Shown one piece after another: positions 1 through 64,000 of a stretch of DNA of 64,000 nt. The stretch is taken from assembly GCA_965219415.1 (NCBI GenBank), contig CBDCNP010000002.1, positions 800,001 to 864,000 of the forward strand, read 5' to 3'. This stretch comes from Candidatus Marinacidobacterales bacterium. Lineage in GTDB: Bacteria; Acidobacteriota; Vicinamibacteria; Marinacidobacterales; DATDRI01. A model generated the notes under the pieces. That model did not search any database. It was not told the DNA's origin and saw nothing but the letters and a program-made list of their open reading frames with translations. Every line of letters starts with the position of its first letter. Position 1 is the first letter of the stretch. A program made the position numbers and the translations under genes.

Positions 1-1
1 T

Positions 2-121
2 GTTTCGGACAACGTAGCCATTCGATTGCAAGGCGATTATCGCGCGATTCTCGCTGACACGACGCTCAACCAGTTTCGGTTGGGTGCGGGAGTCGTCTTC
101 AAGTTGGGAAGGCACCAGTAA
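2..121 (+). CDS. 3' end of a probable outer-membrane beta-barrel protein (partial, starts before the window)
   Basis: Frame 2 reads VSDNVAIRLQGDYRAILADTTLNQFRLGAGVVFKLGRHQ* with TAA at 119-121; alternating hydrophobic beta-strand pattern typical of small OMP barrel C-termini. Confidence 0.5.
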   Translation, partial: VSDNVAIRLQGDYRAILADTTLNQFRLGAGVVFKLGRHQ

Positions 122-216
122 GTCCACTGGCGCCGGCGGAGGTCCGGCGAAGGCTAAAAGGCACCAGTCGTCGTCGGTCCTCCCCCCTTCTCTTTCATCT
201 AACCGAAGCGAAGCGC

Positions 217-1341
217 TCAAACGAGCTCGGTGATGTACTTGTCTTTGGCCAGCCGCCACAACGAAGCGAGGAATGCGGTGAGAGGAATGGCAAGGATCAT
301 TCCCAAGATGCCACCGAGCGCCGTACCCCAAAAGAAGATAGCGATAATGATGGCGATGGCGGGAAGCCCGGTGCGGTCGCCCATGATTCGTGGCGTAAGG
401 ACATACCCCTCGATTAGCTGTACGACAACATAAACGACAGCGACGCCGATCAGCATTTGTAGACCTCCCCCGGTCTGGAAGAACGCGAGGGGAATAGTAA
501 TGCTCAGTCCGATGATGCTGCCCAGATACGGGATGACGTTCAGCAAGCCCAACATCAATCCCAGGATGAAGCCATACTTGAGCCCGACGATGCTGAACCC
601 GAGTGCGAAAAGCAAGCCCTGAAGGAAGGCGATAAGGAGCTGCCCTCGAAAGAAGGCGACCACGATGTCAACGAACTCCTTGATGAGGTAAACAACGTCT
701 TTTCGGGTCTCTTCTTTCAAGAGCGGTAGGAGCTGCGCCGCGTCGAAACGGGTCGGCGTCATCAGGAAAAAAGCGAAGTAGACCGGCAATATGGCCCAAC
801 CGAATAGAGCTCCCAACCCACGGACTATGCCCCGGCCGGCGGTGATGGCTCCCTGGCCGAAGATTTGAAGACCCTCGACAAGGTTCTCCCCTTGCCCCTC
901 CAGCGTCTGGCGAATCCGCTGTCCCCAGGGATTGTTCTCTAGAAATCCGACCACCCGAGGCCATCGCTCTTTTACGAACACTTGAATTTGCGTCCACCAT
1001 TCCGGTAGTTGCTCCACCAGCCCCACCAGCTGCTCCACGGCGATGGCTCCGAAGAACCACAAAAACGCCCCCACTGGAACGAGCACCGACAAGAGGATGG
1101 CCACCAGGGCGAGGACCCCGGGAAGACGTAAACGCTCCCGTAGCCAATCGTAGTAGGGGCGACACACCAGCGCCGCAACGCCTCCCACCGCTAGGGGAAG
1201 GAAAACGACCGAGAAGGTGTGGAGAAACCAGGATACCAACCAGAAGAAAGCGCCAACCGCGACGAGGATGATGACCACCGAGAGAATCGTGATGGCGGTG
1301 GCAACCGTCTTGGCTTGGCGATCCGTGAGTGTCAGTGCCAT
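217..1341 (-). CDS. AI-2E family (PerM/UPF0118) transporter
   Basis: 374 aa, multiple TM helices, motifs 'LNVIPYLG', 'QLIEGYVLTPRIMG', 'GILGMILAIP'. Confidence 0.9.
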   Translation of the reverse strand: MALTLTDRQAKTVATAITILSVVIILVAVGAFFWLVSWFLHTFSVVFLPLAVGGVAALVCRPYYDWLRERLRLPGVLALVAILLSVLVPVGAFLWFFGAIAVEQLVGLVEQLPEWWTQIQVFVKERWPRVVGFLENNPWGQRIRQTLEGQGENLVEGLQIFGQGAITAGRGIVRGLGALFGWAILPVYFAFFLMTPTRFDAAQLLPLLKEETRKDVVYLIKEFVDIVVAFFRGQLLIAFLQGLLFALGFSIVGLKYGFILGLMLGLLNVIPYLGSIIGLSITIPLAFFQTGGGLQMLIGVAVVYVVVQLIEGYVLTPRIMGDRTGLPAIAIIIAIFFWGTALGGILGMILAIPLTAFLASLWRLAKDKYITELV

Positions 1342-1365
1342 GGATGCGAACCGTCACCCTTTTTC

Positions 1366-2181
1366 TTACGAGGCTCCGATCTTGCTGCGCCGCGCGTGTT
1401 CCAACGACGGAAGCCGGTATCGAACGTCCTTCAGGAGATCGAAATCGATATCACAGATGAGGGCCGCCTCTTTGTCTTGACATTGGCCCACAATCTGTCC
1501 CCAAGGGTCGACGATCATCGTCCTCCCGAAGCTGGCGCGGCGTTCATTGTGTTGACCAAACTGAGCGGGGGCGACGACGTAACACTGATTCTCGATGGCT
1601 CGCGCGCGAAGTAGCGTTTCCCAGTGGTCTTTGCCGGTCGGAACGGTGAACGCTGCGGGAACGAAAAGAATCTCCGCGCCGCGCAGTGCGAGTGCCCGAT
1701 AGAGCTCTGGAAATCGGAGGTCGTAACAGATTGATAGCCCCACGACGTGGTTGAACACTTCGACGGTCACGATGGATTTTCCAGGCTCGACGTAGCTGGA
1801 CTCCTTGAAGTTGTGCTGCTTGTCAACGGCCACGTCGAACAGGTGCATCTTGTCGTACCGAGCCACCAGATCCCCCTCCGGGTTATAGACCAGACAGGTA
1901 TTGGTAACTTTCGACCGGCTCTCCGTCCTGAGCGGCACGCTACCCCCGACCACATGGACACGATGCTCGGCCGCGAACACTCTGAGGAACTGAACGCTCG
2001 GACCCGCATCGGTCTCGGCGACGCGAACCTGTTCGGCCTCCCCGCCGAGGAACGAGAAATTCTCCGGAAGGGCGACCACCTGAGCCCCGGCCAGAACGGC
2101 TTCCTCCATGAAGCCACGCGCCTTCTCAATATTCGCGTCCCGATTCTCGGTAGAGCACATTTGGATGGCGGCGATACGCAT
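1366..2181 (-). CDS. Carbon-nitrogen hydrolase, Nit1/Nit2-like (deaminated glutathione amidase-like)
   Basis: Starts MRIAAIQM at ATG 2181; E-K-C triad in 'LPENF', 'YDKMHLFDV', 'ICYDLRFPE'; also 'LLRARAIENQCY'. Confidence 0.9.
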   Translation of the reverse strand: MRIAAIQMCSTENRDANIEKARGFMEEAVLAGAQVVALPENFSFLGGEAEQVRVAETDAGPSVQFLRVFAAEHRVHVVGGSVPLRTESRSKVTNTCLVYNPEGDLVARYDKMHLFDVAVDKQHNFKESSYVEPGKSIVTVEVFNHVVGLSICYDLRFPELYRALALRGAEILFVPAAFTVPTGKDHWETLLRARAIENQCYVVAPAQFGQHNERRASFGRTMIVDPWGQIVGQCQDKEAALICDIDFDLLKDVRYRLPSLEHARRSKIGAS

Positions 2182-2183
2182 GA

Positions 2184-2927
2184 CTAGAGTTTGCTCCCAA
2201 TCCACACTGCCTGGAAGAGGCCTTTTCCGGCATCCTTGGGTTTGTCGGGCTCGAAGTCGATGAAGGAGAACGTTCCGTCACCACCGAAGCCGGTGGTGAT
2301 GTCGATGCCCCGAGCCCCTTGCGAAGAAGCCTCGAAGTAGTGGAAGTTGTCACGGGTCGTTGAAAGCGTGTTCATTCGCCCCGGAGTGAGAATCTCGTTA
2401 TGCGTCTCTCTTATGAGGAAGGTTGTGGGAGAGCCCGAATTGTACGCTGGAGCGTCGCCTTCGATCTCGAAGTTGCGAATCCGCGCTTCGCCCTCGACTG
2501 CAAGAGTGCAAACGGCGGCGTTGGGATGACAATGGGCAGGGAGAATAGCGCCTGGCTCCATTCGCCATTGGACGACGAAGAAAGGAGACCCGCGGTGACT
2601 CACCCCAAACTCTACTTTGGGCTCGAGGTTCCCGAAGGCGCCAAGTTCATGACTCGGAACCTCTGCTATTCGCGCCGCGAAGGACGCGATGCGGTAAAGG
2701 TAGGCATCTTCGTTCACGTCTTCGGTTTCGTAAAGCTCCTTGGCCGCCGGCACACACTCCTTAAGAAACTCCTCCCAAGTGAGACCCGTTTCTTCCTCGC
2801 CGGCCGTCGACTCTCCTCGCGCTATTCCTCGGTTAAACACTATCGCGGCCGCAGCAATCGGCAACCAAAAGAGTCGGCGACGTTCCAGAATCACGCCTGG
2901 AGACAATTCATCATCGCCGCTTTCCAA
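2184..2927 (-). CDS. Cupin thiol-dioxygenase-like protein (ADO/PCO-like) with twin-arginine-like signal; start uncertain (TTG 2927 or GTG 2894)
   Basis: 'ERRRLFWLPIAAAAIVF..IARG' leader; 'LPAHCHP' and 'RDNFHYFEA' give a 3-His cupin metal site. Confidence 0.65.
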   Translation of the reverse strand: MESGDDELSPGVILERRRLFWLPIAAAAIVFNRGIARGESTAGEEETGLTWEEFLKECVPAAKELYETEDVNEDAYLYRIASFAARIAEVPSHELGAFGNLEPKVEFGVSHRGSPFFVVQWRMEPGAILPAHCHPNAAVCTLAVEGEARIRNFEIEGDAPAYNSGSPTTFLIRETHNEILTPGRMNTLSTTRDNFHYFEASSQGARGIDITTGFGGDGTFSFIDFEPDKPKDAGKGLFQAVWIGSKL

Positions 2928-3052
2928 GCAAACACCTTTAGGTATCCAAGTCACGAGAACTCCCGGCTTTTCTCTGGACTCTCCCCCTCGACGGGGAGAG
3001 TACATCAGTCAAGGGTACAAATCGAGCCGCCGATTGCGGTATGGTAAACGCC

Positions 3053-5458
3053 GTGAGCGATTTCGAAAGATTGGGGGCGTTCTACCTGGGGCGCCGTTAC
3101 GATGTGGAGGAAAGGGCTTCGAGCGACGAACCCGTCCTCTACGACGCCAAGGATCTAACAACCCACGGCCTTATCGTAGGTATGACCGGGAGCGGCAAGA
3201 CCGGTCTTTCAGTCGTGCTCCTCGAGGAAGCCGCGATCGACGGCATCCCCGCACTAATCATTGACCCCAAGGGCGACATGGGAAACCTCTTACTCAGCTT
3301 CCCGAAGCTTCAGCCTTCCGACTTCAGGCCCTGGATCGACGAGAGCGAGGCAAGCCGCAAGGGAGTCGACCCCGCTACCTACGCCGCACAGACGGCAGAG
3401 AAATGGCAGAGCGGCTTAGCCGACTGGGGACAGAATCGAAAGCGCATCAAGAAATTCCGTGGCTCGGTCGACCTCGCCATCTACACTCCAGGCAGCGAGG
3501 CGGGCCTGCCCCTTTCGATGCTCCGTTCGTTCGCCGCCCCTCCCGCCGACCAAGCGAAGGACTCCGATGCGCTTCGCGAACGCATTCTCACCGCCGTCTC
3601 GGGCCTGCTCGGCTTGCTCGGACTGACGGGCGCCAAAGCCGATCCGATCCGAAGCCGCGAGCACATTCTCCTATCGAAGCTCCTCGAAGAAGCGTGGAGC
3701 GAAGGCCGTGACATGGATATCGCGAGCCTCATTCGCGGCATCCAAGAGCCGCCGTTCGAAAAGTTGGGGGTGATGGATCTGGAATCCTTCTTCCCTTCGA
3801 AAGATCGGCGCGATCTCGCGATGCAGCTCAATAACCTTCTCGCTTCACCGGCCTTCGAGGTCTGGAGGAAGGGCGAGCCTCTCGACGTCCAGCGCTTACT
3901 CTTTACCCCGGAGGGGCGCCCACGGCATTCGATCTTTTCGATCGCCCACTTGTCCGACGCGGAGCGCATGTTTTTCGTGAGTATGTTGCTCAACGAAGTG
4001 ATCGCATGGATGAGGATGCTCCCGGGCACCGGTAGCCTTCGCGCCATCCTCTATATGGACGAGATATATGGCTACTTCCCTCCAATCGCCGTCCCACCCT
4101 CGAAAATCCCCATGCTCACCCTTCTCAAGCAAGCGCGGGCTTACGGCGTCGGTGTGCTGCTCGCAACCCAAAACCCTGTCGATCTGGACTACAAAGGGCT
4201 ATCGAACACTGGAACCTGGTTTCTTGGAAGGCTTCAGACGGAGCGTGACAAAGAGCGCGTCATCGATGGGCTCGGAGGAGCGTCGGGTGGCAAACGATTC
4301 GACCGGCGGAAGACGGAACAGCTTTTGGCGGGGCTAGGAAAGAGGGTGTTCCTCATGCACAACGTGCATGAGGACAAGCCCACGTTGTTTCAGACACGCT
4401 GGGCACTCTCCTATCTGAGAGGGCCCCTGACCAAGTCCCAGATCGAGACCTTGATGGCGCGGCGCAAGAAAGCGTCGCCGGCCGAACCCGAACCGAGAAA
4501 AGAAAGGCCCGGGAGGGTTCGGTCCGAGAGACCCATTGTCCCGCGCGAGATCCCTCAAGGGTTCCTGCCAGTCCGCGATGGCTCCGCCGAGACGAGCCGA
4601 CTCGTGTATCGGCCTGCGTTGCGTGCCACGACGCGTCTCCACTACGTCAGTGTCCGAAGCAAAGTCGACCACTGGGAGACGGTCTCGTTGCTCCTTCCGC
4701 TTTCGAGCAGCAAGTCCGATTTGAATTGGGACCATGCCGCGTTGAAAAAGGGCGAGCAACCCGCCCTTCAGAAGACCGACGCCGAGGGCGTGGGCTTCAC
4801 GAAGCTGCCTCCAGCCGCCACGCAAGCGAAGAACTACAAGAGATGGGGCACTTCCCTTCGCAATTACCTTTACCAAAACCGTCTCCTTACGCTTTGGAAG
4901 AGCGCCGAGCTTCGAACGACCTCGCGGATCGGCGAGGACCAGGCCGCCTTTCGCACCCGACTCACGCAGGCGCTCCGGGAGAAGAGAGACAAGGAGATCG
5001 AGAAGCTGCGGAAGCGCTACGCCCCCAAGCTCGCCCGGCTTCAGAAGAGGATCCAAAAAGCGGAAGAACGCGTGGAGAGAGAGAAAGGGCAATACAACGA
5101 ACGGAAGTACCAGACCGCGATTTCTTTCGGTGCGACGCTTCTAGGAGCTCTCCTTGGGCGCAGAGTGAGCGGCCGCGCCACAACGGCCGCTCGCTCGGCG
5201 GGGCGGGCGGCGCGGGAAAAAGGAGATGTTTCACGAGCCGAGAGACAAGTCGAGCAACACCACGTGGAACTGCAAGAACTCGAGGAAACCTTCGAGGAAG
5301 AGGTGGAGGCTCTTCGTGAGCTCCCCGACCCCGCGACGCTAGAGTTGGAAGAGATTCCGATTCGGCCCCGGAAATCGGATATTACCGTTAGCCGACTCGC
5401 CCTGGCTTGGACCCCTTGGGAGCGAACCGAAGACGACGTGCTCAAGCCGAGGTACTAG
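3053..5458 (+). CDS. HerA/FtsK-like P-loop ATPase (DUF87/DUF853-like) with C-terminal coiled coil
   Basis: Walker A GMTGSGKT, 'IIDPKGD', Walker B 'LYMDEIYG', 'LATQNPVDLD'; ORF 3041-5458, likely GTG start at 3053. Confidence 0.8.
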   Translation: MSDFERLGAFYLGRRYDVEERASSDEPVLYDAKDLTTHGLIVGMTGSGKTGLSVVLLEEAAIDGIPALIIDPKGDMGNLLLSFPKLQPSDFRPWIDESEASRKGVDPATYAAQTAEKWQSGLADWGQNRKRIKKFRGSVDLAIYTPGSEAGLPLSMLRSFAAPPADQAKDSDALRERILTAVSGLLGLLGLTGAKADPIRSREHILLSKLLEEAWSEGRDMDIASLIRGIQEPPFEKLGVMDLESFFPSKDRRDLAMQLNNLLASPAFEVWRKGEPLDVQRLLFTPEGRPRHSIFSIAHLSDAERMFFVSMLLNEVIAWMRMLPGTGSLRAILYMDEIYGYFPPIAVPPSKIPMLTLLKQARAYGVGVLLATQNPVDLDYKGLSNTGTWFLGRLQTERDKERVIDGLGGASGGKRFDRRKTEQLLAGLGKRVFLMHNVHEDKPTLFQTRWALSYLRGPLTKSQIETLMARRKKASPAEPEPRKERPGRVRSERPIVPREIPQGFLPVRDGSAETSRLVYRPALRATTRLHYVSVRSKVDHWETVSLLLPLSSSKSDLNWDHAALKKGEQPALQKTDAEGVGFTKLPPAATQAKNYKRWGTSLRNYLYQNRLLTLWKSAELRTTSRIGEDQAAFRTRLTQALREKRDKEIEKLRKRYAPKLARLQKRIQKAEERVEREKGQYNERKYQTAISFGATLLGALLGRRVSGRATTAARSAGRAAREKGDVSRAERQVEQHHVELQELEETFEEEVEALRELPDPATLELEEIPIRPRKSDITVSRLALAWTPWERTEDDVLKPRY

Positions 5459-5467
5459 CGGAGCACT

Positions 5468-5926
5468 CTATTTCTTGAGCCACTGGAAGACCTCGAGTGT
5501 GTATCCCTCGGGGTCTTTGAATCCAAAGGCGCGCACGTTGACCTTCGTACTGTCCTTGGGTGGATTGGGCACATCGACACCCTGCTTTTTCAAGTAGCTG
5601 TACCAAGCGTCGGCGTCTTCGACGACGAGACTCACCATTACCGGCTTGTCCTTTGACGGGCGGTGCGCCCCTCCGGTAGCGCTGACCAGCCCTACGATAG
5701 AGCCGGGTGACGTTTCATACATCTTGACCCAATCGAGGTCGAGCGTGGCTTTCAAACCAAGCGTCTCGCCATAGAACTTGCTTGCAAGCTCGAGGTCCTC
5801 GAAGTAGAGAAAAGTGACTTGCCCCGAAACAGGCGGCGCCTCACCAGAAAACGACGGGACCGCCGCCATCAAGATACACACCATTGCTAGGATAATCGTT
5901 ACAACAAGAATCTTCACTGCCTTCAC
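5468..5926 (-). CDS. Secreted VOC/glyoxalase family protein
   Basis: Signal peptide, 'DLELASKFYGETLGL', 'FKDPEGYTLEV'. Confidence 0.8.
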   Translation of the reverse strand: MKAVKILVVTIILAMVCILMAAVPSFSGEAPPVSGQVTFLYFEDLELASKFYGETLGLKATLDLDWVKMYETSPGSIVGLVSATGGAHRPSKDKPVMVSLVVEDADAWYSYLKKQGVDVPNPPKDSTKVNVRAFGFKDPEGYTLEVFQWLKK

Positions 5927-5929
5927 TCC

Positions 5930-6685
5930 TTAGAAAGTCTGGCCGAGAAGTGTTTGGAGCTTCTCCCGGTAACTCCGGCTCAAATTCAACCGCGCGCCGT
6001 CCTGTAGTATCACGATGTAGTCCCCATGAAAAGCGGGTTGCATCTCCTTAATCCGATCTACCTGGACAATCGTGGATCGATGTATACGGACGAACTTTTC
6101 AGGGTCCAAACGTGCCTCGAGGCGGCCCATCGTCTCCCGCATGAGGTGCGTCGTCGGTCCAACATGAAGCTGTACGTAGTTGCCCGCCGCTTCGACCCAG
6201 TCGATCTCGTCGGCGCGCAAGAAAAATACCCGGCCCGCCGACTTGATGACGAATCGCTCCGGATGCTTGGACACTTTTTTGACGTCCTTCGGCAGAGCGA
6301 GAAGTCTGTCACCCAATGTTCCTCGTTCCCCGAGCTGGGCGCGTGCCCGTTCGAGCGCCTTCTGGAACCGCTCTCGGTCGAAGGGCTTCAGCAAATAGTC
6401 CAGCGCGTGCACATCGAAGGCGCGGAGAGCGTAACGATCGTAGGCGGTGACGAACACAACCGCCGGCACTCGCTCCGGGCCGACCGCTCGCAGCACCGCG
6501 AATCCGTCCATCTCCGGCATCTGGACGTCCAGGAACAAGAGCTCGGGACTCTTCTCTCTAATCGCGGACACCGCTTCCTTCCCGTCCCCGCACTCCCCGA
6601 CTAGTTCGATGTCGGGTTCGTCGCAAAGCAGCGTTCGGATCCGCTCCCGAGCCAGAGGCTCGTCGTCGACGATGAGGGTGCGCAT
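5930..6685 (-). CDS. LytR/AlgR family response regulator
   Basis: Receiver 'IVDDEPLAR', 'FLDVQMP', 'DYLLKP'; LytTR domain 'FVRIHRSTIV'. Confidence 0.93.
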   Translation of the reverse strand: MRTLIVDDEPLARERIRTLLCDEPDIELVGECGDGKEAVSAIREKSPELLFLDVQMPEMDGFAVLRAVGPERVPAVVFVTAYDRYALRAFDVHALDYLLKPFDRERFQKALERARAQLGERGTLGDRLLALPKDVKKVSKHPERFVIKSAGRVFFLRADEIDWVEAAGNYVQLHVGPTTHLMRETMGRLEARLDPEKFVRIHRSTIVQVDRIKEMQPAFHGDYIVILQDGARLNLSRSYREKLQTLLGQTF

Positions 6686-6721
6686 ACGGAGATGAATAAT
6701 ATAAGTTAGAGCGGTATCCTG

Positions 6722-6821
6722 CTAGTGGCGCGTGAGCGCCGCCGGCCGAGAGCCCTCAGCCCGCGCGCAGTCGCTTGCCGACGAAGCGCGAAGGCGTGGG
6801 GGTGGGGCCCCGCGCCACTAG
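6722..6821. repeat. ~100 bp GC-rich element bounded by an 11-bp perfect inverted repeat (REP/MITE-like)
   Basis: CTAGTGGCGCG (6722-6732) and CGCGCCACTAG (6811-6821). Confidence 0.45.
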
Positions 6822-6832
6822 ATGATGTCATC

Positions 6833-7582
6833 ATGCACAAACTAGTGCTCATTCGACACGGCCAAAGCACCTGGAACCTGGAGAACCGCTTCACCGGCTG
6901 GACGGATGTCGGATTGACAGAGAAGGGGACCCAGGATGCGATCGAGGCCGGACGGGTCTTGCGGGACGAGGGTTACGTTTTCGATGTCGCCTACACCTCT
7001 CTGCTAAAACGGGCCATCAAGACGTTGTGGCTTGCCCTGGAAGAGATGGATCTCATGTGGATCCCGGTGCACCGCAGCTGGCGCCTCAACGAGCGTCACT
7101 ACGGCGGGCTTCAGGGTCTCAACAAGGCGGAGACTGCAGAAAAACACGGGATCGAGCAAACCAATGTGTGGCGACGCAGCTACGACGTACCCCCTCCGGC
7201 GCTCACTCCTGACGATAAGCGGTTCCCGGGTAAGGATCCGCGGTACGCCGATCTCCCGTCTGATGAGCTCCCCTTGACGGAATGCCTAAAGGATACGGTC
7301 GAGCGGTTTCTTCCCCATTGGCACGAGACCATCGCACCGAGCGTCAAGGACGGCCAGCGCGTCGTGATCTCTGCACACGGCAACAGCATTCGCGCCCTGG
7401 TGAAGTATCTCGACAAGGTCTCGGATCAGGAGATCGCGGGGCTCAATATCCCCACCGGAATTCCGCTCGTTTACGAGCTGGAGGACGATCTGACGGCCAT
7501 CCGCAGTTTCTATCTCGGAGATGCCGAGGCGGTGAAGCGAGCCACCGAAGCGGTGGCCGGCCAGTTGAAACAAAAGAAGTGA
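6833..7582 (+). CDS. gpmA: 2,3-bisphosphoglycerate-dependent phosphoglycerate mutase
   Basis: [23 protein letters not shown], '[12 protein letters not shown]', 'AHGNSIRAL', '[12 protein letters not shown]'. Confidence 0.97.
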
Positions 7583-7586
7583 ACCC

Positions 7587-8576
7587 TCACTCCTCGCCAC
7601 TTTTGGACAGCGGGATAGCGAGGTTCACCGCCAAACCTCCTCCCACCGCATCGGAAAGCTCGAATCGATGGCGAGCACCATAGAGCTGCTCGAGACGGGC
7701 GCGAGTATTCGCTGGTCCTATCCCACCAGTCCCCTCGCTCCCGTCACTCTCCCCGGGAAGACCCGGGCCGTCGTCTCGAATCTCGAGGTCGAGCATGCCG
7801 CTGTCGCGCCGTGCCTCGATCTCAATCCGACCTCCGGCCGCCCGCGGGGCGATGCCGTGACGGATCGCATTCTCCACCAGCGGCTGCAGTATCAGATTCG
7901 GCACCCGGGCATCGAGCAACTCCGGATCGACGCTGACCTCGACGACCAAGCGATCACCGAATCGAACTTTCTCGATCTCGATATAGCGATCGAGGAACTC
8001 CAACTCTTGCTTCAGAGAAACCTCTTGCACGCCGACGTTCTCGAGCGAGTGCCGGAGCAGATCGCTCAGTCGAGTCAGCATGCGCTCCGCAGCCTCGACG
8101 TCTCGATGCATGAGTGTGGAGATAGCGTGGAGTGTGTTGAACAAGAAGTGTGGGTGGAGCTGCATCTTCAGAACTTGAAGCTGAGCCTCCGCCAAGCGCG
8201 TCTCGAGCTGAGACGCTCGGAGCTCCCGCTCTCGATACTTGCGGTAATAGTTGACGGTCAAGCCGACTCCAAGAATTGCCCAATACGTCAGCACGTTCGA
8301 ATGGAGCTCATAGGCGGAGGAGACCGGTATGTCCAGGCCGGTGACACGAGGGAGGAGCCACGCGTCCATACCGACCTTGACGAGCGAGAAGAGGATGCCC
8401 GCCGGTAGATGGACGACGATCGCGCGTAGCCAGGTTCGGCGTTGAAACGGGAAGCGCCCGCCGAGCCAGAAGATGGCAGGCGCCAATACGCCCCATCCGT
8501 ACCACTTCGTTAGGGACATAAGGAGCGGCAAGCGCCAGTCGAAATCCTCCCCCCGATACGAGTAAATGAGGAAGAC
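7587..8576 (-). pseudogene. LytS-type sensor histidine kinase, N-terminally truncated
   Basis: 'LKMQLHPHFLFNTLH', 'LQPLVENAIRHG', 'IRDDGPG'. The frame extends upstream ([16 protein letters not shown]) to a TAA at 8577-8579, immediately back-to-back with the ADOP ATG at 8581; the first TM segment is missing. Confidence 0.75.
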
Positions 8577-8580
8577 TTAG

Positions 8581-11006
8581 ATGGACACACTCATTAAGGA
8601 TTTCAAGTTCGCGGTTCGGATGCTCCTTCGGGAGCCCCGGTTTCACGGCAGTGGCAATCCTTACGCTCGCCCTAGGTATAGGTGCCAATACCGCTCTGTT
8701 CAGCGTGGTCAATTCAGTCCTCTTGAACACCCTGCCCTATGAGGAACCCGACGATCTGGTATGGCTCCACGAAGGCCAGCCAAGCCTCGAAGATATGTCC
8801 ATCTCCTATCCGAATTTCGTGGACTGGCGTGATCAGAATCAATCTTTCGAGGCCATCGCAGCGCATCGTTTCAGCAACTTCAACCTCACCGGCACGGATC
8901 GACCAGAGCGGCTCCTCGCCGCCGAGGTATCGCACACCCTCTTTCCTGTGCTGCGTGTCACGCCCCTGATCGGAAGAAACTTCACCCAAGACGAGGACGA
9001 GCCCGGTTCAGAGCCTGTCGCGATTTTGAGCTATCGACTCTGGCAACGTCGCTTCGGGGCCGATCCCGACATCGCCGGAGGCATCATTTCACTCGACGGT
9101 GTGTCCTACACGGTGGTTGGAGTCATGCCGCACGACTTCCTCTACCCTCCCGACACCAACGATCTCGAGCTCTACCTCCCCATCGGTCACTTTGCCGAGT
9201 ACTGGCTGGAAAGCCGGGGACGTCACCCCGGAATCCAGGCGACCGCACGCCTGAAACCAGGAGTCTCGTTCGAACAAGCGCAGGCCGATATGGAAACGAT
9301 CGCCAGGCGGCTCGAGCAAGAGTACCCCAAGACCAATACCGGCCACCGGGTTGCGCTGCAGTTGCTTCGAGTGGAATTGGTGGAAGACGTGAGACCGGCG
9401 ATTCTCATCGTACTGGCTGCGGTGGGTTTCGTCCTCCTCATCGCGTGCGCCAATGTGGCGAACTTACTCTTGGCGCGGGCCGCCGTTCGAGAGCAAGAGA
9501 TCGCGGTGCGCACGGCTCTCGGCGCCGGCCGTCGTCGTATCGTTCGCCAATTACTAACCGAGAGCGTGCTGCTTTCGTTGCTCGGTGGAGCAGCCGGGGT
9601 GCTGTTGGCCGTTCTCGGCGTCGAGGCCTTGATTCTGGGCATCCCCGAGGATGCCTCACCGATTTTCAGACAGATTCGCATGGATCAAACTGTCCTCGGA
9701 TTCACACTGGCATTGTCGTTCTTCACCGGCCTCGTTTTCGGCACCGTGCCGGCGCTTCTTGTCTCGCGATCCGATCTCAGCGAATCCCTCAAGGAAGGTG
9801 GACGAAGCACCGCCGGCGAAGGCGGGCATCGCCTCCGCAGCCTCCTGGTCGTCTCCGAAATCGCGCTGGCTTTGGTCTTGCTGATCGGAGCCGCCTTGAT
9901 GATGCGGAGCTTCTTCAACGTGACAGAGCAAAATCCCGGCTTCAACACCGGAAATCTCCTGACCATGACAGTATCGTTGCCGCCGGCGAAGTATGAAGAG
10001 GATCACCGACAAGCTGCCTTTTTCGAGGAACTGAACGAGCGCGTCGCAACCTTGCCCGGAGTAGATTCGGTCGCGATGAGCCTACCGCTGCTGGGAGGTT
10101 GGCAAAACGTCTTCGTCATAGAGGGGCGACCGGCACCGCCGGCGGGAGAAGAGTGGCTCACCGAGGTGATGCGGGTTAGCCCGGATTATTTCGAAACCAT
10201 GCAGGTACTCTTGCTCAGGGGTCGCACATTCACCAAGCAGGACCGGGAAGACTCTACGCCGGTTGCCATCGTGGACGAGACTCTCGCCGACAGCTATTGG
10301 CCCGGTGAAGACCCGATCGGCAAACGAGTGAAGTTCGGAAACGATCTCGGCTCCGAGGATCCCTGGATGGAAGTGGTGGGCGTAGTCGGCCATGTCAAAA
10401 ACTACGGGGTGGACGCGGAATCGAGGATCGAGCTCTACGTTCCTCACCGTCAAGCCTTGGAGTGGATGACGGCCATGAGCCTTCTGGTACGGACCTCCGG
10501 CCCCCCGGCACAGCTTGCCAAGTCCGTGACGCAAACGGTTCTTTCCATGGATCCGGATCAGCCGGTTTTCGATGTCATGACCATGGAGCAAAACTTGGGC
10601 AGGAGGCTCACCGCGCGACGGCTGTCCTTGGTGTCGCTCGGAGTTTTCGCGGGAGTCGCCATCCTCCTGGCAGCGGTCGGAATTTATGGCTTGATGGCTT
10701 ACTCCGTCACGCAGAGGACCCACGAGATCGGTATCCGCTTAGCGCTCGGTGCACAAGCTAGGGACGTTCTCAGAATGATGATGGGACAAGGACTGATCCT
10801 CGCCGGCCTAGGCGTCGGGCTCGGGCTTCTGGCTGCGTTCGCGCTTACTCCGCTGATGACGACGGCGGGGCTCTTGTTCGGCCCGGGATCCACTTACCTT
10901 TGGCTCGCTCGCCTTCCTTTTGACGTCGGTCGCGGTCGCGGCTAGTTTTGTTCCGGTGCGTCGGGCCACGAAAGTGGCGCCCATGATTTCCTTGAGATAC
11001 CAGTAA
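8581..11006 (+). pseudogene. ADOP-type duplicated ABC permease (MacB/FtsX-like) with two frameshifts
   Basis: [19 protein letters not shown] at 8581 shifts near 8637 into [19 protein letters not shown]; '[15 protein letters not shown]', '[13 protein letters not shown]'; a second shift near 10882 leads to RDPLTF...[15 protein letters not shown] (TAA 11004-11006). Confidence 0.85.
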
Positions 11007-11040
11007 ACCGGCCGCCTCCGGCCGCCGTGATAACGAAGGG

Positions 11041-11076
11041 ACTTCGGCGAGCCTCGCCGTAGCTATGCGAAGGCGG
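11041..11076. repeat. Short palindromic REP-like intergenic element
   Basis: ACTTCGGCGAGCCTCGCCGTAGCTATGCGAAGGCGG with CGGCGAG/CTCGCCG arms. Confidence 0.35.
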
Positions 11077-11117
11077 GAGGGAGCTTTCTCCGGTAGCGTC
11101 CGCCGCCGCTTTAGGCT

Positions 11118-12245
11118 ATGAATAAAGCGGCCGCCGGCCGCGCAATGATCTGTTCACACACCGACGTTGTCGGGAGTCTCCTTCGCCCTCCGGAGCTTCT
11201 TCGCGCCCGCGAGGATCTCGCCGCGGGTCGCATCAGCTCATCGAGCTTCAAAGATATAGAAAACCTCGCGGTAGATGCGGCCATCGAGCTACAAGAAGAG
11301 GCCGGACTGGAAGTCGTCACCGACGGGGAGATGCGAAGACTCTCCTTTCAAAGCCAAATGACTGAGGCGGTCGAGGGCTTCGCCGAGCACGATATCGACG
11401 CCTTCCTCTGGGGTAAGTGGCACAGCCAGGAGCTCGGTGATTGGTCCGTCGAGCGCCCGCTCATCGGTGTCGAGTCGAAGCTCGAACGCCGCCGCCACTT
11501 CTCCGCGGAGGAGTTCACGTACCTCCGGGACCGCACCAACAGCAACCCTAAGGTGACGCTTCCCAGCCCGACACTCTTTACCAACTTTTGGTCCGAGCAA
11601 TCTGCGAAGGTTTACTCGACCGTCGACGCGTTCCTAGCTGATGTCGTCAAGATTTTGCAGGAAGAGGTCGCCGAGCTCGTTCGGAGGGGAGCTACCTACA
11701 TTCAGCTCGACGCGCCGCACTATACGCAGCTCCTCGACCCAAGAACGAGGCCTTTCTATGAGGAGCGGGGCGGGGGGATAGAGAACTGGATCGATCGAGG
11801 CGTCGAGCTCGAGAACGCCGTGATAGGCGATTTTGCCGATGTCACGTTCGGTTTTCACCTTTGACGAGGCAACCAGAACAGCAGGTGGCTGTCCGAAGGC
11901 GACTACGAGCCCATTGCAAAGCGACTCTTCGGTTCCATCCAAGCGCAGCGGCTTCTTCTCGAGTATGACGATGAGCGCTCCGGCTCCTTTGAGGCCTTGA
12001 GGCACGTTCCGGACGACAAGATGGTGGTGCTCGGTCTCATCAATACCAAACTCCCGGCAATGAAAGAACAGTATGATCTCGAAGCTCGCATTCGCGCGGC
12101 CGGCGAATTCATCTCCGCCGAGCGTCTCGCTATCTCGCCTCAATGCGGATTCTCGACGTCCATCGTGGGAAATCGCATCTCGGCGGAAGACCAGAAATCC
12201 AAACTCAAGCTCCTCGTCGATACCGCGACGAGTTTTTGGGGATAA
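11118..12245 (+). CDS. Cobalamin-independent methionine synthase II-like (MetE catalytic core) protein with in-frame TGA at the Zn-ligand Cys; candidate selenoprotein, alternatively a pseudogene
   Basis: 'DVVGSLLRP', 'VVTDGEMRR', 'YIQLDAP', then FHL-TGA(11862-11864)-RGNQNSRW continuing in the same frame through 'LLLEYDDERSG' and 'ISPQCGF' to TAA 12243-12245; start is ATG 11118 or 11145. Confidence 0.8.
11878..11892 (+). promoter_or_regulatory. Putative bacterial SECIS hairpin
   Basis: ACAGC-AGGTG-GCTGT: perfect 5-bp stem with a G-containing loop, separated from the in-frame TGA by 13 nt. Confidence 0.5.
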
Positions 12246-12250
12246 GCGTG

Positions 12251-13675
12251 ATGTCGAAATACTTGCTCCTGCTGCTCGCCTTGGGCTTGATTTCCGAAGC
12301 CTCTCAGGAAACACCCAGGTTCGATCTCGTGCTCGCGGGAGGCCGGGTGATGGATCCCGAGTCAGGGCTCGATGCGATTCGTTACGTGGGTCTTCATGAT
12401 GGAAAGATCTCTGCGATTTCCGCTCGACCGCTTCAAGGCGACGAAGTCGTAGACGTTGGTGGACTGGTCGTAGCGCCCGGCTTCATCGATCTGCATGCCC
12501 ATGGCCAAAATATCGAGAGCAACCGATTCCAAGCAATGGATGGCGTCACGACGGCATTGGAGATGGAAGGTGGGGCCTTTTCGGTGTCGGAATGGTACCA
12601 AGCGCGCGAAGGCCAGTCCTTGCTCCATTGCGGCGTGACCGTCAGTCACAGCGAGGCGCGAGCGAGCGTTTTGCCTGGCCGGTCCGAAAGCGGCAAGGAC
12701 GTCTCGTATCGAACCGCGACTTCGGACGAGATCGACGAGATCGGAAACCTGATCCAACGGGGCCTGGACGAGGGAGCTCTCGGTGTGGGCTACGGAATCC
12801 AGTACACCCCGGCAGCAAGTCGCGGAGAGATCATTCGAATGTTCCGGATAGCTCAAAACCTTGGCGTGACGAACTTCGTTCACATCCGTTACGCGGGCGC
12901 AGTCGAGCCGGGAAGCAGTGTCGAAGCCGTCCAAGAGATGATCGCGAACGCCGCCTCACTGGGCGCTTCGGTCCATATCGTCCACATCGGGAGCAGTGGT
13001 CTTCGCCAAGTGCCGATCGCGCTCGACATGATCGAGGGAGCTCGAAGTCGCGGCGTCGATGTCACGACTGAGGTTTACCCTTATACCGCGGTTTCGACGG
13101 CCATCGAATCGGCCATTTTCAATGATGGCTGGCGGGAGAGGGTCGAAGCCGATTACGGAGACATCGAGTGGGTTGCGACCGGCGAGCGGCTGAACGAAGA
13201 GAGCTTCGAGCTCTACCGAAGGCGGGGTGGCATGATCATCGGCCATATCATTCCTGAGGAGATGGTCGATTTAGCGGTGGGTCATCCTTTGGTGATGATC
13301 GCAAGCGATGGTGTGCCCTTCGTTAACGGCCGAGCTCACCCGCGGGGTGCCGGCACCTTTGCGCGGGTACTAGGGCGGTACGTCAGGACCAGAAGAACAT
13401 CGACGCTCATGGAGGCTCTGCGGAAGATGAGCCTCATGCCGGCGCGGCGCCTGGAAAGTTCTGTCCCCGAGCTCGAGAACAAGGGCCGGCTTCGGGTGGG
13501 AGCCGACGCCGACCTTGCGATCTTCGACGCCGAACGCGTCCTCGATCGAGCGACGTTCGAAGAACCCGCTCAATACTCCGAGGGGTTCGTGAACGTGTTG
13601 GTGGGGGGAGTGTTCGTTGTCCGCGATTCCGAACTAGTGGACGGCGTCACGCCGGGCCAGCCGATCAAAAGGTAG
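12251..13675 (+). CDS. Secreted amidohydrolase (N-acyl-D-amino-acid deacylase-like)
   Basis: Signal peptide, 'APGFIDLHAH', 'TTEVYPYTA', 'IASDG..HPRGAGTF', 'GADADLAIFD'. Confidence 0.88.
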   Translation: MSKYLLLLLALGLISEASQETPRFDLVLAGGRVMDPESGLDAIRYVGLHDGKISAISARPLQGDEVVDVGGLVVAPGFIDLHAHGQNIESNRFQAMDGVTTALEMEGGAFSVSEWYQAREGQSLLHCGVTVSHSEARASVLPGRSESGKDVSYRTATSDEIDEIGNLIQRGLDEGALGVGYGIQYTPAASRGEIIRMFRIAQNLGVTNFVHIRYAGAVEPGSSVEAVQEMIANAASLGASVHIVHIGSSGLRQVPIALDMIEGARSRGVDVTTEVYPYTAVSTAIESAIFNDGWRERVEADYGDIEWVATGERLNEESFELYRRRGGMIIGHIIPEEMVDLAVGHPLVMIASDGVPFVNGRAHPRGAGTFARVLGRYVRTRRTSTLMEALRKMSLMPARRLESSVPELENKGRLRVGADADLAIFDAERVLDRATFEEPAQYSEGFVNVLVGGVFVVRDSELVDGVTPGQPIKR

Positions 13676-13700
13676 GAGGGAGGAGGCAGCCTCCTCCCTC
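13676..13700. terminator. Hairpin between convergent genes
   Basis: GAGGGAGGAGG-CAG-CCTCCTCCCTC, perfect 11-bp stem immediately after the stop codon. Confidence 0.6.
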
Positions 13701-13711
13701 TCATCTGGCCA

Positions 13712-14509
13712 CTAGTCGGTCGTGGACCCAGAGGCCTTCAGGCGGCTGAGGTCCGGACGAACTCTGAGCACGAAAGTCTCGGCCCGCTTGACCGCACGCC
13801 TCACCGTATCGAGAAGCTCTCTCGCCTCTGCCTCGCTATGCGCCTTGCCCATCATCTCCATGAAGTTGGGGACCTCATCGCGCTCCGACCACTGGTTGAA
13901 AGGCGTTGCGGTCGAATAGATGTTTCTCGGTCCCATAACTGACAGGCGGCGGATCGATCGACGCCCATTCGATGTCCCTTCCTGAGCCTCCTTGACCTTC
14001 GCGATAAAGAGTTGGTAGTCGGAAACCATCTCGCGCTCTACTTCCACACGCCGGACAAAGATGAACTTGCTCGGTTCAACGGCGCCTTGGAGACCGGTCG
14101 TCAGGTCCTCGAGCAGCACGTGCGCGGCGGTCTCCACGCTCTCGGTCGCGACGTTTCCAGACCGGATGATGTTCGCAGCTTCCTTGTCGCCGAAGGCCTT
14201 CGAGAGAATCTCCGGGTAGAGGGTCCAACCATCCCGATCTCCCCACTTCTCGAACGGAAGCCAGAAAATGTAGGTCGTGCCCTGATTCCCGAGCTCGACA
14301 TTGCCGGCACCCCAAGTTTGCTGGGCTCCGATCTTGTTGGCGCCCTCCACAATCTTCTTCACGAAGTCTTCGAATTGAGGGGCCGCGCCCGGTCTCGTCT
14401 TGACCGTGATAACTTCAAGGTACTTGGACGGCCGATCCTGAGAGATGGCGAACGGAGTGAGAACAAAGAGAAATGCTAGAGCTAAAGCCAGGAATTTAAG
14501 GCCTTTCAT
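13712..14509 (-). CDS. Secreted hypothetical protein with two tandem NIPSNAP/dimeric alpha-beta-barrel-like repeats
   Basis: Signal peptide; the halves share PF..W..RD and end in EDLT / RPDLS; AAGGAGG RBS upstream. Confidence 0.6.
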   Translation of the reverse strand: MKGLKFLALALAFLFVLTPFAISQDRPSKYLEVITVKTRPGAAPQFEDFVKKIVEGANKIGAQQTWGAGNVELGNQGTTYIFWLPFEKWGDRDGWTLYPEILSKAFGDKEAANIIRSGNVATESVETAAHVLLEDLTTGLQGAVEPSKFIFVRRVEVEREMVSDYQLFIAKVKEAQEGTSNGRRSIRRLSVMGPRNIYSTATPFNQWSERDEVPNFMEMMGKAHSEAEARELLDTVRRAVKRAETFVLRVRPDLSRLKASGSTTD

Positions 14510-14600
14510 GAGGCCTCCTTTCGTTTATTGAAGAACTGGTGGCGGCATCCTAGAGCGACGCAGGCGATATTGTCAAATGGAAATCACATAGAATAGGGAC

Positions 14601-15510
14601 ATGCGGATCTGCTCTTTCCTTCCCTCCGCCACCGAGATCCTCTACGCCCTGGGACTCGGGGATTCGGTCGCGGGCGTCACGTTCGAGTGCGACTACCCTG
14701 CCGAGGTTCGGAAAAAGCCGGTGCTGGTCACCTCGAGCCTGTCTCATGAAACGGACGCGGCTGCGATCGATCGGCAGGTGAGCGCCGCCGCCGCGCGGGG
14801 CGAAAGTCTTTATCGCATCGACGCCGAGGCGCTAAAGCAGATCGAACCGGACATCATCCTTACTCAGGAGCTCTGCCACGTGTGCGCCGTGACGCCGGGC
14901 GAGCTCGGCTCCGCGCTCGCAAACTTGTCGCGTGCCCCGCGCGTGATCTCCCTCCATTCCCACAGGCTCGAAGGAGTGTGGCAGGACATCTTGACGGTGG
15001 CCGAAGCCACAGACCGCAGCGCGGCGGGTGAGGCCTTAGTAAAAGAGATTGAAGGACGGCTAGCCGCAGTCGATCAAGCGGTAGGAGCGGTCACCGAGCG
15101 CCCGCGCGTTCTTTGTCTCGAGTGGCTCGACCCGCCTTTCATCGCCGGACACTGGGTTCCAGAGATGGTCCGTCTGGCCGGCGGGGACAGATGCTCTCGG
15201 CCGACCCGGTGAACGTTCGGGGGCGACCTGGGAGGAGCTTCTCGAAACAAAGCCGGACGTGATCGTCGTGATGCCCTGTGGCTACGCGCTCGCGCAAACA
15301 TTGAAGGAATTCCGATCCACCCGACTCCCTGACCGCTGGAAATCTCTGCCGGCGGTCCGAAACGGTCGGGTCTACGCCGTCGACGCCAACAGCTACTTCT
15401 CGCGTCCGGCCCCTCGGTTGGTCGCCGGAGTCGAGATTTTGGCGCAACTGTTTCACCCCGGGCTCGACGCTAAAGCCCTCCCTCCCAGCGCCTTCGCCCC
15501 TCTCATGTGA
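14601..15510 (+). pseudogene. BtuF-like cobalamin/iron-chelate binding protein, frameshifted
   Basis: 'SFLPSATEILYALG', 'TFECDYP', 'TQELCHVC', 'LEWLDPPFIAGHWVPEMV'; an extra G in the GGGG run near 15184 shifts the frame, which resumes TDALGRPG...VMPCGY...FSRPAPRL. Confidence 0.8.
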
Positions 15511-15529
15511 GAGGGCGAACAAAAGGGTG

Positions 15530-15555
15530 GTACTTGTTCACCGTACTTGTTCACC
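15530..15555. repeat. 13-bp perfect tandem repeat
   Basis: GTACTTGTTCACC x2 (15530-15542, 15543-15555). Confidence 0.8.
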
Positions 15556-15704
15556 AAGTGGGTGGCACTTGGTGTGAAAGGAGGTCACGAGGAGAGAATC
15601 TCGTCTCTCTTTGAAGATACGGAGTTTCAGGCGACCTCGAGCCTCGCTAATATCAACTAGTTGAATAAGGATTCTCATGAGCCTTGAGGTCGACGCTTCC
15701 TCGA

Positions 15705-16937
15705 TTACGGCTCGTAAGGGCTTTTTAGGTACTTCGTCGCGGTCTGGTGAGAATCCTCGTACTGGGGGAATCCTTGAACTACCTCATATTGTGTGACCGC
15801 TTCTTCGCGTTTGCCCAGGAGATCTAGAAGCTCGCCCGCCCTGAGATGGGACAAGGCTCTTTCACGCTCCGGCGTCGCGGCGTCTCGAGTGGCACCGACG
15901 AAAAGCTGGAGCGCCCGTTCCTTGGCGCCTAGCTCGACCAGCCTATTCCCTACGGTGTAGCGAAACGTTCCCAGCGGCACCTTTTGGTAGTTTTTCCGTC
16001 CTTCTTCGGCGAGTCGCACGACATCCAGGTAGGTTTCTATCGCACGTTCCCGTTCGTTCATCCGTTCCAGAAGTTGCGCCTCGTTTAAGTGGAGCAAGAA
16101 GTTCTCCGGATACTTCGTTCGAAGATGCCCGACCACTTCGAGCGCATAGGCGTAAGATTTTTCCCTCACGTAGAGGACGGTGAGCAATACGCGCGCTTCG
16201 TTGTGAACGAACATCCCTTTGTCGGCGGCCATGATCAAATACTCGAAACCACGCTCGGCGCTACCTTGATAGCCGGCGATGGTCGTGATCCATTTGAGAT
16301 ACCACGGAATGTTTCCCAAAACGTATTCGTAAGTGCCGACCGTCATGTAAGAGTCCCAAAACTCTGGATCCTCGTTCACCAGTTCACGCTGAATCTGATA
16401 CGCCTTCTTGCCGTGACGCAGCGCGCTCAAGTAGCTGCGCTCAATCGTAAGGGCGAAACCTCCTCGGGCACCTTCGCAAGCACCCAGATAGTAACGGGAG
16501 TCTTGGTCTCCAGGATGCTCGGCCAAGTACTTCGCCGCGAGTTCTTGGCTTTTTGCGATGCCGTCCAAGAACGCCTGACGATCGGCCTCCGGCATTTTTC
16601 TCTTGGAGGGGCGCGTGAAATATCCGGGAGAGATGAACTCGTCCAAGTCGAGCTCTTGGCGCGCGAAGAGCTCACGGAGCCAGACGGCGACAGCGCCCGC
16701 CAGCAGCGGACCGGGATGATCGGGTCGCTCCTCGGCTATGTCAGAGAAGAACTGAATGGCCTTATCGTGCTCCAACTGAAAGAGATGGTCGACGCCCTGC
16801 TCGGTGGCCGCCTGATACTCCTCGGTCCGGAAGCTCTGCGCAGAAACAGGACTTGAAAGAGCGAATAGCAGGGACGAGACGACCGCTACCCTGCGCATAC
16901 TTCTACCAACCATCAGACCAAACTGCCTGGAACTCAC
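15705..16937 (-). CDS. Secreted tetratricopeptide-repeat protein
   Basis: Signal peptide ending SPVSA-Q; helical TPR-like repeats; true start may be ATG 16913 or 16898. Confidence 0.7.
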   Translation of the reverse strand: MSSRQFGLMVGRSMRRVAVVSSLLFALSSPVSAQSFRTEEYQAATEQGVDHLFQLEHDKAIQFFSDIAEERPDHPGPLLAGAVAVWLRELFARQELDLDEFISPGYFTRPSKRKMPEADRQAFLDGIAKSQELAAKYLAEHPGDQDSRYYLGACEGARGGFALTIERSYLSALRHGKKAYQIQRELVNEDPEFWDSYMTVGTYEYVLGNIPWYLKWITTIAGYQGSAERGFEYLIMAADKGMFVHNEARVLLTVLYVREKSYAYALEVVGHLRTKYPENFLLHLNEAQLLERMNERERAIETYLDVVRLAEEGRKNYQKVPLGTFRYTVGNRLVELGAKERALQLFVGATRDAATPERERALSHLRAGELLDLLGKREEAVTQYEVVQGFPQYEDSHQTATKYLKSPYEP

Positions 16938-17054
16938 TCGAGAATCCCTCTTCCTACTGTCGGCTCAGGCAACTCCAACCGCCCCAAATTTGAATAGTGC
17001 CCGGCTTCCAAATCGAAGCCGCCCGCAACTGACCTCTTTGGCGAAGGACCTATT

Positions 17055-17603
17055 CTAGCCCAGGAGCGAACCTGAGCGTCCGTCCTTGAGGATAAGGGGT
17101 AGACCGGACACCATGAGGACAACGTGCACCGCCTCCTGTGCAAGTTGCTGGTTGGCGGCGCCCTGTAAATCGCGGAAGTGACGTCCGGCAGGATGTTCCG
17201 GCACGATCCCGCTTCCCACCTCGTTACTGACCGCCACAACCTTGCGCTCCTTAGCAACCTCTGCCAACGACGACACCTCTTCGATCACGAGACTTTGGAG
17301 CTCGCTTGCCGAGACCGACCGGTGCTCCCACGCGAGATTCGCAACCCACGTGGTAACGCAGTCCAGAAGTATGGTGGCCGATGGCTCCGACTCACGCACG
17401 ACGCGGACGACCGCCAGCGGCTCTTCAATCGTTTTTCACTCATCGGGCCGTTCGGCACGGTGTCGATCAATGCGAGCGCGCATCTCGGGGTCGTTTTGCT
17501 CGCGGGCGGTGGCGAGGAAGGCGACGTCCAGGGCATCGGCGCATAGGGACTGAGCGTAGCGACTCTTGCCGCTCCTCGCTCCCCCTAGAACAAGAGTCAA
17601 CAT
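17055..17603 (-). pseudogene. cobU: Adenosylcobinamide kinase/guanylyltransferase with internal TGA
   Basis: MLTLVLGGARSGKS...HRAERPDE-TGA(17436-17438)-KTIEEPL...LLDC...VSNEVGSGIVP; the TGA sits at the conserved Trp position. Confidence 0.88.
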
Positions 17604-18255
17604 TCTGCCAGCTGCACGAACTTTGCGAGATCGAGGTTGACGAACCGAACGAGCGGCGTGTCGTGGTAGTAGTCGATCAGACTTACAGCCGCGTAGGATT
17701 GGCCCAAACGAAAAATGCTTTGTTTGGGCATCTGAAGCGCATCGCGGAGCAAGATCCGGTTCACCCCGCCGTGAGCCACGATAGCCACGACTTGCTCTCG
17801 ATGGCGCAACCGCAATTCTGCAGCAGCAGAGAGGACACGCCCTTCCATCATGTCGAAACTCTCGCCTCCGGGGAAGGTTACTTCGGTCGGCTGCTCCATC
17901 CACGCCCGATAGAGCTCTGGATAGGTCGCGGCCGCTTCCTCATAAGGCATCCCCTCGAGCTGGCCGAAATCAATTTCTGCAAGCCGCTCGTCCACTAGCG
18001 GTGAAAGCTGATGTGACCGGGCAACGATCTCCGCGCTCTCGCGCGCCCGGCGACGAGGGCTCGTGTACACAAAGCCAAGCGGTGTCTGCCCCAGGCAACG
18101 GCAACCACACCGATCTGCTCCCTACCTGACTCGGAGAGCCCCACGTCGAGCCTTCCGTAACAGCGCCCGCGCGCCGAGGCTTCGGGTTCGCCATGCCGTA
18201 CCAACACGAAACGCGCACTAACACCGGCGGGTGTTTCCCAGAGGTTATGGGTCAT
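17597..18255 (-). pseudogene. cobC: Alpha-ribazole phosphatase-like histidine phosphatase, frameshifted
   Basis: 'LVRHGE' in the 5' frame; 'YTSPRRRA', 'LAEIDFG', 'VAHGGVNR' in another frame; shift near 18095; lies in the cob operon. Confidence 0.8.
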
Positions 18256-18274
18256 CGACGGATGATCCACACGT

Positions 18275-19057
18275 TCAGGCGCCCATCCCCACCGCGACAA
18301 CCAGCACTAGCGCTTCGCTCAATTCGGTGTTCGCACCCAGGGTGTCACCGGTGATTCCACCGATTCGCCGGCGAAACCATCGACCCATCAACAAGGTTAG
18401 AGCTGCGACGGCGATCCAACATTTGGCGCCAACCACGCCGCCCACAGAAAGAGTGATGCCCCCCGCGATAACAGTTGCACCGACGAGCTCCAGCCACCCT
18501 ACATGCTCAGTCACCGCCATTCCCAGTCCGCCACGCGGTTCCCGGGCGTAAGGGAGAAATCGCCCCAGCGCTACCGTGGCCCAGCGCGCGAGGGTTGGTG
18601 AAAGGATCAGGAAGAGTACCGCAGCTTCGCTTGCGATCAGGACACTCAGCGCCGTTACTTTGATCGCGAGCAAGAAAATCAGGGCAACGACGCCGTAGGA
18701 GCCCAACGTGGGGTCTCTCATAATCTTCAGACGATCCTCGCGCGTTTGTCCGCCGCCGAGTCCGTCAGCGGTGTCCGCCAGCCCGTCGAGATGGATGGCG
18801 CCGGTCAGCCATGCGGAAAACGCGGTAACGAGAAGCGCGGTGAGCGGCGCTGGCAACCAGGGCGCGCCGAAGTGCAAATCACCTCCATCGATGTGAACGG
18901 ACAATAGCTTCAACACCGCCACCGCGGCAGCACCGATCCCCGCACCGACGAGTGGAAAGAAGAGAGTCGCCCGGCCCACGTCGACCGACTGGAATTCCCC
19001 AGCCCCCGGAACCGGAACTCGGGTCAGAAAAGAAACCGCGGCCGCGACCCGCCTCAT
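18275..19057 (-). CDS. cobS: Adenosylcobinamide-GDP ribazoletransferase
   Basis: 'FLTRVP', 'TGAIHLDGLADTADG', 'IMRDP', 'GGITGDTLGA'. Confidence 0.95.
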   Translation of the reverse strand: MRRVAAAVSFLTRVPVPGAGEFQSVDVGRATLFFPLVGAGIGAAAVAVLKLLSVHIDGGDLHFGAPWLPAPLTALLVTAFSAWLTGAIHLDGLADTADGLGGGQTREDRLKIMRDPTLGSYGVVALIFLLAIKVTALSVLIASEAAVLFLILSPTLARWATVALGRFLPYAREPRGGLGMAVTEHVGWLELVGATVIAGGITLSVGGVVGAKCWIAVAALTLLMGRWFRRRIGGITGDTLGANTELSEALVLVVAVGMGA

Positions 19058-19061
19058 TGCC

Positions 19062-20606
19062 TCACTGGTCCAACTCGAGCCAACCGAGAACAGCGTTCAC
19101 GTCCATCACTTCACGGACACAGCCGGCGAGACGGTCGAAGCGGGATTCTCGCTCGGCGGAGAAGAACACGAGCTCGGACGGCGAAGTGAGCCCGCAGGCG
19201 GCGCGGCCCGCGCATACGAACGCATGCCGAAAACGATCGGAGTCAAACAGACCGTGGAGGTAGGTGCCGATGGTCAGTCCGTCGGAGCTCACCACCCCGT
19301 CGCGTCGTTCTTCCGATTGGCCCTCACGACGGAGAGCGAAGATAGGAGTGGCCCCCTCATGGTACTTAGTCCGTCCTAGATGGATCTCATAACCTTCGAG
19401 CTCGCAGCCATCCATGACCTTTCCGAAGAGGTTCGGCTCCATCAGGCGGGCATATGACCTCACCGTGATCTTTTCCGGCGCTAAGAAGGTTTCGACCGGC
19501 AGAAGCCCGAGCCCCCTCACCCTCCCGCCTCCCTCCATGCCCTCCGGATCACGAAGCTCCTCTCCTAGAATCTGCATGCCGCCGCAGATCCCGACGGTGA
19601 TCCCGCCGCGGCTCGCGTGTGTGCGAACGGCGGCGTCCCAACCATGGCGTCTAAGCCACGCCAGATCGCCACTCGTTTGTTTGGACCCCGGCAGGATGAT
19701 GATATCGGCGCGGTCGGTATCTCTGGGTTGAGTCAAGTAGGCCAAAGCAACGGCAGGCTCGGCGGCGAGCGCATCGAAATCCGTAAAGTTTGACATAAAC
19801 GGATACGCGACGACGCCGATCTTGAGTCGGCGCTCCGTGCCCCCTGTTTCCAACCAGTCATCAGGCAAGCCGCTCCGATCTTCGACCGCCACACTGTCTT
19901 CTTCTTCCAAGCCCACGTCTTTCAAGTAAGGCACAACGCCCATGCACGGTTTTCCAATACGCTTCTCGATGAAGTCGATCCCCGGCTGCAAGAGCGCCCG
20001 GTCGCCGCGAAACTTGTTGATCAGAAAACCTCGCACCCGGAGTCGTTCGTCTGCATCGAGTAATTCGAGTGTACCTAGGAGTGCTGCGAAAACCCCCCCG
20101 CGATCAATGTCCCCCACCAGCAGACACGCGGCATCGGCTAGCTCCGCCATCCGAAGGTTGACGATGTCGTGCTCCTTAAGGTTGATCTCAACCGGAGAGC
20201 CTGCGCCTTCGAGCACGATGACGTCATGGTCGCTGGCGAGACGCCGGTAAGATTCGACCACCGTCGGGTACAGCGCCTCCACGCGCCCCTGATGATAATC
20301 CGCTGCAGAAACCTGGCCCCATACTCGCCCGCGGACGATCACCTGTGCCGACGTATCGGAGGACGGCTTGATGAGAACCGGATTCATGTCCACACTCGCC
20401 GGCACGCCTGCGGCATCGGCCTGCATGGCCTGCGCCCGTCCGATCTCGAGACCTTCTGGCGTGGCGGCCGAATTGAGTGACATGTTCTGAGCCTTGAACG
20501 GCGCCACCCGGTACCCCTCCTGTGCCACGATCCGGCACAGAGTCGCGGTCATTAATGATTTACCCGCGTGGGATCCCGTCCCCAGTACCATTCACGCCTT
20601 CGCCAT
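19062..20606 (-). CDS. cobQ: Cobyric acid synthase; in-frame TGA at codon 5 (the ORF from ATG 20591 is otherwise intact)
   Basis: ATG GCG AAG GCG TGA ATG GTA; then 'GTGSHAGKS', 'PFKAQNMSLN', 'EGAGSP', 'GICGGMQ', 'GTYLHG'. Confidence 0.9.
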
Positions 20607-20624
20607 TTCGGCTTCTTCTCCGAA

Positions 20625-21203
20625 TCACCAGGCTCGCGACCAGCGGGGCCCCGGGTGTTTCTCGTCACGCAGCCGCCCGTCGACCCCCGCCTCCTTTTCC
20701 AGCCGTCGCCCGAACAACCAAAGGAGATCGGAGAGCCGGTTGAGGTAGGGAACGACTTGGGGATCGACCTCCTCGCCGGACTCCACCAACCGAACCACTC
20801 CGCGTTCTGCACGGCGACAAATGGTGCGAGCCATATCGAAAGCCGCAGCTGCGGCGTGCTCTCCCGGAAGTGCCCAATCGTCGAGGAGGCCCTCGAGCTT
20901 CTCGATGCGGTTGACATCCCGCGTCAATGCCTCGACGTTCTCCTTTGTTGTCGCAGGTATCTCTTTCGTCTTCGTCTCCGGACTCGTCGCGACGGACGAG
21001 CTCACCACGAACAACTCACGTTGGATCTCCTTCGTCCGCTCGCGCACTTCGGAGTTCTCGCAAATCGCACGCGCGAATCCCATCGTCGATATCAACTCAT
21101 CGATGGCGCCGTACGCTTCCACACGAACCGCGCCCTTCGACACACGCCGACCGTCGATCAAACTCGTCTGCCCGTCGTCACCACGCTTCGTCGAGATACT
21201 CAT
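20625..21203 (-). CDS. PduO-type cob(I)alamin adenosyltransferase
   Basis: 'TKRGDDGQTSL', 'RVEAYGAIDEL', 'ARTICRRAER', 'YLNRLSDLLW'. Confidence 0.93.
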   Translation of the reverse strand: MSISTKRGDDGQTSLIDGRRVSKGAVRVEAYGAIDELISTMGFARAICENSEVRERTKEIQRELFVVSSSVATSPETKTKEIPATTKENVEALTRDVNRIEKLEGLLDDWALPGEHAAAAAFDMARTICRRAERGVVRLVESGEEVDPQVVPYLNRLSDLLWLFGRRLEKEAGVDGRLRDEKHPGPRWSRAW

Positions 21204-21226
21204 AGCATCCTCACATCGTTACATCC

Positions 21227-22267
21227 TTACAGGGCTGAGTAGCGCTGCCGGCGCCTCAGCAGCCACAGAAAAGTCGGTCCTCCAACGAGCGCCGTCACCG
21301 CTCCCACCGGGAGCTCGCTCCCGCCGAGCACTGTGCGCGCCACGGCATCGGCCAACACGAGAAAGGACGCGCCAAGGAGTAAGGAACAAGGCACGACGAT
21401 GCGTACGTCCTCTCCAAACATGACCCGCGCTGCATGAGGAACAATCAATCCAACGAATCCGATGGGGCCTGCCACGGCAACGGTTGCTCCCACGATCAAG
21501 GAAGAGGCGGCGTAAACGATCTTCTCTACGCGGCGCACGTCGACGCCTAGACTGATCGCGGTTTCCTCGTCCACTGCCAACAGATGGAGGTCGCGGGCCG
21601 AAACCACCAGCATGACCAGGCCCGGGAGAACGAAGAGAGCCAATCGCCACACCAAGCTGAATCCGACCACGTCCAGACTGCCGATCATCCACCGAAGGAT
21701 CTGCAGGGCTCGGGTATAGTCCGCAAGGAACTGGATCACCAGTACGCCAGCGGCGGCGATTAGGTTCAGCACTATCCCGGCGAGAAGTAACGCACCAGGT
21801 AGAACGATGGCCCCCGTCGAAGCCAACCGATAGACAACGAAGACCGCCGCTCCCGCTCCAATGAAGGCGGCGACGAAGACCAGCGGGATGCCGCCGACCC
21901 GCGCACCGAGATCCAGCGCGATCGCCACGCTGGCGCCGAACGCGCCGCCGCCCGAGACTCCGAGCGTGAACGGATCGGCCAGTGGATTACGAAACAGCGC
22001 TTGTAGAGCAGCGCCAACCACGGCTAGAGACGCCCCGACCAGAACGCCAAGTGCAACACGAGGAAGTCGTATTTGGAAGAAGATCATCCGTGTCGTTTCA
22101 TCTAGGCGAAGTGCCGTCCAATCGACTCGCTGATAACCCGACAAGAGGGCGATCCATATCGCTAGACCGAGAACTCCAAACAAGAGGATGAGAGGCCCCT
22201 TGAAGCTCCGGGAGGCGGGCCGGGTTGCAACCGGCGTCGATGCAAGACCTGTCGCTTGTTGAAGCAT
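21227..22267 (-). CDS. btuC: Cobalamin ABC transporter permease (BtuC/FecCD family)
   Basis: 'IRLPRV', 'LFRNPLADP', 'GPIGFVGLIVPH', 'ELPVG'; located in the B12-riboswitch operon. Confidence 0.88.
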   Translation of the reverse strand: MLQQATGLASTPVATRPASRSFKGPLILLFGVLGLAIWIALLSGYQRVDWTALRLDETTRMIFFQIRLPRVALGVLVGASLAVVGAALQALFRNPLADPFTLGVSGGGAFGASVAIALDLGARVGGIPLVFVAAFIGAGAAVFVVYRLASTGAIVLPGALLLAGIVLNLIAAAGVLVIQFLADYTRALQILRWMIGSLDVVGFSLVWRLALFVLPGLVMLVVSARDLHLLAVDEETAISLGVDVRRVEKIVYAASSLIVGATVAVAGPIGFVGLIVPHAARVMFGEDVRIVVPCSLLLGASFLVLADAVARTVLGGSELPVGAVTALVGGPTFLWLLRRRQRYSAL

Positions 22268-23049
22268 CACCACTCCGACCATACGAATGTGCGTCCGTCC
22301 ATCTGCCGGGAGCGGACATTCGGGTCCCCATAGATCTCCACTAACTTGTTCTGGCGCAATACCGCCGAAGGGCTGCCCTCCGCCACGATCTCGCCAGCAC
22401 GCATGGCGAATGCGTAGTCGAGTCCCGGGTCGAGCAGTTGAAGGTCGTGAGTGACCATCACCGTCGTTAAACCTCGCTGGTCGCGGAGGCGCCGCAGCGT
22501 GCTGATGAGCCGTGCGCGGTGTTTCAGATCCAGCGACGCGGACGGCTCATCGAGTAGCATGCAATCGGCGTCTTGTGCGAGGACCCGCGCCACCGCCACC
22601 AGTTGACGCTCTCCGGCCGAAAGCTCCGTTACTGGACGCGACTCCAGGCTCAGAGCATCCACCGTGGCCAGTGCTCGACGGGCCACTTCTCGGTCAGTCT
22701 CGTTCTCGAAACGGAAACGAGGTGTGTAAGGGCTGCGCCCGGTCAGCACGACTTCGAGCGCGGTAAAAGGAAAGACCGTGCTGTGCGTTTGGGAGACGTA
22801 CCCGACGCGGGTTGCCAGACGACGTCGATCGAGTGCCGCAAGAGATCTTCCTTCGAAGCGGATCTCGCCCTCGAGAGGCGCCAAGATGCCGGCCAGCAAA
22901 CGTAACAGGGTCGATTTTCCCGACCCGTTGGGTCCGATGACTGCACAAAAGCTCCCCTGCCGGATTGAGAGGGAAACACCACGCACCGCCTCGACGCTTC
23001 GCGAGTAGTCGAAACGGACGTTGCAAGCTTCTAACAATGGCGAGTTCAC
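22267..23049 (-). CDS. btuD: Cobalamin ABC transporter ATP-binding protein
   Basis: GPNGSGKST, LSAGERQ, LLDEP, THDL. Confidence 0.88.
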   Translation of the reverse strand: MNSPLLEACNVRFDYSRSVEAVRGVSLSIRQGSFCAVIGPNGSGKSTLLRLLAGILAPLEGEIRFEGRSLAALDRRRLATRVGYVSQTHSTVFPFTALEVVLTGRSPYTPRFRFENETDREVARRALATVDALSLESRPVTELSAGERQLVAVARVLAQDADCMLLDEPSASLDLKHRARLISTLRRLRDQRGLTTVMVTHDLQLLDPGLDYAFAMRAGEIVAEGSPSAVLRQNKLVEIYGDPNVRSRQMDGRTFVWSEW

Positions 23050-23057
23050 GCTACCGC

Positions 23058-23966
23058 TCAGTCCTCGAACGCTTCAAGGTGGAGAAACTCGGCAATCTGG
23101 CGCGCTGTCTTTCCGACAAACTGGGAGGGATGGATCAGTTGCGTATCCCGCAGCGGATAGACTCGGCCCTCTTCCACAGCGCGGACATTGTCGAGGTCGC
23201 GCCACACGCCGCTCGGATCTTCTGCGAGCTTCGTATTCCCCGCGATGAGGGTCACCGGAGCCGCCACTGCTTGCACCATGTCGAGAATCACGTCGGGGTT
23301 TAGCGACACCACGGCTTCGGCGGTTATCTTGACGTAGTTGTGGGTCGCGGGCGGCAGCAGCGGCTGACCGCCCGCAATCTCGATAAGATCGGCGAAATAG
23401 CTTCCTTTTGTCGCCACATAAAGATCCCGGAGCGTCCCCGGCAGGCGATCGACGACACAGAGCACGCGCGGTCGCGGTAGATCGGCGGTCCGACGACGAA
23501 CGTCTTCGAACTCGGCTCGAACCCGCTGCGCAAGTCGCCTACTTTCCGCGCCCCGCCCCACCGCACGACCGATGTCAATGATGGACGAAAAAACGTCGTC
23601 GAGAGACTGACTGCCAACGACCAAGCTCCGGATGCCAAGCGCCTGGAGGCGGTCTTGGATGAACGGCGCTTGGGCATCGGTCATGACAACCAAATCCGGC
23701 TCGAGCGATAGGACGCGCTCCAAACTCGTGTTCTGCCAACCCCCGACCCTAGGCAGGGCTTTTGCCTGGGGAGGGTACTCGCAAAACGTGGAAACGGCTA
23801 CGACCCGGTCGAAGGCGCCGACGCCAAAGAGAATCTCCGTGACGCTGGGCGAGAGCGAAATGATGGCTCGGGGGATTCTCGGCTCGCCACCAGCCCGGAT
23901 CTCTCCGGCGAACAGCAACAACGCGACCGCGGCCGCGATGGGGTGCGTTCGAAAGCGCAACATCAT
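23058..23966 (-). CDS. btuF: Periplasmic cobalamin-binding protein
   Basis: Signal peptide, 'IISLSPSVTEILF', 'STFCEYP', 'LEPDLV'. Confidence 0.85.
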   Translation of the reverse strand: MMLRFRTHPIAAAVALLLFAGEIRAGGEPRIPRAIISLSPSVTEILFGVGAFDRVVAVSTFCEYPPQAKALPRVGGWQNTSLERVLSLEPDLVVMTDAQAPFIQDRLQALGIRSLVVGSQSLDDVFSSIIDIGRAVGRGAESRRLAQRVRAEFEDVRRRTADLPRPRVLCVVDRLPGTLRDLYVATKGSYFADLIEIAGGQPLLPPATHNYVKITAEAVVSLNPDVILDMVQAVAAPVTLIAGNTKLAEDPSGVWRDLDNVRAVEEGRVYPLRDTQLIHPSQFVGKTARQIAEFLHLEAFED

Positions 23967-23980
23967 CTGTTCGGTTCTGA

Positions 23981-26408
23981 TTAGAACTGGAACGCCGCCC
24001 CGGCCACCGCGGTTCGGCCGGGCATGCGAAAACCATTCTCGAAGTTCTCCCGGTCGAACAAGTTCTCGACCTTGCCGAAGAAACGCACACCCTTGGCTCC
24101 GGCGAGCGGCCAAGTGTAGCTCGCCCCGAGATCCGCCTTCACAATGCCACCGAATCGATAGGTCCGGCTCACGAACGTGACCGGATCGAAAACCGGCGCG
24201 AAGTAACTATCCGACGCGTTGAGCTCGAAGTTCACGTAGAAATCCCGGGCCAGATACTGCGTCGCCACCAACGAGAACTGGTGCTTCGGAATGACGAAAG
24301 CTTGCGTTAGCGCCTCGTCACCCGCGGCGGGCGGCTCGGTGTCGGTGTAGGTATAGGCGACAGCAACATGCAAAGATTCGGTGGGCGTCGCGGCAGAGCT
24401 CAATTCCAGACCCCGGGCGCCTCCCCCCTCGACTCTGCGGTAGCCACCGAAGCGTCCGAACGGATCGGTAGCCGGATCAATAGCACCGGTGAAGTCGAAA
24501 ACGATGACCTCCTTGAGGCGGGTGTCGAAGAAGGTTGCCGAAAGGCTCAACCGTTGGCTAAGCAGTACCTGGTCCACGCCGATATCGTAGCCAAGCGAGC
24601 GCTCCGGCTTGAGCCGCGGATCCCCGAATACCGAATACCCGAACGTGCTGAAAAAAGTACCGAAACGCTCGAACAGCGACGGGGCACGGTACGCGTTCCC
24701 CAAGTGGGCTCGCAGCTTGGTGCCAGAGCTCCGAAAGAAGTAGGCCACCGAACCATCTCCGGTAAGCGCACGCGGCGGATCTTCCACTTGAACCCCCGCG
24801 TAGGGCGCATTCTCGACCGGTGCGAAGATAGGATCGGCCAGGGAGAAAAACTGGGCCCGAAAGGCCCCGGAGACTTGTAATGAGCCGTCAAGAAAGGTCA
24901 GCTGATCTTGAATAAAAAACGTATTGCTGCTTTGTGTCACATCCACCGAAGAGTTCTCCGCGGTATTCTCAGGGAACGAGAAATTGATAAAGGTCTCGGT
25001 TTCGAACTCGTACCCGGCAGTGAAAAAATTCCAGGAAACGAGCTCGAAATCAGCCAGTGCGTAGAACGTGTGGACGCGGCCGTCGAACTCCGACAATGTC
25101 TCGCGACCCGGCTCGAACGATACGCCTTGAGGCCCGTCTTTGAACGCGCGGTCGGTTATCAAGCCGTGATATGCAAGGGTGTATCCAAAAGTCTCCGATG
25201 GTTTTTGCTCGAAACTGACCGCTGCGGAGACCAAGCGGGTGTCTCGGGTGCTATCCGGATCATTAGCCGAGGGAATGAGATTTGCCGCGCCGAGATCGAG
25301 CTCTGACACGGGAGCCCCTTCCTCGAAGCGCCTCACCTCCGATTGCGAGAGAGGCACCGCCTCAATGATTCCCGTAGCGGGAATCGATCCAACCGATTGC
25401 GGCGTTTCGTTGACCTTCGAGAAGGTGTCTGCGGTATAGAGCCTCGCCGACAGCGTCGTCGTGGCGGAGGGGCGCCAGCGAATCTGCCCTTGCACGCTGG
25501 TGTTCTTCGCTTCATCGTCGCCGTCCAATCCCTCGCCGACGTTCACGTGCGACAGACCGATGCTATAGGTCACGCGATCTTCGCTGAGTCCTCCCGCAAT
25601 ACGCGCCCGCCCGCGAAAGAAATCGAGCGAGCCACCCTCGAGCAGCAAGCTACCCCGGGGAGGCCCTCCGCCCTGGGCGGTGACGATATTGATGACTCCG
25701 CCTACCGCGTTTGTCCCGTAGAGCGACGAGCCGGAGCCACGCAAGATTTCGATTCGGTCGAGATCGTTTACCACCAAGCTCTCCATCAACGCGGAGGCAT
25801 CTCCCTGCGTCGATGCGGCGTCCCGAAGCCGGAAACCATCCAACAAAACCGCGGTGTCTTCGCTGCGCAGCCCCCGAATCTTGATGGAAACGAAGGCTCC
25901 GGGGCCGCCCAGCTGCTGAACCCGTAACCCGGGGACCGGGCGGAGAGCCTCCGCAATCGAAAACTCGTTGCGAGCTTCGATTTCCTTATCGTCTACGACG
26001 GTGATGGCCTTCGACACTTGGTCGACGGTTTGTGCGCTACCGGAAGCGGTCACCACGACGTTCTCGTGAACCGCGGCCAACTCCAGTTTAAAGTCCGCGA
26101 CCAAAGAGCCCCCCTGGGCCAACGTAACGGTTCGCACTTCGGCTCGCGAAAAGCCGGGTGCTTCGGTGTTGATCAAGTATTCACCGCCGCCGAGGCGCTC
26201 GAATCGATGCGTACCCGACTCATCGGTGAGCACAGAAAGTCGCACCCGGTTGTCGCGAGTGAAAAGCGATACCTTGGCACGAGCGATCATCGCGCCCTGT
26301 GGATCCTGGATGCGCACCGTGATAGTGCCGGTGGTTTCCTGTGCAGCGGATGAAGTTGCAACCCCCAAAGCCCAGAGCACAACTGCAAGCAAGAGCTTCG
26401 TCCTCATC
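23981..26408 (-). CDS. btuB: TonB-dependent cobalamin receptor with N-terminal carboxypeptidase-regulatory-like domain
   Basis: 'ENVVVTAS', plug motifs 'IRGL', 'RIEILRGSGSSLYG..AVGGVINIVT', C-terminal Phe; first gene after the B12 riboswitch. Confidence 0.88.
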
Positions 26409-26500
26409 AGTAGACCTCCCACTCTGACGCCCTTCGGCGTCGTTGAAGATCCGGACGAGCGGAGTGGGGTCTCGGCGGCAGGCTGGGAGAGCGAGGACGC

Positions 26501-26543
26501 AAAAAGAAAAAGCTCCTCACTCTTCCAGGGAAGAACGAGGAGC
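26501..26543 (-). terminator. Intrinsic terminator (riboswitch expression platform)
   Basis: Minus strand GCTCCTCGTTCTTCC-CT-GGAAGAGTGAGGAGC followed by TTTTTCTTTTT, between the aptamer and btuB. Confidence 0.8.
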
Positions 26544-26601
26544 CTGATGTTTCCTGCCCTCGAAACCGGACTCTTCCCATCGAAGAGTCACCCGACTTCT
26601 G

Positions 26602-26790
26602 GGCTCAGGCAGGTTTCCTGACTTGAGGATCGGTCGCCGCCGCCTGCCTTCCCTCCCTTACGGAAGTGGCTGTCCACCCCTTATCAATAAGGTTCGAACC
26701 AAGGCGGCCGGCTCTCCTACTCACAGTGGCGTGGGCCGTTGGGGCATCTCACCCCATTCCCTATTACCCCGCGATTCGGGCACCTGAGCC
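26602..26790 (-). ncRNA. Cobalamin riboswitch
   Basis: Minus strand GGCTCAGGTGC...TAATAGGGAATGGGGTGAGATGCCCCAACGG..GCCACTGTGA...GCCACT...GGGAAGGC...AAGTCAGGAAACCTGCCTGAGCC; P1 is GGCTCAGG/CCTGAGCC. Confidence 0.95.
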
Positions 26791-27020
26791 TGTCCGTATT
26801 CAGTTGTCGCCGGAAGTATAGGTGGTGCCATTCAGGGAAAGCAAGGTCGACGACAAGAAAAAGGATCTTGGCGATTTGCGCCTCCGAGCCGTCGAGCGCC
26901 AAAGCTCGTTGCATCAACAGATACAGTGGATGCTTCGTCCCGCGCTATACTTGGATGGTGGGAAAGAAGGCGTCCGTAGTTCTCGGAGCTTTCGACCGCC
27001 GTTCCGTCAGGAGGTGCTCG

Positions 27021-27539
27021 ATGAACAGGCGAGATTTCTTCAAGGCCGGACTGGGGCTCGCAGTCCCCGCGTGGTTGGCTCTAACGAAGGAAGGCATACC
27101 CATGGGAACTACACAGGAGGAAATCAAGAAACTCGAGAAATCGAAGAAAGAGTGGCGCGAGCTCCTCGACGAGGATGCCTATCGAGTGCTCTTCAAAGAC
27201 GGGACGGAACGCGCCTATACGAGCCCGTTAAACAATGAGAAGCGCAAGGGAACCTTCGTCTGCGCCGCGTGCTATCTGCCTCTATTCAAGTCGGAGACGA
27301 AATACGATAGTCGTACCGGCTGGCCCAGTTTCTTCCGTCCGATCGACGGCCGCACCGGCACGAAGAGAGATTTCAAACTCGTTGTGCCGAGGACCGAATA
27401 TCACTGCATCCGCTGCGGTGGTCATCAGGGTCATATATTCAAGGATGGCCCCCGACCGACCGGCCAAAGATGGTGCAATAACGGCGTGGCGCTGAAGTTC
27501 GTCCCCGAGAGCGACGAGCTTCCGTCGCTTCGGCAGTAA
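27021..27539 (+). CDS. msrB: Peptide-methionine (R)-S-oxide reductase with Tat signal
   Basis: RBS AGGAGG; MNRRDFFK leader; 'CAAC', 'GWPSF', 'CIRCGGHQGHIF.DGP', 'RWCNNG'. Confidence 0.95.
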   Translation: MNRRDFFKAGLGLAVPAWLALTKEGIPMGTTQEEIKKLEKSKKEWRELLDEDAYRVLFKDGTERAYTSPLNNEKRKGTFVCAACYLPLFKSETKYDSRTGWPSFFRPIDGRTGTKRDFKLVVPRTEYHCIRCGGHQGHIFKDGPRPTGQRWCNNGVALKFVPESDELPSLRQ

Positions 27540-27663
27540 AGCTCCCACCCATCTCGTACGTCTGGCCATCAGCCCAGTTCCACATCGGAGCCGTTGCGGT
27601 CTCCACAGGGCCAAACGTTGACAGCACAGTAGATACGCCCTTATACTGGCGTGTTTTCGCTTT

Positions 27664-28836
27664 ATGAGGAAGCTTTCTATTAAAGACCTGGACCTGAAGG
27701 ACCGTCGCGTGTTCATGCGAGTCGATTTCAACGTTCCCCTCGAGGACGGTAAAGTCGCCGACGACACCCGGATCCGCGCAACGCTGCCTTCGCTGCGGCA
27801 TGCCTGCGGAGCCGGTGCGCGGCTGGTGCTCGGTTCGCACCTGGGGCGCCCCAAAGGGGAGCCGAACCCGGCCATGAGCTTGACGCCGGTGGCCGCCCGC
27901 TTGTCGGAACTTTTGGAAATGCCGGTTGGCTTTGCGTCACAGACGCCGGGTCCGGGGACGAAAAAGCAGGTCGACGACCTTCCGGAACGCGTCGTCCTTC
28001 TCGAGAACTTGCGTTTCTCGCCAGGCGAGGAGAGAAACGATTCGACTCTTGCGAGCCAGCTGTCCGCCCTGGGAGAGCTCTATGTAAACGACGCGTTCGG
28101 CACCGCGCACCGTGCACACGCTTCAACGGTCGGGATGGTAAAGCACTTCGATAAGGCGGCGGCCGGTTTCCTGATGGAGAGCGAGCTTCATTACCTCGAC
28201 ATGTGTCTGACTTCGGCACCCCGACCGTTCATCGCACTCATGGGGGGGGCCAAGGTTTCGGACAAGATCGAAGTAGTGAAGAACTTGCTCACCAAGGTCG
28301 ACCGACTTCTTATTGGCGGAGGTATGGCGTACACGTTCCTGAGAGCCAAAGGCCTCGCCACCGGCAACTCTCTCGTCGAAGAAGACAAGATCGGGCTGGC
28401 TGAAGAGTTGTTGCGGCAAGCGGGAGAGAAACTGGAGCTTCCGCGCGATCACGTGGTAGCCGAGTCATTTGATACGGCGACGTCGGTGAAGATCGTTCCA
28501 ACCGGGGAGATTCCCGACGGCTGGATGGGCCTCGACATCGGTCCGGAAACCGTGAGCGCCTACCAGCGAATCCTCGGCGACGCGAAAATGATCGTCTGGA
28601 ACGGTCCGATGGGAGTGTTCGAGAAAGAGCCCTTTGCGACAGGAACGCTCCAGATAGCCGAGGCGGTGGCGTCGAGCGACGCAATGAGCCTCGTTGGCGG
28701 CGGTGACTCTATTCTGGCCGTGCATCGTGCGGGTGTCGCGGACCGAATCACTCACATCTCCACGGGAGGCGGCGCATCGTTGGAGTTCTTGGCGGGCGAC
28801 AAGCTACCCGGTGTCGAGGTCCTGAGCGATGCGTAA
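27664..28836 (+). CDS. pgk: Phosphoglycerate kinase
   Basis: 'RVDFNVP', 'SHLGRPKG', '[11 protein letters not shown]', 'GGAKVSDK', 'STGGGASLE'. Confidence 0.98.
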
Positions 28837-29587
28837 GCCATTCATCGCGGGCAACTGGAAGATGCACATGAAGACGTCCGAAGCATCGGGGCTGGCCTCG
28901 GAGTTGGTCGCATCTTGTCGCGAGATCGATGGCGTGGATATGGCGGTGGCGCCACCGTTCACCGCGCTCGCCGAAGTAGGAAAAGCGTTAGCCGGCAGCT
29001 CGATCGCATTGGGCGCCCAAAACATGCATTGGGAGGACAAAGGAGCCTTTACCGGTGAGATCGCTCCTTCCATGCTGACCGACGTTGGTTGTCGCTATGT
29101 CATCCTCGGCCACTCCGAGCGCCGACAGTTCTTCGGAGAGACCGACGAGGGCGTCAACCGCAAGGTCCTCGCTGCGTTCAAGCATAAACTTGTTCCGATC
29201 GTGTGCGTGGGAGAATCGGAAGAAGAAAGAGACCGAGGAGTGACTTTCGTTATTGTCGACCGCCAGGTGACCGGCGCGCTGAAAGACGTGGCGGCAAGTC
29301 AGATGGCGAACGTCGTCGTGGCGTATGAACCCCTCTGGGCCATCGGGACTGGGCGCACCGCGACTCCCGCGCAAGCGCAAGAAGTCCATCAAACCATTAG
29401 GGCCAAGTTGGCAGTGCTTTTCGGAAGCGAGACGGCCGACGCGGTACGCATCCTCTACGGCGGCAGCGTCAAGCCCGATAACATTGATTCACTCGTGGCC
29501 GAGGCAGACATCGACGGCGCCCTGGTAGGTGGGGCAAGCCTCAAGGCTGCTTCGTACGTGCGGATCTGCAGATTCGAGAGTAGTTAG
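28829..29587 (+). CDS. tpiA: Triosephosphate isomerase
   Basis: 'AGNWKM', 'GHSERR', '[11 protein letters not shown]', 'YGGSV', 'LVGGASL'. Confidence 0.98.
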
Positions 29588-29598
29588 AAAGGAAGAAC

Positions 29599-30021
29599 AT
29601 GATCATTCTGCTCACCATTCTTCATATTGCTGTCAGCGGGCTTCTGATCCTGGTTGTCCTCGCCCAGCAAGGTAAGGGCCAGGATCTGGCCAGCGCTTTC
29701 GGTGGCGGCGGATCCTCCGCGGCCTTCGGCGCCCGGGGTGCGGCTACATTCCTTGCAAAAATAACGACCATCTGTGCGGTCCTCTTCATGTTGACCTCGC
29801 TGGGGCTCTCGTATCTACGGCCGGCTGTATCCGGAGGGTCCGTCGTTCCATTGGACTCGCCCCCCGGGGAAACCGTGCCGACCGACGTTGGCCCCGAAGA
29901 GACGCCTCCTCCCCAAGGCACCGGCGCACCCGAGGAAGGCGTCGCGTCACCCGAGGGCGAGGCCGAATCGAGTACCGAGCCGACCGCAGGGCCAACTGAA
30001 CCACCCCCAAACCCGGAGTGA
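29599..30021 (+). CDS. secG: Preprotein translocase subunit SecG
   Basis: Two TM segments, 'QQGKGQDLASAFGGGG'; conserved tpiA-secG-tRNA-Leu order. Confidence 0.95.
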   Translation: MIILLTILHIAVSGLLILVVLAQQGKGQDLASAFGGGGSSAAFGARGAATFLAKITTICAVLFMLTSLGLSYLRPAVSGGSVVPLDSPPGETVPTDVGPEETPPPQGTGAPEEGVASPEGEAESSTEPTAGPTEPPPNPE

Positions 30022-30026
30022 AGTTT

Positions 30027-30096
30027 CCCTCTCCCCGCTGGGAGAGCTTGGAGTGTATTCCCTCTCCCCTTCAGGGGGAGAGGGTAGGGTGAGGGG
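30027..30096. repeat. REP-like palindromic repeats
   Basis: CCCTCTCCCCGCTGGGAGAG and CCCTCTCCCCTTCAGGGGGAGAGGGTAGGGTGAGGGG. Confidence 0.6.
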
Positions 30097-30162
30097 TTCT
30101 CCTTCTGCTATAATTCACATCTTTCGGAGCCCTCTCCGGGCAGCCGAAGACCCACCCAAGTT

Positions 30163-30247
30163 GCCGAAGTGGTGGAACTGGCAGACACGTGCGCTTGAGG
30201 GGCGTATGGGGCGACCCGTGGGGGTTCGAATCCCCCCTTCGGCACCA
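30163..30247 (+). tRNA. tRNA-Leu(GAG)
   Basis: GCCGAAG...CTTCGGC-ACCA acceptor stem, anticodon loop TTGAGGG, long variable arm, GGTTCGAATCC T-arm. Confidence 0.97.
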
Positions 30248-30416
30248 AGTTTCGGTTTTCTCTTATGACTCAACGAGTTGCGCGAAGCCGTTGTTAGTGA
30301 TTGCTAACGATTTGCTAACGGCGACGTTCAGATCTGCGTGTGCTTTACAAGAGAACTTTTTTCACCTAGATCGTTAACCCACTCAGAAGATAAAATATTC
30401 ACTAGAGGTTAGGGCG

Positions 30417-30650
30417 ATGGCCGACGCGTTCGACGTGCTTGACGCACCGATGTACTCTCCCGTATTCGTCGCGAGGCTTGTGGGACTCCGGCCGGAAAGA
30501 GTACGTCGCTGGTTGCGTGGGTATGAGTACACCTACGCACCATCGCCATCAACTCACGCGCAGAGAAGGAAGAAAGGGCCCGTCGTGAGTCGATCCGGTG
30601 CAGAAGGATCACGGTACGCTTCCTTTCTAGATCTGATCGACCTCCTCTTT
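30417..30650 (+). pseudogene. N-terminal fragment of an HTH/DUF433-type putative antitoxin
   Basis: 'MYSPVFVARLVGLRPERVRRWLRGY...ASFLDLIDLLF'; recognisable similarity ends abruptly after this. Confidence 0.5.
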
Positions 30651-30926
30651 TGTTCCAGTAAGTTTTTAATTGACACAGAGCAAACGATCAGATACGTAAC
30701 AGCTAAGTTTGCGCCAGTGCCACTCGCGAGCGACTCTCATCTAAAGCGCGAAAATCCGGAGGTGTGGTATGCCTTCTCCTCGGGTGTTCCGCTCATCCTT
30801 CCTAGTCCACCTTGTAATCGACAGAAGCGTGCCGGCTTCCTGTCGCTCCACCCATGCCGCGATCGCGGTCAGGAAGATTGAAAGTAACCTCGGACTTATT
30901 CAACTAAGAACAAATCTCCTCCACTG

Positions 30927-32386
30927 GGGGATGTCCCGGCCGCTGTTGAATTTGGTCGGGTAGCGGCGGCACCTGTGAATACTCTTAGGCAGCAAACTCA
31001 TCGCTGTCAAGAGATTTCTGTTTGCTTCTAAGCGCGTGAACGAAAGCGCCCATATGGCGATAGCCTTTGATACGCCGGAACTTTTTCTGCGCGGTGACGA
31101 CGCCAAGAGCGGTCCATCGGCGAACCATGGAAGGACTCTTCCAACGCTTGACGTTTCTCGATACTCTGCGAATGGTTCCGTTGAGATTCTCAATGGCGTT
31201 CGTCGTGGCAAGAGACTGGCGAAGTAAGGCGGGCAGCGCGAGCTTCACGACCGTGAGTGTCTCTTCCATCCCTTCACGAAGGCTTCCGGCAGCTTCGTCG
31301 TAGCCGTTTCGCTCGAGCCACGACACCAATGCCTGAAGTCGCTTGCGCGCCTTGTCGGCACTCTTGCACTTGTAGGCTTCCTTCATCGTCTGGAGTACGT
31401 AGGCGTGACGAGACTTGGGAAGGTACGAGCGAAGATTCCGGAGTTTATGGATCTGGCACCTTTGGATGACCGCGAGGTCCCCCAAAACGTCGACGAGTGC
31501 CTTGCGGATGCCTTTGCCTCCGTCCACTACGCAGAGAATCGACTCATCGACGCGCAAGCCCCGCTCGAGAAGGTCCTGCAACATCGCGGTGCACACCCGA
31601 GAGTTCTCCGTCGAGCCCAGCCATATACCCAGGGGCACCTTCGTTCCATCTATTGTGATACCTAGAGTTACGACGACGGTCTGTCCGGCCACCTCAAGGC
31701 CATCCAGCATCAGTGCCGCAAGCTCGAACTCCTCTAGCCGCCGAGACAGGTATTCCTCGAGCTTCTTAGTCGTCTGGCTCACGAGGTGACGGCTGGCGGC
31801 ACTCTTACTCGTGCCACGAGACTTCAACTTGGCCGCGGGTTTGTTCAGACTCGATTCGTAATTTCGGGTCGATACCCCCACCAAGATCTGATTCAACACT
31901 CGCTCTGGAAGCGGGTCTTCTTCGCGGAAGGCTTCGAAGTGTGGAAGCGACGCCTCCTCGCCCGACTTCGAGCGAACTCGAGGTCGCGACACTTGGATGC
32001 GACGACCACCGAAGCTCAGCTCTCCGTTCGTGCTCCCCCAGTGGTTATGAGTTCGCTCCTTCTCGTGCTTGCCCTTGAGCCCCGCGATCTCCTCGGCGTC
32101 CTCTCTGAGCAGTAGGTGCAGAGCTGTCAGTCCTTGCTCGTACACCCATTCCGTCAGTTCCGCCTTCGTGGCCGCGATCCCAGCTATCATCGGTAGCAGT
32201 ATCTGACCGACTTGGCCAACTACCTTGCCCGTAGGCGAGTGCGTTTGCTTTCTTACTGGCTTCTTTGATTTCCTAGGCATTGGTGGCTCCTTGTCCCCCT
32301 CTGGAGACGGTTGTTTGGCAGACCTATTCTTAGGCCGGCCAAGGAGCCGCCGCTACCCCAAATTCAACATCCGGCGGGACATCCCC
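30927..32386 (-). mobile_element. IS256-family insertion sequence with target-site duplication
   Basis: Imperfect terminal IRs GGGGATGTCCCG...TGTTGAATTTGG..GGGTAGCGGCGG / CCGCCGCTACCCCAAATTCAACA...CGGGACATCCCC; flanking direct repeat CTCCACTG (30919-30926, 32387-32394). Confidence 0.93.
30985..32280 (-). CDS. IS256 family transposase
   Basis: 'GVSTR', DDE residues in 'LMLDG', 'VVDGGKG', 'TTNAIE'; 'QRCQIHK'. Confidence 0.95.
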   Translation of the reverse strand: MPRKSKKPVRKQTHSPTGKVVGQVGQILLPMIAGIAATKAELTEWVYEQGLTALHLLLREDAEEIAGLKGKHEKERTHNHWGSTNGELSFGGRRIQVSRPRVRSKSGEEASLPHFEAFREEDPLPERVLNQILVGVSTRNYESSLNKPAAKLKSRGTSKSAASRHLVSQTTKKLEEYLSRRLEEFELAALMLDGLEVAGQTVVVTLGITIDGTKVPLGIWLGSTENSRVCTAMLQDLLERGLRVDESILCVVDGGKGIRKALVDVLGDLAVIQRCQIHKLRNLRSYLPKSRHAYVLQTMKEAYKCKSADKARKRLQALVSWLERNGYDEAAGSLREGMEETLTVVKLALPALLRQSLATTNAIENLNGTIRRVSRNVKRWKSPSMVRRWTALGVVTAQKKFRRIKGYRHMGAFVHALRSKQKSLDSDEFAA

Positions 32387-32465
32387 CTCCACTGGGTGGT
32401 TCGGCCAAAGTACCCGCCCGTGCGTTGCAAGTCGAATCTAAAGAGAAGCTACGCGTAACTAACAG

Positions 32466-33423
32466 ATGGAGGTCCCCACCAGTCGCAACGAGACCTGGGA
32501 CTATGAGGGTCGACCGCGTGCACACTACGAATATCAGTTTGCGCGCGCTAAGTTGGTCGGCCAGTTTCCGAACGAGGATACGCGCTGGAAGCGATTGCAG
32601 GACTACTACCTGAACTGCATCGCCGACTGCGATCGTCACGTGGAACGAATCCTCCGGGAACTCGACGAGCTTGGGCTAGCGGACAATACAATCGTCGTGA
32701 TGACATCGGACCACGGCGAGCTAGGCGGAGCTCATCAAATGCACGGCAAGGGAGCTACGGCGTACAAGGAGCAACTTCACGTGCCGTTATGGATGCGGCA
32801 CCCCGGCCATGCCGGCAACGCAGGAAAGGAATGCCCGGCCCTGACATCGCATCTCGATATCACGCCGACCATCCTGGGGCTCGCGGGGGTCAGCGACGAC
32901 AAGCGCAAGGCGATGGCGCCGAAACTACATGGACAAGAACCTGAGCAGTCTCCTGGCGTCGCCTGAATCTGCAAGGTCGAATGCGGTAAGGGACGGCGCG
33001 CTCTACAACTTCAACATGTGGCTGTACCAGGACGCCGACTTTATGCAGCGCGCGTTCGAGATACTAAGCGCCGGCAAAAAAGTCGCCTAGGCCGGCCTAG
33101 AACCGGACCTGAGCAAGCGCGGAGCGACACGCAGCATCACCGACAGCCGATATCGTTACAGCCGCTATTTCTCGCCGTTACAGCACAACCTGCCCGAAAC
33201 GACGGAACAGATCTTCGGTTACAACGACGTTGAGCTGTATGATCTCGAGACGGATCCGGACGAGATGCGAAACCTGGCCGTCGATAAAAGGGCAAACGGC
33301 GAACTGCTGCTCGCGATGAATCAAAGGCTGACCGATGTCATCGACGTAGAAGTTGGCAGCGATGACGGAGAATTCCTGCCGGAGAACAAGGCTGGCTGGG
33401 CGGTCACGCGTTTCGATCCCTGA
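32466..33423 (+). pseudogene. Sulfatase C-terminal fragment (N-terminus missing, frameshift and internal stop)
   Basis: 'DNTIVVMTSDHGE..GAH..HGKG', 'HVPL', shift near 32933, later 'ELYDLETDPDEMRNLA'; no catalytic CxPxR present. Confidence 0.8.
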
Positions 33424-33483
33424 CTATAAAAACCGTCCGACGAGCCACTCCGAACGCCGGAGCAACCCTCTCCCAGCTCCCTT

Positions 33484-34812
33484 TTACGTTGCTGTTCGCT
33501 TTTCGGTGCCCTCGGGTGGATAAGAAGCGTTCGGCACATAGACGGCGGTACGGTCCAAGGTTCGTATCTTCGTTGCGCGCAAACCGATCTCCTCGACGGC
33601 GCCGATCTTGTCGCCGAAACGACAGAAATCACCGACGCGGACCGGCGCGGAGCTGAATAGAGTAATCGCGCCGATCAGGTTCTCGATCGGTCTCTGCGCG
33701 GCCAGGGCAACCGCCAGACCGCCGATTCCGAGACCTGCAATCAAGGTGGTCGCCTGGAACCCGAGGTTCTCGAACCAGAGCATTACCGCGATCAGAGCAA
33801 TCAGCAGTTTGAGAACGTTGGCCGCGGGACGCATCAGCACGGCTGCTTGGGCACGACCTCTGGCCTTCAATCGGTTCGCGGTTTGCCCGTGAAAAACGTC
33901 GACCAGTCGGATCAGGACCCAAGCCACGAGGACCGTTATTAGCGTGTGGCCCTCCATCCACGCGCGCGCCGTCACTCCCGGATGGATCACATCAATCCAG
34001 CTCCGGGCCACTATGACCGCGATGAGTAGTCGAATTGGACCCGAAACGAAGCGGCGGAGGTCGTCACTGAGACGTGTTTCGCCACGTCGAAACAGCCACC
34101 CGATAAACCAGGTCGTCACCCGCGCGACCACATATCCAATGCCGAGCAACCCGACTACCATGAGCCATTGCCACGTGTGCAGACCCAGGATCTCGAACTC
34201 GGGCATGACCTTCGAGAGCCTCTCACCGATCGCACCGTAGCCGTAGATCTCGTAGAGCTCAGGGATCTTCCCGATCGTCGCGTTGGAGATCTTCCAGATG
34301 AAAGCGCCGTCTCCCCGCGGGACGCGTTGCATGTAGATGTCGACGGGCTTGCCGTCTATATCGATTCGGGCGAGGCTGTCACGGTAGTCTGGTAGACCGT
34401 CGTCGGAGACGCCCCGAGGGTCTCTGCTCACCGTATCGGCGTCGATCCAGAGCGCGCGATCGAGCACGATCTTGAACTGCCTCACGAGCTCGGGGCCACC
34501 GATCGTAAGCACCTCCTCCGATAAGTTGCGGAGGTCAAGGTACTCGGCCGCGCGCTCGTAGTCACCTTCCCGCGCGGCTTCAGCAAAACCGAGGTAACTG
34601 CTACGGGGCGTGCCTCGATCGAACTCGTCCAGAGGACCCTGGGTTGGCTGCTGAGCCTCCGCCTGATCCTCCTCCTGCTGCAGCACATCCTTGACATTGG
34701 GCTCCTGGGCGTGCGCTGGGTTGAACCCGAGCAGCAGCACGGTCGTCGACGTTACGATCGCCGCCAGAATCGGGTAGCGACACCGGGATTGGGGATGTGA
34801 CAAAAGGCTCAT
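33484..34812 (-). pseudogene. MscS-family mechanosensitive channel, C-terminally truncated
   Basis: 'GLGIGGLAVALAAQ', 'PVRVGDFC', 'VEEIGLRATKIRT..R..VYVPN', then about 14 unrelated residues and a stop; the cytoplasmic C-terminal domain is missing. Confidence 0.75.
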
Positions 34813-34928
34813 GGCATCCTCCTCCATTCTTGGGCGAGTTCCATCCGGATAGCCTTGTATGCCACTGGCTGAGCCCGTCGTTGGATCGCCAGACTCTCTC
34901 ACATGATGTGTAGTCTTGACGCTGTCCT

Positions 34929-36160
34929 TTACGGCGTGTACCAGATCGGCGAGGTATATGCCCGGTCCTGGACGATCATCCTTACCGCTTCCGGCATCTC
35001 GATGCCGAAGCGTTTAGCGTCGTAGGCGGTCCAGCGCGGGGTTGGGATCTCGAGGACCCGAACGTAGTAAAAGGCGCGCCGATCGGCATCGAATTCAGGA
35101 TCCTTCCAGTGGGCCATCAGTAATGCATCGCCGATGGAGTTCGTAAAGTCGGCGTTGGCTACATCCACAGTATTTCCGACCGGGGTTTTACAGCGGCCAT
35201 CGGATCCGATGGCGCGTCCGTCGGACACCGCAACATCATAGAGTCGCTCGCGCATTTGGCCTTCGGCATCGACCCAGCCCTTGACGATCTGGATGCGGTC
35301 GAGGTTGGCGCCGTCGGGGTCGCGCAGCGCACGGACCATGAAGGTCGGCGCCTTGTCCGCCGGAGCTTCAGTGAGGTCGCCGCCCATGGGGACCCCTCGT
35401 TTGTAGCCCTGCTTGGCGAAATCCGGGCGTTCTACTTCATCTGCCTCGAAATCCCATCCGGCAAATACGCGTACGGTGATGCGGGTGCCGGTGCTGGCGT
35501 AAACCTCCTTACGAGCCAGGGCATCGAACAAGGACTCGCGAGTATTTTCGTGTGCCCAAACACCGGCAAGGCCGGAAGCGCTCGTCTCCCATGAAACGAC
35601 TGCGGGCGTTCCGTCCGCTTTCATCACCATGCACTCTCCCAGACGCTCCGAGTGAGTTCAGGGTCTTCGAGACGGGGCTTACCAATGTCGAAATCCTTCA
35701 TCATGCTGACCACTAACAACCAGGCTTCTTCACCACCAGCCTTGTAACCTTCGACCATCTCCCGTCCGCCTTTGGTGGCCATCAGGCGGGGATCGGAATT
35801 GGCCATCAACTCAGTAAATCCAAGGTACGAAGCATGATCGGAGACCACCAGAAAATCCAGCGGTCGAATGAGTTTGGCTCTCACTCCATTGCTCGCAACG
35901 ACTTGCTCACCCAGGGCGAAACGGAACGACTCCTCCGGCCCCAGCGTGTTTCCGAACATGCCGGAATCGAAGGAATAGGACGAGTGGTGGTGTGTGTCCC
36001 CCCAGTACACCCGTTGCGGGAAATGGTCCTCGACGTAGGGTGAATATTCCTGTTCTTTCTCCCCTACATGTTCTCTTTGGGGCGTCCACTCCTGAGCAAT
36101 TACAGAATTGGGTGCGATGAAAACGAGCCACATAACAGCGGCTATTGCTATAGCTTTCAT
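34929..36160 (-). pseudogene. DUF3604 family protein with internal deletion/frameshift
   Basis: N part 'YWGDTHHHSSYSFD', 'PLDFLVVSDH'; C part '[13 protein letters not shown]', 'EVYASTGTR', '[14 protein letters not shown]', '[10 protein letters not shown]'; joined out of frame near 35627 with the middle missing. Confidence 0.75.
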
Positions 36161-36438
36161 TCTTGTCTCCGTCCTAATAGAAGATGAAATGCTCTGGTCC
36201 TCCTAGCGTATACCATACCGGTGAGGTACGCGCGTGGCATTCTCCACATCCACCGTGCTGCCCACCGCCGAGCCTAGCTCTCGAGTGTTACGTTTGGTTA
36301 CTTGTCCGGACCGAGTAGGTTTCAAAGCAACAGGGTCCAGCCTCGGCGGGAACCCGCTCAAGGCGCCCGGCTCAGCAGGAGTCCTTGCCGAGCCCGCTTT
36401 ACAACGGTGGCCCCGTAGCATAGATTCCTCGGCATAAC

Positions 36439-37848
36439 ATGAACAGAGTAACCCTTCTCATAGCGCTTCTTGGCTCATCCTTCCTCGTTCAGGTTTCGAG
36501 TGCGCAAGAGCGCTATTCGGACGTCATGTTGAACATTGGCGATGCCAATTATGGAACGTTCGATGACGGCAACCCATACGCCACGGCCAAGATGCTGAAT
36601 CACGTCCGCAGAGAGCGGTTTTACCTCATCCTGCCGAGAGTCATGCGGGAACACGAGGTCGACATGTGGATACACGTGATCCGGCCTTGGTCTTGGGGAG
36701 GGACGGACCCTCTTAGATATGAGTTCGGCAGCAAGTCCGGTGTTTTCATTCTTACCGACCGCGGCGGCGGCAGAATCGAACGGGTCGTTTTCGAGGGGGA
36801 AGTTCAAGATCCAGGCGCCTACGATATCGTGCGTGGAGAATACAGATATATTAGTCAACAAGATTACGAGCTCATGGACTACGCGATCGAAAATCCGGAT
36901 AACGATCTTGAATCAGAATTGGACCTAAGATTTCTGGGCCTCGGAGATTTTGTGGCCGAACGCGACCCCAAGCGCATCGCGGTCAACTACGTAGAAAGTC
37001 TTTCTTTTGCCGAGGGTTCGGAGACCTTTACGATGGCCCTTGGCGACGGTATTTCGTATACGGACTACGTCCAACTTAGCAAGGCTTTGGGAGACAAGTA
37101 CGCGGAGAGGATGGTCTCGGCCGAATATCTCATCTTGGACTACCTATCGCGAAGGGTCGCGAGTGAAGTCGTGCTCTATGGGTCGGCTCGCGCTTCAGGA
37201 GGACGCGGGAGACGATTCGGCAAGATCGTGCCTGGCGTGACGACACTGGGCGACATCGGGGTTCGGTCAGTCTTGAACAAGGATGGCAATCAAAGACGTG
37301 GAGAAGACTACGTGATCCGGCGAGGCGACCTCATTGGCGACTGGCAAGGAAAGGCCTACGTGCTTCGGAAAGGCGAGACGGACTTGCCGTGGTATTTCCG
37401 AAAATTCCAGGAAGACAGTCAGAAAGTTCGTGAGATCCTTCGCAAGAACATCAAGGTAGGGCTCACCGCAGGAGAAACGTGCGATCTACTCGGCCGCAAG
37501 CTGGAAGAGGCAGGTTTCATTTACACCGAATACCAGGAGTACAACAAATACGTAGACCATCCTGAAAAGACCCAGGTTCATCTCGACTTACATGGGGAAG
37601 GAAAAGGCATTCTCGCGCCCAGGATTTCGCCAATGGGGCCGAAGTGGCACTGGAACATGAAAATCCAGCTCTTCCATACGTTCGCCGTCGAGTACATGAT
37701 TTACGTACCGGTTCCCGAATGGGACAGGGGAAACAACTTCACCGGACGACAGATATATGAAGCCTACCATGATGGTGGGGTGGTAACGGGACGCGGGACG
37801 GAGATTCCATTTCCAGACCAGTCCGACGAGATAGAGATCATCCAATGA
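36439..37848 (+). CDS. Secreted M24 peptidase/creatinase-fold protein, paralogue 1
   Basis: Signal peptide; 'ILPRVMREHEVDMWI', 'ERDPKRIAVNY', 'AYVLRKGET', 'PVPEW'. Confidence 0.65.
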   Translation: MNRVTLLIALLGSSFLVQVSSAQERYSDVMLNIGDANYGTFDDGNPYATAKMLNHVRRERFYLILPRVMREHEVDMWIHVIRPWSWGGTDPLRYEFGSKSGVFILTDRGGGRIERVVFEGEVQDPGAYDIVRGEYRYISQQDYELMDYAIENPDNDLESELDLRFLGLGDFVAERDPKRIAVNYVESLSFAEGSETFTMALGDGISYTDYVQLSKALGDKYAERMVSAEYLILDYLSRRVASEVVLYGSARASGGRGRRFGKIVPGVTTLGDIGVRSVLNKDGNQRRGEDYVIRRGDLIGDWQGKAYVLRKGETDLPWYFRKFQEDSQKVREILRKNIKVGLTAGETCDLLGRKLEEAGFIYTEYQEYNKYVDHPEKTQVHLDLHGEGKGILAPRISPMGPKWHWNMKIQLFHTFAVEYMIYVPVPEWDRGNNFTGRQIYEAYHDGGVVTGRGTEIPFPDQSDEIEIIQ

Positions 37849-39077
37849 GGTTACAAGTCCTTTCGATATTCCTGTCTATACTTTTTGTTCCTCTGGGACT
37901 GCATGCCCAGCTCCCCACGCCGACCGCTTCACCGGACCTGATGCGGCTGATTCGTAGCGAGAAGTTCGAAGTGATCCTGCCTCGAGTCATGAGGGACAAC
38001 CAGATCGACATGTGGATCCATATGAAAGGAGCCGAAGATCCCCTCAACTTCGAGCTCGGCGACAGCCCGGGCGCCTACATCTTCACCGATCGCGGCGGTG
38101 ACCGAATCGAACGAGCCGTTCTGGGCGGGCGTGCCGATGAGGAGCTTTTCGACATCCTTGGCGCCGAGAGCGATCTCGCAGAGTTTGTCTCGGAACGCAA
38201 ACCCAAGCGCATCGCCGTGAACTATTCCGAGGAGAACTCAGGCCTCAGTACGATTTCCGATGCTGATCGTGCTCGACTGCTCGAGGCCTTGGGCGACACG
38301 TACAGGGAGAGAGTCGTCCCCGCCGATCGCTTAATAGCCGATTTCCTCGCGGGACGAGGGATGGCCGAAATAGCTCTCTTTGGACGGTTACTCATGACGA
38401 GCTCAGAGATCATAGACGAGGAGTTCGACAAGATCGTCCCCGGCGAGACAACACTGAAGGATATCTCAGGGAATGTCTTCGTCAGAGATCTAGATGGCAA
38501 GGAAGAAAACAATACGGACCACGTAGTCCAGTCGGGCGATCTGATCGGCATACTCCATGGTGCGAACGCGATGGATTTTCGAGAGCACAATGGGGGGATC
38601 GGCTATGTGCTTCGGGAGGGAGAGACCGGGCTACCCCCGGAGATCCGGAGCATCTGGGAACATGTGTTGAAGACCCGTGAGATCTTCCGCACCAACATCA
38701 CAGCTGGTCGGACGGGCGCGGAGATGCTCGAGACTCTCATCGGCAAACTAGAAGAAGCGGGCTATGTTTACATCGACCAAGATCAGTACGACCCGAATGC
38801 CGATCCCGAAAAAACACAGGTCCATATCGATTTTCACGGCCTGGGAAGAATCGTCTCGCAAGAAGAGGCGCCTAGGATTTCTCCTTCCGGCTGGGGGCGG
38901 GATCTGAAGATCCCGCTCTACCACACCTTCGCTCTCGAATACATGATCCACATGCCCGTGCCGGAATGGGGCCCAGGCAAGCACCTGTACATATGTCTCC
39001 ATGACGGTGCGATGGTCACCGAGCGCGGGGTAGAGTTCCCCGCTCCCCCCACCCAAGGGATCCGGATTATTCGGTGA
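37845..39077 (+). CDS. Secreted M24 peptidase/creatinase-fold protein, paralogue 2
   Basis: ATGA overlap with the previous gene; shares 'ILPRVMRDNQIDMWI', 'KTQVHIDFHG', 'LEYMIHMPVPEW'. Confidence 0.65.
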   Translation: MRLQVLSIFLSILFVPLGLHAQLPTPTASPDLMRLIRSEKFEVILPRVMRDNQIDMWIHMKGAEDPLNFELGDSPGAYIFTDRGGDRIERAVLGGRADEELFDILGAESDLAEFVSERKPKRIAVNYSEENSGLSTISDADRARLLEALGDTYRERVVPADRLIADFLAGRGMAEIALFGRLLMTSSEIIDEEFDKIVPGETTLKDISGNVFVRDLDGKEENNTDHVVQSGDLIGILHGANAMDFREHNGGIGYVLREGETGLPPEIRSIWEHVLKTREIFRTNITAGRTGAEMLETLIGKLEEAGYVYIDQDQYDPNADPEKTQVHIDFHGLGRIVSQEEAPRISPSGWGRDLKIPLYHTFALEYMIHMPVPEWGPGKHLYICLHDGAMVTERGVEFPAPPTQGIRIIR

Positions 39078-40531
39078 TGACACCCATGAAAACAGCGCCG
39101 CTCGCCCTTTCGTTTTTCGGCATGCTTTTCCTTGTTTGCGGAGCGGATGCACAATCGCGCTATCCGGAAGCGATGGTCGGCATCAGCGACGCCTACTACG
39201 CGGCGTTCGATGACGACAATCCGTACGCGACGGCGGAAATGCTGAATCACATTCGACGGGAGAAATTCGACCTCGTCTTGCCTCGTGTGATGCGGGAACG
39301 TGAGGTCGACATGTGGATTCACGTGATTCGACCCTGGACTTGGAGCGGTAATGAGTATCGTCAACTAGAAGGCCAAGGCCTGAATTACAGCAGCATCGAC
39401 AGCACCGACCCTCTTAGGTATGAATTCGGTAGCAACGCCGCGGTCCTCATCTTTACCGATCGCGGCGGCGACCGGATCGAACGGACCGTTTTCGAAGGCG
39501 AGGTGGAGGACGCCGGTGCCTTCGACATCGTCCGTGGGCAATCGCCGTTCATCAATCAAGAGAACTACGAGATCATGGATTACGTGAAGGAGAATCCGGA
39601 GAACGTGCCGGAAACGGAGATAGGTTATCGGTTCATGGGCCTCGGAGAATTCGTCGCGGAGCGTGACCCCAAGAAAATCGCTGTGAACTACGCGGAAAAG
39701 CTGTCACTCGCGGAGGGCTCGGAAACCTACACGCTGGCTCTCACCGATGGCGTTTCGTACGCAGACCATCTCCAGCTGACCAAAGCGTTGGGGGACAAAT
39801 ATGCGAAGAGGATGGTCTCGGCCGAGTACATGATCCTGGATTACCTGACCCGAAGTGTGATGGCCGAAATCGTCGTCTTTGGCGGCTCCGGCCTACCACG
39901 ACGAGCGAGAACGTTCGACGAAATCGTGCCCGGTGAAACCGTCTTAAGCGATGTAGGAAGTTGGTTTTGCACGAGAGATGCCGGACACGACGAAGAGGCG
40001 ATGAACGACTTTCCGCTCCAGAGGGGTGACATGTTCCAGCGCGGGCAAATCCCCTACTACTTGCTTCGGGACGGTGAGACCGAACCGCCTCCGGAGGTAC
40101 AAAGAAGCTGGGACGAAGTAGTGAGAGTTCGCAAGATTCTAAGCAAGAACATCAAGCCGGGGCGAACGGGGGGAGAAACCCTCGAGCTCGTCATTCGTAA
40201 ACTGGAAGAGGCGGGGTTCGTCTACATCGACCACGATACCTTTGACCCAAGCCTAGATCCTGAGAAAACACAGGTACATCTCGATCTGCACGCTGTGGGC
40301 AAGGGAGTGCTTGCCCCGAGGATTTCCCCGATGGGCCCGAAATGGCATTGGGATATGAAAATACCGCTGTTTCTGACCTTGGGTGTCGAATACATGGTGC
40401 ATATGCCTGTTCCTGAATGGGGCGAAGGGAAGCATATCTATTACTGCAGCCTCCACGAACGTGGCGTGGTCACAGAACGTGGTGTGGAGTTCGCCAAACC
40501 ACCCGTCTCGGGGATTCGTGCTATTCGCTGA
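39074..40531 (+). CDS. Secreted M24 peptidase/creatinase-fold protein, paralogue 3
   Basis: Overlaps the previous stop; closely similar to paralogue 1 ('DPLRYEFGS', 'APRISPMGPKWHW'). Confidence 0.65.
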   Translation: MMTPMKTAPLALSFFGMLFLVCGADAQSRYPEAMVGISDAYYAAFDDDNPYATAEMLNHIRREKFDLVLPRVMREREVDMWIHVIRPWTWSGNEYRQLEGQGLNYSSIDSTDPLRYEFGSNAAVLIFTDRGGDRIERTVFEGEVEDAGAFDIVRGQSPFINQENYEIMDYVKENPENVPETEIGYRFMGLGEFVAERDPKKIAVNYAEKLSLAEGSETYTLALTDGVSYADHLQLTKALGDKYAKRMVSAEYMILDYLTRSVMAEIVVFGGSGLPRRARTFDEIVPGETVLSDVGSWFCTRDAGHDEEAMNDFPLQRGDMFQRGQIPYYLLRDGETEPPPEVQRSWDEVVRVRKILSKNIKPGRTGGETLELVIRKLEEAGFVYIDHDTFDPSLDPEKTQVHLDLHAVGKGVLAPRISPMGPKWHWDMKIPLFLTLGVEYMVHMPVPEWGEGKHIYYCSLHERGVVTERGVEFAKPPVSGIRAIR

Positions 40532-40766
40532 TAGCCGTCAGGTATTTGCCCCCAGTGTGATGCGGCGTTGGCATCCGAGAAGGCTCCTGCTGCCACTGAC
40601 GCTGTCGACCACCATGTTCCAATAGGGTCTCAGGGTCGAATTCCCGATAGTGAGAAAGAAGCACGTTCACGGCCTGAAATTGATAGACTAGACGATCAGG
40701 CTCGACCCATTCGAACCGTGGGCGCGAGGCGGGCCGCGGCCCCCACGAGAATACGAGTAAAATTTG

Positions 40767-42347
40767 ATGAGAGTGCACCTAATCAACCCCAGCCACATCT
40801 CCTTTGGAATAGGCGTTATAACCCCCCGATGGCTCTTCGTACTTGCGGGCTCGACTCCCCGAGAGTACGGAGACCCGCAGATTGTCGACGAAACACTGGA
40901 GCAAATCGACCCCTCGGACATTCAGCCGGGCGACGTGGTCGGCATTGGCATCCATACCGGCAATGCGCTGCGTGGATACGAGGTCGGTCGATTGGCTCAG
41001 GAACGGGGGGCCTATGTGGTCTATGGAGGCATCCACGCCACGCTTTACCCCGAGGAAGCGCTTGATTTGGGCGGAGCAAGCGGCGTCGTCAAAGGCGACG
41101 GGGACGTCGTATGGGCTACAGTTCTGGCCGACTGCGCGAAGGGAAATCCCAAGAAACTGTACGAAGCGGGAAGGATCGAGGCGGAACACTTCAAGCCCGC
41201 CCGATGGGAATTGATCCCTCGCGACAGCTATATGTGGGCCTCCGTGCAGACGGTGCGCGGGTGTCCCAAGCATTGCTCTTTTTGCTCCGTATGGCGGACG
41301 GACGGCCAAAAACCCCGCCAACGCGCGTCCGACGCCGTCATCGAGGAGATTGTCGAGCTCCGACGGCTCGGGTTTCGTTTCATTGCCCTGGCTGACGACA
41401 ATTTCTACCCGGTTACGTTGGAGGATTTGAGGCTTGCCGAAAGTCGCAACGATCTGAACCGGCTCCAGGAACTCAAATCAATACGTGAAGACCGATTCCA
41501 CTTGATGGCGCAAATGGCCAAGTTGCCCGCCAACATGGTGTTCTTTACTCAGATCACTATGGAGGTAGCCGACGATCCCGAATTTCTGGATGCCATGCGC
41601 AACGCCAACATCAAGGGGGCTCTCGTCGGGGTCGAGTCGGTGACTGCCGAAGGGCTGAAGGCCGTCTACAAGAACTTCAACGCCGCCGGCACAGACTTGG
41701 TACAGCAGCTTCGCACTTTTCGCAAACACGGAGTGCACGTCTTGGGCTCGTTCATCTTTGGTCTACCCACGGACCGTGCGGAGACCTTCGACGCTACCGC
41801 GGCCCTCGCGCAGGAGGCCGATCTGACTTTTGCGCAGTTCGTGATGATGACCCCGTTCCCGGGGACGGTAGATTTCAATAACTGGGAAGCATCGATGAAG
41901 GATGACCCGACGCGCATTGGGGGCTTTCCATTGACCCAACACTGGTTGATTCCTCAGAATCTTCGGCCGAAAATCTACAGCGCTCATCCAGTGCTGTCTC
42001 CGGAGGAGATCAGGGTTCGCACACAGTCGGTTTGGGATCGTTTCTATAGCTTGGGCTCAGTCTGGAAGCGTTCTCGCTGTACTCCGACGTTGCGCGCACG
42101 CCTCGCTTTTGTCTTGCTCTCCAAGCTCTACCGGCAAATGTACGCCAGTACAGGGATTGCGACGGACAGTGCCCGTGTGAACCGGGCGACGACCGCGGCT
42201 AGGTGGATAGCGAAGCCCTGCCGGCGGCTGTTTCACACCGCGCCGATGCCGGAATTGCAGGTACCCAGCGGCACCCAAACTCCCAGTGACCCGGGGGCAG
42301 GCGCGGTCGAAGGCCTCGCAACTCGGTTTGGCAACCACGTTGAATGA
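40767..42347 (+). CDS. Cobalamin-binding radical SAM protein
   Basis: N-terminal B12-binding-type domain ('DVVGIG', 'VVYGGIHAT'), 'RGCPKHCSFC', 'ADDNF', 'GVES', 'SFIFGLP', 'TPFPGT'. Confidence 0.88.
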   Translation: MRVHLINPSHISFGIGVITPRWLFVLAGSTPREYGDPQIVDETLEQIDPSDIQPGDVVGIGIHTGNALRGYEVGRLAQERGAYVVYGGIHATLYPEEALDLGGASGVVKGDGDVVWATVLADCAKGNPKKLYEAGRIEAEHFKPARWELIPRDSYMWASVQTVRGCPKHCSFCSVWRTDGQKPRQRASDAVIEEIVELRRLGFRFIALADDNFYPVTLEDLRLAESRNDLNRLQELKSIREDRFHLMAQMAKLPANMVFFTQITMEVADDPEFLDAMRNANIKGALVGVESVTAEGLKAVYKNFNAAGTDLVQQLRTFRKHGVHVLGSFIFGLPTDRAETFDATAALAQEADLTFAQFVMMTPFPGTVDFNNWEASMKDDPTRIGGFPLTQHWLIPQNLRPKIYSAHPVLSPEEIRVRTQSVWDRFYSLGSVWKRSRCTPTLRARLAFVLLSKLYRQMYASTGIATDSARVNRATTAARWIAKPCRRLFHTAPMPELQVPSGTQTPSDPGAGAVEGLATRFGNHVE

Positions 42348-42478
42348 CGGCCAAAATGCTCCAAGACTTGCGACTGCTTCCGTCAAGCCCTCAGTCCAGT
42401 TTGCGCCGGCCCCGCCTGCAGACTATATTCAAACGGAAACGGGTCTCAGGTTGACCAAAGGCCCTAAAATCCAACGCC

Positions 42479-43540
42479 ATGGGGCTTCCCTTCGCTGCGC
42501 GCGGGTCCTCCCTTCTAATCGTGCTCACCTGTGCCTTCGTACCTGCCTGCTCAGGAGTTGAGGCTGAACCGCCAGACGACCAGACTCCCCTCACCACACA
42601 CAAACTCGTCGTGAGGCAAGGCACGTTCGTCCAGACCGTGCTCCTAACCGGAGAGCTTCAGGCGGTTCGTGCCGATTCCATCAAGGTGCCTAACACACCC
42701 ACGTGGAACGTTCGCATTCGCTGGATGGACGAGGACGGCGCAACCGTCAAAGCGGGACAGAAGATACTCGAGTTCGACAACGCGGCGTTCGTAGCCGAGC
42801 TCGAGGACAAGAAGCTGGGGGCAGCCAAAGCAGAGAAGGCATACCTTCAGCAGGGCGCTCAGAGCAAAGCCGAAACCGCGGAAAAAAACTTTCTGGTCCA
42901 AAAGCAGAAGGCCGAGCTCGAGAAAGCCCGGCTCGATGCCAGGGTTCCCAAGGAGGTTGTGTTCACTCCGCGACTACCAAGACAAACAGCTCGCTCTGCA
43001 GCGAGCGGAGACGGAGTACGTGAAGGCGGCGAAAGATCTCGAAGCGCAGCGGAGGGGCGCTCGCGAGGAGCTGGCGATAAGACGCGCCGAGCTGGACAAG
43101 TCCTTGCACGATATCCGAGTTGCGGAAAAAGCCATCGAGGACTTGACTCTCTACGCCCCTCGCGACGGGATTCTCGTTGTCGGGGAAATCCCCTGGGAGC
43201 GCCGACGCCTGGAGGTCGGCGACACCGTTTGGCTCGGCATGGAAGTGATGACGATCCCCGATCTTAATGCGATGCAAGTCACCGCCTCACTCTCCGACGT
43301 CGACGCAGGGCTAGTCGACGTTTGAATGCCGGTCGAAGTGGTTCTCGACACATATCCAGAGAACCAATTCCGAGGAGTGGTGACCAGCGTCACCACCGTC
43401 GCACAAGAAACCGGGCCTCGGACGCTGCGCAGGGCTTTTCACGTCACCGTTAGTCTGGACGAAACAGATCCTGAGCGAATGCGGCCCGGGATGTCGGTGA
43501 AAGCGCAAGTTCAGAGGGTCTTAGGGAGGGAGATATACTC
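42479..43540 (+). pseudogene. HlyD/membrane-fusion protein 1 (frameshift near 42962, TGA at 43323-43325)
   Basis: 'GATVKAGQKILEFD', 'TLYAPRDG', 'VDV*MPVEVVLDTYP', 'MRPGMSV'; 3' end approximate. Confidence 0.75.
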
Positions 43541-43562
43541 CGGGGCTCACAGAGCTAACGAT

Positions 43563-44808
43563 ATGTTGAGGTTTCCCATCGGATTGTCACGTCGAACGCT
43601 CGCGCTCGGTATCGCGAGCGTCGCTTTTTTCCTCGCCGCTCTCTCTGGCATCGCTCATCTCGTTGAGGGGACCGGACCGGACTGGACCACCATCGAACGG
43701 ACCGACTTGAGCCTAACGGTCGACGTCTCGGAGAGACTGCAGGCGGTCTACTCTCAGGCGCTGGGACCGCCGGCGGTCAAGTGGATGTGGGAGTTCCAGA
43801 TCGAGGACATGGCGCCCGAGGGTTCGGAAGTGGAAAAAGGTGAGGTCGTGCTGGCATTCGATACGACGGAGCTCGAGCGCCGGCTACAGGAGATCACGGC
43901 CGCATACGACTCCGCGCGGAAGGAGCTCGAGAAGAAAGAAGCAGGTATTGCGATCCAGCGGAGGAACCACGCCCTCCGGATGGCAGAGGCGAAGGCGAAT
44001 CGCCAAAAGGCAGCGCTCAAGCTGGACCGGCCCCGCCAGTTCGTCGCGGCGAACGAGCTCGCGAAGGTCCGTATCGACCTGGATACGTTTGAGAAAGAGA
44101 TCGCCTATTTGCAGGATCGGGAGAAGTCTCTCGAAGTCGCCTTCGAGGCAGAAACCGCGGTACTCCGCGGAGAGCGGGATCGAGTCGCAGGGAGACTTCA
44201 AGAGATCAAGGCCGCCATCACAGCGATGGCGGTCAAAGCACCCCGGAGTGGAACGGTCATCCATACGACGGACGGCCGGGGCGAAAAGAAAAAAGTCGGG
44301 GATCCGTGCTGGCGGGCAGAAAGAGTGCTCGAGATCCCCGACTTGACCAAAATGACGGCCGAAGGCGAGGTTGACGAAGTCGACGCCGGGAAACTAGCGG
44401 TAGGCCAAAGCGTTAAGCTTCGTCTCGAGGCCTAACCCCGACGCCGAGATTACCGGGCGCGTCGAGTCGATCTCCGCAACCGTGGGTCGACCATCGCGTC
44501 GCTCGCCGCTCAAGATCATCCGAGTCCGCATACGCCTGGACGAGAGCGATCCGCTGAGAATGCGACCGGAGATGCGTTTCCGCGGAACGATCGAAGTCGA
44601 GCGAATTCGCAGCGCACTGGTCGTCGCCAAGGACGCTGTAGTGAACACACCGGGCGGCCCCGTGGTTCGCCGGCGCCGGTTCACGGGTCTTCAAACCATT
44701 CCGGTAACCTTGGGGCGTAGCACCGCAGAGCTGGTCGAGATCCTACCGACCGAGAGGCCTTCCATGATCGGGTGCTTCGCGTGGCTCCGCCCTCGCGCCT
44801 GTGGATAA
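43563..44808 (+). pseudogene. HlyD/membrane-fusion protein 2 (frameshift near 44433)
   Basis: 'APEGSEVEKGEVVLAFD', 'VKAPRSG', 'LRLEA' shifting to 'PDAEITGRV', 'MRPEMRF'. Confidence 0.75.
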
Positions 44809-46092
44809 TGAGTGTTCGGGCGAAGAGACTTGGCGCCTGGGGGCTCGGTTCCCTCCTGTTCTTGGTCTCAGGTGCTACCTGGCTGGGGGCGCTCGCTCGA
44901 GAGCGAAAACATCCCGACTATCACGGTCACGCGAACCGCGTTCGTCCATCAGGTCACGGCCGAGGGAGTCTTGAAGGCGGTCCGTTCGACTCCGCTGACG
45001 GTGCCGCAGGAAACACAAGGTCCGACGAAGATCGCATGGTTGATGGAAGACGGAGCTCATGTCCGGTCTGGCGATGTCGTCGTCCGCTTCGATCCGACGG
45101 AGCTCGAGAATCAGCTCATTGATGGCAGCGTGACCCTCTCGACGTCGGAGAGCCAGCTCAGCAAAAAGGAGGTCGAGTCCGGTGCCACGATGAGCAAATT
45201 GGTGGAGGACGAGAAGCTCGCGCGGTCGGAGCTCCAAATGGCGCTGGAGTTTCAAAGCAAGGATCCGGACATTTTTTCGCGCATCGAGATCATCGAATCG
45301 GAAATCGACGAGAAATTGGCAGAAAAGCGTGTTCACCATGCCGAGGACTCCTTGGCGGCACACCGACAGTTGGCCGAAACAGAAATGGACCTGCTATCCA
45401 TCGAGCTGCGCAAGGCCCAGCAGAAGATCGACCATGCACAAAAGGGACTCGCCGCCCTCGAAGTGATAGCACCGCACGACGGCGTTGCTATCTTCAAGCG
45501 GGATTGGCATGGCAATCCAAAACGGGTTGGTGACGTGGTCATGCGAGGTGAACCATTGGCAGAGATTCCCTCGCTCGACGAGATGGAGGCCGAGGTCTTC
45601 GTGCTCGAGGCCGACGCCGGAGGACTCGCCGTTGGACGCCCCGCAGAAGTCGTTCTGGCATCCAACGGCGGAGCCGTCTACCCCGGTGAGATTCGAACGG
45701 TCGATGCCCTGCCCAAACCGAGGATGCGGGGCGTTCCACTCCAGTACTTCTCCGTCACGGTCAAACTGGACCAGACTGATCCCAGCGTGATGAAGCCCGG
45801 GCAAAGGGTCCGCGCGACGCTGACTTTGGAGGAGCGGGAGGAAGCCCTCGTCGTCCCTCGGCAGGCGGTGTTCGATATCGAAACACAGCGAGTCGTCTAC
45901 GTTCTTCGCGGTGGCAATTTCGAAGCGGTCGAAGTCTCACTCGGTCCCACCTCCCTGGGACGGATCGTGATCGAGAGTGGCTTGCAGACAGGCGACCTCG
46001 TCGCGCTTCGAGATCCGGCCGAGCCTACCGGCGAGGGCAGAGCTACTGCCGACGAAGAAAAGGACAAACTGCCCTCGACACCTCCGCGATGA
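44808..46092 (+). pseudogene. HlyD/membrane-fusion protein 3 (frameshift near 44890 after the N-terminal anchor)
   Basis: ATG 44808 MSVRAKRLGAWGLGSLLFLV shifting to 'ENIPTITV', 'GDVVVRFD', 'IAPHDG', 'MKPGQRV'. Confidence 0.75.
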
Positions 46093-47324
46093 ACTTCGAA
46101 GAGACTGTGCGCGATGCGCTAGACAGTCTATCCGCGCGCAAGCTCCGCGCCGGCTTGAGCATGCTGGGGATGATTTTCGGAGTCGGTGCGGTCATTGCCA
46201 TGCTCTCGATCGGAGAGGGAGCGGAAAGGCAGGCGCTGGAGTCCATAGAGAGGCTCGGTCTCCGCAACATCTTGGTCCAGTCGAAACAAATAGCGCGAGA
46301 GGATTTGGAAGAGATTCGCAAGAAATCTCCCGGACTATCCCCCAGGGACATGGATGCCATCCTCGAAGCGATTCCAGGCGTCGAAAGAGTCGAGCCACGT
46401 GTCCGGGTGGACCCCTACAAGATCTTGTCTAGGGATGGGAAGGCGGACGCCGATGTACTCGGCGTCTCCCATCGCCACGACGAATGGGCCCATCTCGCCC
46501 TCGCCGAGGGCCGCTTCCTCGACAAGCTGGATGAGGAAACGCACGCACAGGTCGCCGTCATCGGAGCAAACGTGCGGCGCGATCTGTTCGGTTACCGGCC
46601 CGCCGTGGGTAGCCAACTCAAGGTAAACGACGTGTGGCTGGAGGTGGTCGGCGTGCTTCGCCCCGAAGGTGAAGGAGCTAGCAACGTCGACGCTGCTACG
46701 TTGAGGTCGACCACTTTAGAAATCTATCTCCCCTATACGACCGCTCTTCGAAAATTCGAACATGACGCCCTCGATCCCCCTCTGGACTAAATCGTGGTCC
46801 GAGTGCGCGAGGGCGTTTCTTCCTGGCAGACGGCAGCAGTCGTTGAGCCACTACTCGACCTTTTGCACGGTGGCGAAGACGACTACGAGATTGTGGTTCC
46901 CGCGGGTCTTTTGGAACAGAGTCGGCGCACGCAACGACTCTTCAAGATCGTGATGGGCTCGATCGCCGGGATCTCGCTCGTCGTAGGCGGCATCGGCATC
47001 ATGAACATCATGCTCGCCAGTGTGTTGGAAAGAACCCGCGAGATTAGTCTCCGTCGTGCAGTTGGCGCGAGGCAGCGGGATATCCGATACCAGTTTCTAA
47101 TTGAGTCCTTCGTGATCAGCCTGCTGGGCGGAGTGACTGGAATCGCGCTCGGCATGGCGCTGGCGCAGATTGTCGCACACTATGCTGGCTGGCCGACGAT
47201 CGTGACCTGGTGGTCTATCGTTCTTTCGACGGGAGTCTCTGTCTCGGTCGGACTGGCCTCAGGTTTTTATCCGGCCTCGCGTGCTGCCGAGTTGAATCCG
47301 CTCGAAGCCCTCGGACGTGCTTGA
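46089..47324 (+). pseudogene. MacB-type ABC permease with internal TAA (46788-46790)
   Basis: 'LSMLGMIFGVGAVIAMLSIGEG', 'PLD*IVVRV', 'SLVVGGIGIMNIMLASVLERTREI', 'YPASRAAELNP'. Confidence 0.85.
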
Positions 47325-47432
47325 TCGGCGCTTTGAACTAGAGGATGGTTAGTTCTCCCTGTCTGGCTTGGTTCAGATTGGCAACAACGTTGAACGACCG
47401 CCGAATCTTGGCCGCTATCCGGCCGCAAGCAT

Positions 47433-47957
47433 TCAGTGGCCGTGCTTGAGAAGCTGGTCGATCTGAGACACCGCCGTGTCCAATCGCTCGGCGTGTGTGC
47501 CACGGATCTCGACATGAGTCAGGCCGCGATCCACCAGGGCCCGACGGAAGAGCTCGTGCATCTCCTCCCGCCGGGCGCCGCGATCGCGTTGCTCTCCGTC
47601 CGGAGTCCATGGAACGTCGATGCCGGCTAGCAGGTAAAGGTCTGCCGCCCGCTTCTCGAAAGCCTCCTCGATCCACTGAGGGCAGTCGCCGTAGTAGTGG
47701 CGGTTATAGACGATGGCGCTGAGCAGGTCGGTATCTTGGATCAGCAGGCTGGAAGCCTCGGCGGTTTGGTTATCCTCGAGGGCCATCTGGCCACGTGCGA
47801 TGGCCTCGACATCTTCGTACTCGGGAGCGGCGCCCTTGTCGATCACGAACTGGCGTGCGAACTCCGGAACCCAAGCCGTGTCATAGTGCGTGGCGAGTGC
47901 CTCGGCGAGGGTCGTCTTGCCGGTGCACTCGGAGCCCGTCACCACGACGCGGATCAT
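47433..47957 (-). CDS. NadR-type (ribosylnicotinamide kinase-like) P-loop kinase
   Basis: MIRVVVTGSECTGKTTL, 'PEFAR', 'IQDTD', 'DVPWTPDG.QRD'; ATG overlaps the pnuC stop. Confidence 0.85.
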   Translation of the reverse strand: MIRVVVTGSECTGKTTLAEALATHYDTAWVPEFARQFVIDKGAAPEYEDVEAIARGQMALEDNQTAEASSLLIQDTDLLSAIVYNRHYYGDCPQWIEEAFEKRAADLYLLAGIDVPWTPDGEQRDRGARREEMHELFRRALVDRGLTHVEIRGTHAERLDTAVSQIDQLLKHGH

Positions 47958-48517
47958 CACGTGCCCCGCATCGACCGTCGCCACTGGATGAAACCCATAG
48001 CGGCCAGCACAAGAAAGACCGCGTACAGTCCCGCCGTGAGGTAGAGGTCCTTGTACAGGAACATGCCGACGTAGAAGACGTCCACCGCAAGCCAGACCAG
48101 CCAGGATTCGAGCAGCTTTCGAGTCTGCATCCACTGAGCGGCAATGCTGAACGAGGTGAGCATCGAGTCCATGAAAGGTAGCGACGCGTTGGTGAAACGT
48201 GTCAGGGTCTGGCCCAGCAGCACGCTGGCGAGCGTCCCGACCACAAAGAGCACGATACGGGTCCGACTCGACGTCAGCGAAACCTCCAGCTCGCCGTGAT
48301 CCTCACCGCCGTGCCACCATGCCCACCAGCCGTACGCGGCCAGCGCGAAGTACAAACCCTGTAGCCCCATATCGGCGTAGAGCCGGGCGTCGCGGAAGAC
48401 GACTGCGTAGAGGGTGACGCTGACCATGGCCAGCGGCCAGCACCAAATGATCTGGCGGGCCGTCAGGTAGACGGCCGTTAGAGTGAGGACGACGGCTACC
48501 AGTTCGAGGGAAAACAC
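47957..48517 (-). CDS. pnuC: PnuC-family transporter, probably thiamine-specific (PnuT)
   Basis: 'WCWP', 'LYADMGLQ', 'YGWWAW', 'DSMLTSFSIAAQWM..RK.LESW'. Confidence 0.88.
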   Translation of the reverse strand: MFSLELVAVVLTLTAVYLTARQIIWCWPLAMVSVTLYAVVFRDARLYADMGLQGLYFALAAYGWWAWWHGGEDHGELEVSLTSSRTRIVLFVVGTLASVLLGQTLTRFTNASLPFMDSMLTSFSIAAQWMQTRKLLESWLVWLAVDVFYVGMFLYKDLYLTAGLYAVFLVLAAMGFIQWRRSMRGT

Positions 48518-48523
48518 GACCCC

Positions 48524-50863
48524 CTAGAAGCCAAGCTCCAGCGAGACGACGAAGTTGCGCGTGGCCAAGGGATAGTAAAAAGGGATGCCGTCGAGCGTGT
48601 CCATGCCAGCGCTGTCCCGAACGAGGAATTGATAACTGTATCCGCTGGGAAGCTGATCGAGACTATTCAGCAGGTTGTTAACGAACAGCGTGATGCTCAC
48701 GTCGGTTCCTTGCCACCAGCGACCCAGACTTTGCGAGGCTCGCAAGTCCAAGTTGGTGAACGATGGTGTCTGGAAATCGGCAAGCCCGGTATTGTCCAAG
48801 TGGGATGTGGCTACGTAGCGACCCAGGAGACCAATGCTGGTATCGCTATTGGCCCATTCGACGCCGAGATTGAAGATAAGCTCGGGGGTCAACAATGGCG
48901 GCACGTCTAGGTAAGTGATGGGCTCGCTTCCAATCCACGCTCCCTGCTCGTCAAAGACATCGTAGAACTGTGTCCATTCGCTGATGCGGTTGCGGCTCAC
49001 GTTCAGGCTGTGGACGACCGACCAGTCCGGTACCGGTACCCACTTGAGATCGACTTCGATCCCACGACGGTACGACCTCTCGACATTGCGCCGTAATGGC
49101 AGGCCAACCTCGGACAGCTCGCCGGTCAAGGCGATCTCGTTCCGGAACTCCATCAGATAGACATTAGCCTGTAGGCCCCACCGGGCGGTGTTGAGATTGA
49201 CGCCGCCTTCGAAGTTGACCACCGACTCGGGTTTCACCGCTTCGAGATCGTGCGGAATGCTGGCGTTGTCCTCACCCAACAATAGATCGAGCCGCGCCGG
49301 CTCGCGCTGTGCCCTCCCGATCGAGCCATAGAGACTCAAGCCGGGCGCGAGGATTTGCCTTACGCCCACCTTGGGGTCGAGAAAGTTCCAGTCGACCGAG
49401 GCCAAATCGACATCCCCGTCGTAAGAAAAACCGGCCCAGCGCCAGTGGAGGTCGCCGAACAGAATCGTTTGCCCAAGCCGATACTCCAGCTTGCCGAATG
49501 CGTTCGCGGTCTCCTTGAAGCCGGTGTTCTTGTAAATCCGACCTCCAGACTCGCTGTCGAGAAAATGGTCACCGGCGAAGTCGTTGTAATGCACACCCAA
49601 CGTCGCCGACAGATTGTCGGCGCTGGTGCTGACGGTAACCATGCTGCCGAAGAATCCCTGGTCAACGCCGAATCGGAGCAGGTCGTTCTGCGCCACCGGG
49701 TCGTCCCAGAGTTGGAACCATCCATCGGCACCGTTGTAATAGAACGACGCGGTCAGCAATGTCTCGCGGCCCAGGTCTCGCATGTACTTGAGCTGTGCGA
49801 AGTCTTGGCCGAAGTTGTCGCGGTCTTCCTCGGTAAGCGGGTTGAAGCGCCGGTTCTCGCGGAGCGCATCCGGTTCGACGGCGAGGTAGGCGAGCTGGGA
49901 CTCCTCGTTGCCGGAGAACGCAACCAGTGTCAGGGACGACCGCTCTCCCTGCCATCCCGCGTTCAGAGAGAAGGTGTGATGCTCGGTGCCGGAGCGTTCA
50001 CGATAGCCGTCAGATTTGGCGTAAGAGAAACGTCCAGAAGCGTAGAGCCCATTTTCGAAGAGACCGGACTCGTAGCCGATAGAGCCACGCGCGGTGTTGT
50101 AGGAGCCCAGTACTAGCCGAGCCTCGCCGCGGTGGTCTCGAGCCGGCGGCCGGCTTGCGAAGTTCACCGAGCCGCCGTAAGCGGGCGAGCCCACCGACGA
50201 GGTGCCGACGCCGCGTTGAATTTGGATGCTGTCGATGCCGCTCAGGAAGTCGTGGAAATTGTTGAAGAACAGAGCGTGCTCCGCCGGGTCGTTGAGCGGC
50301 GCGCCGTCATAGGTCATGCTGATGCGAGTCTGTTGGATGCCGCGCATACTGAAGTACGAGTAATTGGCGCCGACGCCCGAGTCCGAGTACCAGTTCATCG
50401 AGGGAGTGTGCTCCAGCAGCTCAGGAACATCTTGCCCGTAGCTGAATTTTTCGATCTCTTCGCGGTCCATGTTGCGCTTGGTCACCGGAACCTCTTCCCC
50501 AGCTCGAACACCGATGACCGTAACAGACTCTTCGACCGAAGTTACCCATTCGAGCCGGAGCTCGAGCTCGAGACCCTGCGAGGCAACGAGCGCGCGGTGG
50601 CGCAACAGCCGATAGGCGGGGTGTGAAACTCGGAGCTCCCACTCGCCCGGTGGCAGCGAGAGTTGAAAGCTTCCGTTCTCGTCGGTGGTAACGGGCCCTC
50701 GGCCACTTATCTCGATGCGCGCTGTCGCGACGGGCTCGCCGGTGGGAGCAAGAACCACGCCCTCCACAGGAATCGTTGCCTGCGCTTCCCCTCGTGGCAC
50801 GACAACCACTACGAGCATCGCGGCGAGAAAGAGTTGGTTGATTTGGGTGCCGAACATCGTCAT
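48524..50863 (-). CDS. TonB-dependent receptor, probably for thiamine
   Basis: Plug 'SMRG..QTRI', 'IQIQRGVGTS', C-terminal Phe; directly downstream of a TPP riboswitch. Confidence 0.85.
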   Translation of the reverse strand: MTMFGTQINQLFLAAMLVVVVVPRGEAQATIPVEGVVLAPTGEPVATARIEISGRGPVTTDENGSFQLSLPPGEWELRVSHPAYRLLRHRALVASQGLELELRLEWVTSVEESVTVIGVRAGEEVPVTKRNMDREEIEKFSYGQDVPELLEHTPSMNWYSDSGVGANYSYFSMRGIQQTRISMTYDGAPLNDPAEHALFFNNFHDFLSGIDSIQIQRGVGTSSVGSPAYGGSVNFASRPPARDHRGEARLVLGSYNTARGSIGYESGLFENGLYASGRFSYAKSDGYRERSGTEHHTFSLNAGWQGERSSLTLVAFSGNEESQLAYLAVEPDALRENRRFNPLTEEDRDNFGQDFAQLKYMRDLGRETLLTASFYYNGADGWFQLWDDPVAQNDLLRFGVDQGFFGSMVTVSTSADNLSATLGVHYNDFAGDHFLDSESGGRIYKNTGFKETANAFGKLEYRLGQTILFGDLHWRWAGFSYDGDVDLASVDWNFLDPKVGVRQILAPGLSLYGSIGRAQREPARLDLLLGEDNASIPHDLEAVKPESVVNFEGGVNLNTARWGLQANVYLMEFRNEIALTGELSEVGLPLRRNVERSYRRGIEVDLKWVPVPDWSVVHSLNVSRNRISEWTQFYDVFDEQGAWIGSEPITYLDVPPLLTPELIFNLGVEWANSDTSIGLLGRYVATSHLDNTGLADFQTPSFTNLDLRASQSLGRWWQGTDVSITLFVNNLLNSLDQLPSGYSYQFLVRDSAGMDTLDGIPFYYPLATRNFVVSLELGF

Positions 50864-50934
50864 TCTCCCTAACGCGGGAGATGACCGACTCGTTCGAGAT
50901 TGCCGGTCTTCCGAGGTGCTAGAAGAGCCAGCTG

Positions 50935-51006
50935 CCGTTCCCTACGCCGGTATCAACCGGATCAGGTTCCGAGGGTTTGCTCTCAGGCCGAGCGGCCACC
51001 CCTAGG
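50935..51006 (-). ncRNA. TPP riboswitch
   Basis: Minus strand TAGGGGTG...CTGAGA..AAACCC..GAACCTGATCCGGTTGATACCGGCGTAGGGAA. Confidence 0.95.
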
Positions 51007-51104
51007 CGTATCTTCAGACACTAGCCTCTCGCTTTCGGCGCGACAAGTCAAGCGGGCACGGAGCGACGGAGCGGGCAGCCCCGCGCCGGCCCATCGACTA
51101 AGCG

Positions 51105-51745
51105 CTAAGCCAGAGTGGCGGCCGGGTCTCGGTAGATCTCCTGAACGCGCTCTACAAGCTTTCCCAAAGCCGCGCCGTCGATGAAGATGTGATTGACCTG
51201 CATTCCGACCGGCACCGAGAGACGATTGTCTTGTTCGGAATGCTGGCCGAAAGCAATTTTGGGCTCTTGCTCCGTGGGGCCCATCACAGGGTGTGTGACC
51301 CCGGTGAAGCGCAACTTGGGCGCGGCCGTGAAGAAGACGTAGTTGAAGTCGTCGGGGGGCTTGGTCTGGAGCGCGCTCTTGGCTTGCTCCAAAACGGGCT
51401 TAGCGCGCTCATTGAAACGCCAAACGTCGGGGTCGTAACGAAAATAGGCCAAGCTGAACATTCCGCCTGGAGCGGGTAGCGTAAGCCCAAGCTGAAGCTC
51501 ATCGTAGAGCACGATCCGATCCTCGACGGGGCGATAGCGGAAGTCCTCGATCTCCTGCATGGCGCGGGCAAAGAAGTAGCACGAGTTGAGGTATATCGGT
51601 ATATCGGTAGCTCGTGCTTGCGAGTGAAATCTCTAAGACCCGTAATATCGGTGTCGACGGTGACAGCATAGATAGGAAATTCAAAACCACGGAAATAATC
51701 GAAGAGCGGTTGCCGGTAGTAGGAATCCACCAAACGGTAGCCCAT
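51105..51745 (-). pseudogene. CatA-like O-acetyltransferase broken by an 8-bp duplication
   Basis: 'RQPLFDYFR', 'VTVDTDIT', 'PKIAFG', 'QVNHIFIDG'; GTATATCG is duplicated at 51591-51606. Confidence 0.75.
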
Positions 51746-51760
51746 GGCCTACCCTTGCAG

Positions 51761-52657
51761 CTAGCTCGCTAGCGCGCGCAGATCGAGCTTTCCATCCTGC
51801 ACCGGAGGACACCAGTAGTATCCCCCTGATACCGGACGTGAGAAACGGAAGAGACCATCGACGATGCCGTCTTCGAGCCCGACCTTTCGCGTGAGTTGCG
51901 CTTCGAAAGCATCCAGCGTCTGCCCGAAGGAAACGAAGACCAGGCCTTCCCCGTCGGCATCGGCCCATGGCATCGACTGCCGGACCACGAACGCCTCCGG
52001 GTCAAAACTCTCTTGAGCGGTTCTCTTGACGTCCGCGGATTCCGGCGCGTCCTCGATCTCCTCGTTGTCACGTAGGCGTCGCCCGATGATGTTGTCCCGC
52101 TCGTCCTGAGTCATCGCCTGGAACCCGACCAGATCGTGCTGCCAGGTTTGCACCGCGACGAAGCTCGAGCCGTCGAGCCCCGCGCCACGCCCCGACACGA
52201 TCGCGGCCGCGACTGCCTTGTCGCCGGTCGGATTCTCGGTGCCGTCTTCGTACCCGGATAGGTCTCTTCCCCGTCCGGACGGCGTCGGGTCGTGCTTGAA
52301 ACTGTCGACCACGCCGGACAATGCGAGAGGCTCTAGCCGTTGTTCGAGATCGAGCGACCGAAGGACCAATTGACCGCGGTCGCCTTCGCCCCGTAGCCAG
52401 CACCAAACGGCAGCCTGCGTAGAAGGGATCTCTATACCCGAACCGGTGAGGCTCGGGAAGGCTCGAAGACCTTCGATACTGCCACCGGTCGTAAGCACGA
52501 GTGAGCTCCCGAGCCCAACTACGATGCCCGCGTCGGTGCCTAGTTCTTGAACTGATTTCACTGCAGCACGCGGGTCATCGCCAGGCGCGAGCTGGAAGAA
52601 AAGAAACCTGCCAAGGCTTGGACCGGGCGCGAGTATTCCAACTTGATGTCGGCTCAC
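51761..52657 (-). CDS. Dyp-type peroxidase (proximal His apparently replaced by Asp)
   Basis: 'GYEDGTENP', 'GSSFVAVQ.W.HDL', 'IIGRR', 'ESADVKR', 'VRQSMPW'; start approximate. Confidence 0.85.
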   Translation of the reverse strand: MSRHQVGILAPGPSLGRFLFFQLAPGDDPRAAVKSVQELGTDAGIVVGLGSSLVLTTGGSIEGLRAFPSLTGSGIEIPSTQAAVWCWLRGEGDRGQLVLRSLDLEQRLEPLALSGVVDSFKHDPTPSGRGRDLSGYEDGTENPTGDKAVAAAIVSGRGAGLDGSSFVAVQTWQHDLVGFQAMTQDERDNIIGRRLRDNEEIEDAPESADVKRTAQESFDPEAFVVRQSMPWADADGEGLVFVSFGQTLDAFEAQLTRKVGLEDGIVDGLFRFSRPVSGGYYWCPPVQDGKLDLRALAS

Positions 52658-52721
52658 CGTCACACTCCAGAAGATTCTCGATAAGAACCTATCACGACTA
52701 TACTGACCAAGGGAGAAAACC

Positions 52722-53015
52722 ATGAGCGTTAAACCAGCATTAGCAGATCTCGAGAGCGCCCTGCGGGCCGCCGGGCAAGCCCATCACGACTATGAGGGCA
52801 ACTTCCTGAACGGAGAAGCCGACAAGCAGTGGGCCGGTTGGTACGCCGGGTATGTGCTTGGAAGGCTCGGCGATTTCACCTCGCCGACTTCACTCGCCCG
52901 CATGGTGGCCGAGGCCCCATCCGCGGACTATTGGGCTTCCGCGGCTGCGAGCCACATTTTTGCAGCAGCTTTAGCCTCTCGTGGCGGCATTAACCTGACT
53001 CCCACAAGCCCCTAA
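52722..53015 (+). CDS. Small hypothetical protein
   Basis: GGGAGA RBS; 97 aa with 'AHHDYE', 'D.QWAGWYA.Y'. Confidence 0.55.
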   Translation: MSVKPALADLESALRAAGQAHHDYEGNFLNGEADKQWAGWYAGYVLGRLGDFTSPTSLARMVAEAPSADYWASAAASHIFAAALASRGGINLTPTSP

Positions 53016-53060
53016 GTTAGAGGGGCATACAGCCGATCCCATTGTAGCGGCGGAAAGCGC

Positions 53061-53109
53061 TTGACAATCCGCCCCTCCGAATGTAACACTCCATCCGGAT
53101 ATACGGATG
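53061..53109 (+). promoter_or_regulatory. Promoter (-35 TTGACA) and palindromic operator overlapping the regulator start codon
   Basis: TTGACA at 53061-53066; CATCCG-GATATA-CGGATG at 53092-53109. Confidence 0.6.
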
Positions 53110-54156
53110 AAAGCCACCCAGGCCATTCTCGACCACTTGTCGGCGCTGACCGATCCCGTCCGCTGCCGCATCCTGCTCCTGCTCGAACAACATGAGCTCA
53201 CGGTCGGCGAGCTCTGCTCGGTAGTTCAACTTCCCCAGTCCACGGTCAGCCGCCACCTGAAGACACTCGGCGAGTCCGGTTGGGTTGTGTCCCGACGAGA
53301 CGGGACGAGTCATTTTTACTATCTTCCGGACGGTGTCGAGGGATCCGCTCTGCCCCAATTGTGGAATATCGTCCGAGGAGAGATCGCGGAAACCCCCGCC
53401 GCAATACAAGACTTCAAGCGACTCGAGAGCGCGTGGGCCGCGCGGCGGACCAAATCACAGGAGTTCTTCGCTTCTGCGGCCGGGGAATGGGACCGACTCC
53501 GTACCGAGCTTTTCGGAGAACACTTTTACTCTCACTCGCTCTTGGCGCTCCTCGATCGCAGTTGGGTAGTGGGAGACTTGGGCTGTGGCACAGGGCAAGT
53601 GACGGAACTCTTAGCCCCATTCGTCGAACGCGTAGTGGCCATCGATGGTTCCGCCGAGATGCTGAGCGCGGCGCGGGCACGCTTGCGAAAACACAAGAAC
53701 GTGATCCTTCGCAAAGGCGTTTTGGAGAAGGTCCCAATTCAGGACGCTTCGCTCGATGCTGCCGTGCTCATGTTGGTATTGCATCATCTGCCGGATCCAA
53801 TTGCCGTTCTCAGCGAGGCTCGGCGCGTGTTGCGCCCGGGAGGCAAGTTGCTGATCGTCGACATGTACCCCCACCAGCGGGAGGAGTATAGACACCAAAT
53901 GGGACATGTCTGGCTCGGGTTTTCGGAACAGACGATGAAGAAACATCTTGCCGCGGCCGGTTTCGACGTCGGCGCCATCCATTCGCTTTCGCCCGAGGTG
54001 GACGCGATGGGTCCGACCCTCTTCGCTACCGTCGCATACAGAAGGTGTGCGCGGCCTCAAAGGGCGGACTCGCTTTCGAAAGACGGAAGAACTCGCCAAG
54101 GAAACGGCGTGATGATAGACACGTACCACTTGAACCCTTTAGTCTGGAGGAACTAG
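53107..54156 (+). CDS. ArsR-HTH plus SAM-methyltransferase-domain regulator (SahR-type)
   Basis: 'QSTVSRHLKTL' HTH, 'DLGCGTG' SAM motif; directly upstream of ahcY. Confidence 0.88.
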   Translation: MKATQAILDHLSALTDPVRCRILLLLEQHELTVGELCSVVQLPQSTVSRHLKTLGESGWVVSRRDGTSHFYYLPDGVEGSALPQLWNIVRGEIAETPAAIQDFKRLESAWAARRTKSQEFFASAAGEWDRLRTELFGEHFYSHSLLALLDRSWVVGDLGCGTGQVTELLAPFVERVVAIDGSAEMLSAARARLRKHKNVILRKGVLEKVPIQDASLDAAVLMLVLHHLPDPIAVLSEARRVLRPGGKLLIVDMYPHQREEYRHQMGHVWLGFSEQTMKKHLAAAGFDVGAIHSLSPEVDAMGPTLFATVAYRRCARPQRADSLSKDGRTRQGNGVMIDTYHLNPLVWRN

Positions 54157-54159
54157 CTC

Positions 54160-55662
<1,503 letters not shown>

Positions 55663-55669
55663 AGTTAGT

Positions 55670-55706
55670 CCCGTTCCCAGCGCGCAAACGTGCTGGGAAC
55701 GGGTTT
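55670..55706 (+). terminator. Terminator hairpin after ahcY
   Basis: CCCGTTCCCAGC...GCTGGGAACGGG followed by TTT. Confidence 0.7.
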
Positions 55707-55746
55707 CCTTCCATCGACCAACGCGCTGCCACGCCACAAGAGCGCT

Positions 55747-56241
55747 CTACAGACCCATGACCGCTATGTGCAGCTTTCGCAGCAGCCGAGTCAGCATAGC
55801 CCTCTCCCTGCGCGGCAGCCCGGCGATGATTCTGGCTTCGTTGGAGGCGTGATCGGGGAGGGCCGCGTCGATCTTCCTGCGTCCCGCTCCGGTGAGCTCG
55901 ATCAGCACGACTCGCCCGTCGTTCGAATCGGGGGCTCTCCGAATCAGGCCTTTGGCTTCTAGGCGGTCAATCCTGTTCGTGACGGCGCCGGAAGTGATCA
56001 TCATCGCAGAGAGCAACTGTCCTGCCGTCAGCTGGTGTGGATGCCCGGATCGACGCAGTGTCGCCAGCACGTCAAACTCCCAGGGCACCAGGTTGTGCTT
56101 GGCGAAAACCCGCTTCAACTGTGGCGCGATCATCCTCTCCAATCGGCTTACCCGACCGATGATTCCGATCGCAGAGGTGTCTACGTCGGGTCGCTCACGC
56201 CTCCATTGCTCGAGGATGGTGTCGACGGCATCCCGCTCCAT
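55747..56241 (-). CDS. MarR family regulator (UrtR/TamR/PecS-like)
   Basis: 'DAVDTILEQW', 'EFDVLATLRRSG', 'SGAVTNRIDRLE..GLI.R', 'DGR'. Confidence 0.88.
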   Translation of the reverse strand: MERDAVDTILEQWRRERPDVDTSAIGIIGRVSRLERMIAPQLKRVFAKHNLVPWEFDVLATLRRSGHPHQLTAGQLLSAMMITSGAVTNRIDRLEAKGLIRRAPDSNDGRVVLIELTGAGRRKIDAALPDHASNEARIIAGLPRRERAMLTRLLRKLHIAVMGL

Positions 56242-56261
56242 TGCGCCGACAGGGTATCACG

Positions 56262-56318
56262 ATTTCTCTTGACATTGAGATATTCGTCGCCTATGATTAT
56301 CTTTATGTTAAGAGAAAT
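56262..56318. promoter_or_regulatory. Pair of inverted operator-like sites in a divergent promoter
   Basis: ATTTCTCTTGACATTGAGATA (56262-56282) versus the reverse complement of 56298-56318 (ATTTCTCTTAACATAAAGATA). Confidence 0.65.
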
Positions 56319-56859
56319 GTCAAGAGCGATTCTAGATCAATCGTTAGGGCGGCGGCAGGTCTTCGGCAAGATCGCCGGCTTTTTTGCGGCGTTTTGGGCC
56401 GGAGGGGCGTCCGGCGAAACCTCACCCCCCGGTCGAATCTCAATGAGGGAGCGCAGGGTTGTGGTCAACGAGCTCAGGTTCGCGATCACGTCGGAGGACT
56501 TCGACACGACCGTTCGCCTATATCGGGACATCCTCGGACTAAAACAGATAGCGGACTGGGGAGGTGAACACGGCGAGGGTATTCTTCTCGAGGTGCCGTC
56601 GGCGACGCTCGAGATCCTCTCCAAAAAGCGTGCCGCCTACGTCGACCGCATCGAAGTAGGACGTGCGACCGGCGCCAGGGTTCGCCTCGCAGCGTCCGTG
56701 CAGGAGGTCGACAGCCTGGCCGCGGAGATCGAAGCGACAGGAGTTGGAAAGCCCCTCTCATCGCCCAGGATCACGCCATGGGGAGACCGGAACCTCCGTA
56801 TCAACACGGGGGATGACATTCAGCTGACGCTCTTCGCCCCCTCGCCCCCAAACGAGTAG
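56317..56859 (+). CDS. VOC/glyoxalase family protein, possibly with Tat leader (alternative start 56443)
   Basis: 'GRRQVFG' leader; 'VRLYRDILGL', 'TPWGDRNLR'. Confidence 0.7.
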   Translation: MSRAILDQSLGRRQVFGKIAGFFAAFWAGGASGETSPPGRISMRERRVVVNELRFAITSEDFDTTVRLYRDILGLKQIADWGGEHGEGILLEVPSATLEILSKKRAAYVDRIEVGRATGARVRLAASVQEVDSLAAEIEATGVGKPLSSPRITPWGDRNLRINTGDDIQLTLFAPSPPNE

Positions 56860-56916
56860 CGGGCGAATACGAGTCCAATTACAAGGCTCGCCGCCGGTCC
56901 CGTATAATCACCGCCC

Positions 56917-57186
56917 ATGTCCAAGTCCGTGAAACTCACCATCACCGCGGCCTTCCTCGCTCTCATGGCCTACGTGGTGCTCTCCTCGCTCGGTCTCAGT
57001 AAGGCAAGCTGCGAAGTCTGCATGAACTTCAAGGGACGGGAATCCTGCCGCACCGCTCACGCCGCGACCAATGAGGAGGCGATCGTGGCCGCCCGCAACA
57101 ACGCGTGCGCCCGCATCACGAACGGCAGGACGGAGAACATTCTCTGCGGCGGTACCCAGCCAAAGAGCATTCGCTGCTCGGACTAG
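56917..57186 (+). CDS. Small membrane-anchored six-cysteine hypothetical protein
   Basis: TM helix followed by CEVC..F.G...C, NAC and two further Cys; TATAAT 7 nt upstream of the ATG (possibly near-leaderless). Confidence 0.7.
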   Translation: MSKSVKLTITAAFLALMAYVVLSSLGLSKASCEVCMNFKGRESCRTAHAATNEEAIVAARNNACARITNGRTENILCGGTQPKSIRCSD

Positions 57187-57303
57187 TCCCCGTTACTTCG
57201 ATACGTCCCTCACCGTCGATCGCCCCGAGCGCGGGCCTCTTGGGACCCGCGCTCTGATTCAAGGCATGCCTCCCTGCCTCACGCAGATCGACAAACCGGC
57301 GAA

Positions 57304-57960
57304 CTAGGCGGCGGCCCTCAAGGAACGGAGCACCTCGTCCGTGGTGAGGACGGCGCTGGCGAGGAACCCGAAGTTGGTCAGAGCCGACGCGTACCCATCG
57401 CCGAGCTCCGGATGCTTCGCGGCGGCGGTAGCGTCCTTGACCACCGAGACCTCGAAGCCCTGCTCCAAGAGCTCGCGCAGATGGCTCTCCAGGCACAAGT
57501 TGGCCGACATCCCGGCGAGCAACACCTTGGAGATGCCACGTTTGCGAAGCTGCAACGCAAGGTCGTTGCTCTCAGGGCCATACACCTTGTGAGGACTCAC
57601 GACGACGGTGTCGCCGTCTTCCATGTAGGGCTTGTAGACGTCCAGCCAATCGGCGCCCGAGCCGGCGAAACCATCCATCGTAAGGGCTCCGGTGCGATCG
57701 AACATGTTGATCTCGTGCATCATCTTTTCGACGGTCCCACCGAACTGCCAGCTGTGGTCGGTCGGGTAGTAGTAGTGGGGCGATACGAAGACCGGACAGC
57801 CCGCTTGCTTCGCGGCCTTCAGAAGCTCCTCGATGTGCTCGACCGTCCGGTTCTCTTTCACGCTTTCGCCGACGAGGCCCCATGTCACGCCCGAGGGGCT
57901 CAAGAAATCGTTCTGCGGATCCGTGATGACGAGGCCAGTGTCCCGACTTGTAATATCCAT
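57304..57960 (-). CDS. Cysteine hydrolase / isochorismatase family protein
   Basis: 'VITDPQNDF', 'PHKVYGP', 'GMSANLCLESH', 'VKDATA'. Confidence 0.88.
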   Translation of the reverse strand: MDITSRDTGLVITDPQNDFLSPSGVTWGLVGESVKENRTVEHIEELLKAAKQAGCPVFVSPHYYYPTDHSWQFGGTVEKMMHEINMFDRTGALTMDGFAGSGADWLDVYKPYMEDGDTVVVSPHKVYGPESNDLALQLRKRGISKVLLAGMSANLCLESHLRELLEQGFEVSVVKDATAAAKHPELGDGYASALTNFGFLASAVLTTDEVLRSLRAAA

Positions 57961-58156
57961 GACTCTCCTCCTACCTGGTTTAGGGTTGGATTCGTTTTGT
58001 TCCGTCTTCACCATGGTGTAAAGATGCCATCCTGGGTGTGCGATTGGGTCCGGATGAGGTGCTAAATCGTCTCGAAACTACGGGATGGGGCGGCAAGCCG
58101 GAAGTGCCATCCGTTTACGAATTGAAGCACCAAGCCCGCATGAACTAAGATGCCTC

Positions 58157-59059
58157 GTGCTCATCGAGCGACTCTTCCAAAACCTGGCACTCAGTGTCGA
58201 GCCTTTCGCAACTTGCCACGTAGCACCCGGATGGCGGCTCCAGCTCCCCATCCGCGACTGGGTGATCTTTCATTTCATCTTGCAGGGTGAGGGCGGGCTT
58301 CGAGTCGGCTCCGGCGAAGTCCTCCCGCTGCGGCCGGACTGCCTCGGAATCATGCCGCCGCGTCTAACTCATTCCATCGAGAGCGGTTCTGATGTGCAAC
58401 ATGAGAGCTCGGTACGGGGCGACGAGCCCGGTGCTCCGATTTGTCGGCTCGGCGCGGGCCCCTCCGAGGATGTAGGCGTCGTGGTGGCCTGCGGTCGCAT
58501 CCAGGTAACGTACGGCGGTGGCGGACCGGGCTTATTTGACCGCCTTGAGGAGGCGATCGTCCTCGATTTCTCCGACTCGCCACCCATGCGCACCACGTTC
58601 GAGTCCTTGGTCGCGGAGTTCGGAACCGGTGAGCCGGGCAGCAGTGCGATGATGACGGCCCTCATGAACCAGTGCCTCATCTCAGTGTTCCGACGACTAA
58701 GCGATCAGTCAGACCAGCTACCTTGGCTTGATGCACTCGAAGACCCGAACCTCGCACGCGTTCTCGACGCGATCCTGGAGAAGCCCGAGCGTCCCCATTC
58801 CCTGGAATCGCTTGCCGAGCTCGCGAACATGAGCCGCTCGGTCTTCGCGAGGCGGTTCCACGAGTGCTTCGACCGCACCCCCATGGATTACCTGCGCGAC
58901 GTCCGGCTACGACGGGCCGCCCGGCTGTTGCAACGCGCCGATCTCTCAGTGAACGACGTCGCTAGCAAAGTGGGATTTGCCAGCCGCAGCCATTTCTCGC
59001 ATGCGTTCCGCGATCACTTCGGTTGTGCACCGGCGGAGTTTCGCGAAGCGCCGGGATAA
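58157..59059 (+). CDS. AraC family regulator with cupin_6 domain (RclR-like)
   Basis: 'FHFILQG', 'SLESLAELANMSRSVFARRF', 'VGFASRSHFSHAF'. Confidence 0.88.
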   Translation: MLIERLFQNLALSVEPFATCHVAPGWRLQLPIRDWVIFHFILQGEGGLRVGSGEVLPLRPDCLGIMPPRLTHSIESGSDVQHESSVRGDEPGAPICRLGAGPSEDVGVVVACGRIQVTYGGGGPGLFDRLEEAIVLDFSDSPPMRTTFESLVAEFGTGEPGSSAMMTALMNQCLISVFRRLSDQSDQLPWLDALEDPNLARVLDAILEKPERPHSLESLAELANMSRSVFARRFHECFDRTPMDYLRDVRLRRAARLLQRADLSVNDVASKVGFASRSHFSHAFRDHFGCAPAEFREAPG

Positions 59060-59122
59060 TACCGGGCCATCGGCCCGAGCACCGCTCCCTGGTATAAAAC
59101 CTACTTCTTAGGAAGGAAGAGA

Positions 59123-60602
59123 ATGAAAACATTTCGGCAGGTGTTCGCTCTTCTGTTGTCGGCTCTGCTGTGGGGCCCAGTTGTTGCACATGCCCAATCG
59201 ACAGAGTCCCTCGAGCTCGTGATTTCCGGCGGGCGGGTCATGGATCCAGAAACCGGACTCGATGCAATACGGAACGTCGGCATCGCTAACGGCTCGATCG
59301 TTGCGATAACCGAAGAGGCTCTCGACGGACAAGAGAACACTGACGCAACCGGGCTGGTCGTTGCGCCCGGCTTCATCGATCTTCATGCCCACGGCCAGGA
59401 TCCGGTAAGCAATCGTCTTCAAGCCGCGGACGGTGTGACCACGGCCTTGGAAATGGAAGTCGGAGTCTATCCAGTCGGCGCGTGGATTGCCTCACGCGAA
59501 GGCGAGGCGCTCATCAACTATGGGGCGACCGCTGGGCACTGGGCGGCTCGAGCCAAGCTCATGGACGGGATCAACCTCAAACACCTCCCCACCCTCCCCC
59601 CCGAGGAGCAGGCCGAGCTCAATAAGGGCGAGCACGCCTACAAGGAAGCATCCGACGACGAGCTCGACAAGCTCGCTGCAATGCTCGCGAAGGGACTCGA
59701 TGACGGAGGGCTCGGACTAGGCTTCGGCATTACGTATACTCCTGGAGCTTCCCGCTTCGAGATCCTCCGGTTGTGGGAGTTGGCCGCCGATCGAGGTGTC
59801 GCCGTCTATGTCCACCTTCGCGGAGAGAGCTCCGGCGGAACCTTGGGAAAGTTTCAGGAGGCGATCTCCAACGCCGCCTCGACAGGAGTTTCGGTTCACA
59901 TCGTTCATATGAACAGCAGCGCTGGAAAAGATGCGAAAGTTGACTCTCGGAATGATCCGGGGCGCGAGGGAGAGAGGGTTCGACGTGACCACCGAGTCCT
60001 ATCCTTACACCGCGAGCTCGACGTATATCCAGTCGGCCTATTTCGACTCCTGGGAGGGGCTCACCGACGAGGACTACCAGCGGCTTCAGTGGCCCGAAAC
60101 CGGTGAGCGCCTGACGGCCGCAACCTTCAGGGAGTATCGCGACCAGGGAGGTGCGGTCATCATCCACGGACGCTCAGAGAAGACCAATGAGTGGATCGTC
60201 GCCCAGCCAGACGTCATAGTGGCAAGCGACGGTATTCCCTACCTCTACGGGCCGGCGCACCCGCGCGGCGCCGGCACTTTCTCAAGGGTTCTCGGTCACT
60301 ACGTGCGCGAGCGCAGGTCGCTGTCTCTGATGGAAGCTCTCCGGAAGATGACGCTCCTGCCAGCTCAGCGGCTCGAAGGTGTTTCCGCGCAAATGAAAAA
60401 GAAGGGCCGTGTTCAGGTGGGTGCAGACGCCGATCTAACCGTCTTCGATCCCGAAAAGATCATCGACCGGGCCAATTACACGCGCGGAGACGCGCCTTCG
60501 GGTGGAATCATTCACGTTTTGGTCGGTGGAACGTTCGTTGTGCGTGGTTCCCAAATCGTCGATGGAGCCTCGCCGGGCCGGGCTATCCGCGGCTCCAATT
60601 AG
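59123..60602 (+). pseudogene. Secreted amidohydrolase (paralogue of 12251-13675), frameshifted near 59940
   Basis: 'GGRVMDPETGLDAIR', 'APGFIDLHAHGQ', then 'TTESYPYTA' and 'HPRGAGTF' in another frame. Confidence 0.82.
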
Positions 60603-60626
60603 TGGCTTCTTGAAGATCGCGAACGC

Positions 60627-60980
60627 CTAGTAGAACGAATCACTGTGGCCCCAGTGCTCGACGACTTTACCCTCGTCGATGCGGAAAATCGCCGTAGCAC
60701 GCATGGTTTTTTCCCGATGGCGCCGTTTCTTGTTCCCGTTGTAGGTGGCGCGGATTCGGGCCGCCACCCGGTTCCCTTCGGCGACGATATCCTCTACCAC
60801 GAACTCGATATCCGGATAGGCGGTCTTGAACTGCGCGAGCATGCGTCTTAGCCCCTCGCGATCGCCCCAACGACTATGGTCTACATAGGTCTCGGCTACA
60901 AACTCATCCAAACGCGCGAGCTCCCTTCCGTAGACGCTCTCGACCAACTCACGGACCAACTCCTTGTTTTGCTCCGACAT
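60627..60980 (-). CDS. SnoaL-like ester cyclase family protein
   Basis: 'SEQNKELVR', 'AYPD..F.VEDIVAEG.RV', 'IFRI..GKVVEHW'. Confidence 0.82.
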   Translation of the reverse strand: MSEQNKELVRELVESVYGRELARLDEFVAETYVDHSRWGDREGLRRMLAQFKTAYPDIEFVVEDIVAEGNRVAARIRATYNGNKKRRHREKTMRATAIFRIDEGKVVEHWGHSDSFY

Positions 60981-60982
60981 CG

Positions 60983-61849
60983 TCACTGTAGCCTCCTCAG
61001 CGAACCTCCGTTCGAACCGAGCCAGGTAAACTGAACTCCCCCACCACCCGGCGCGAACATCGGACCGATCGCGAAACGATGGTCCGCGATGCCGATGGTC
61101 ACGGTGCGACCCACCATGATCCCAATGGCGGCACCGAAGATGACGTCACTCAAGTAGTGACGAGCCTCATTCACGCGTGAGCCCGCGACGTAACCCGCCA
61201 CCGCGTACGCCGGAACCCCGACTTTCCATCCGTATCGCCGTTGCAGCACGGTGGCCGTCGCGAAGGTGCCGGAAGAGTGGCCCGAAGGAAAAGACGTTTG
61301 GCTCGAGCCATCGGGGCGCTCCCGTCCGACCGCCTTCTTGATCCCGAACGTGATCGTTCCCGTCACAATCTGAGCTCGCACGAGATCCCGCCCCAAAGAC
61401 GCCACCTCGGGCGCCTTAAACAACTTCCCTAGCCCGTAGGTCGCAAAGGCGGCTCCGGCTTGAAACCAACCATCGCCGAGAATTTCGCCGGATTCGAAGA
61501 TGGGATCGAGAGCTCCGCCTGGGCTGAGCTCGGAATTGAAACCGCTCGACGCGACATCTTGGTCGAAATGACTCGCACCCCACGCCGCGCCGATACCCGC
61601 ACCCATGGTCACGAGATTTTCCTTGGTAGTGAAAACGTTTTTGAAATCGACGCCGATCTGAAGAAAAAGGTTTCGTGAATCCCGCTCATGCTCTTCCCGG
61701 CTGGGTTTCGGGGAGATCTTTTCCCCGTGCGACTCGTATCGTGGGACGAAAAACGGGTCGACGTTGTCGTCCCCCATCGCCGGTGAGCTCGCAATACTCA
61801 GTAGGCCCAGCACGACCAAAAACCAACCCCAGTGAGGTGTCCGTTTCAT
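60983..61849 (-). CDS. PAP2 family phosphatase with signal peptide
   Basis: 'KKAVGRERP', 'SFPSGH', 'SRV..ARHYLSDV'; has its own ATG at 61849 with an RBS, but is in frame with the upstream kinase. Confidence 0.82.
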   Translation of the reverse strand: MKRTPHWGWFLVVLGLLSIASSPAMGDDNVDPFFVPRYESHGEKISPKPSREEHERDSRNLFLQIGVDFKNVFTTKENLVTMGAGIGAAWGASHFDQDVASSGFNSELSPGGALDPIFESGEILGDGWFQAGAAFATYGLGKLFKAPEVASLGRDLVRAQIVTGTITFGIKKAVGRERPDGSSQTSFPSGHSSGTFATATVLQRRYGWKVGVPAYAVAGYVAGSRVNEARHYLSDVIFGAAIGIMVGRTVTIGIADHRFAIGPMFAPGGGGVQFTWLGSNGGSLRRLQ

Positions 61850-63307
61850 GATGCCCCCTTTCTCCTTCGTCACGACCTTTGACTCGGCCGAAAAGACCAG
61901 GGTGAACTCCGTCCCTTCACCCCAGGCGACTCCTAGCCGAAAGCTCCGCACCGTGCAGCTCTGCGATACGCTTGGCGATCGAAAGTCCAGTCCGAGGTTC
62001 CCCCCCTCGCGAGTCCTCGACGAATCCGCCCGATAGAGCCGATCGAAGACGAGTCCTATTGCCTCTTCTGGAATTCCTTCTCCTGTATCCCTGACACCCA
62101 ACCGAATGCCGTCTGAATCCCGCTGGAGCGCAACCGTGATGCGCCCTTCGTCGGTGTGGGCCACAGCGTTCTCGAGAAGCGAGGCGAGCATCCGGTGAAG
62201 GGATGGTTCGTTCCCGGTGACCACCGTGACTCCATCGGGTACGGTGACCTCGAGCGTTAGCCCCTTCGACTCGACCTCCCTCTCGAACTGGTGGCAGACT
62301 TGGACCACAAGCCCGGAGAGATCCACGTCGGACATCGAGACCGGGCGCGTTTGTGCCCCTTCGCGCGAAAGGGACAGAAGCACCTCGATGAGCTGGCTGA
62401 GACGGTTCGCCTCGGCTTCGATGTCTTTGAGATCTGAGCGATACTCTTCTTCGGTTCTGCCATGTCTCAGCGCGAGTTCGGCGGTGGTTCGGATCACCGA
62501 GATCGGCGTTCGAAGCTCGTGTGAGGCGTCCGCGCTGAATTGCTCGATCTTTGCGACGGAGCTCTCGAGGCGATCGAGCATCGCGTTGAAGGCTCGCGAA
62601 AGCCGTTCGAGCGCGTCGCCCGTCTCGTGTACGGTAATGCGTTTGTCTAGGTTTCCGACGGAGATGCCGGAGGCGGATTCGCTGATTTCATTTATCGGGT
62701 TCAAAGCCTTGCGAGCGATGTAGAACCCTCCGCCGCAGCTCAGCAGGAGTGCCGTCGGTGCCGCGACGAGAAGCGACATGAGCATCCGGTCGCGAATCGC
62801 GCTCAAGCTCTCCAGGGAGCTGGCCAGAAGAACTGCGTACGACCCGTCCCCCAACACGACTTCTTCGATAAGGACACGATGGGGCACGGACGAGACGTGA
62901 GTCGTATACAAGATCGGCTCGGGTCCCCCACGCCGCCATGGAATCGGTGGAGGATCGGCTCCGTCAGGCGGGAAGATCTGCTCTTCACCTTCGTCTCGAA
63001 TCTGAGTCATGCGACCCTCGGGAAATGCCAGAACGTATTCGACCAGGTCTTCTTCAATCTCCCGACGGGGCTCTTCGAGCTCGTCGCGGTCGTCATCAGT
63101 CTCGTCGTCGTCGTCCTCCTCCTCGATCTCCGTAGACACGACGGCGACCAGCCTCTCGACTCGTTGATGGAGTCGATCGTCGATCGCCGCTCGAACGGCA
63201 TACCGCACCGCCATCCACAGAACGAGAGACAGAGCCAAGAAACCGACGAAGAGCATCGTCGCGTACCAGGCGGTGAGTCGAAACTCGAGCGAACGCCGGG
63301 GCTTCAC
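61850..63307 (-). CDS. HAMP-domain sensor histidine kinase; compensating frameshifts in the G2 box and no stop before the PAP2 gene
   Basis: 'FSADASHELRTP', 'LLENAV', 'VRDTGEGI', 'FDRLYR'; 'GLSIAKRIAELHG' lies in a shifted frame at about 61925-61988. Confidence 0.78.
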
Positions 63308-63982
63308 GGCTCGGTTTCTTTCAGGCAGAAACCGACTCCTCGAATGGTGTGAATCAGCGGCGGGTCGCTGGGGCGGTCAACCTTGCGACGCAAGGTACTC
63401 ACGAACACGTCGACCGTGTTCCACTCGACGTCGGATTCGTGACCCCAAACATTCTCGATCATCGCTTCGCGGGTCAACACCATCCCGGCACGTCGAGTCA
63501 AAAGCTCGAGGAGCTGAAATTCCCGGGGGGTTAGGCTCAGCTCGCGCTTGCCACGCCAAGCCTTGTGGGAGGCAGGATCCACCCGCAAGTCGCCGACGGT
63601 CAGGATCGCGCGGCGTGGCGCTGGACCACGACGCGCCGCCGCTCGCACTCGAGCCAGAAGCTCATCGAACGAAAAAGGTTTGGTCGGGTAATCGTCGGCG
63701 CCGGTATCGAGTCCCGGTGACGATGTCGGTCGATGCATCGCGCGCAGTTAGCATGAGGATCGGCGTCTGACACCCCCTCTCCCTTAGCCTCCGAGCAACC
63801 TTGAACCCGTCCATCACCGGGAGCATCACATCCAAAATGACCACGTCGAAGGCATGCGACACCGCCACGTCGAGCCCCTCCGATCCGTCCGCCGCAAGCG
63901 TGATGGTGTGCCCCTCCCGCTTCAGGCCTCGCTCCAGGAGTGCCGCCATCCGCGCGTCGTCCTCGACGATGAGAATCTGCAC
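63304..63982 (-). pseudogene. OmpR-family response regulator, frameshifted near 63713
   Basis: 'ILIVEDD', 'ILDVMLP', 'LMLTAR', then 'GLDTGADDY', 'LTPREF', 'IHTIRGVGF' in another frame. Confidence 0.85.
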
Positions 63983-64000
63983 ATCCTCAGTCTATAGAAA

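What the first reader, a model, noticed from the sequence alone, without database searches (positions are those of the whole stretch)
11118..12245. Candidate selenocysteine-containing MetE-core (methionine synthase II-like) enzyme: UGA at the zinc ligand plus SECIS-like hairpin
Seen: the only interruption in a 376-codon frame is TGA 11862-11864, in H-L-[TGA]-R-G-N. Known: this family binds Zn through H-x-C plus a Glu and a distal Cys, both present here (LLEYD, SPQCGF), so the TGA occupies the catalytic Cys position. Seen: 13 nt after it lies ACAGC-AGGTG-GCTGT, a stem with a G-rich loop whose GCAGGU core recalls the E. coli fdhF SECIS at a suitable distance. Inference: Sec acts as the metal ligand in a thiol-alkyltransferase, which is not one of the classical redox selenoprotein families. 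Caveat: other genes in this window carry ordinary nonsense codons.
Basis: partly seen in the sequence, partly recalled or inferred. Interest (0 to 1): 0.85.

Follow-up and report, generated by a model that had tools for sequence, protein, structure and literature searches.

The report
Selenocysteine in a MetE-like methyltransferase
A short relative of the vitamin-B12-independent methionine synthase in a soil/marine acidobacterium carries a conserved UGA that is almost certainly read as selenocysteine exactly where its relatives have a zinc-binding cysteine, which appears to be a selenoprotein family that recent catalogues do not list.

Summary
One TGA (11862-11864) interrupts a 375-codon PF01717 (MetE catalytic domain) gene, in H-L-[TGA]-R-G-N.

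The TGA is very likely a selenocysteine codon:
- The genome has selA, selB, a Sec-containing selD and tRNA-Sec (anticodon TCA).
- Twelve Acidobacteriota genomes and 80 of 80 fetched metagenome loci carry TGA at the same column. In 71 of the 72 metagenome loci with a complete 3' end, the frame stays open for 115-133 more codons.
- dN/dS is about 0.13 upstream and 0.17 downstream of the TGA.
- Other orthologues and paralogues have TGC/TGT at this column.
- By profile alignment to solved MetE and MesD structures, the column is the Cys of the His-x-Cys zinc motif. The Glu and distal Cys ligands lie downstream of the TGA.

A hairpin with a GGU loop follows at nearly the fdhF SECIS spacing. In the window alone it is no more stable than shuffled sequence. 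Across the family it shows strong synonymous-site constraint and only modest covariation.

The zinc-ligand role, the substrate and the methyl donor are inferred, not shown.

A 2026 review listing more than 110 prokaryotic selenoprotein families names neither this family nor PF01717. I rate it a new selenoprotein family, real and of high interest.

The parts
11118..12245 (+). Coding sequence of the MetE-core (PF01717, 1ypx-like) selenoprotein: 375 residues including Sec249, stop TAA 12243-12245. An alternative start is ATG 11145 (Met10).
   Evidence: The orthologue alignments start at residues 8-10.
11856..11858 (+). His247 codon (CAC), the His of the H-x-U zinc motif.
   Evidence: His at this position in 80 of 80 metagenome loci and 69 of 69 full-length Sec forms. 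It aligns with the His of HIC/HFC in MesD 3rpd and MetE 3ppc.
11862..11864 (+). In-frame TGA read as selenocysteine (Sec249). It is equivalent to the zinc ligand Cys643 of E. coli MetE.
   Evidence: In one alignment of 39 loci, TGA sits at this column in 10 and TGC/TGT in 29. Two further Acidobacteriota genomes have it, as do 80 of 80 metagenome loci. Ligand numbering comes from PMC7857596 and the profile alignment.
11877..11893 (+). SECIS-like hairpin. In the window it has 5 bp (11878-11882 with 11888-11892) and the loop AGGUG. In most relatives it has 6-7 bp (alignment columns 25-31 with 35-41) and the loop GGU (11884-11886).
   Evidence: 89.8% of cells paired; codon entropy 0.34-0.90 here against 1.8-2.4 elsewhere; loop middle base G/U in 87 of 87 Sec forms; fdhF comparison. 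The window copy alone is not significant.
11961..11963 (+). Glu282 codon (GAG in LLEYD), equivalent to zinc ligand Glu665 of E. coli MetE. It lies downstream of the TGA.
   Evidence: Invariant in alignment A2 and in 69 of 69 Sec forms. Aligned to the LE of MesD and MetE.
12144..12146 (+). Cys343 codon (TGC in SPQCGF), equivalent to zinc ligand Cys726 of E. coli MetE. It lies downstream of the TGA.
   Evidence: Invariant in A2 and in 69 of 69 Sec forms. Aligned to the CG of MesD and MetE.

Best explanation
The gene encodes one full-length protein of about 366-375 residues. It is a single-domain ('core') relative of cobalamin-independent methionine synthase.

UGA 11862-11864 is decoded as selenocysteine by the organism's SelA/SelB/SelD/tRNA-Sec system. 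Decoding is directed by the coding-region hairpin that presents a GGU loop 19 nt after the UGA.

The selenocysteine replaces the Cys of the His-x-Cys motif. Together with Glu282 and Cys343, that motif forms the catalytic zinc site of this enzyme family. The selenolate would therefore be a first-shell ligand of the zinc that activates a thiol substrate, most likely homocysteine, for methyl transfer from a donor that is not known.

Shown: the UGA is conserved, is translated through under purifying selection, and alternates with Cys. The machinery exists. The hairpin is constrained at synonymous sites only in the Sec forms.

Inferred: zinc ligation by Se, homocysteine as substrate, the methyl donor, and the selective advantage. 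The advantage could be a more nucleophilic or more labile Zn site, or resistance to the oxidative S-thiolation that inactivates the Zn-ligand Cys of MetE.
For: (1) Machinery in the same genome. selA 569.7 bits and selB 375.8 bits over positions 1-578 of 581. selD 328.3 bits, itself carrying an in-frame TGA. tRNA-Sec 69.7 bits, anticodon TCA by ARAGORN. selA and tRNA-Sec score over cut-off in 11 of 11 other genomes that hold a Sec form.

(2) Conservation of the TGA. All 9 orthologues of at least 64% identity found among 41 related genomes have it. In the class scan of 401 genomes, 10 of 12 orthologues of at least 62% identity have TGA and 2 have TGC. The phylum scan of 401 genomes adds 2 more TGA forms. 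All sit at the same alignment column.

(3) Metagenome scan with a degenerate H-x-TGA-R-G-N-Q-x-x-R-W pattern. All 80 fetched loci are homologues. In 71 of the 72 with a complete 3' end, the frame runs 115-133 codons past the TGA, and exactly 126 codons in 59.

(4) Selection. Median NG86 dN/dS is 0.131 upstream and 0.172 downstream of the TGA, from 216 usable pairs out of 2346. For L016 against L017, dN/dS is about 0.15 upstream and 0.14 downstream.

(5) Active-site residues. His247, Glu282, Cys343, Ser20, Glu71 and Asp198 are invariant in 69 of 69 full-length Sec forms. A product truncated at the TGA would lack two of the four zinc ligands.

(6) TGA is an ordinary stop in 6 of 17 long ORFs of the window, so the codon is not reassigned genome-wide.

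(7) Hairpin.
- 89.8% of helix cells are paired across 87 distinct sequences, and the covariation score is 0.126 against 0.104 in shuffles, reached by 0 of 500.
- Codon entropy at codons +5 to +9 is 0.34-0.90, against 1.8-2.4 at comparable Gly/Arg/Leu codons elsewhere.
- The third base of the Arg codon, which is the middle base of the loop, is G or U in 87 of 87 Sec forms. It is C or A in 7 of 12 Cys orthologues.
- GGU lies at offsets 22-24 here and 21-23 in E. coli fdhF.

(8) Contigs of runs from other studies cover 11862-11864 with no other letter listed.
Against: No direct evidence of selenium incorporation or of expression was obtained.

The window's own hairpin is not more stable than shuffled sequence (z -0.07), and RNAalifold keeps only 3 consensus pairs.

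True compensatory change is scarce: 2 of 7 pairs, 5 cells.

Part of the pairing potential is forced by the conserved S-R-W-L peptide, because Cys orthologues still pair in 76% of cells.

The metagenome loci were retrieved with a pattern that fixes the TGA and several flanking codons. They say nothing about how common Sec forms are relative to Cys forms.

One metagenome locus (L119) stops 24 codons after the TGA. The G018 orthologue also has an in-frame TAG.

Zinc ligation by Se is by homology only. No member of this subfamily has a known substrate as far as my searches showed.
Confidence: 0.88

Rival explanations
1. Selenocysteine is inserted, but it does not serve as a passive zinc ligand. 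It would act as the reactive group itself. One version is a methyl-accepting selenolate, giving a Se-methyl intermediate in a ping-pong methyl transfer or demethylation. Another is one half of a selenenylsulfide redox switch with the neighbouring ligand Cys343.
For: Most known selenoproteins use Sec as the reactive nucleophile. The review PMC13188914 lists a Sec-containing methylated-DNA-protein-cysteine methyltransferase and an arsenite methyltransferase (passages seen). Zn-ligand cysteines of MetE, and the paralogue YxjG, are S-thiolated under oxidative stress (PMC4360819, passages seen). The physiological methyl donor of this subfamily is unknown.
Against: The other three zinc-ligand equivalents and the three homocysteine-binding equivalents are invariant in 69 of 69 Sec forms. 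Sec and Cys forms interleave within one orthologue clade at 58-68% identity. Both facts argue for an unchanged catalytic mechanism.
Confidence: 0.08
2. The UGA is read through without selenium. Near-cognate insertion of Trp, Cys or Arg, or another programmed read-through, would give a full-length non-seleno protein.
For: Sequence alone cannot tell which residue is inserted. The hairpin's covariation is modest, and its stability in the window is unremarkable.
Against: The column is Cys in every one of 29 non-TGA homologues aligned and in the 13 further ones. All 12 genomes with the TGA form have selA and tRNA-Sec. The loop base preference (G/U in 87 of 87) and the GGU position match the SelB-dependent fdhF element.
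Confidence: 0.03
3. The TGA is a real stop: a pseudogene, a sequencing error, or two separate polypeptides of 248 and about 82-126 residues.
For: Gene callers truncate the product at 248 aa; the protein collection holds only that fragment for this window (P0002). One metagenome copy (L119) and the G018 copy carry further stops.
Against: The same TGA is present in 12 genomes and 80 metagenome loci with an intact downstream frame. Downstream dN/dS is 0.17. R-G-N-Q directly after the TGA is invariant, and the next start codon in frame (TTG 11997) lies beyond Glu282. Other runs' contigs show the same letters.
Confidence: 0.01

Closest known systems
Cys-form orthologues annotated 'cobalamin-independent methionine synthase II family protein', and the solved Listeria homologue PDB 1ypx
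   Same: Same length and a single PF01717 domain. The orthologues are 58-68% identical. 1ypx aligns end to end (E 2.7e-51 singly, 6.9e-99 by profile), with HICRGN opposite HL[U]RGN.
   Different: They have TGC/TGT where this gene has TGA. Their Arg codon in the hairpin loop is mostly CGC. No biochemical function was found for this subfamily in my searches.
MetE and the folate-independent core methionine synthases MesA-MesD (Price et al. 2021, PMC7857596; passages seen)
   Same: The catalytic TIM-barrel domain. The zinc motif His-x-Cys...Glu...Cys and the homocysteine-binding Ser/Glu/Asp equivalents are conserved. Like the core enzymes it lacks the N-terminal folate-binding domain.
   Different: It is only distantly related to MesD (3rpd E 4.1e-7 singly, 1e-32 by profile) and to MetE. 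It scores below the NCBIfam cut-offs of all methionine-synthase models. No MesX or corrinoid-protein gene was seen next to it. Sec stands in place of the first Cys ligand.
E. coli fdhF SECIS (K-12 record NC_000913.3, fetched)
   Same: A coding-region hairpin immediately 3' of the UGA, with GGU in the apical loop. GCAGGU lies at offsets 18-23 in fdhF and 19-24 here.
   Different: The stem here is shorter: 5 bp in the window and 6-7 bp in relatives, against the long bulged fdhF helix. The loop is GGU or AGGUG rather than GGUC. SelB binding was not tested.
Selenoproteins in which Sec replaces a metal- or metalloid-binding Cys: [NiFeSe] hydrogenase (abstract of PMC13582414, search listing) and the arsenite methyltransferase selenoprotein (table of PMC13188914)
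   Same: Sec/Cys interchange at a metal-binding position of an otherwise unchanged enzyme. The arsenite methyltransferase is also a methyl-transfer enzyme.
   Different: The metal here would be redox-inert catalytic zinc in a thiol-alkylating site. I found no natural Zn-selenolate enzyme in the papers I searched. This is absence in my searches, not proof.

Membership tests
Bacterial selenoprotein gene (SelB/SECIS-dependent UGA decoding) | In-frame UGA aligned with Cys in homologues (Sec/Cys pair) | tested here: met
   10 TGA against 29 TGC/TGT at one column. 13 further Cys forms. 2 further TGA genomes. 80 of 80 metagenome loci.
Bacterial selenoprotein gene (SelB/SECIS-dependent UGA decoding) | selA, selB, selD and tRNA-Sec in the same genome | tested here: met
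   Also met in 11 of 11 other Sec-form genomes for selA and tRNA-Sec.
Bacterial selenoprotein gene (SelB/SECIS-dependent UGA decoding) | Open, selected reading frame downstream of the UGA | tested here: met
   71 of 72 3'-complete loci run 115-133 codons past the TGA. Downstream dN/dS is 0.172.
Bacterial selenoprotein gene (SelB/SECIS-dependent UGA decoding) | Stem-loop shortly 3' of the UGA with G/U in the apical loop (SECIS) | tested here: met
   Conserved hairpin with synonymous constraint and GGU at the fdhF-like offset. Weak points: window z -0.07, few compensatory changes, no Rfam family matched.
Bacterial selenoprotein gene (SelB/SECIS-dependent UGA decoding) | Selenium actually incorporated at the UGA | not testable with these tools
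   Needs 75Se labelling or mass spectrometry.
MetE catalytic domain family (Pfam PF01717 Meth_synt_2) | Domain match above the gathering score | tested here: met
   61.4 bits against a cut-off of 21, residues 15-350.
MetE catalytic domain family (Pfam PF01717 Meth_synt_2) | Zinc ligands His-x-Cys, Glu, Cys | tested here: met
   His247, Glu282 and Cys343 are present and invariant. The fourth position is Sec249. Metal binding itself was not tested.
Canonical two-domain MetE (TIGR01371 / PRK05222) | N-terminal folate-binding domain and a full-length score above cut-off | tested here: not met
   43-47 bits against cut-offs of 541-930. Only the C-terminal half of the model is matched. The protein has 375 residues.
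MesD core methionine synthase (Price et al. 2021) | Close similarity to MesD (3rpd) and an adjacent mesX (DUF1852) gene | tested here: not met
   3rpd matches at only 32.9 bits singly. None of the 10 neighbouring window ORFs matched a Pfam family other than those listed.
NCBIfam PRK06520 / PRK06233 short methionine-synthase models | Score above the curated cut-off | tested here: not met
   236.6 against 313 bits, and 211.7 against 576 bits. These are the nearest models, but the protein falls outside them.

The most novel reading that the evidence does not exclude
This would be a natural zinc-selenolate catalytic centre. Selenocysteine would serve as a first-shell ligand of the catalytic Zn in a widespread, mainly soil-bacterial, folate-independent methionine-synthase-like enzyme.

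Sec and Cys would have been exchanged repeatedly. The conserved S-R-W-L coding sequence already forms a near-SECIS hairpin at the right distance. One TGY-to-TGA change plus a synonymous CGC-to-CGG change would then be enough to convert the enzyme.

The selenolate would tune zinc-thiolate alkyl transfer, or protect the site from the oxidative S-thiolation that disables MetE.
Probability: 0.6. Interest if true: 0.85.

Novelty: new variant of a known kind. Interest (0 to 1): 0.8.

Why it matters
Selenocysteine is known mostly from redox enzymes. The 2026 review I read says that more than 110 prokaryotic selenoprotein families have been identified, predominantly in bacteria. It names neither methionine synthase, MetE, homocysteine nor PF01717.

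If confirmed, this family adds three things:
- **A non-redox context.** Sec would sit in the zinc-thiolate alkyl-transfer site shared by MetE, MetH, BHMT-type and MtaA-type enzymes. It would provide a natural Sec/Cys pair for asking how the ligand tunes zinc-mediated methyl transfer.
- **An annotation fix.** Gene callers currently truncate these genes at 248 residues.
- **A link between selenium and methionine or methyl-group metabolism.** The organisms are Acidobacteriota (Vicinamibacteria), an abundant and poorly studied group.

The 'pre-formed SECIS' in the coding sequence would also be a concrete example of how a Cys codon can become a Sec codon with few changes.

Tried and rejected
**Rfam scan of 11700-12100.** Only two chance-level hits (E above 3) and no SECIS family. 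I do not know that any Rfam family models this type of bacterial coding-region SECIS, so the blank is uninformative.

**RNAalifold on the 87-sequence alignment.** It kept only 3 pairs. I used an explicit 7-pair helix instead.

**Gene neighbourhood as a guide to function.**
- In the window, a MacB/FtsX permease lies upstream and a secreted amidohydrolase downstream. No methionine, corrinoid or selenium genes were seen.
- Across 92 Sec loci (12 genome loci and 80 metagenome loci) the commonest neighbour is a convergent TauE/SafE-family membrane protein, in 30 loci. An Isochorismatase and a PEMT/ICMT-like ORF occur in fewer.
- No functional conclusion was drawn.

**Other TGA-bridged frames in the window.** The candidates at 33890, 17285 and 63007 have Arg/Ser/Pro-rich shadow-frame translations and were dropped.

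**Residues that distinguish Sec from Cys forms.** Nothing convincing near the active site. The Ser-versus-Val difference at residue 259 lies in the 3' arm of the hairpin and may be driven by the RNA.

**Single or multiple origins of the Sec forms.**
- FastTree (110 rows) and IQ-TREE quick (63 rows) need about 12 changes by parsimony. At least 3 are forced by well-supported branches.
- Holding all Sec rows together costs 71.6 log-likelihood units, with p-AU 0.051. The groups were named after I had seen the first tree.
- Repeated switching is therefore suggested, not shown.

**Expression.** There is no evidence either way.

**Tools not run.** Structure prediction, fold search, complex prediction, the protein-atlas search and the search of protein representatives were not run. 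Sequence and profile matches to solved structures already place the residues. These tools return no coordinates that could test ligand geometry.

**Literature.**
- Searches found no paper describing a Sec-containing MetE-like protein.
- Term look-ups inside PMC1794560, PMC13188914, PMC13326102 and PMC12013277 found none either.
- Supplementary tables were closed and could hold such an entry. This applies especially to BSepDB (PMC13326102) and deep-Sep (PMC12013277).
- Haft & Gwadz 2023 (PMC9879109) is not held. Its preprint (doi 10.1101/2022.07.06.499078) appeared only in the listing and was not opened.

**Unpublished genome.** G383 was part of the class scan.
Full report
**What is in the sequence.**
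The + frame 11118-12245 translates without interruption except for one TGA at 11862-11864, in the context F-H-L-[TGA]-R-G-N. Table-11 ORF calling splits it into a 248-residue ORF and a downstream remnant.

Read through, the 375-residue product matches Pfam PF01717 (MetE catalytic domain; E 1.2e-16, residues 15-350). Its nearest NCBIfam models are the short 'methionine synthase' models PRK06520 and PRK06233, but it scores below their cut-offs.

The best solved relative is the 375-residue Listeria protein 1ypx (E 2.7e-51). It aligns end to end, with HICRGN opposite HL[U]RGN.

**The organism can make selenoproteins.**
The window is part of an 8.05-Mb, 3-contig genome. That genome holds:
- selA, 569.7 bits;
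- a full-length selB, 375.8 bits over model positions 1-578 of 581;
- selD, 328.3 bits, which itself carries an in-frame TGA in T-C-A-G-[TGA]-A-S-K;
- tRNA-Sec, 69.7 bits, called tRNA-SeC with anticodon TCA by ARAGORN.

TGA is nevertheless an ordinary stop in 6 of 17 long ORFs of the window, so the codon is not reassigned.

A same-genus relative matches a MAG labelled Candidatus Marinacidobacterales. This places the organism in Acidobacteriota, class Vicinamibacteria.

**The TGA is conserved and alternates with Cys.**
- Among 41 related genomes, all 9 orthologues of at least 64% identity have one in-frame TGA, while paralogues at 47% identity or less have none.
- In a class-wide sample of 401 genomes, the orthologue clade (at least 62% identity) has 10 TGA forms and 2 forms without a stop.
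- A phylum-wide sample of 401 genomes adds two more TGA forms and one more form without a stop.
- In one alignment of 39 loci, the TGA of 10 lies in the same column as TGC/TGT of 29.
- Orthologues at 58-66% identity from MAGs labelled Alphaproteobacteria, Burkholderiales, Chloroflexi, Acidimicrobiia and others all have TGT/TGC. So does a Vicinamibacterales copy, which also carries a frameshift.

All 80 fetched loci are homologues, with His two codons before the TGA. In 72 of them the 3' end is on the contig. In 71 of those 72, the frame continues 115-133 codons to a stop, and exactly 126 codons, as in the window, in 59. One locus, L119, stops after 24 codons.

Because the pattern fixes the TGA, these loci show that the downstream frame is kept. 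They do not show how frequent Sec forms are.

**Both halves are under purifying selection.**
I used 69 distinct full-length Sec forms (pairwise identity 54-100%, median 65%). Median NG86 dN/dS is 0.131 upstream and 0.172 downstream of the TGA.

Only 216 of 2346 pairs were usable: 1807 were saturated and the rest fell outside my dS bounds. The window against its closest relative gives about 0.15 upstream and 0.14 downstream.

Contigs of public runs from other studies (X2 and X6) cover 11862-11864 with no alternative letter listed. X1 also covers it but may be the source sample.

**The position is the zinc-ligand cysteine.**
Price et al. (PMC7857596, passages read) give the E. coli MetE zinc ligands as His641, Cys643, Glu665 and Cys726. 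They give the homocysteine-binding residues as Ser433, Glu484 and Asp599.

A profile of this family aligns as follows to MesD (3rpd) and Candida MetE (3ppc), with E values of 1e-32 and 1.1e-27:
- H-l-C-R-G-n to HIC / HFC;
- L-E-Y-d to LE;
- s-p-q-C-G-F to NCG / DCG.

His247, Glu282, Cys343 and the equivalents Ser20, Glu71 and Asp198 are invariant in 69 of 69 Sec forms. Two of the four ligands lie downstream of the TGA, so a truncated product could not form the site.

That Se actually binds zinc, and that homocysteine is the substrate, are inferences from this homology.

**The hairpin.**
Taken alone, the window's hairpin is unremarkable: -6.4 kcal/mol, z -0.07, and 84 of 200 shuffles fold as well. 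Across 87 distinct Sec-form sequences the picture is different.
- A 7-pair helix (alignment columns 25-31 with 35-41, loop GGU) is paired in 89.8% of cells. Versions slid by 1-3 columns pair in 23.6-79.3% of cells.
- The covariation score is 0.126, against 0.104 in shuffles (0 of 500 reach it).
- Only 2 pairs, 5 cells, show changes on both sides, and RNAalifold keeps just 3 pairs.

The stronger evidence is synonymous constraint. Codons +5 to +9 have the following codon entropies:

| Codon | Entropy |
|---|---|
| GGC | 0.46 |
| AGC | 0.34 |
| CGG | 0.77 |
| CTG | 0.90 |

Gly, Arg and Leu codons elsewhere in the gene have entropies of 1.8-2.4. None of these third positions was fixed by the retrieval pattern.

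The middle base of the loop is G or U in 87 of 87 Sec forms. It is C or A in 7 of 12 Cys orthologues. Those orthologues still pair in 76% of cells, because the S-R-W-L peptide imposes much of the stem.

In the E. coli K-12 fdhF gene, fetched for comparison, GCAGGU lies at offsets 18-23 from the UGA. Here it lies at 19-24. The selD gene of the same genome has a CCCAG-GUU-CUGGG hairpin further downstream.

I read this as a functional, minimal SECIS. It also suggests why Sec and Cys forms interleave: the coding sequence is pre-adapted.

**Function and context.**
The genome has a canonical MetH (1696 bits) and no full-length MetE. It has three short PF01717 genes, of which this is one. The selenoenzyme therefore need not be the housekeeping methionine synthase.

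Neighbouring genes give no clue.

The best-supported mechanism is zinc-activated methylation of homocysteine, or a close analogue, by an unidentified donor, with a selenolate in the first coordination shell.

One possible advantage comes from the literature. [quoted passage not shown] The paralogue YxjG is also S-bacillithiolated (PMC4360819, passages read). A selenolate ligand might change that sensitivity. This is speculation.

**Novelty.**
Protein databases hold the window's product only as the 248-residue fragment. They name the Cys orthologues 'cobalamin-independent methionine synthase II family protein'.

Eight successful full-text searches and term look-ups in four papers found no Sec-containing MetE-like protein. 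Among those papers, the 2026 review that counts more than 110 prokaryotic selenoprotein families has no occurrence of PF01717, methionine synthase, MetE or homocysteine in its main text.

**Verdict.**
This is very likely a genuine and widespread selenoprotein family that recent catalogues do not list, with Sec at the zinc-ligand position of a MetE-core enzyme. The chemistry at the Se-Zn site and the physiological reaction remain to be shown.

Noticed in passing
G000:C3:3889655-3890587 (locus L011): The genome's own selD has an in-frame TGA in T-C-A-G-[TGA]-A-S-K-L, so it is itself a selenoprotein. A CCCAG-GUU-CUGGG hairpin lies about 30 nt downstream.
   Followed up: partly
L023 (G018:C1:5539862-5540965): This orthologue has the conserved TGA and also an in-frame TAG 25 codons upstream of it. 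It could be a pseudogene, an assembly error, or something else.
   Followed up: no
L119 (metagenome contig, TGA near 159-161): This is the only one of 72 3'-complete Sec-form loci whose frame stops early, 24 codons after the TGA. It is probably a degraded or mis-assembled copy.
   Followed up: no
L068 (Vicinamibacterales MAG, 3001-4102): This Cys-form orthologue (HLCRGNQNNRWL) is split by a frameshift near query residue 202.
   Followed up: no
Sec-form loci, downstream side (for example L114:2410-3309): A TauE/SafE-family (PF01925) membrane-protein gene lies convergent, just past the stop, in 30 of 92 Sec-form loci. It is not there in the window, where a secreted amidohydrolase (12251-13675) follows 5 nt after the stop.
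   Followed up: partly
window 11862-11891: Logan contigs of two other runs (X2, X6) break or restart within 11862-11891. This is the stretch that is nearly identical across strains and species, so assembly graphs probably branch at the conserved SECIS region.
   Followed up: no
L060 and L061: A contig binned as Candidatus Nitrosopolaris (an archaeon) and one binned as Chloroflexi carry nearly identical Cys-form genes; they are sister rows with end branches of 0.02 and 0.08. This suggests a mis-binned contig or recent transfer.
   Followed up: no
G465: This Acidobacteriota genome, which has a Cys-form orthologue, shows two identical-scoring selA matches and two tRNA-Sec matches. That could be a duplicated region or an assembly duplication.
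   Followed up: no
window residue 259 (codon 11892-11894): Sec forms mostly have Ser (TCC) and Cys forms mostly Val (GTC) at this codon. It forms the 3' base of the hairpin, so the RNA structure may be shaping the protein sequence.
   Followed up: partly
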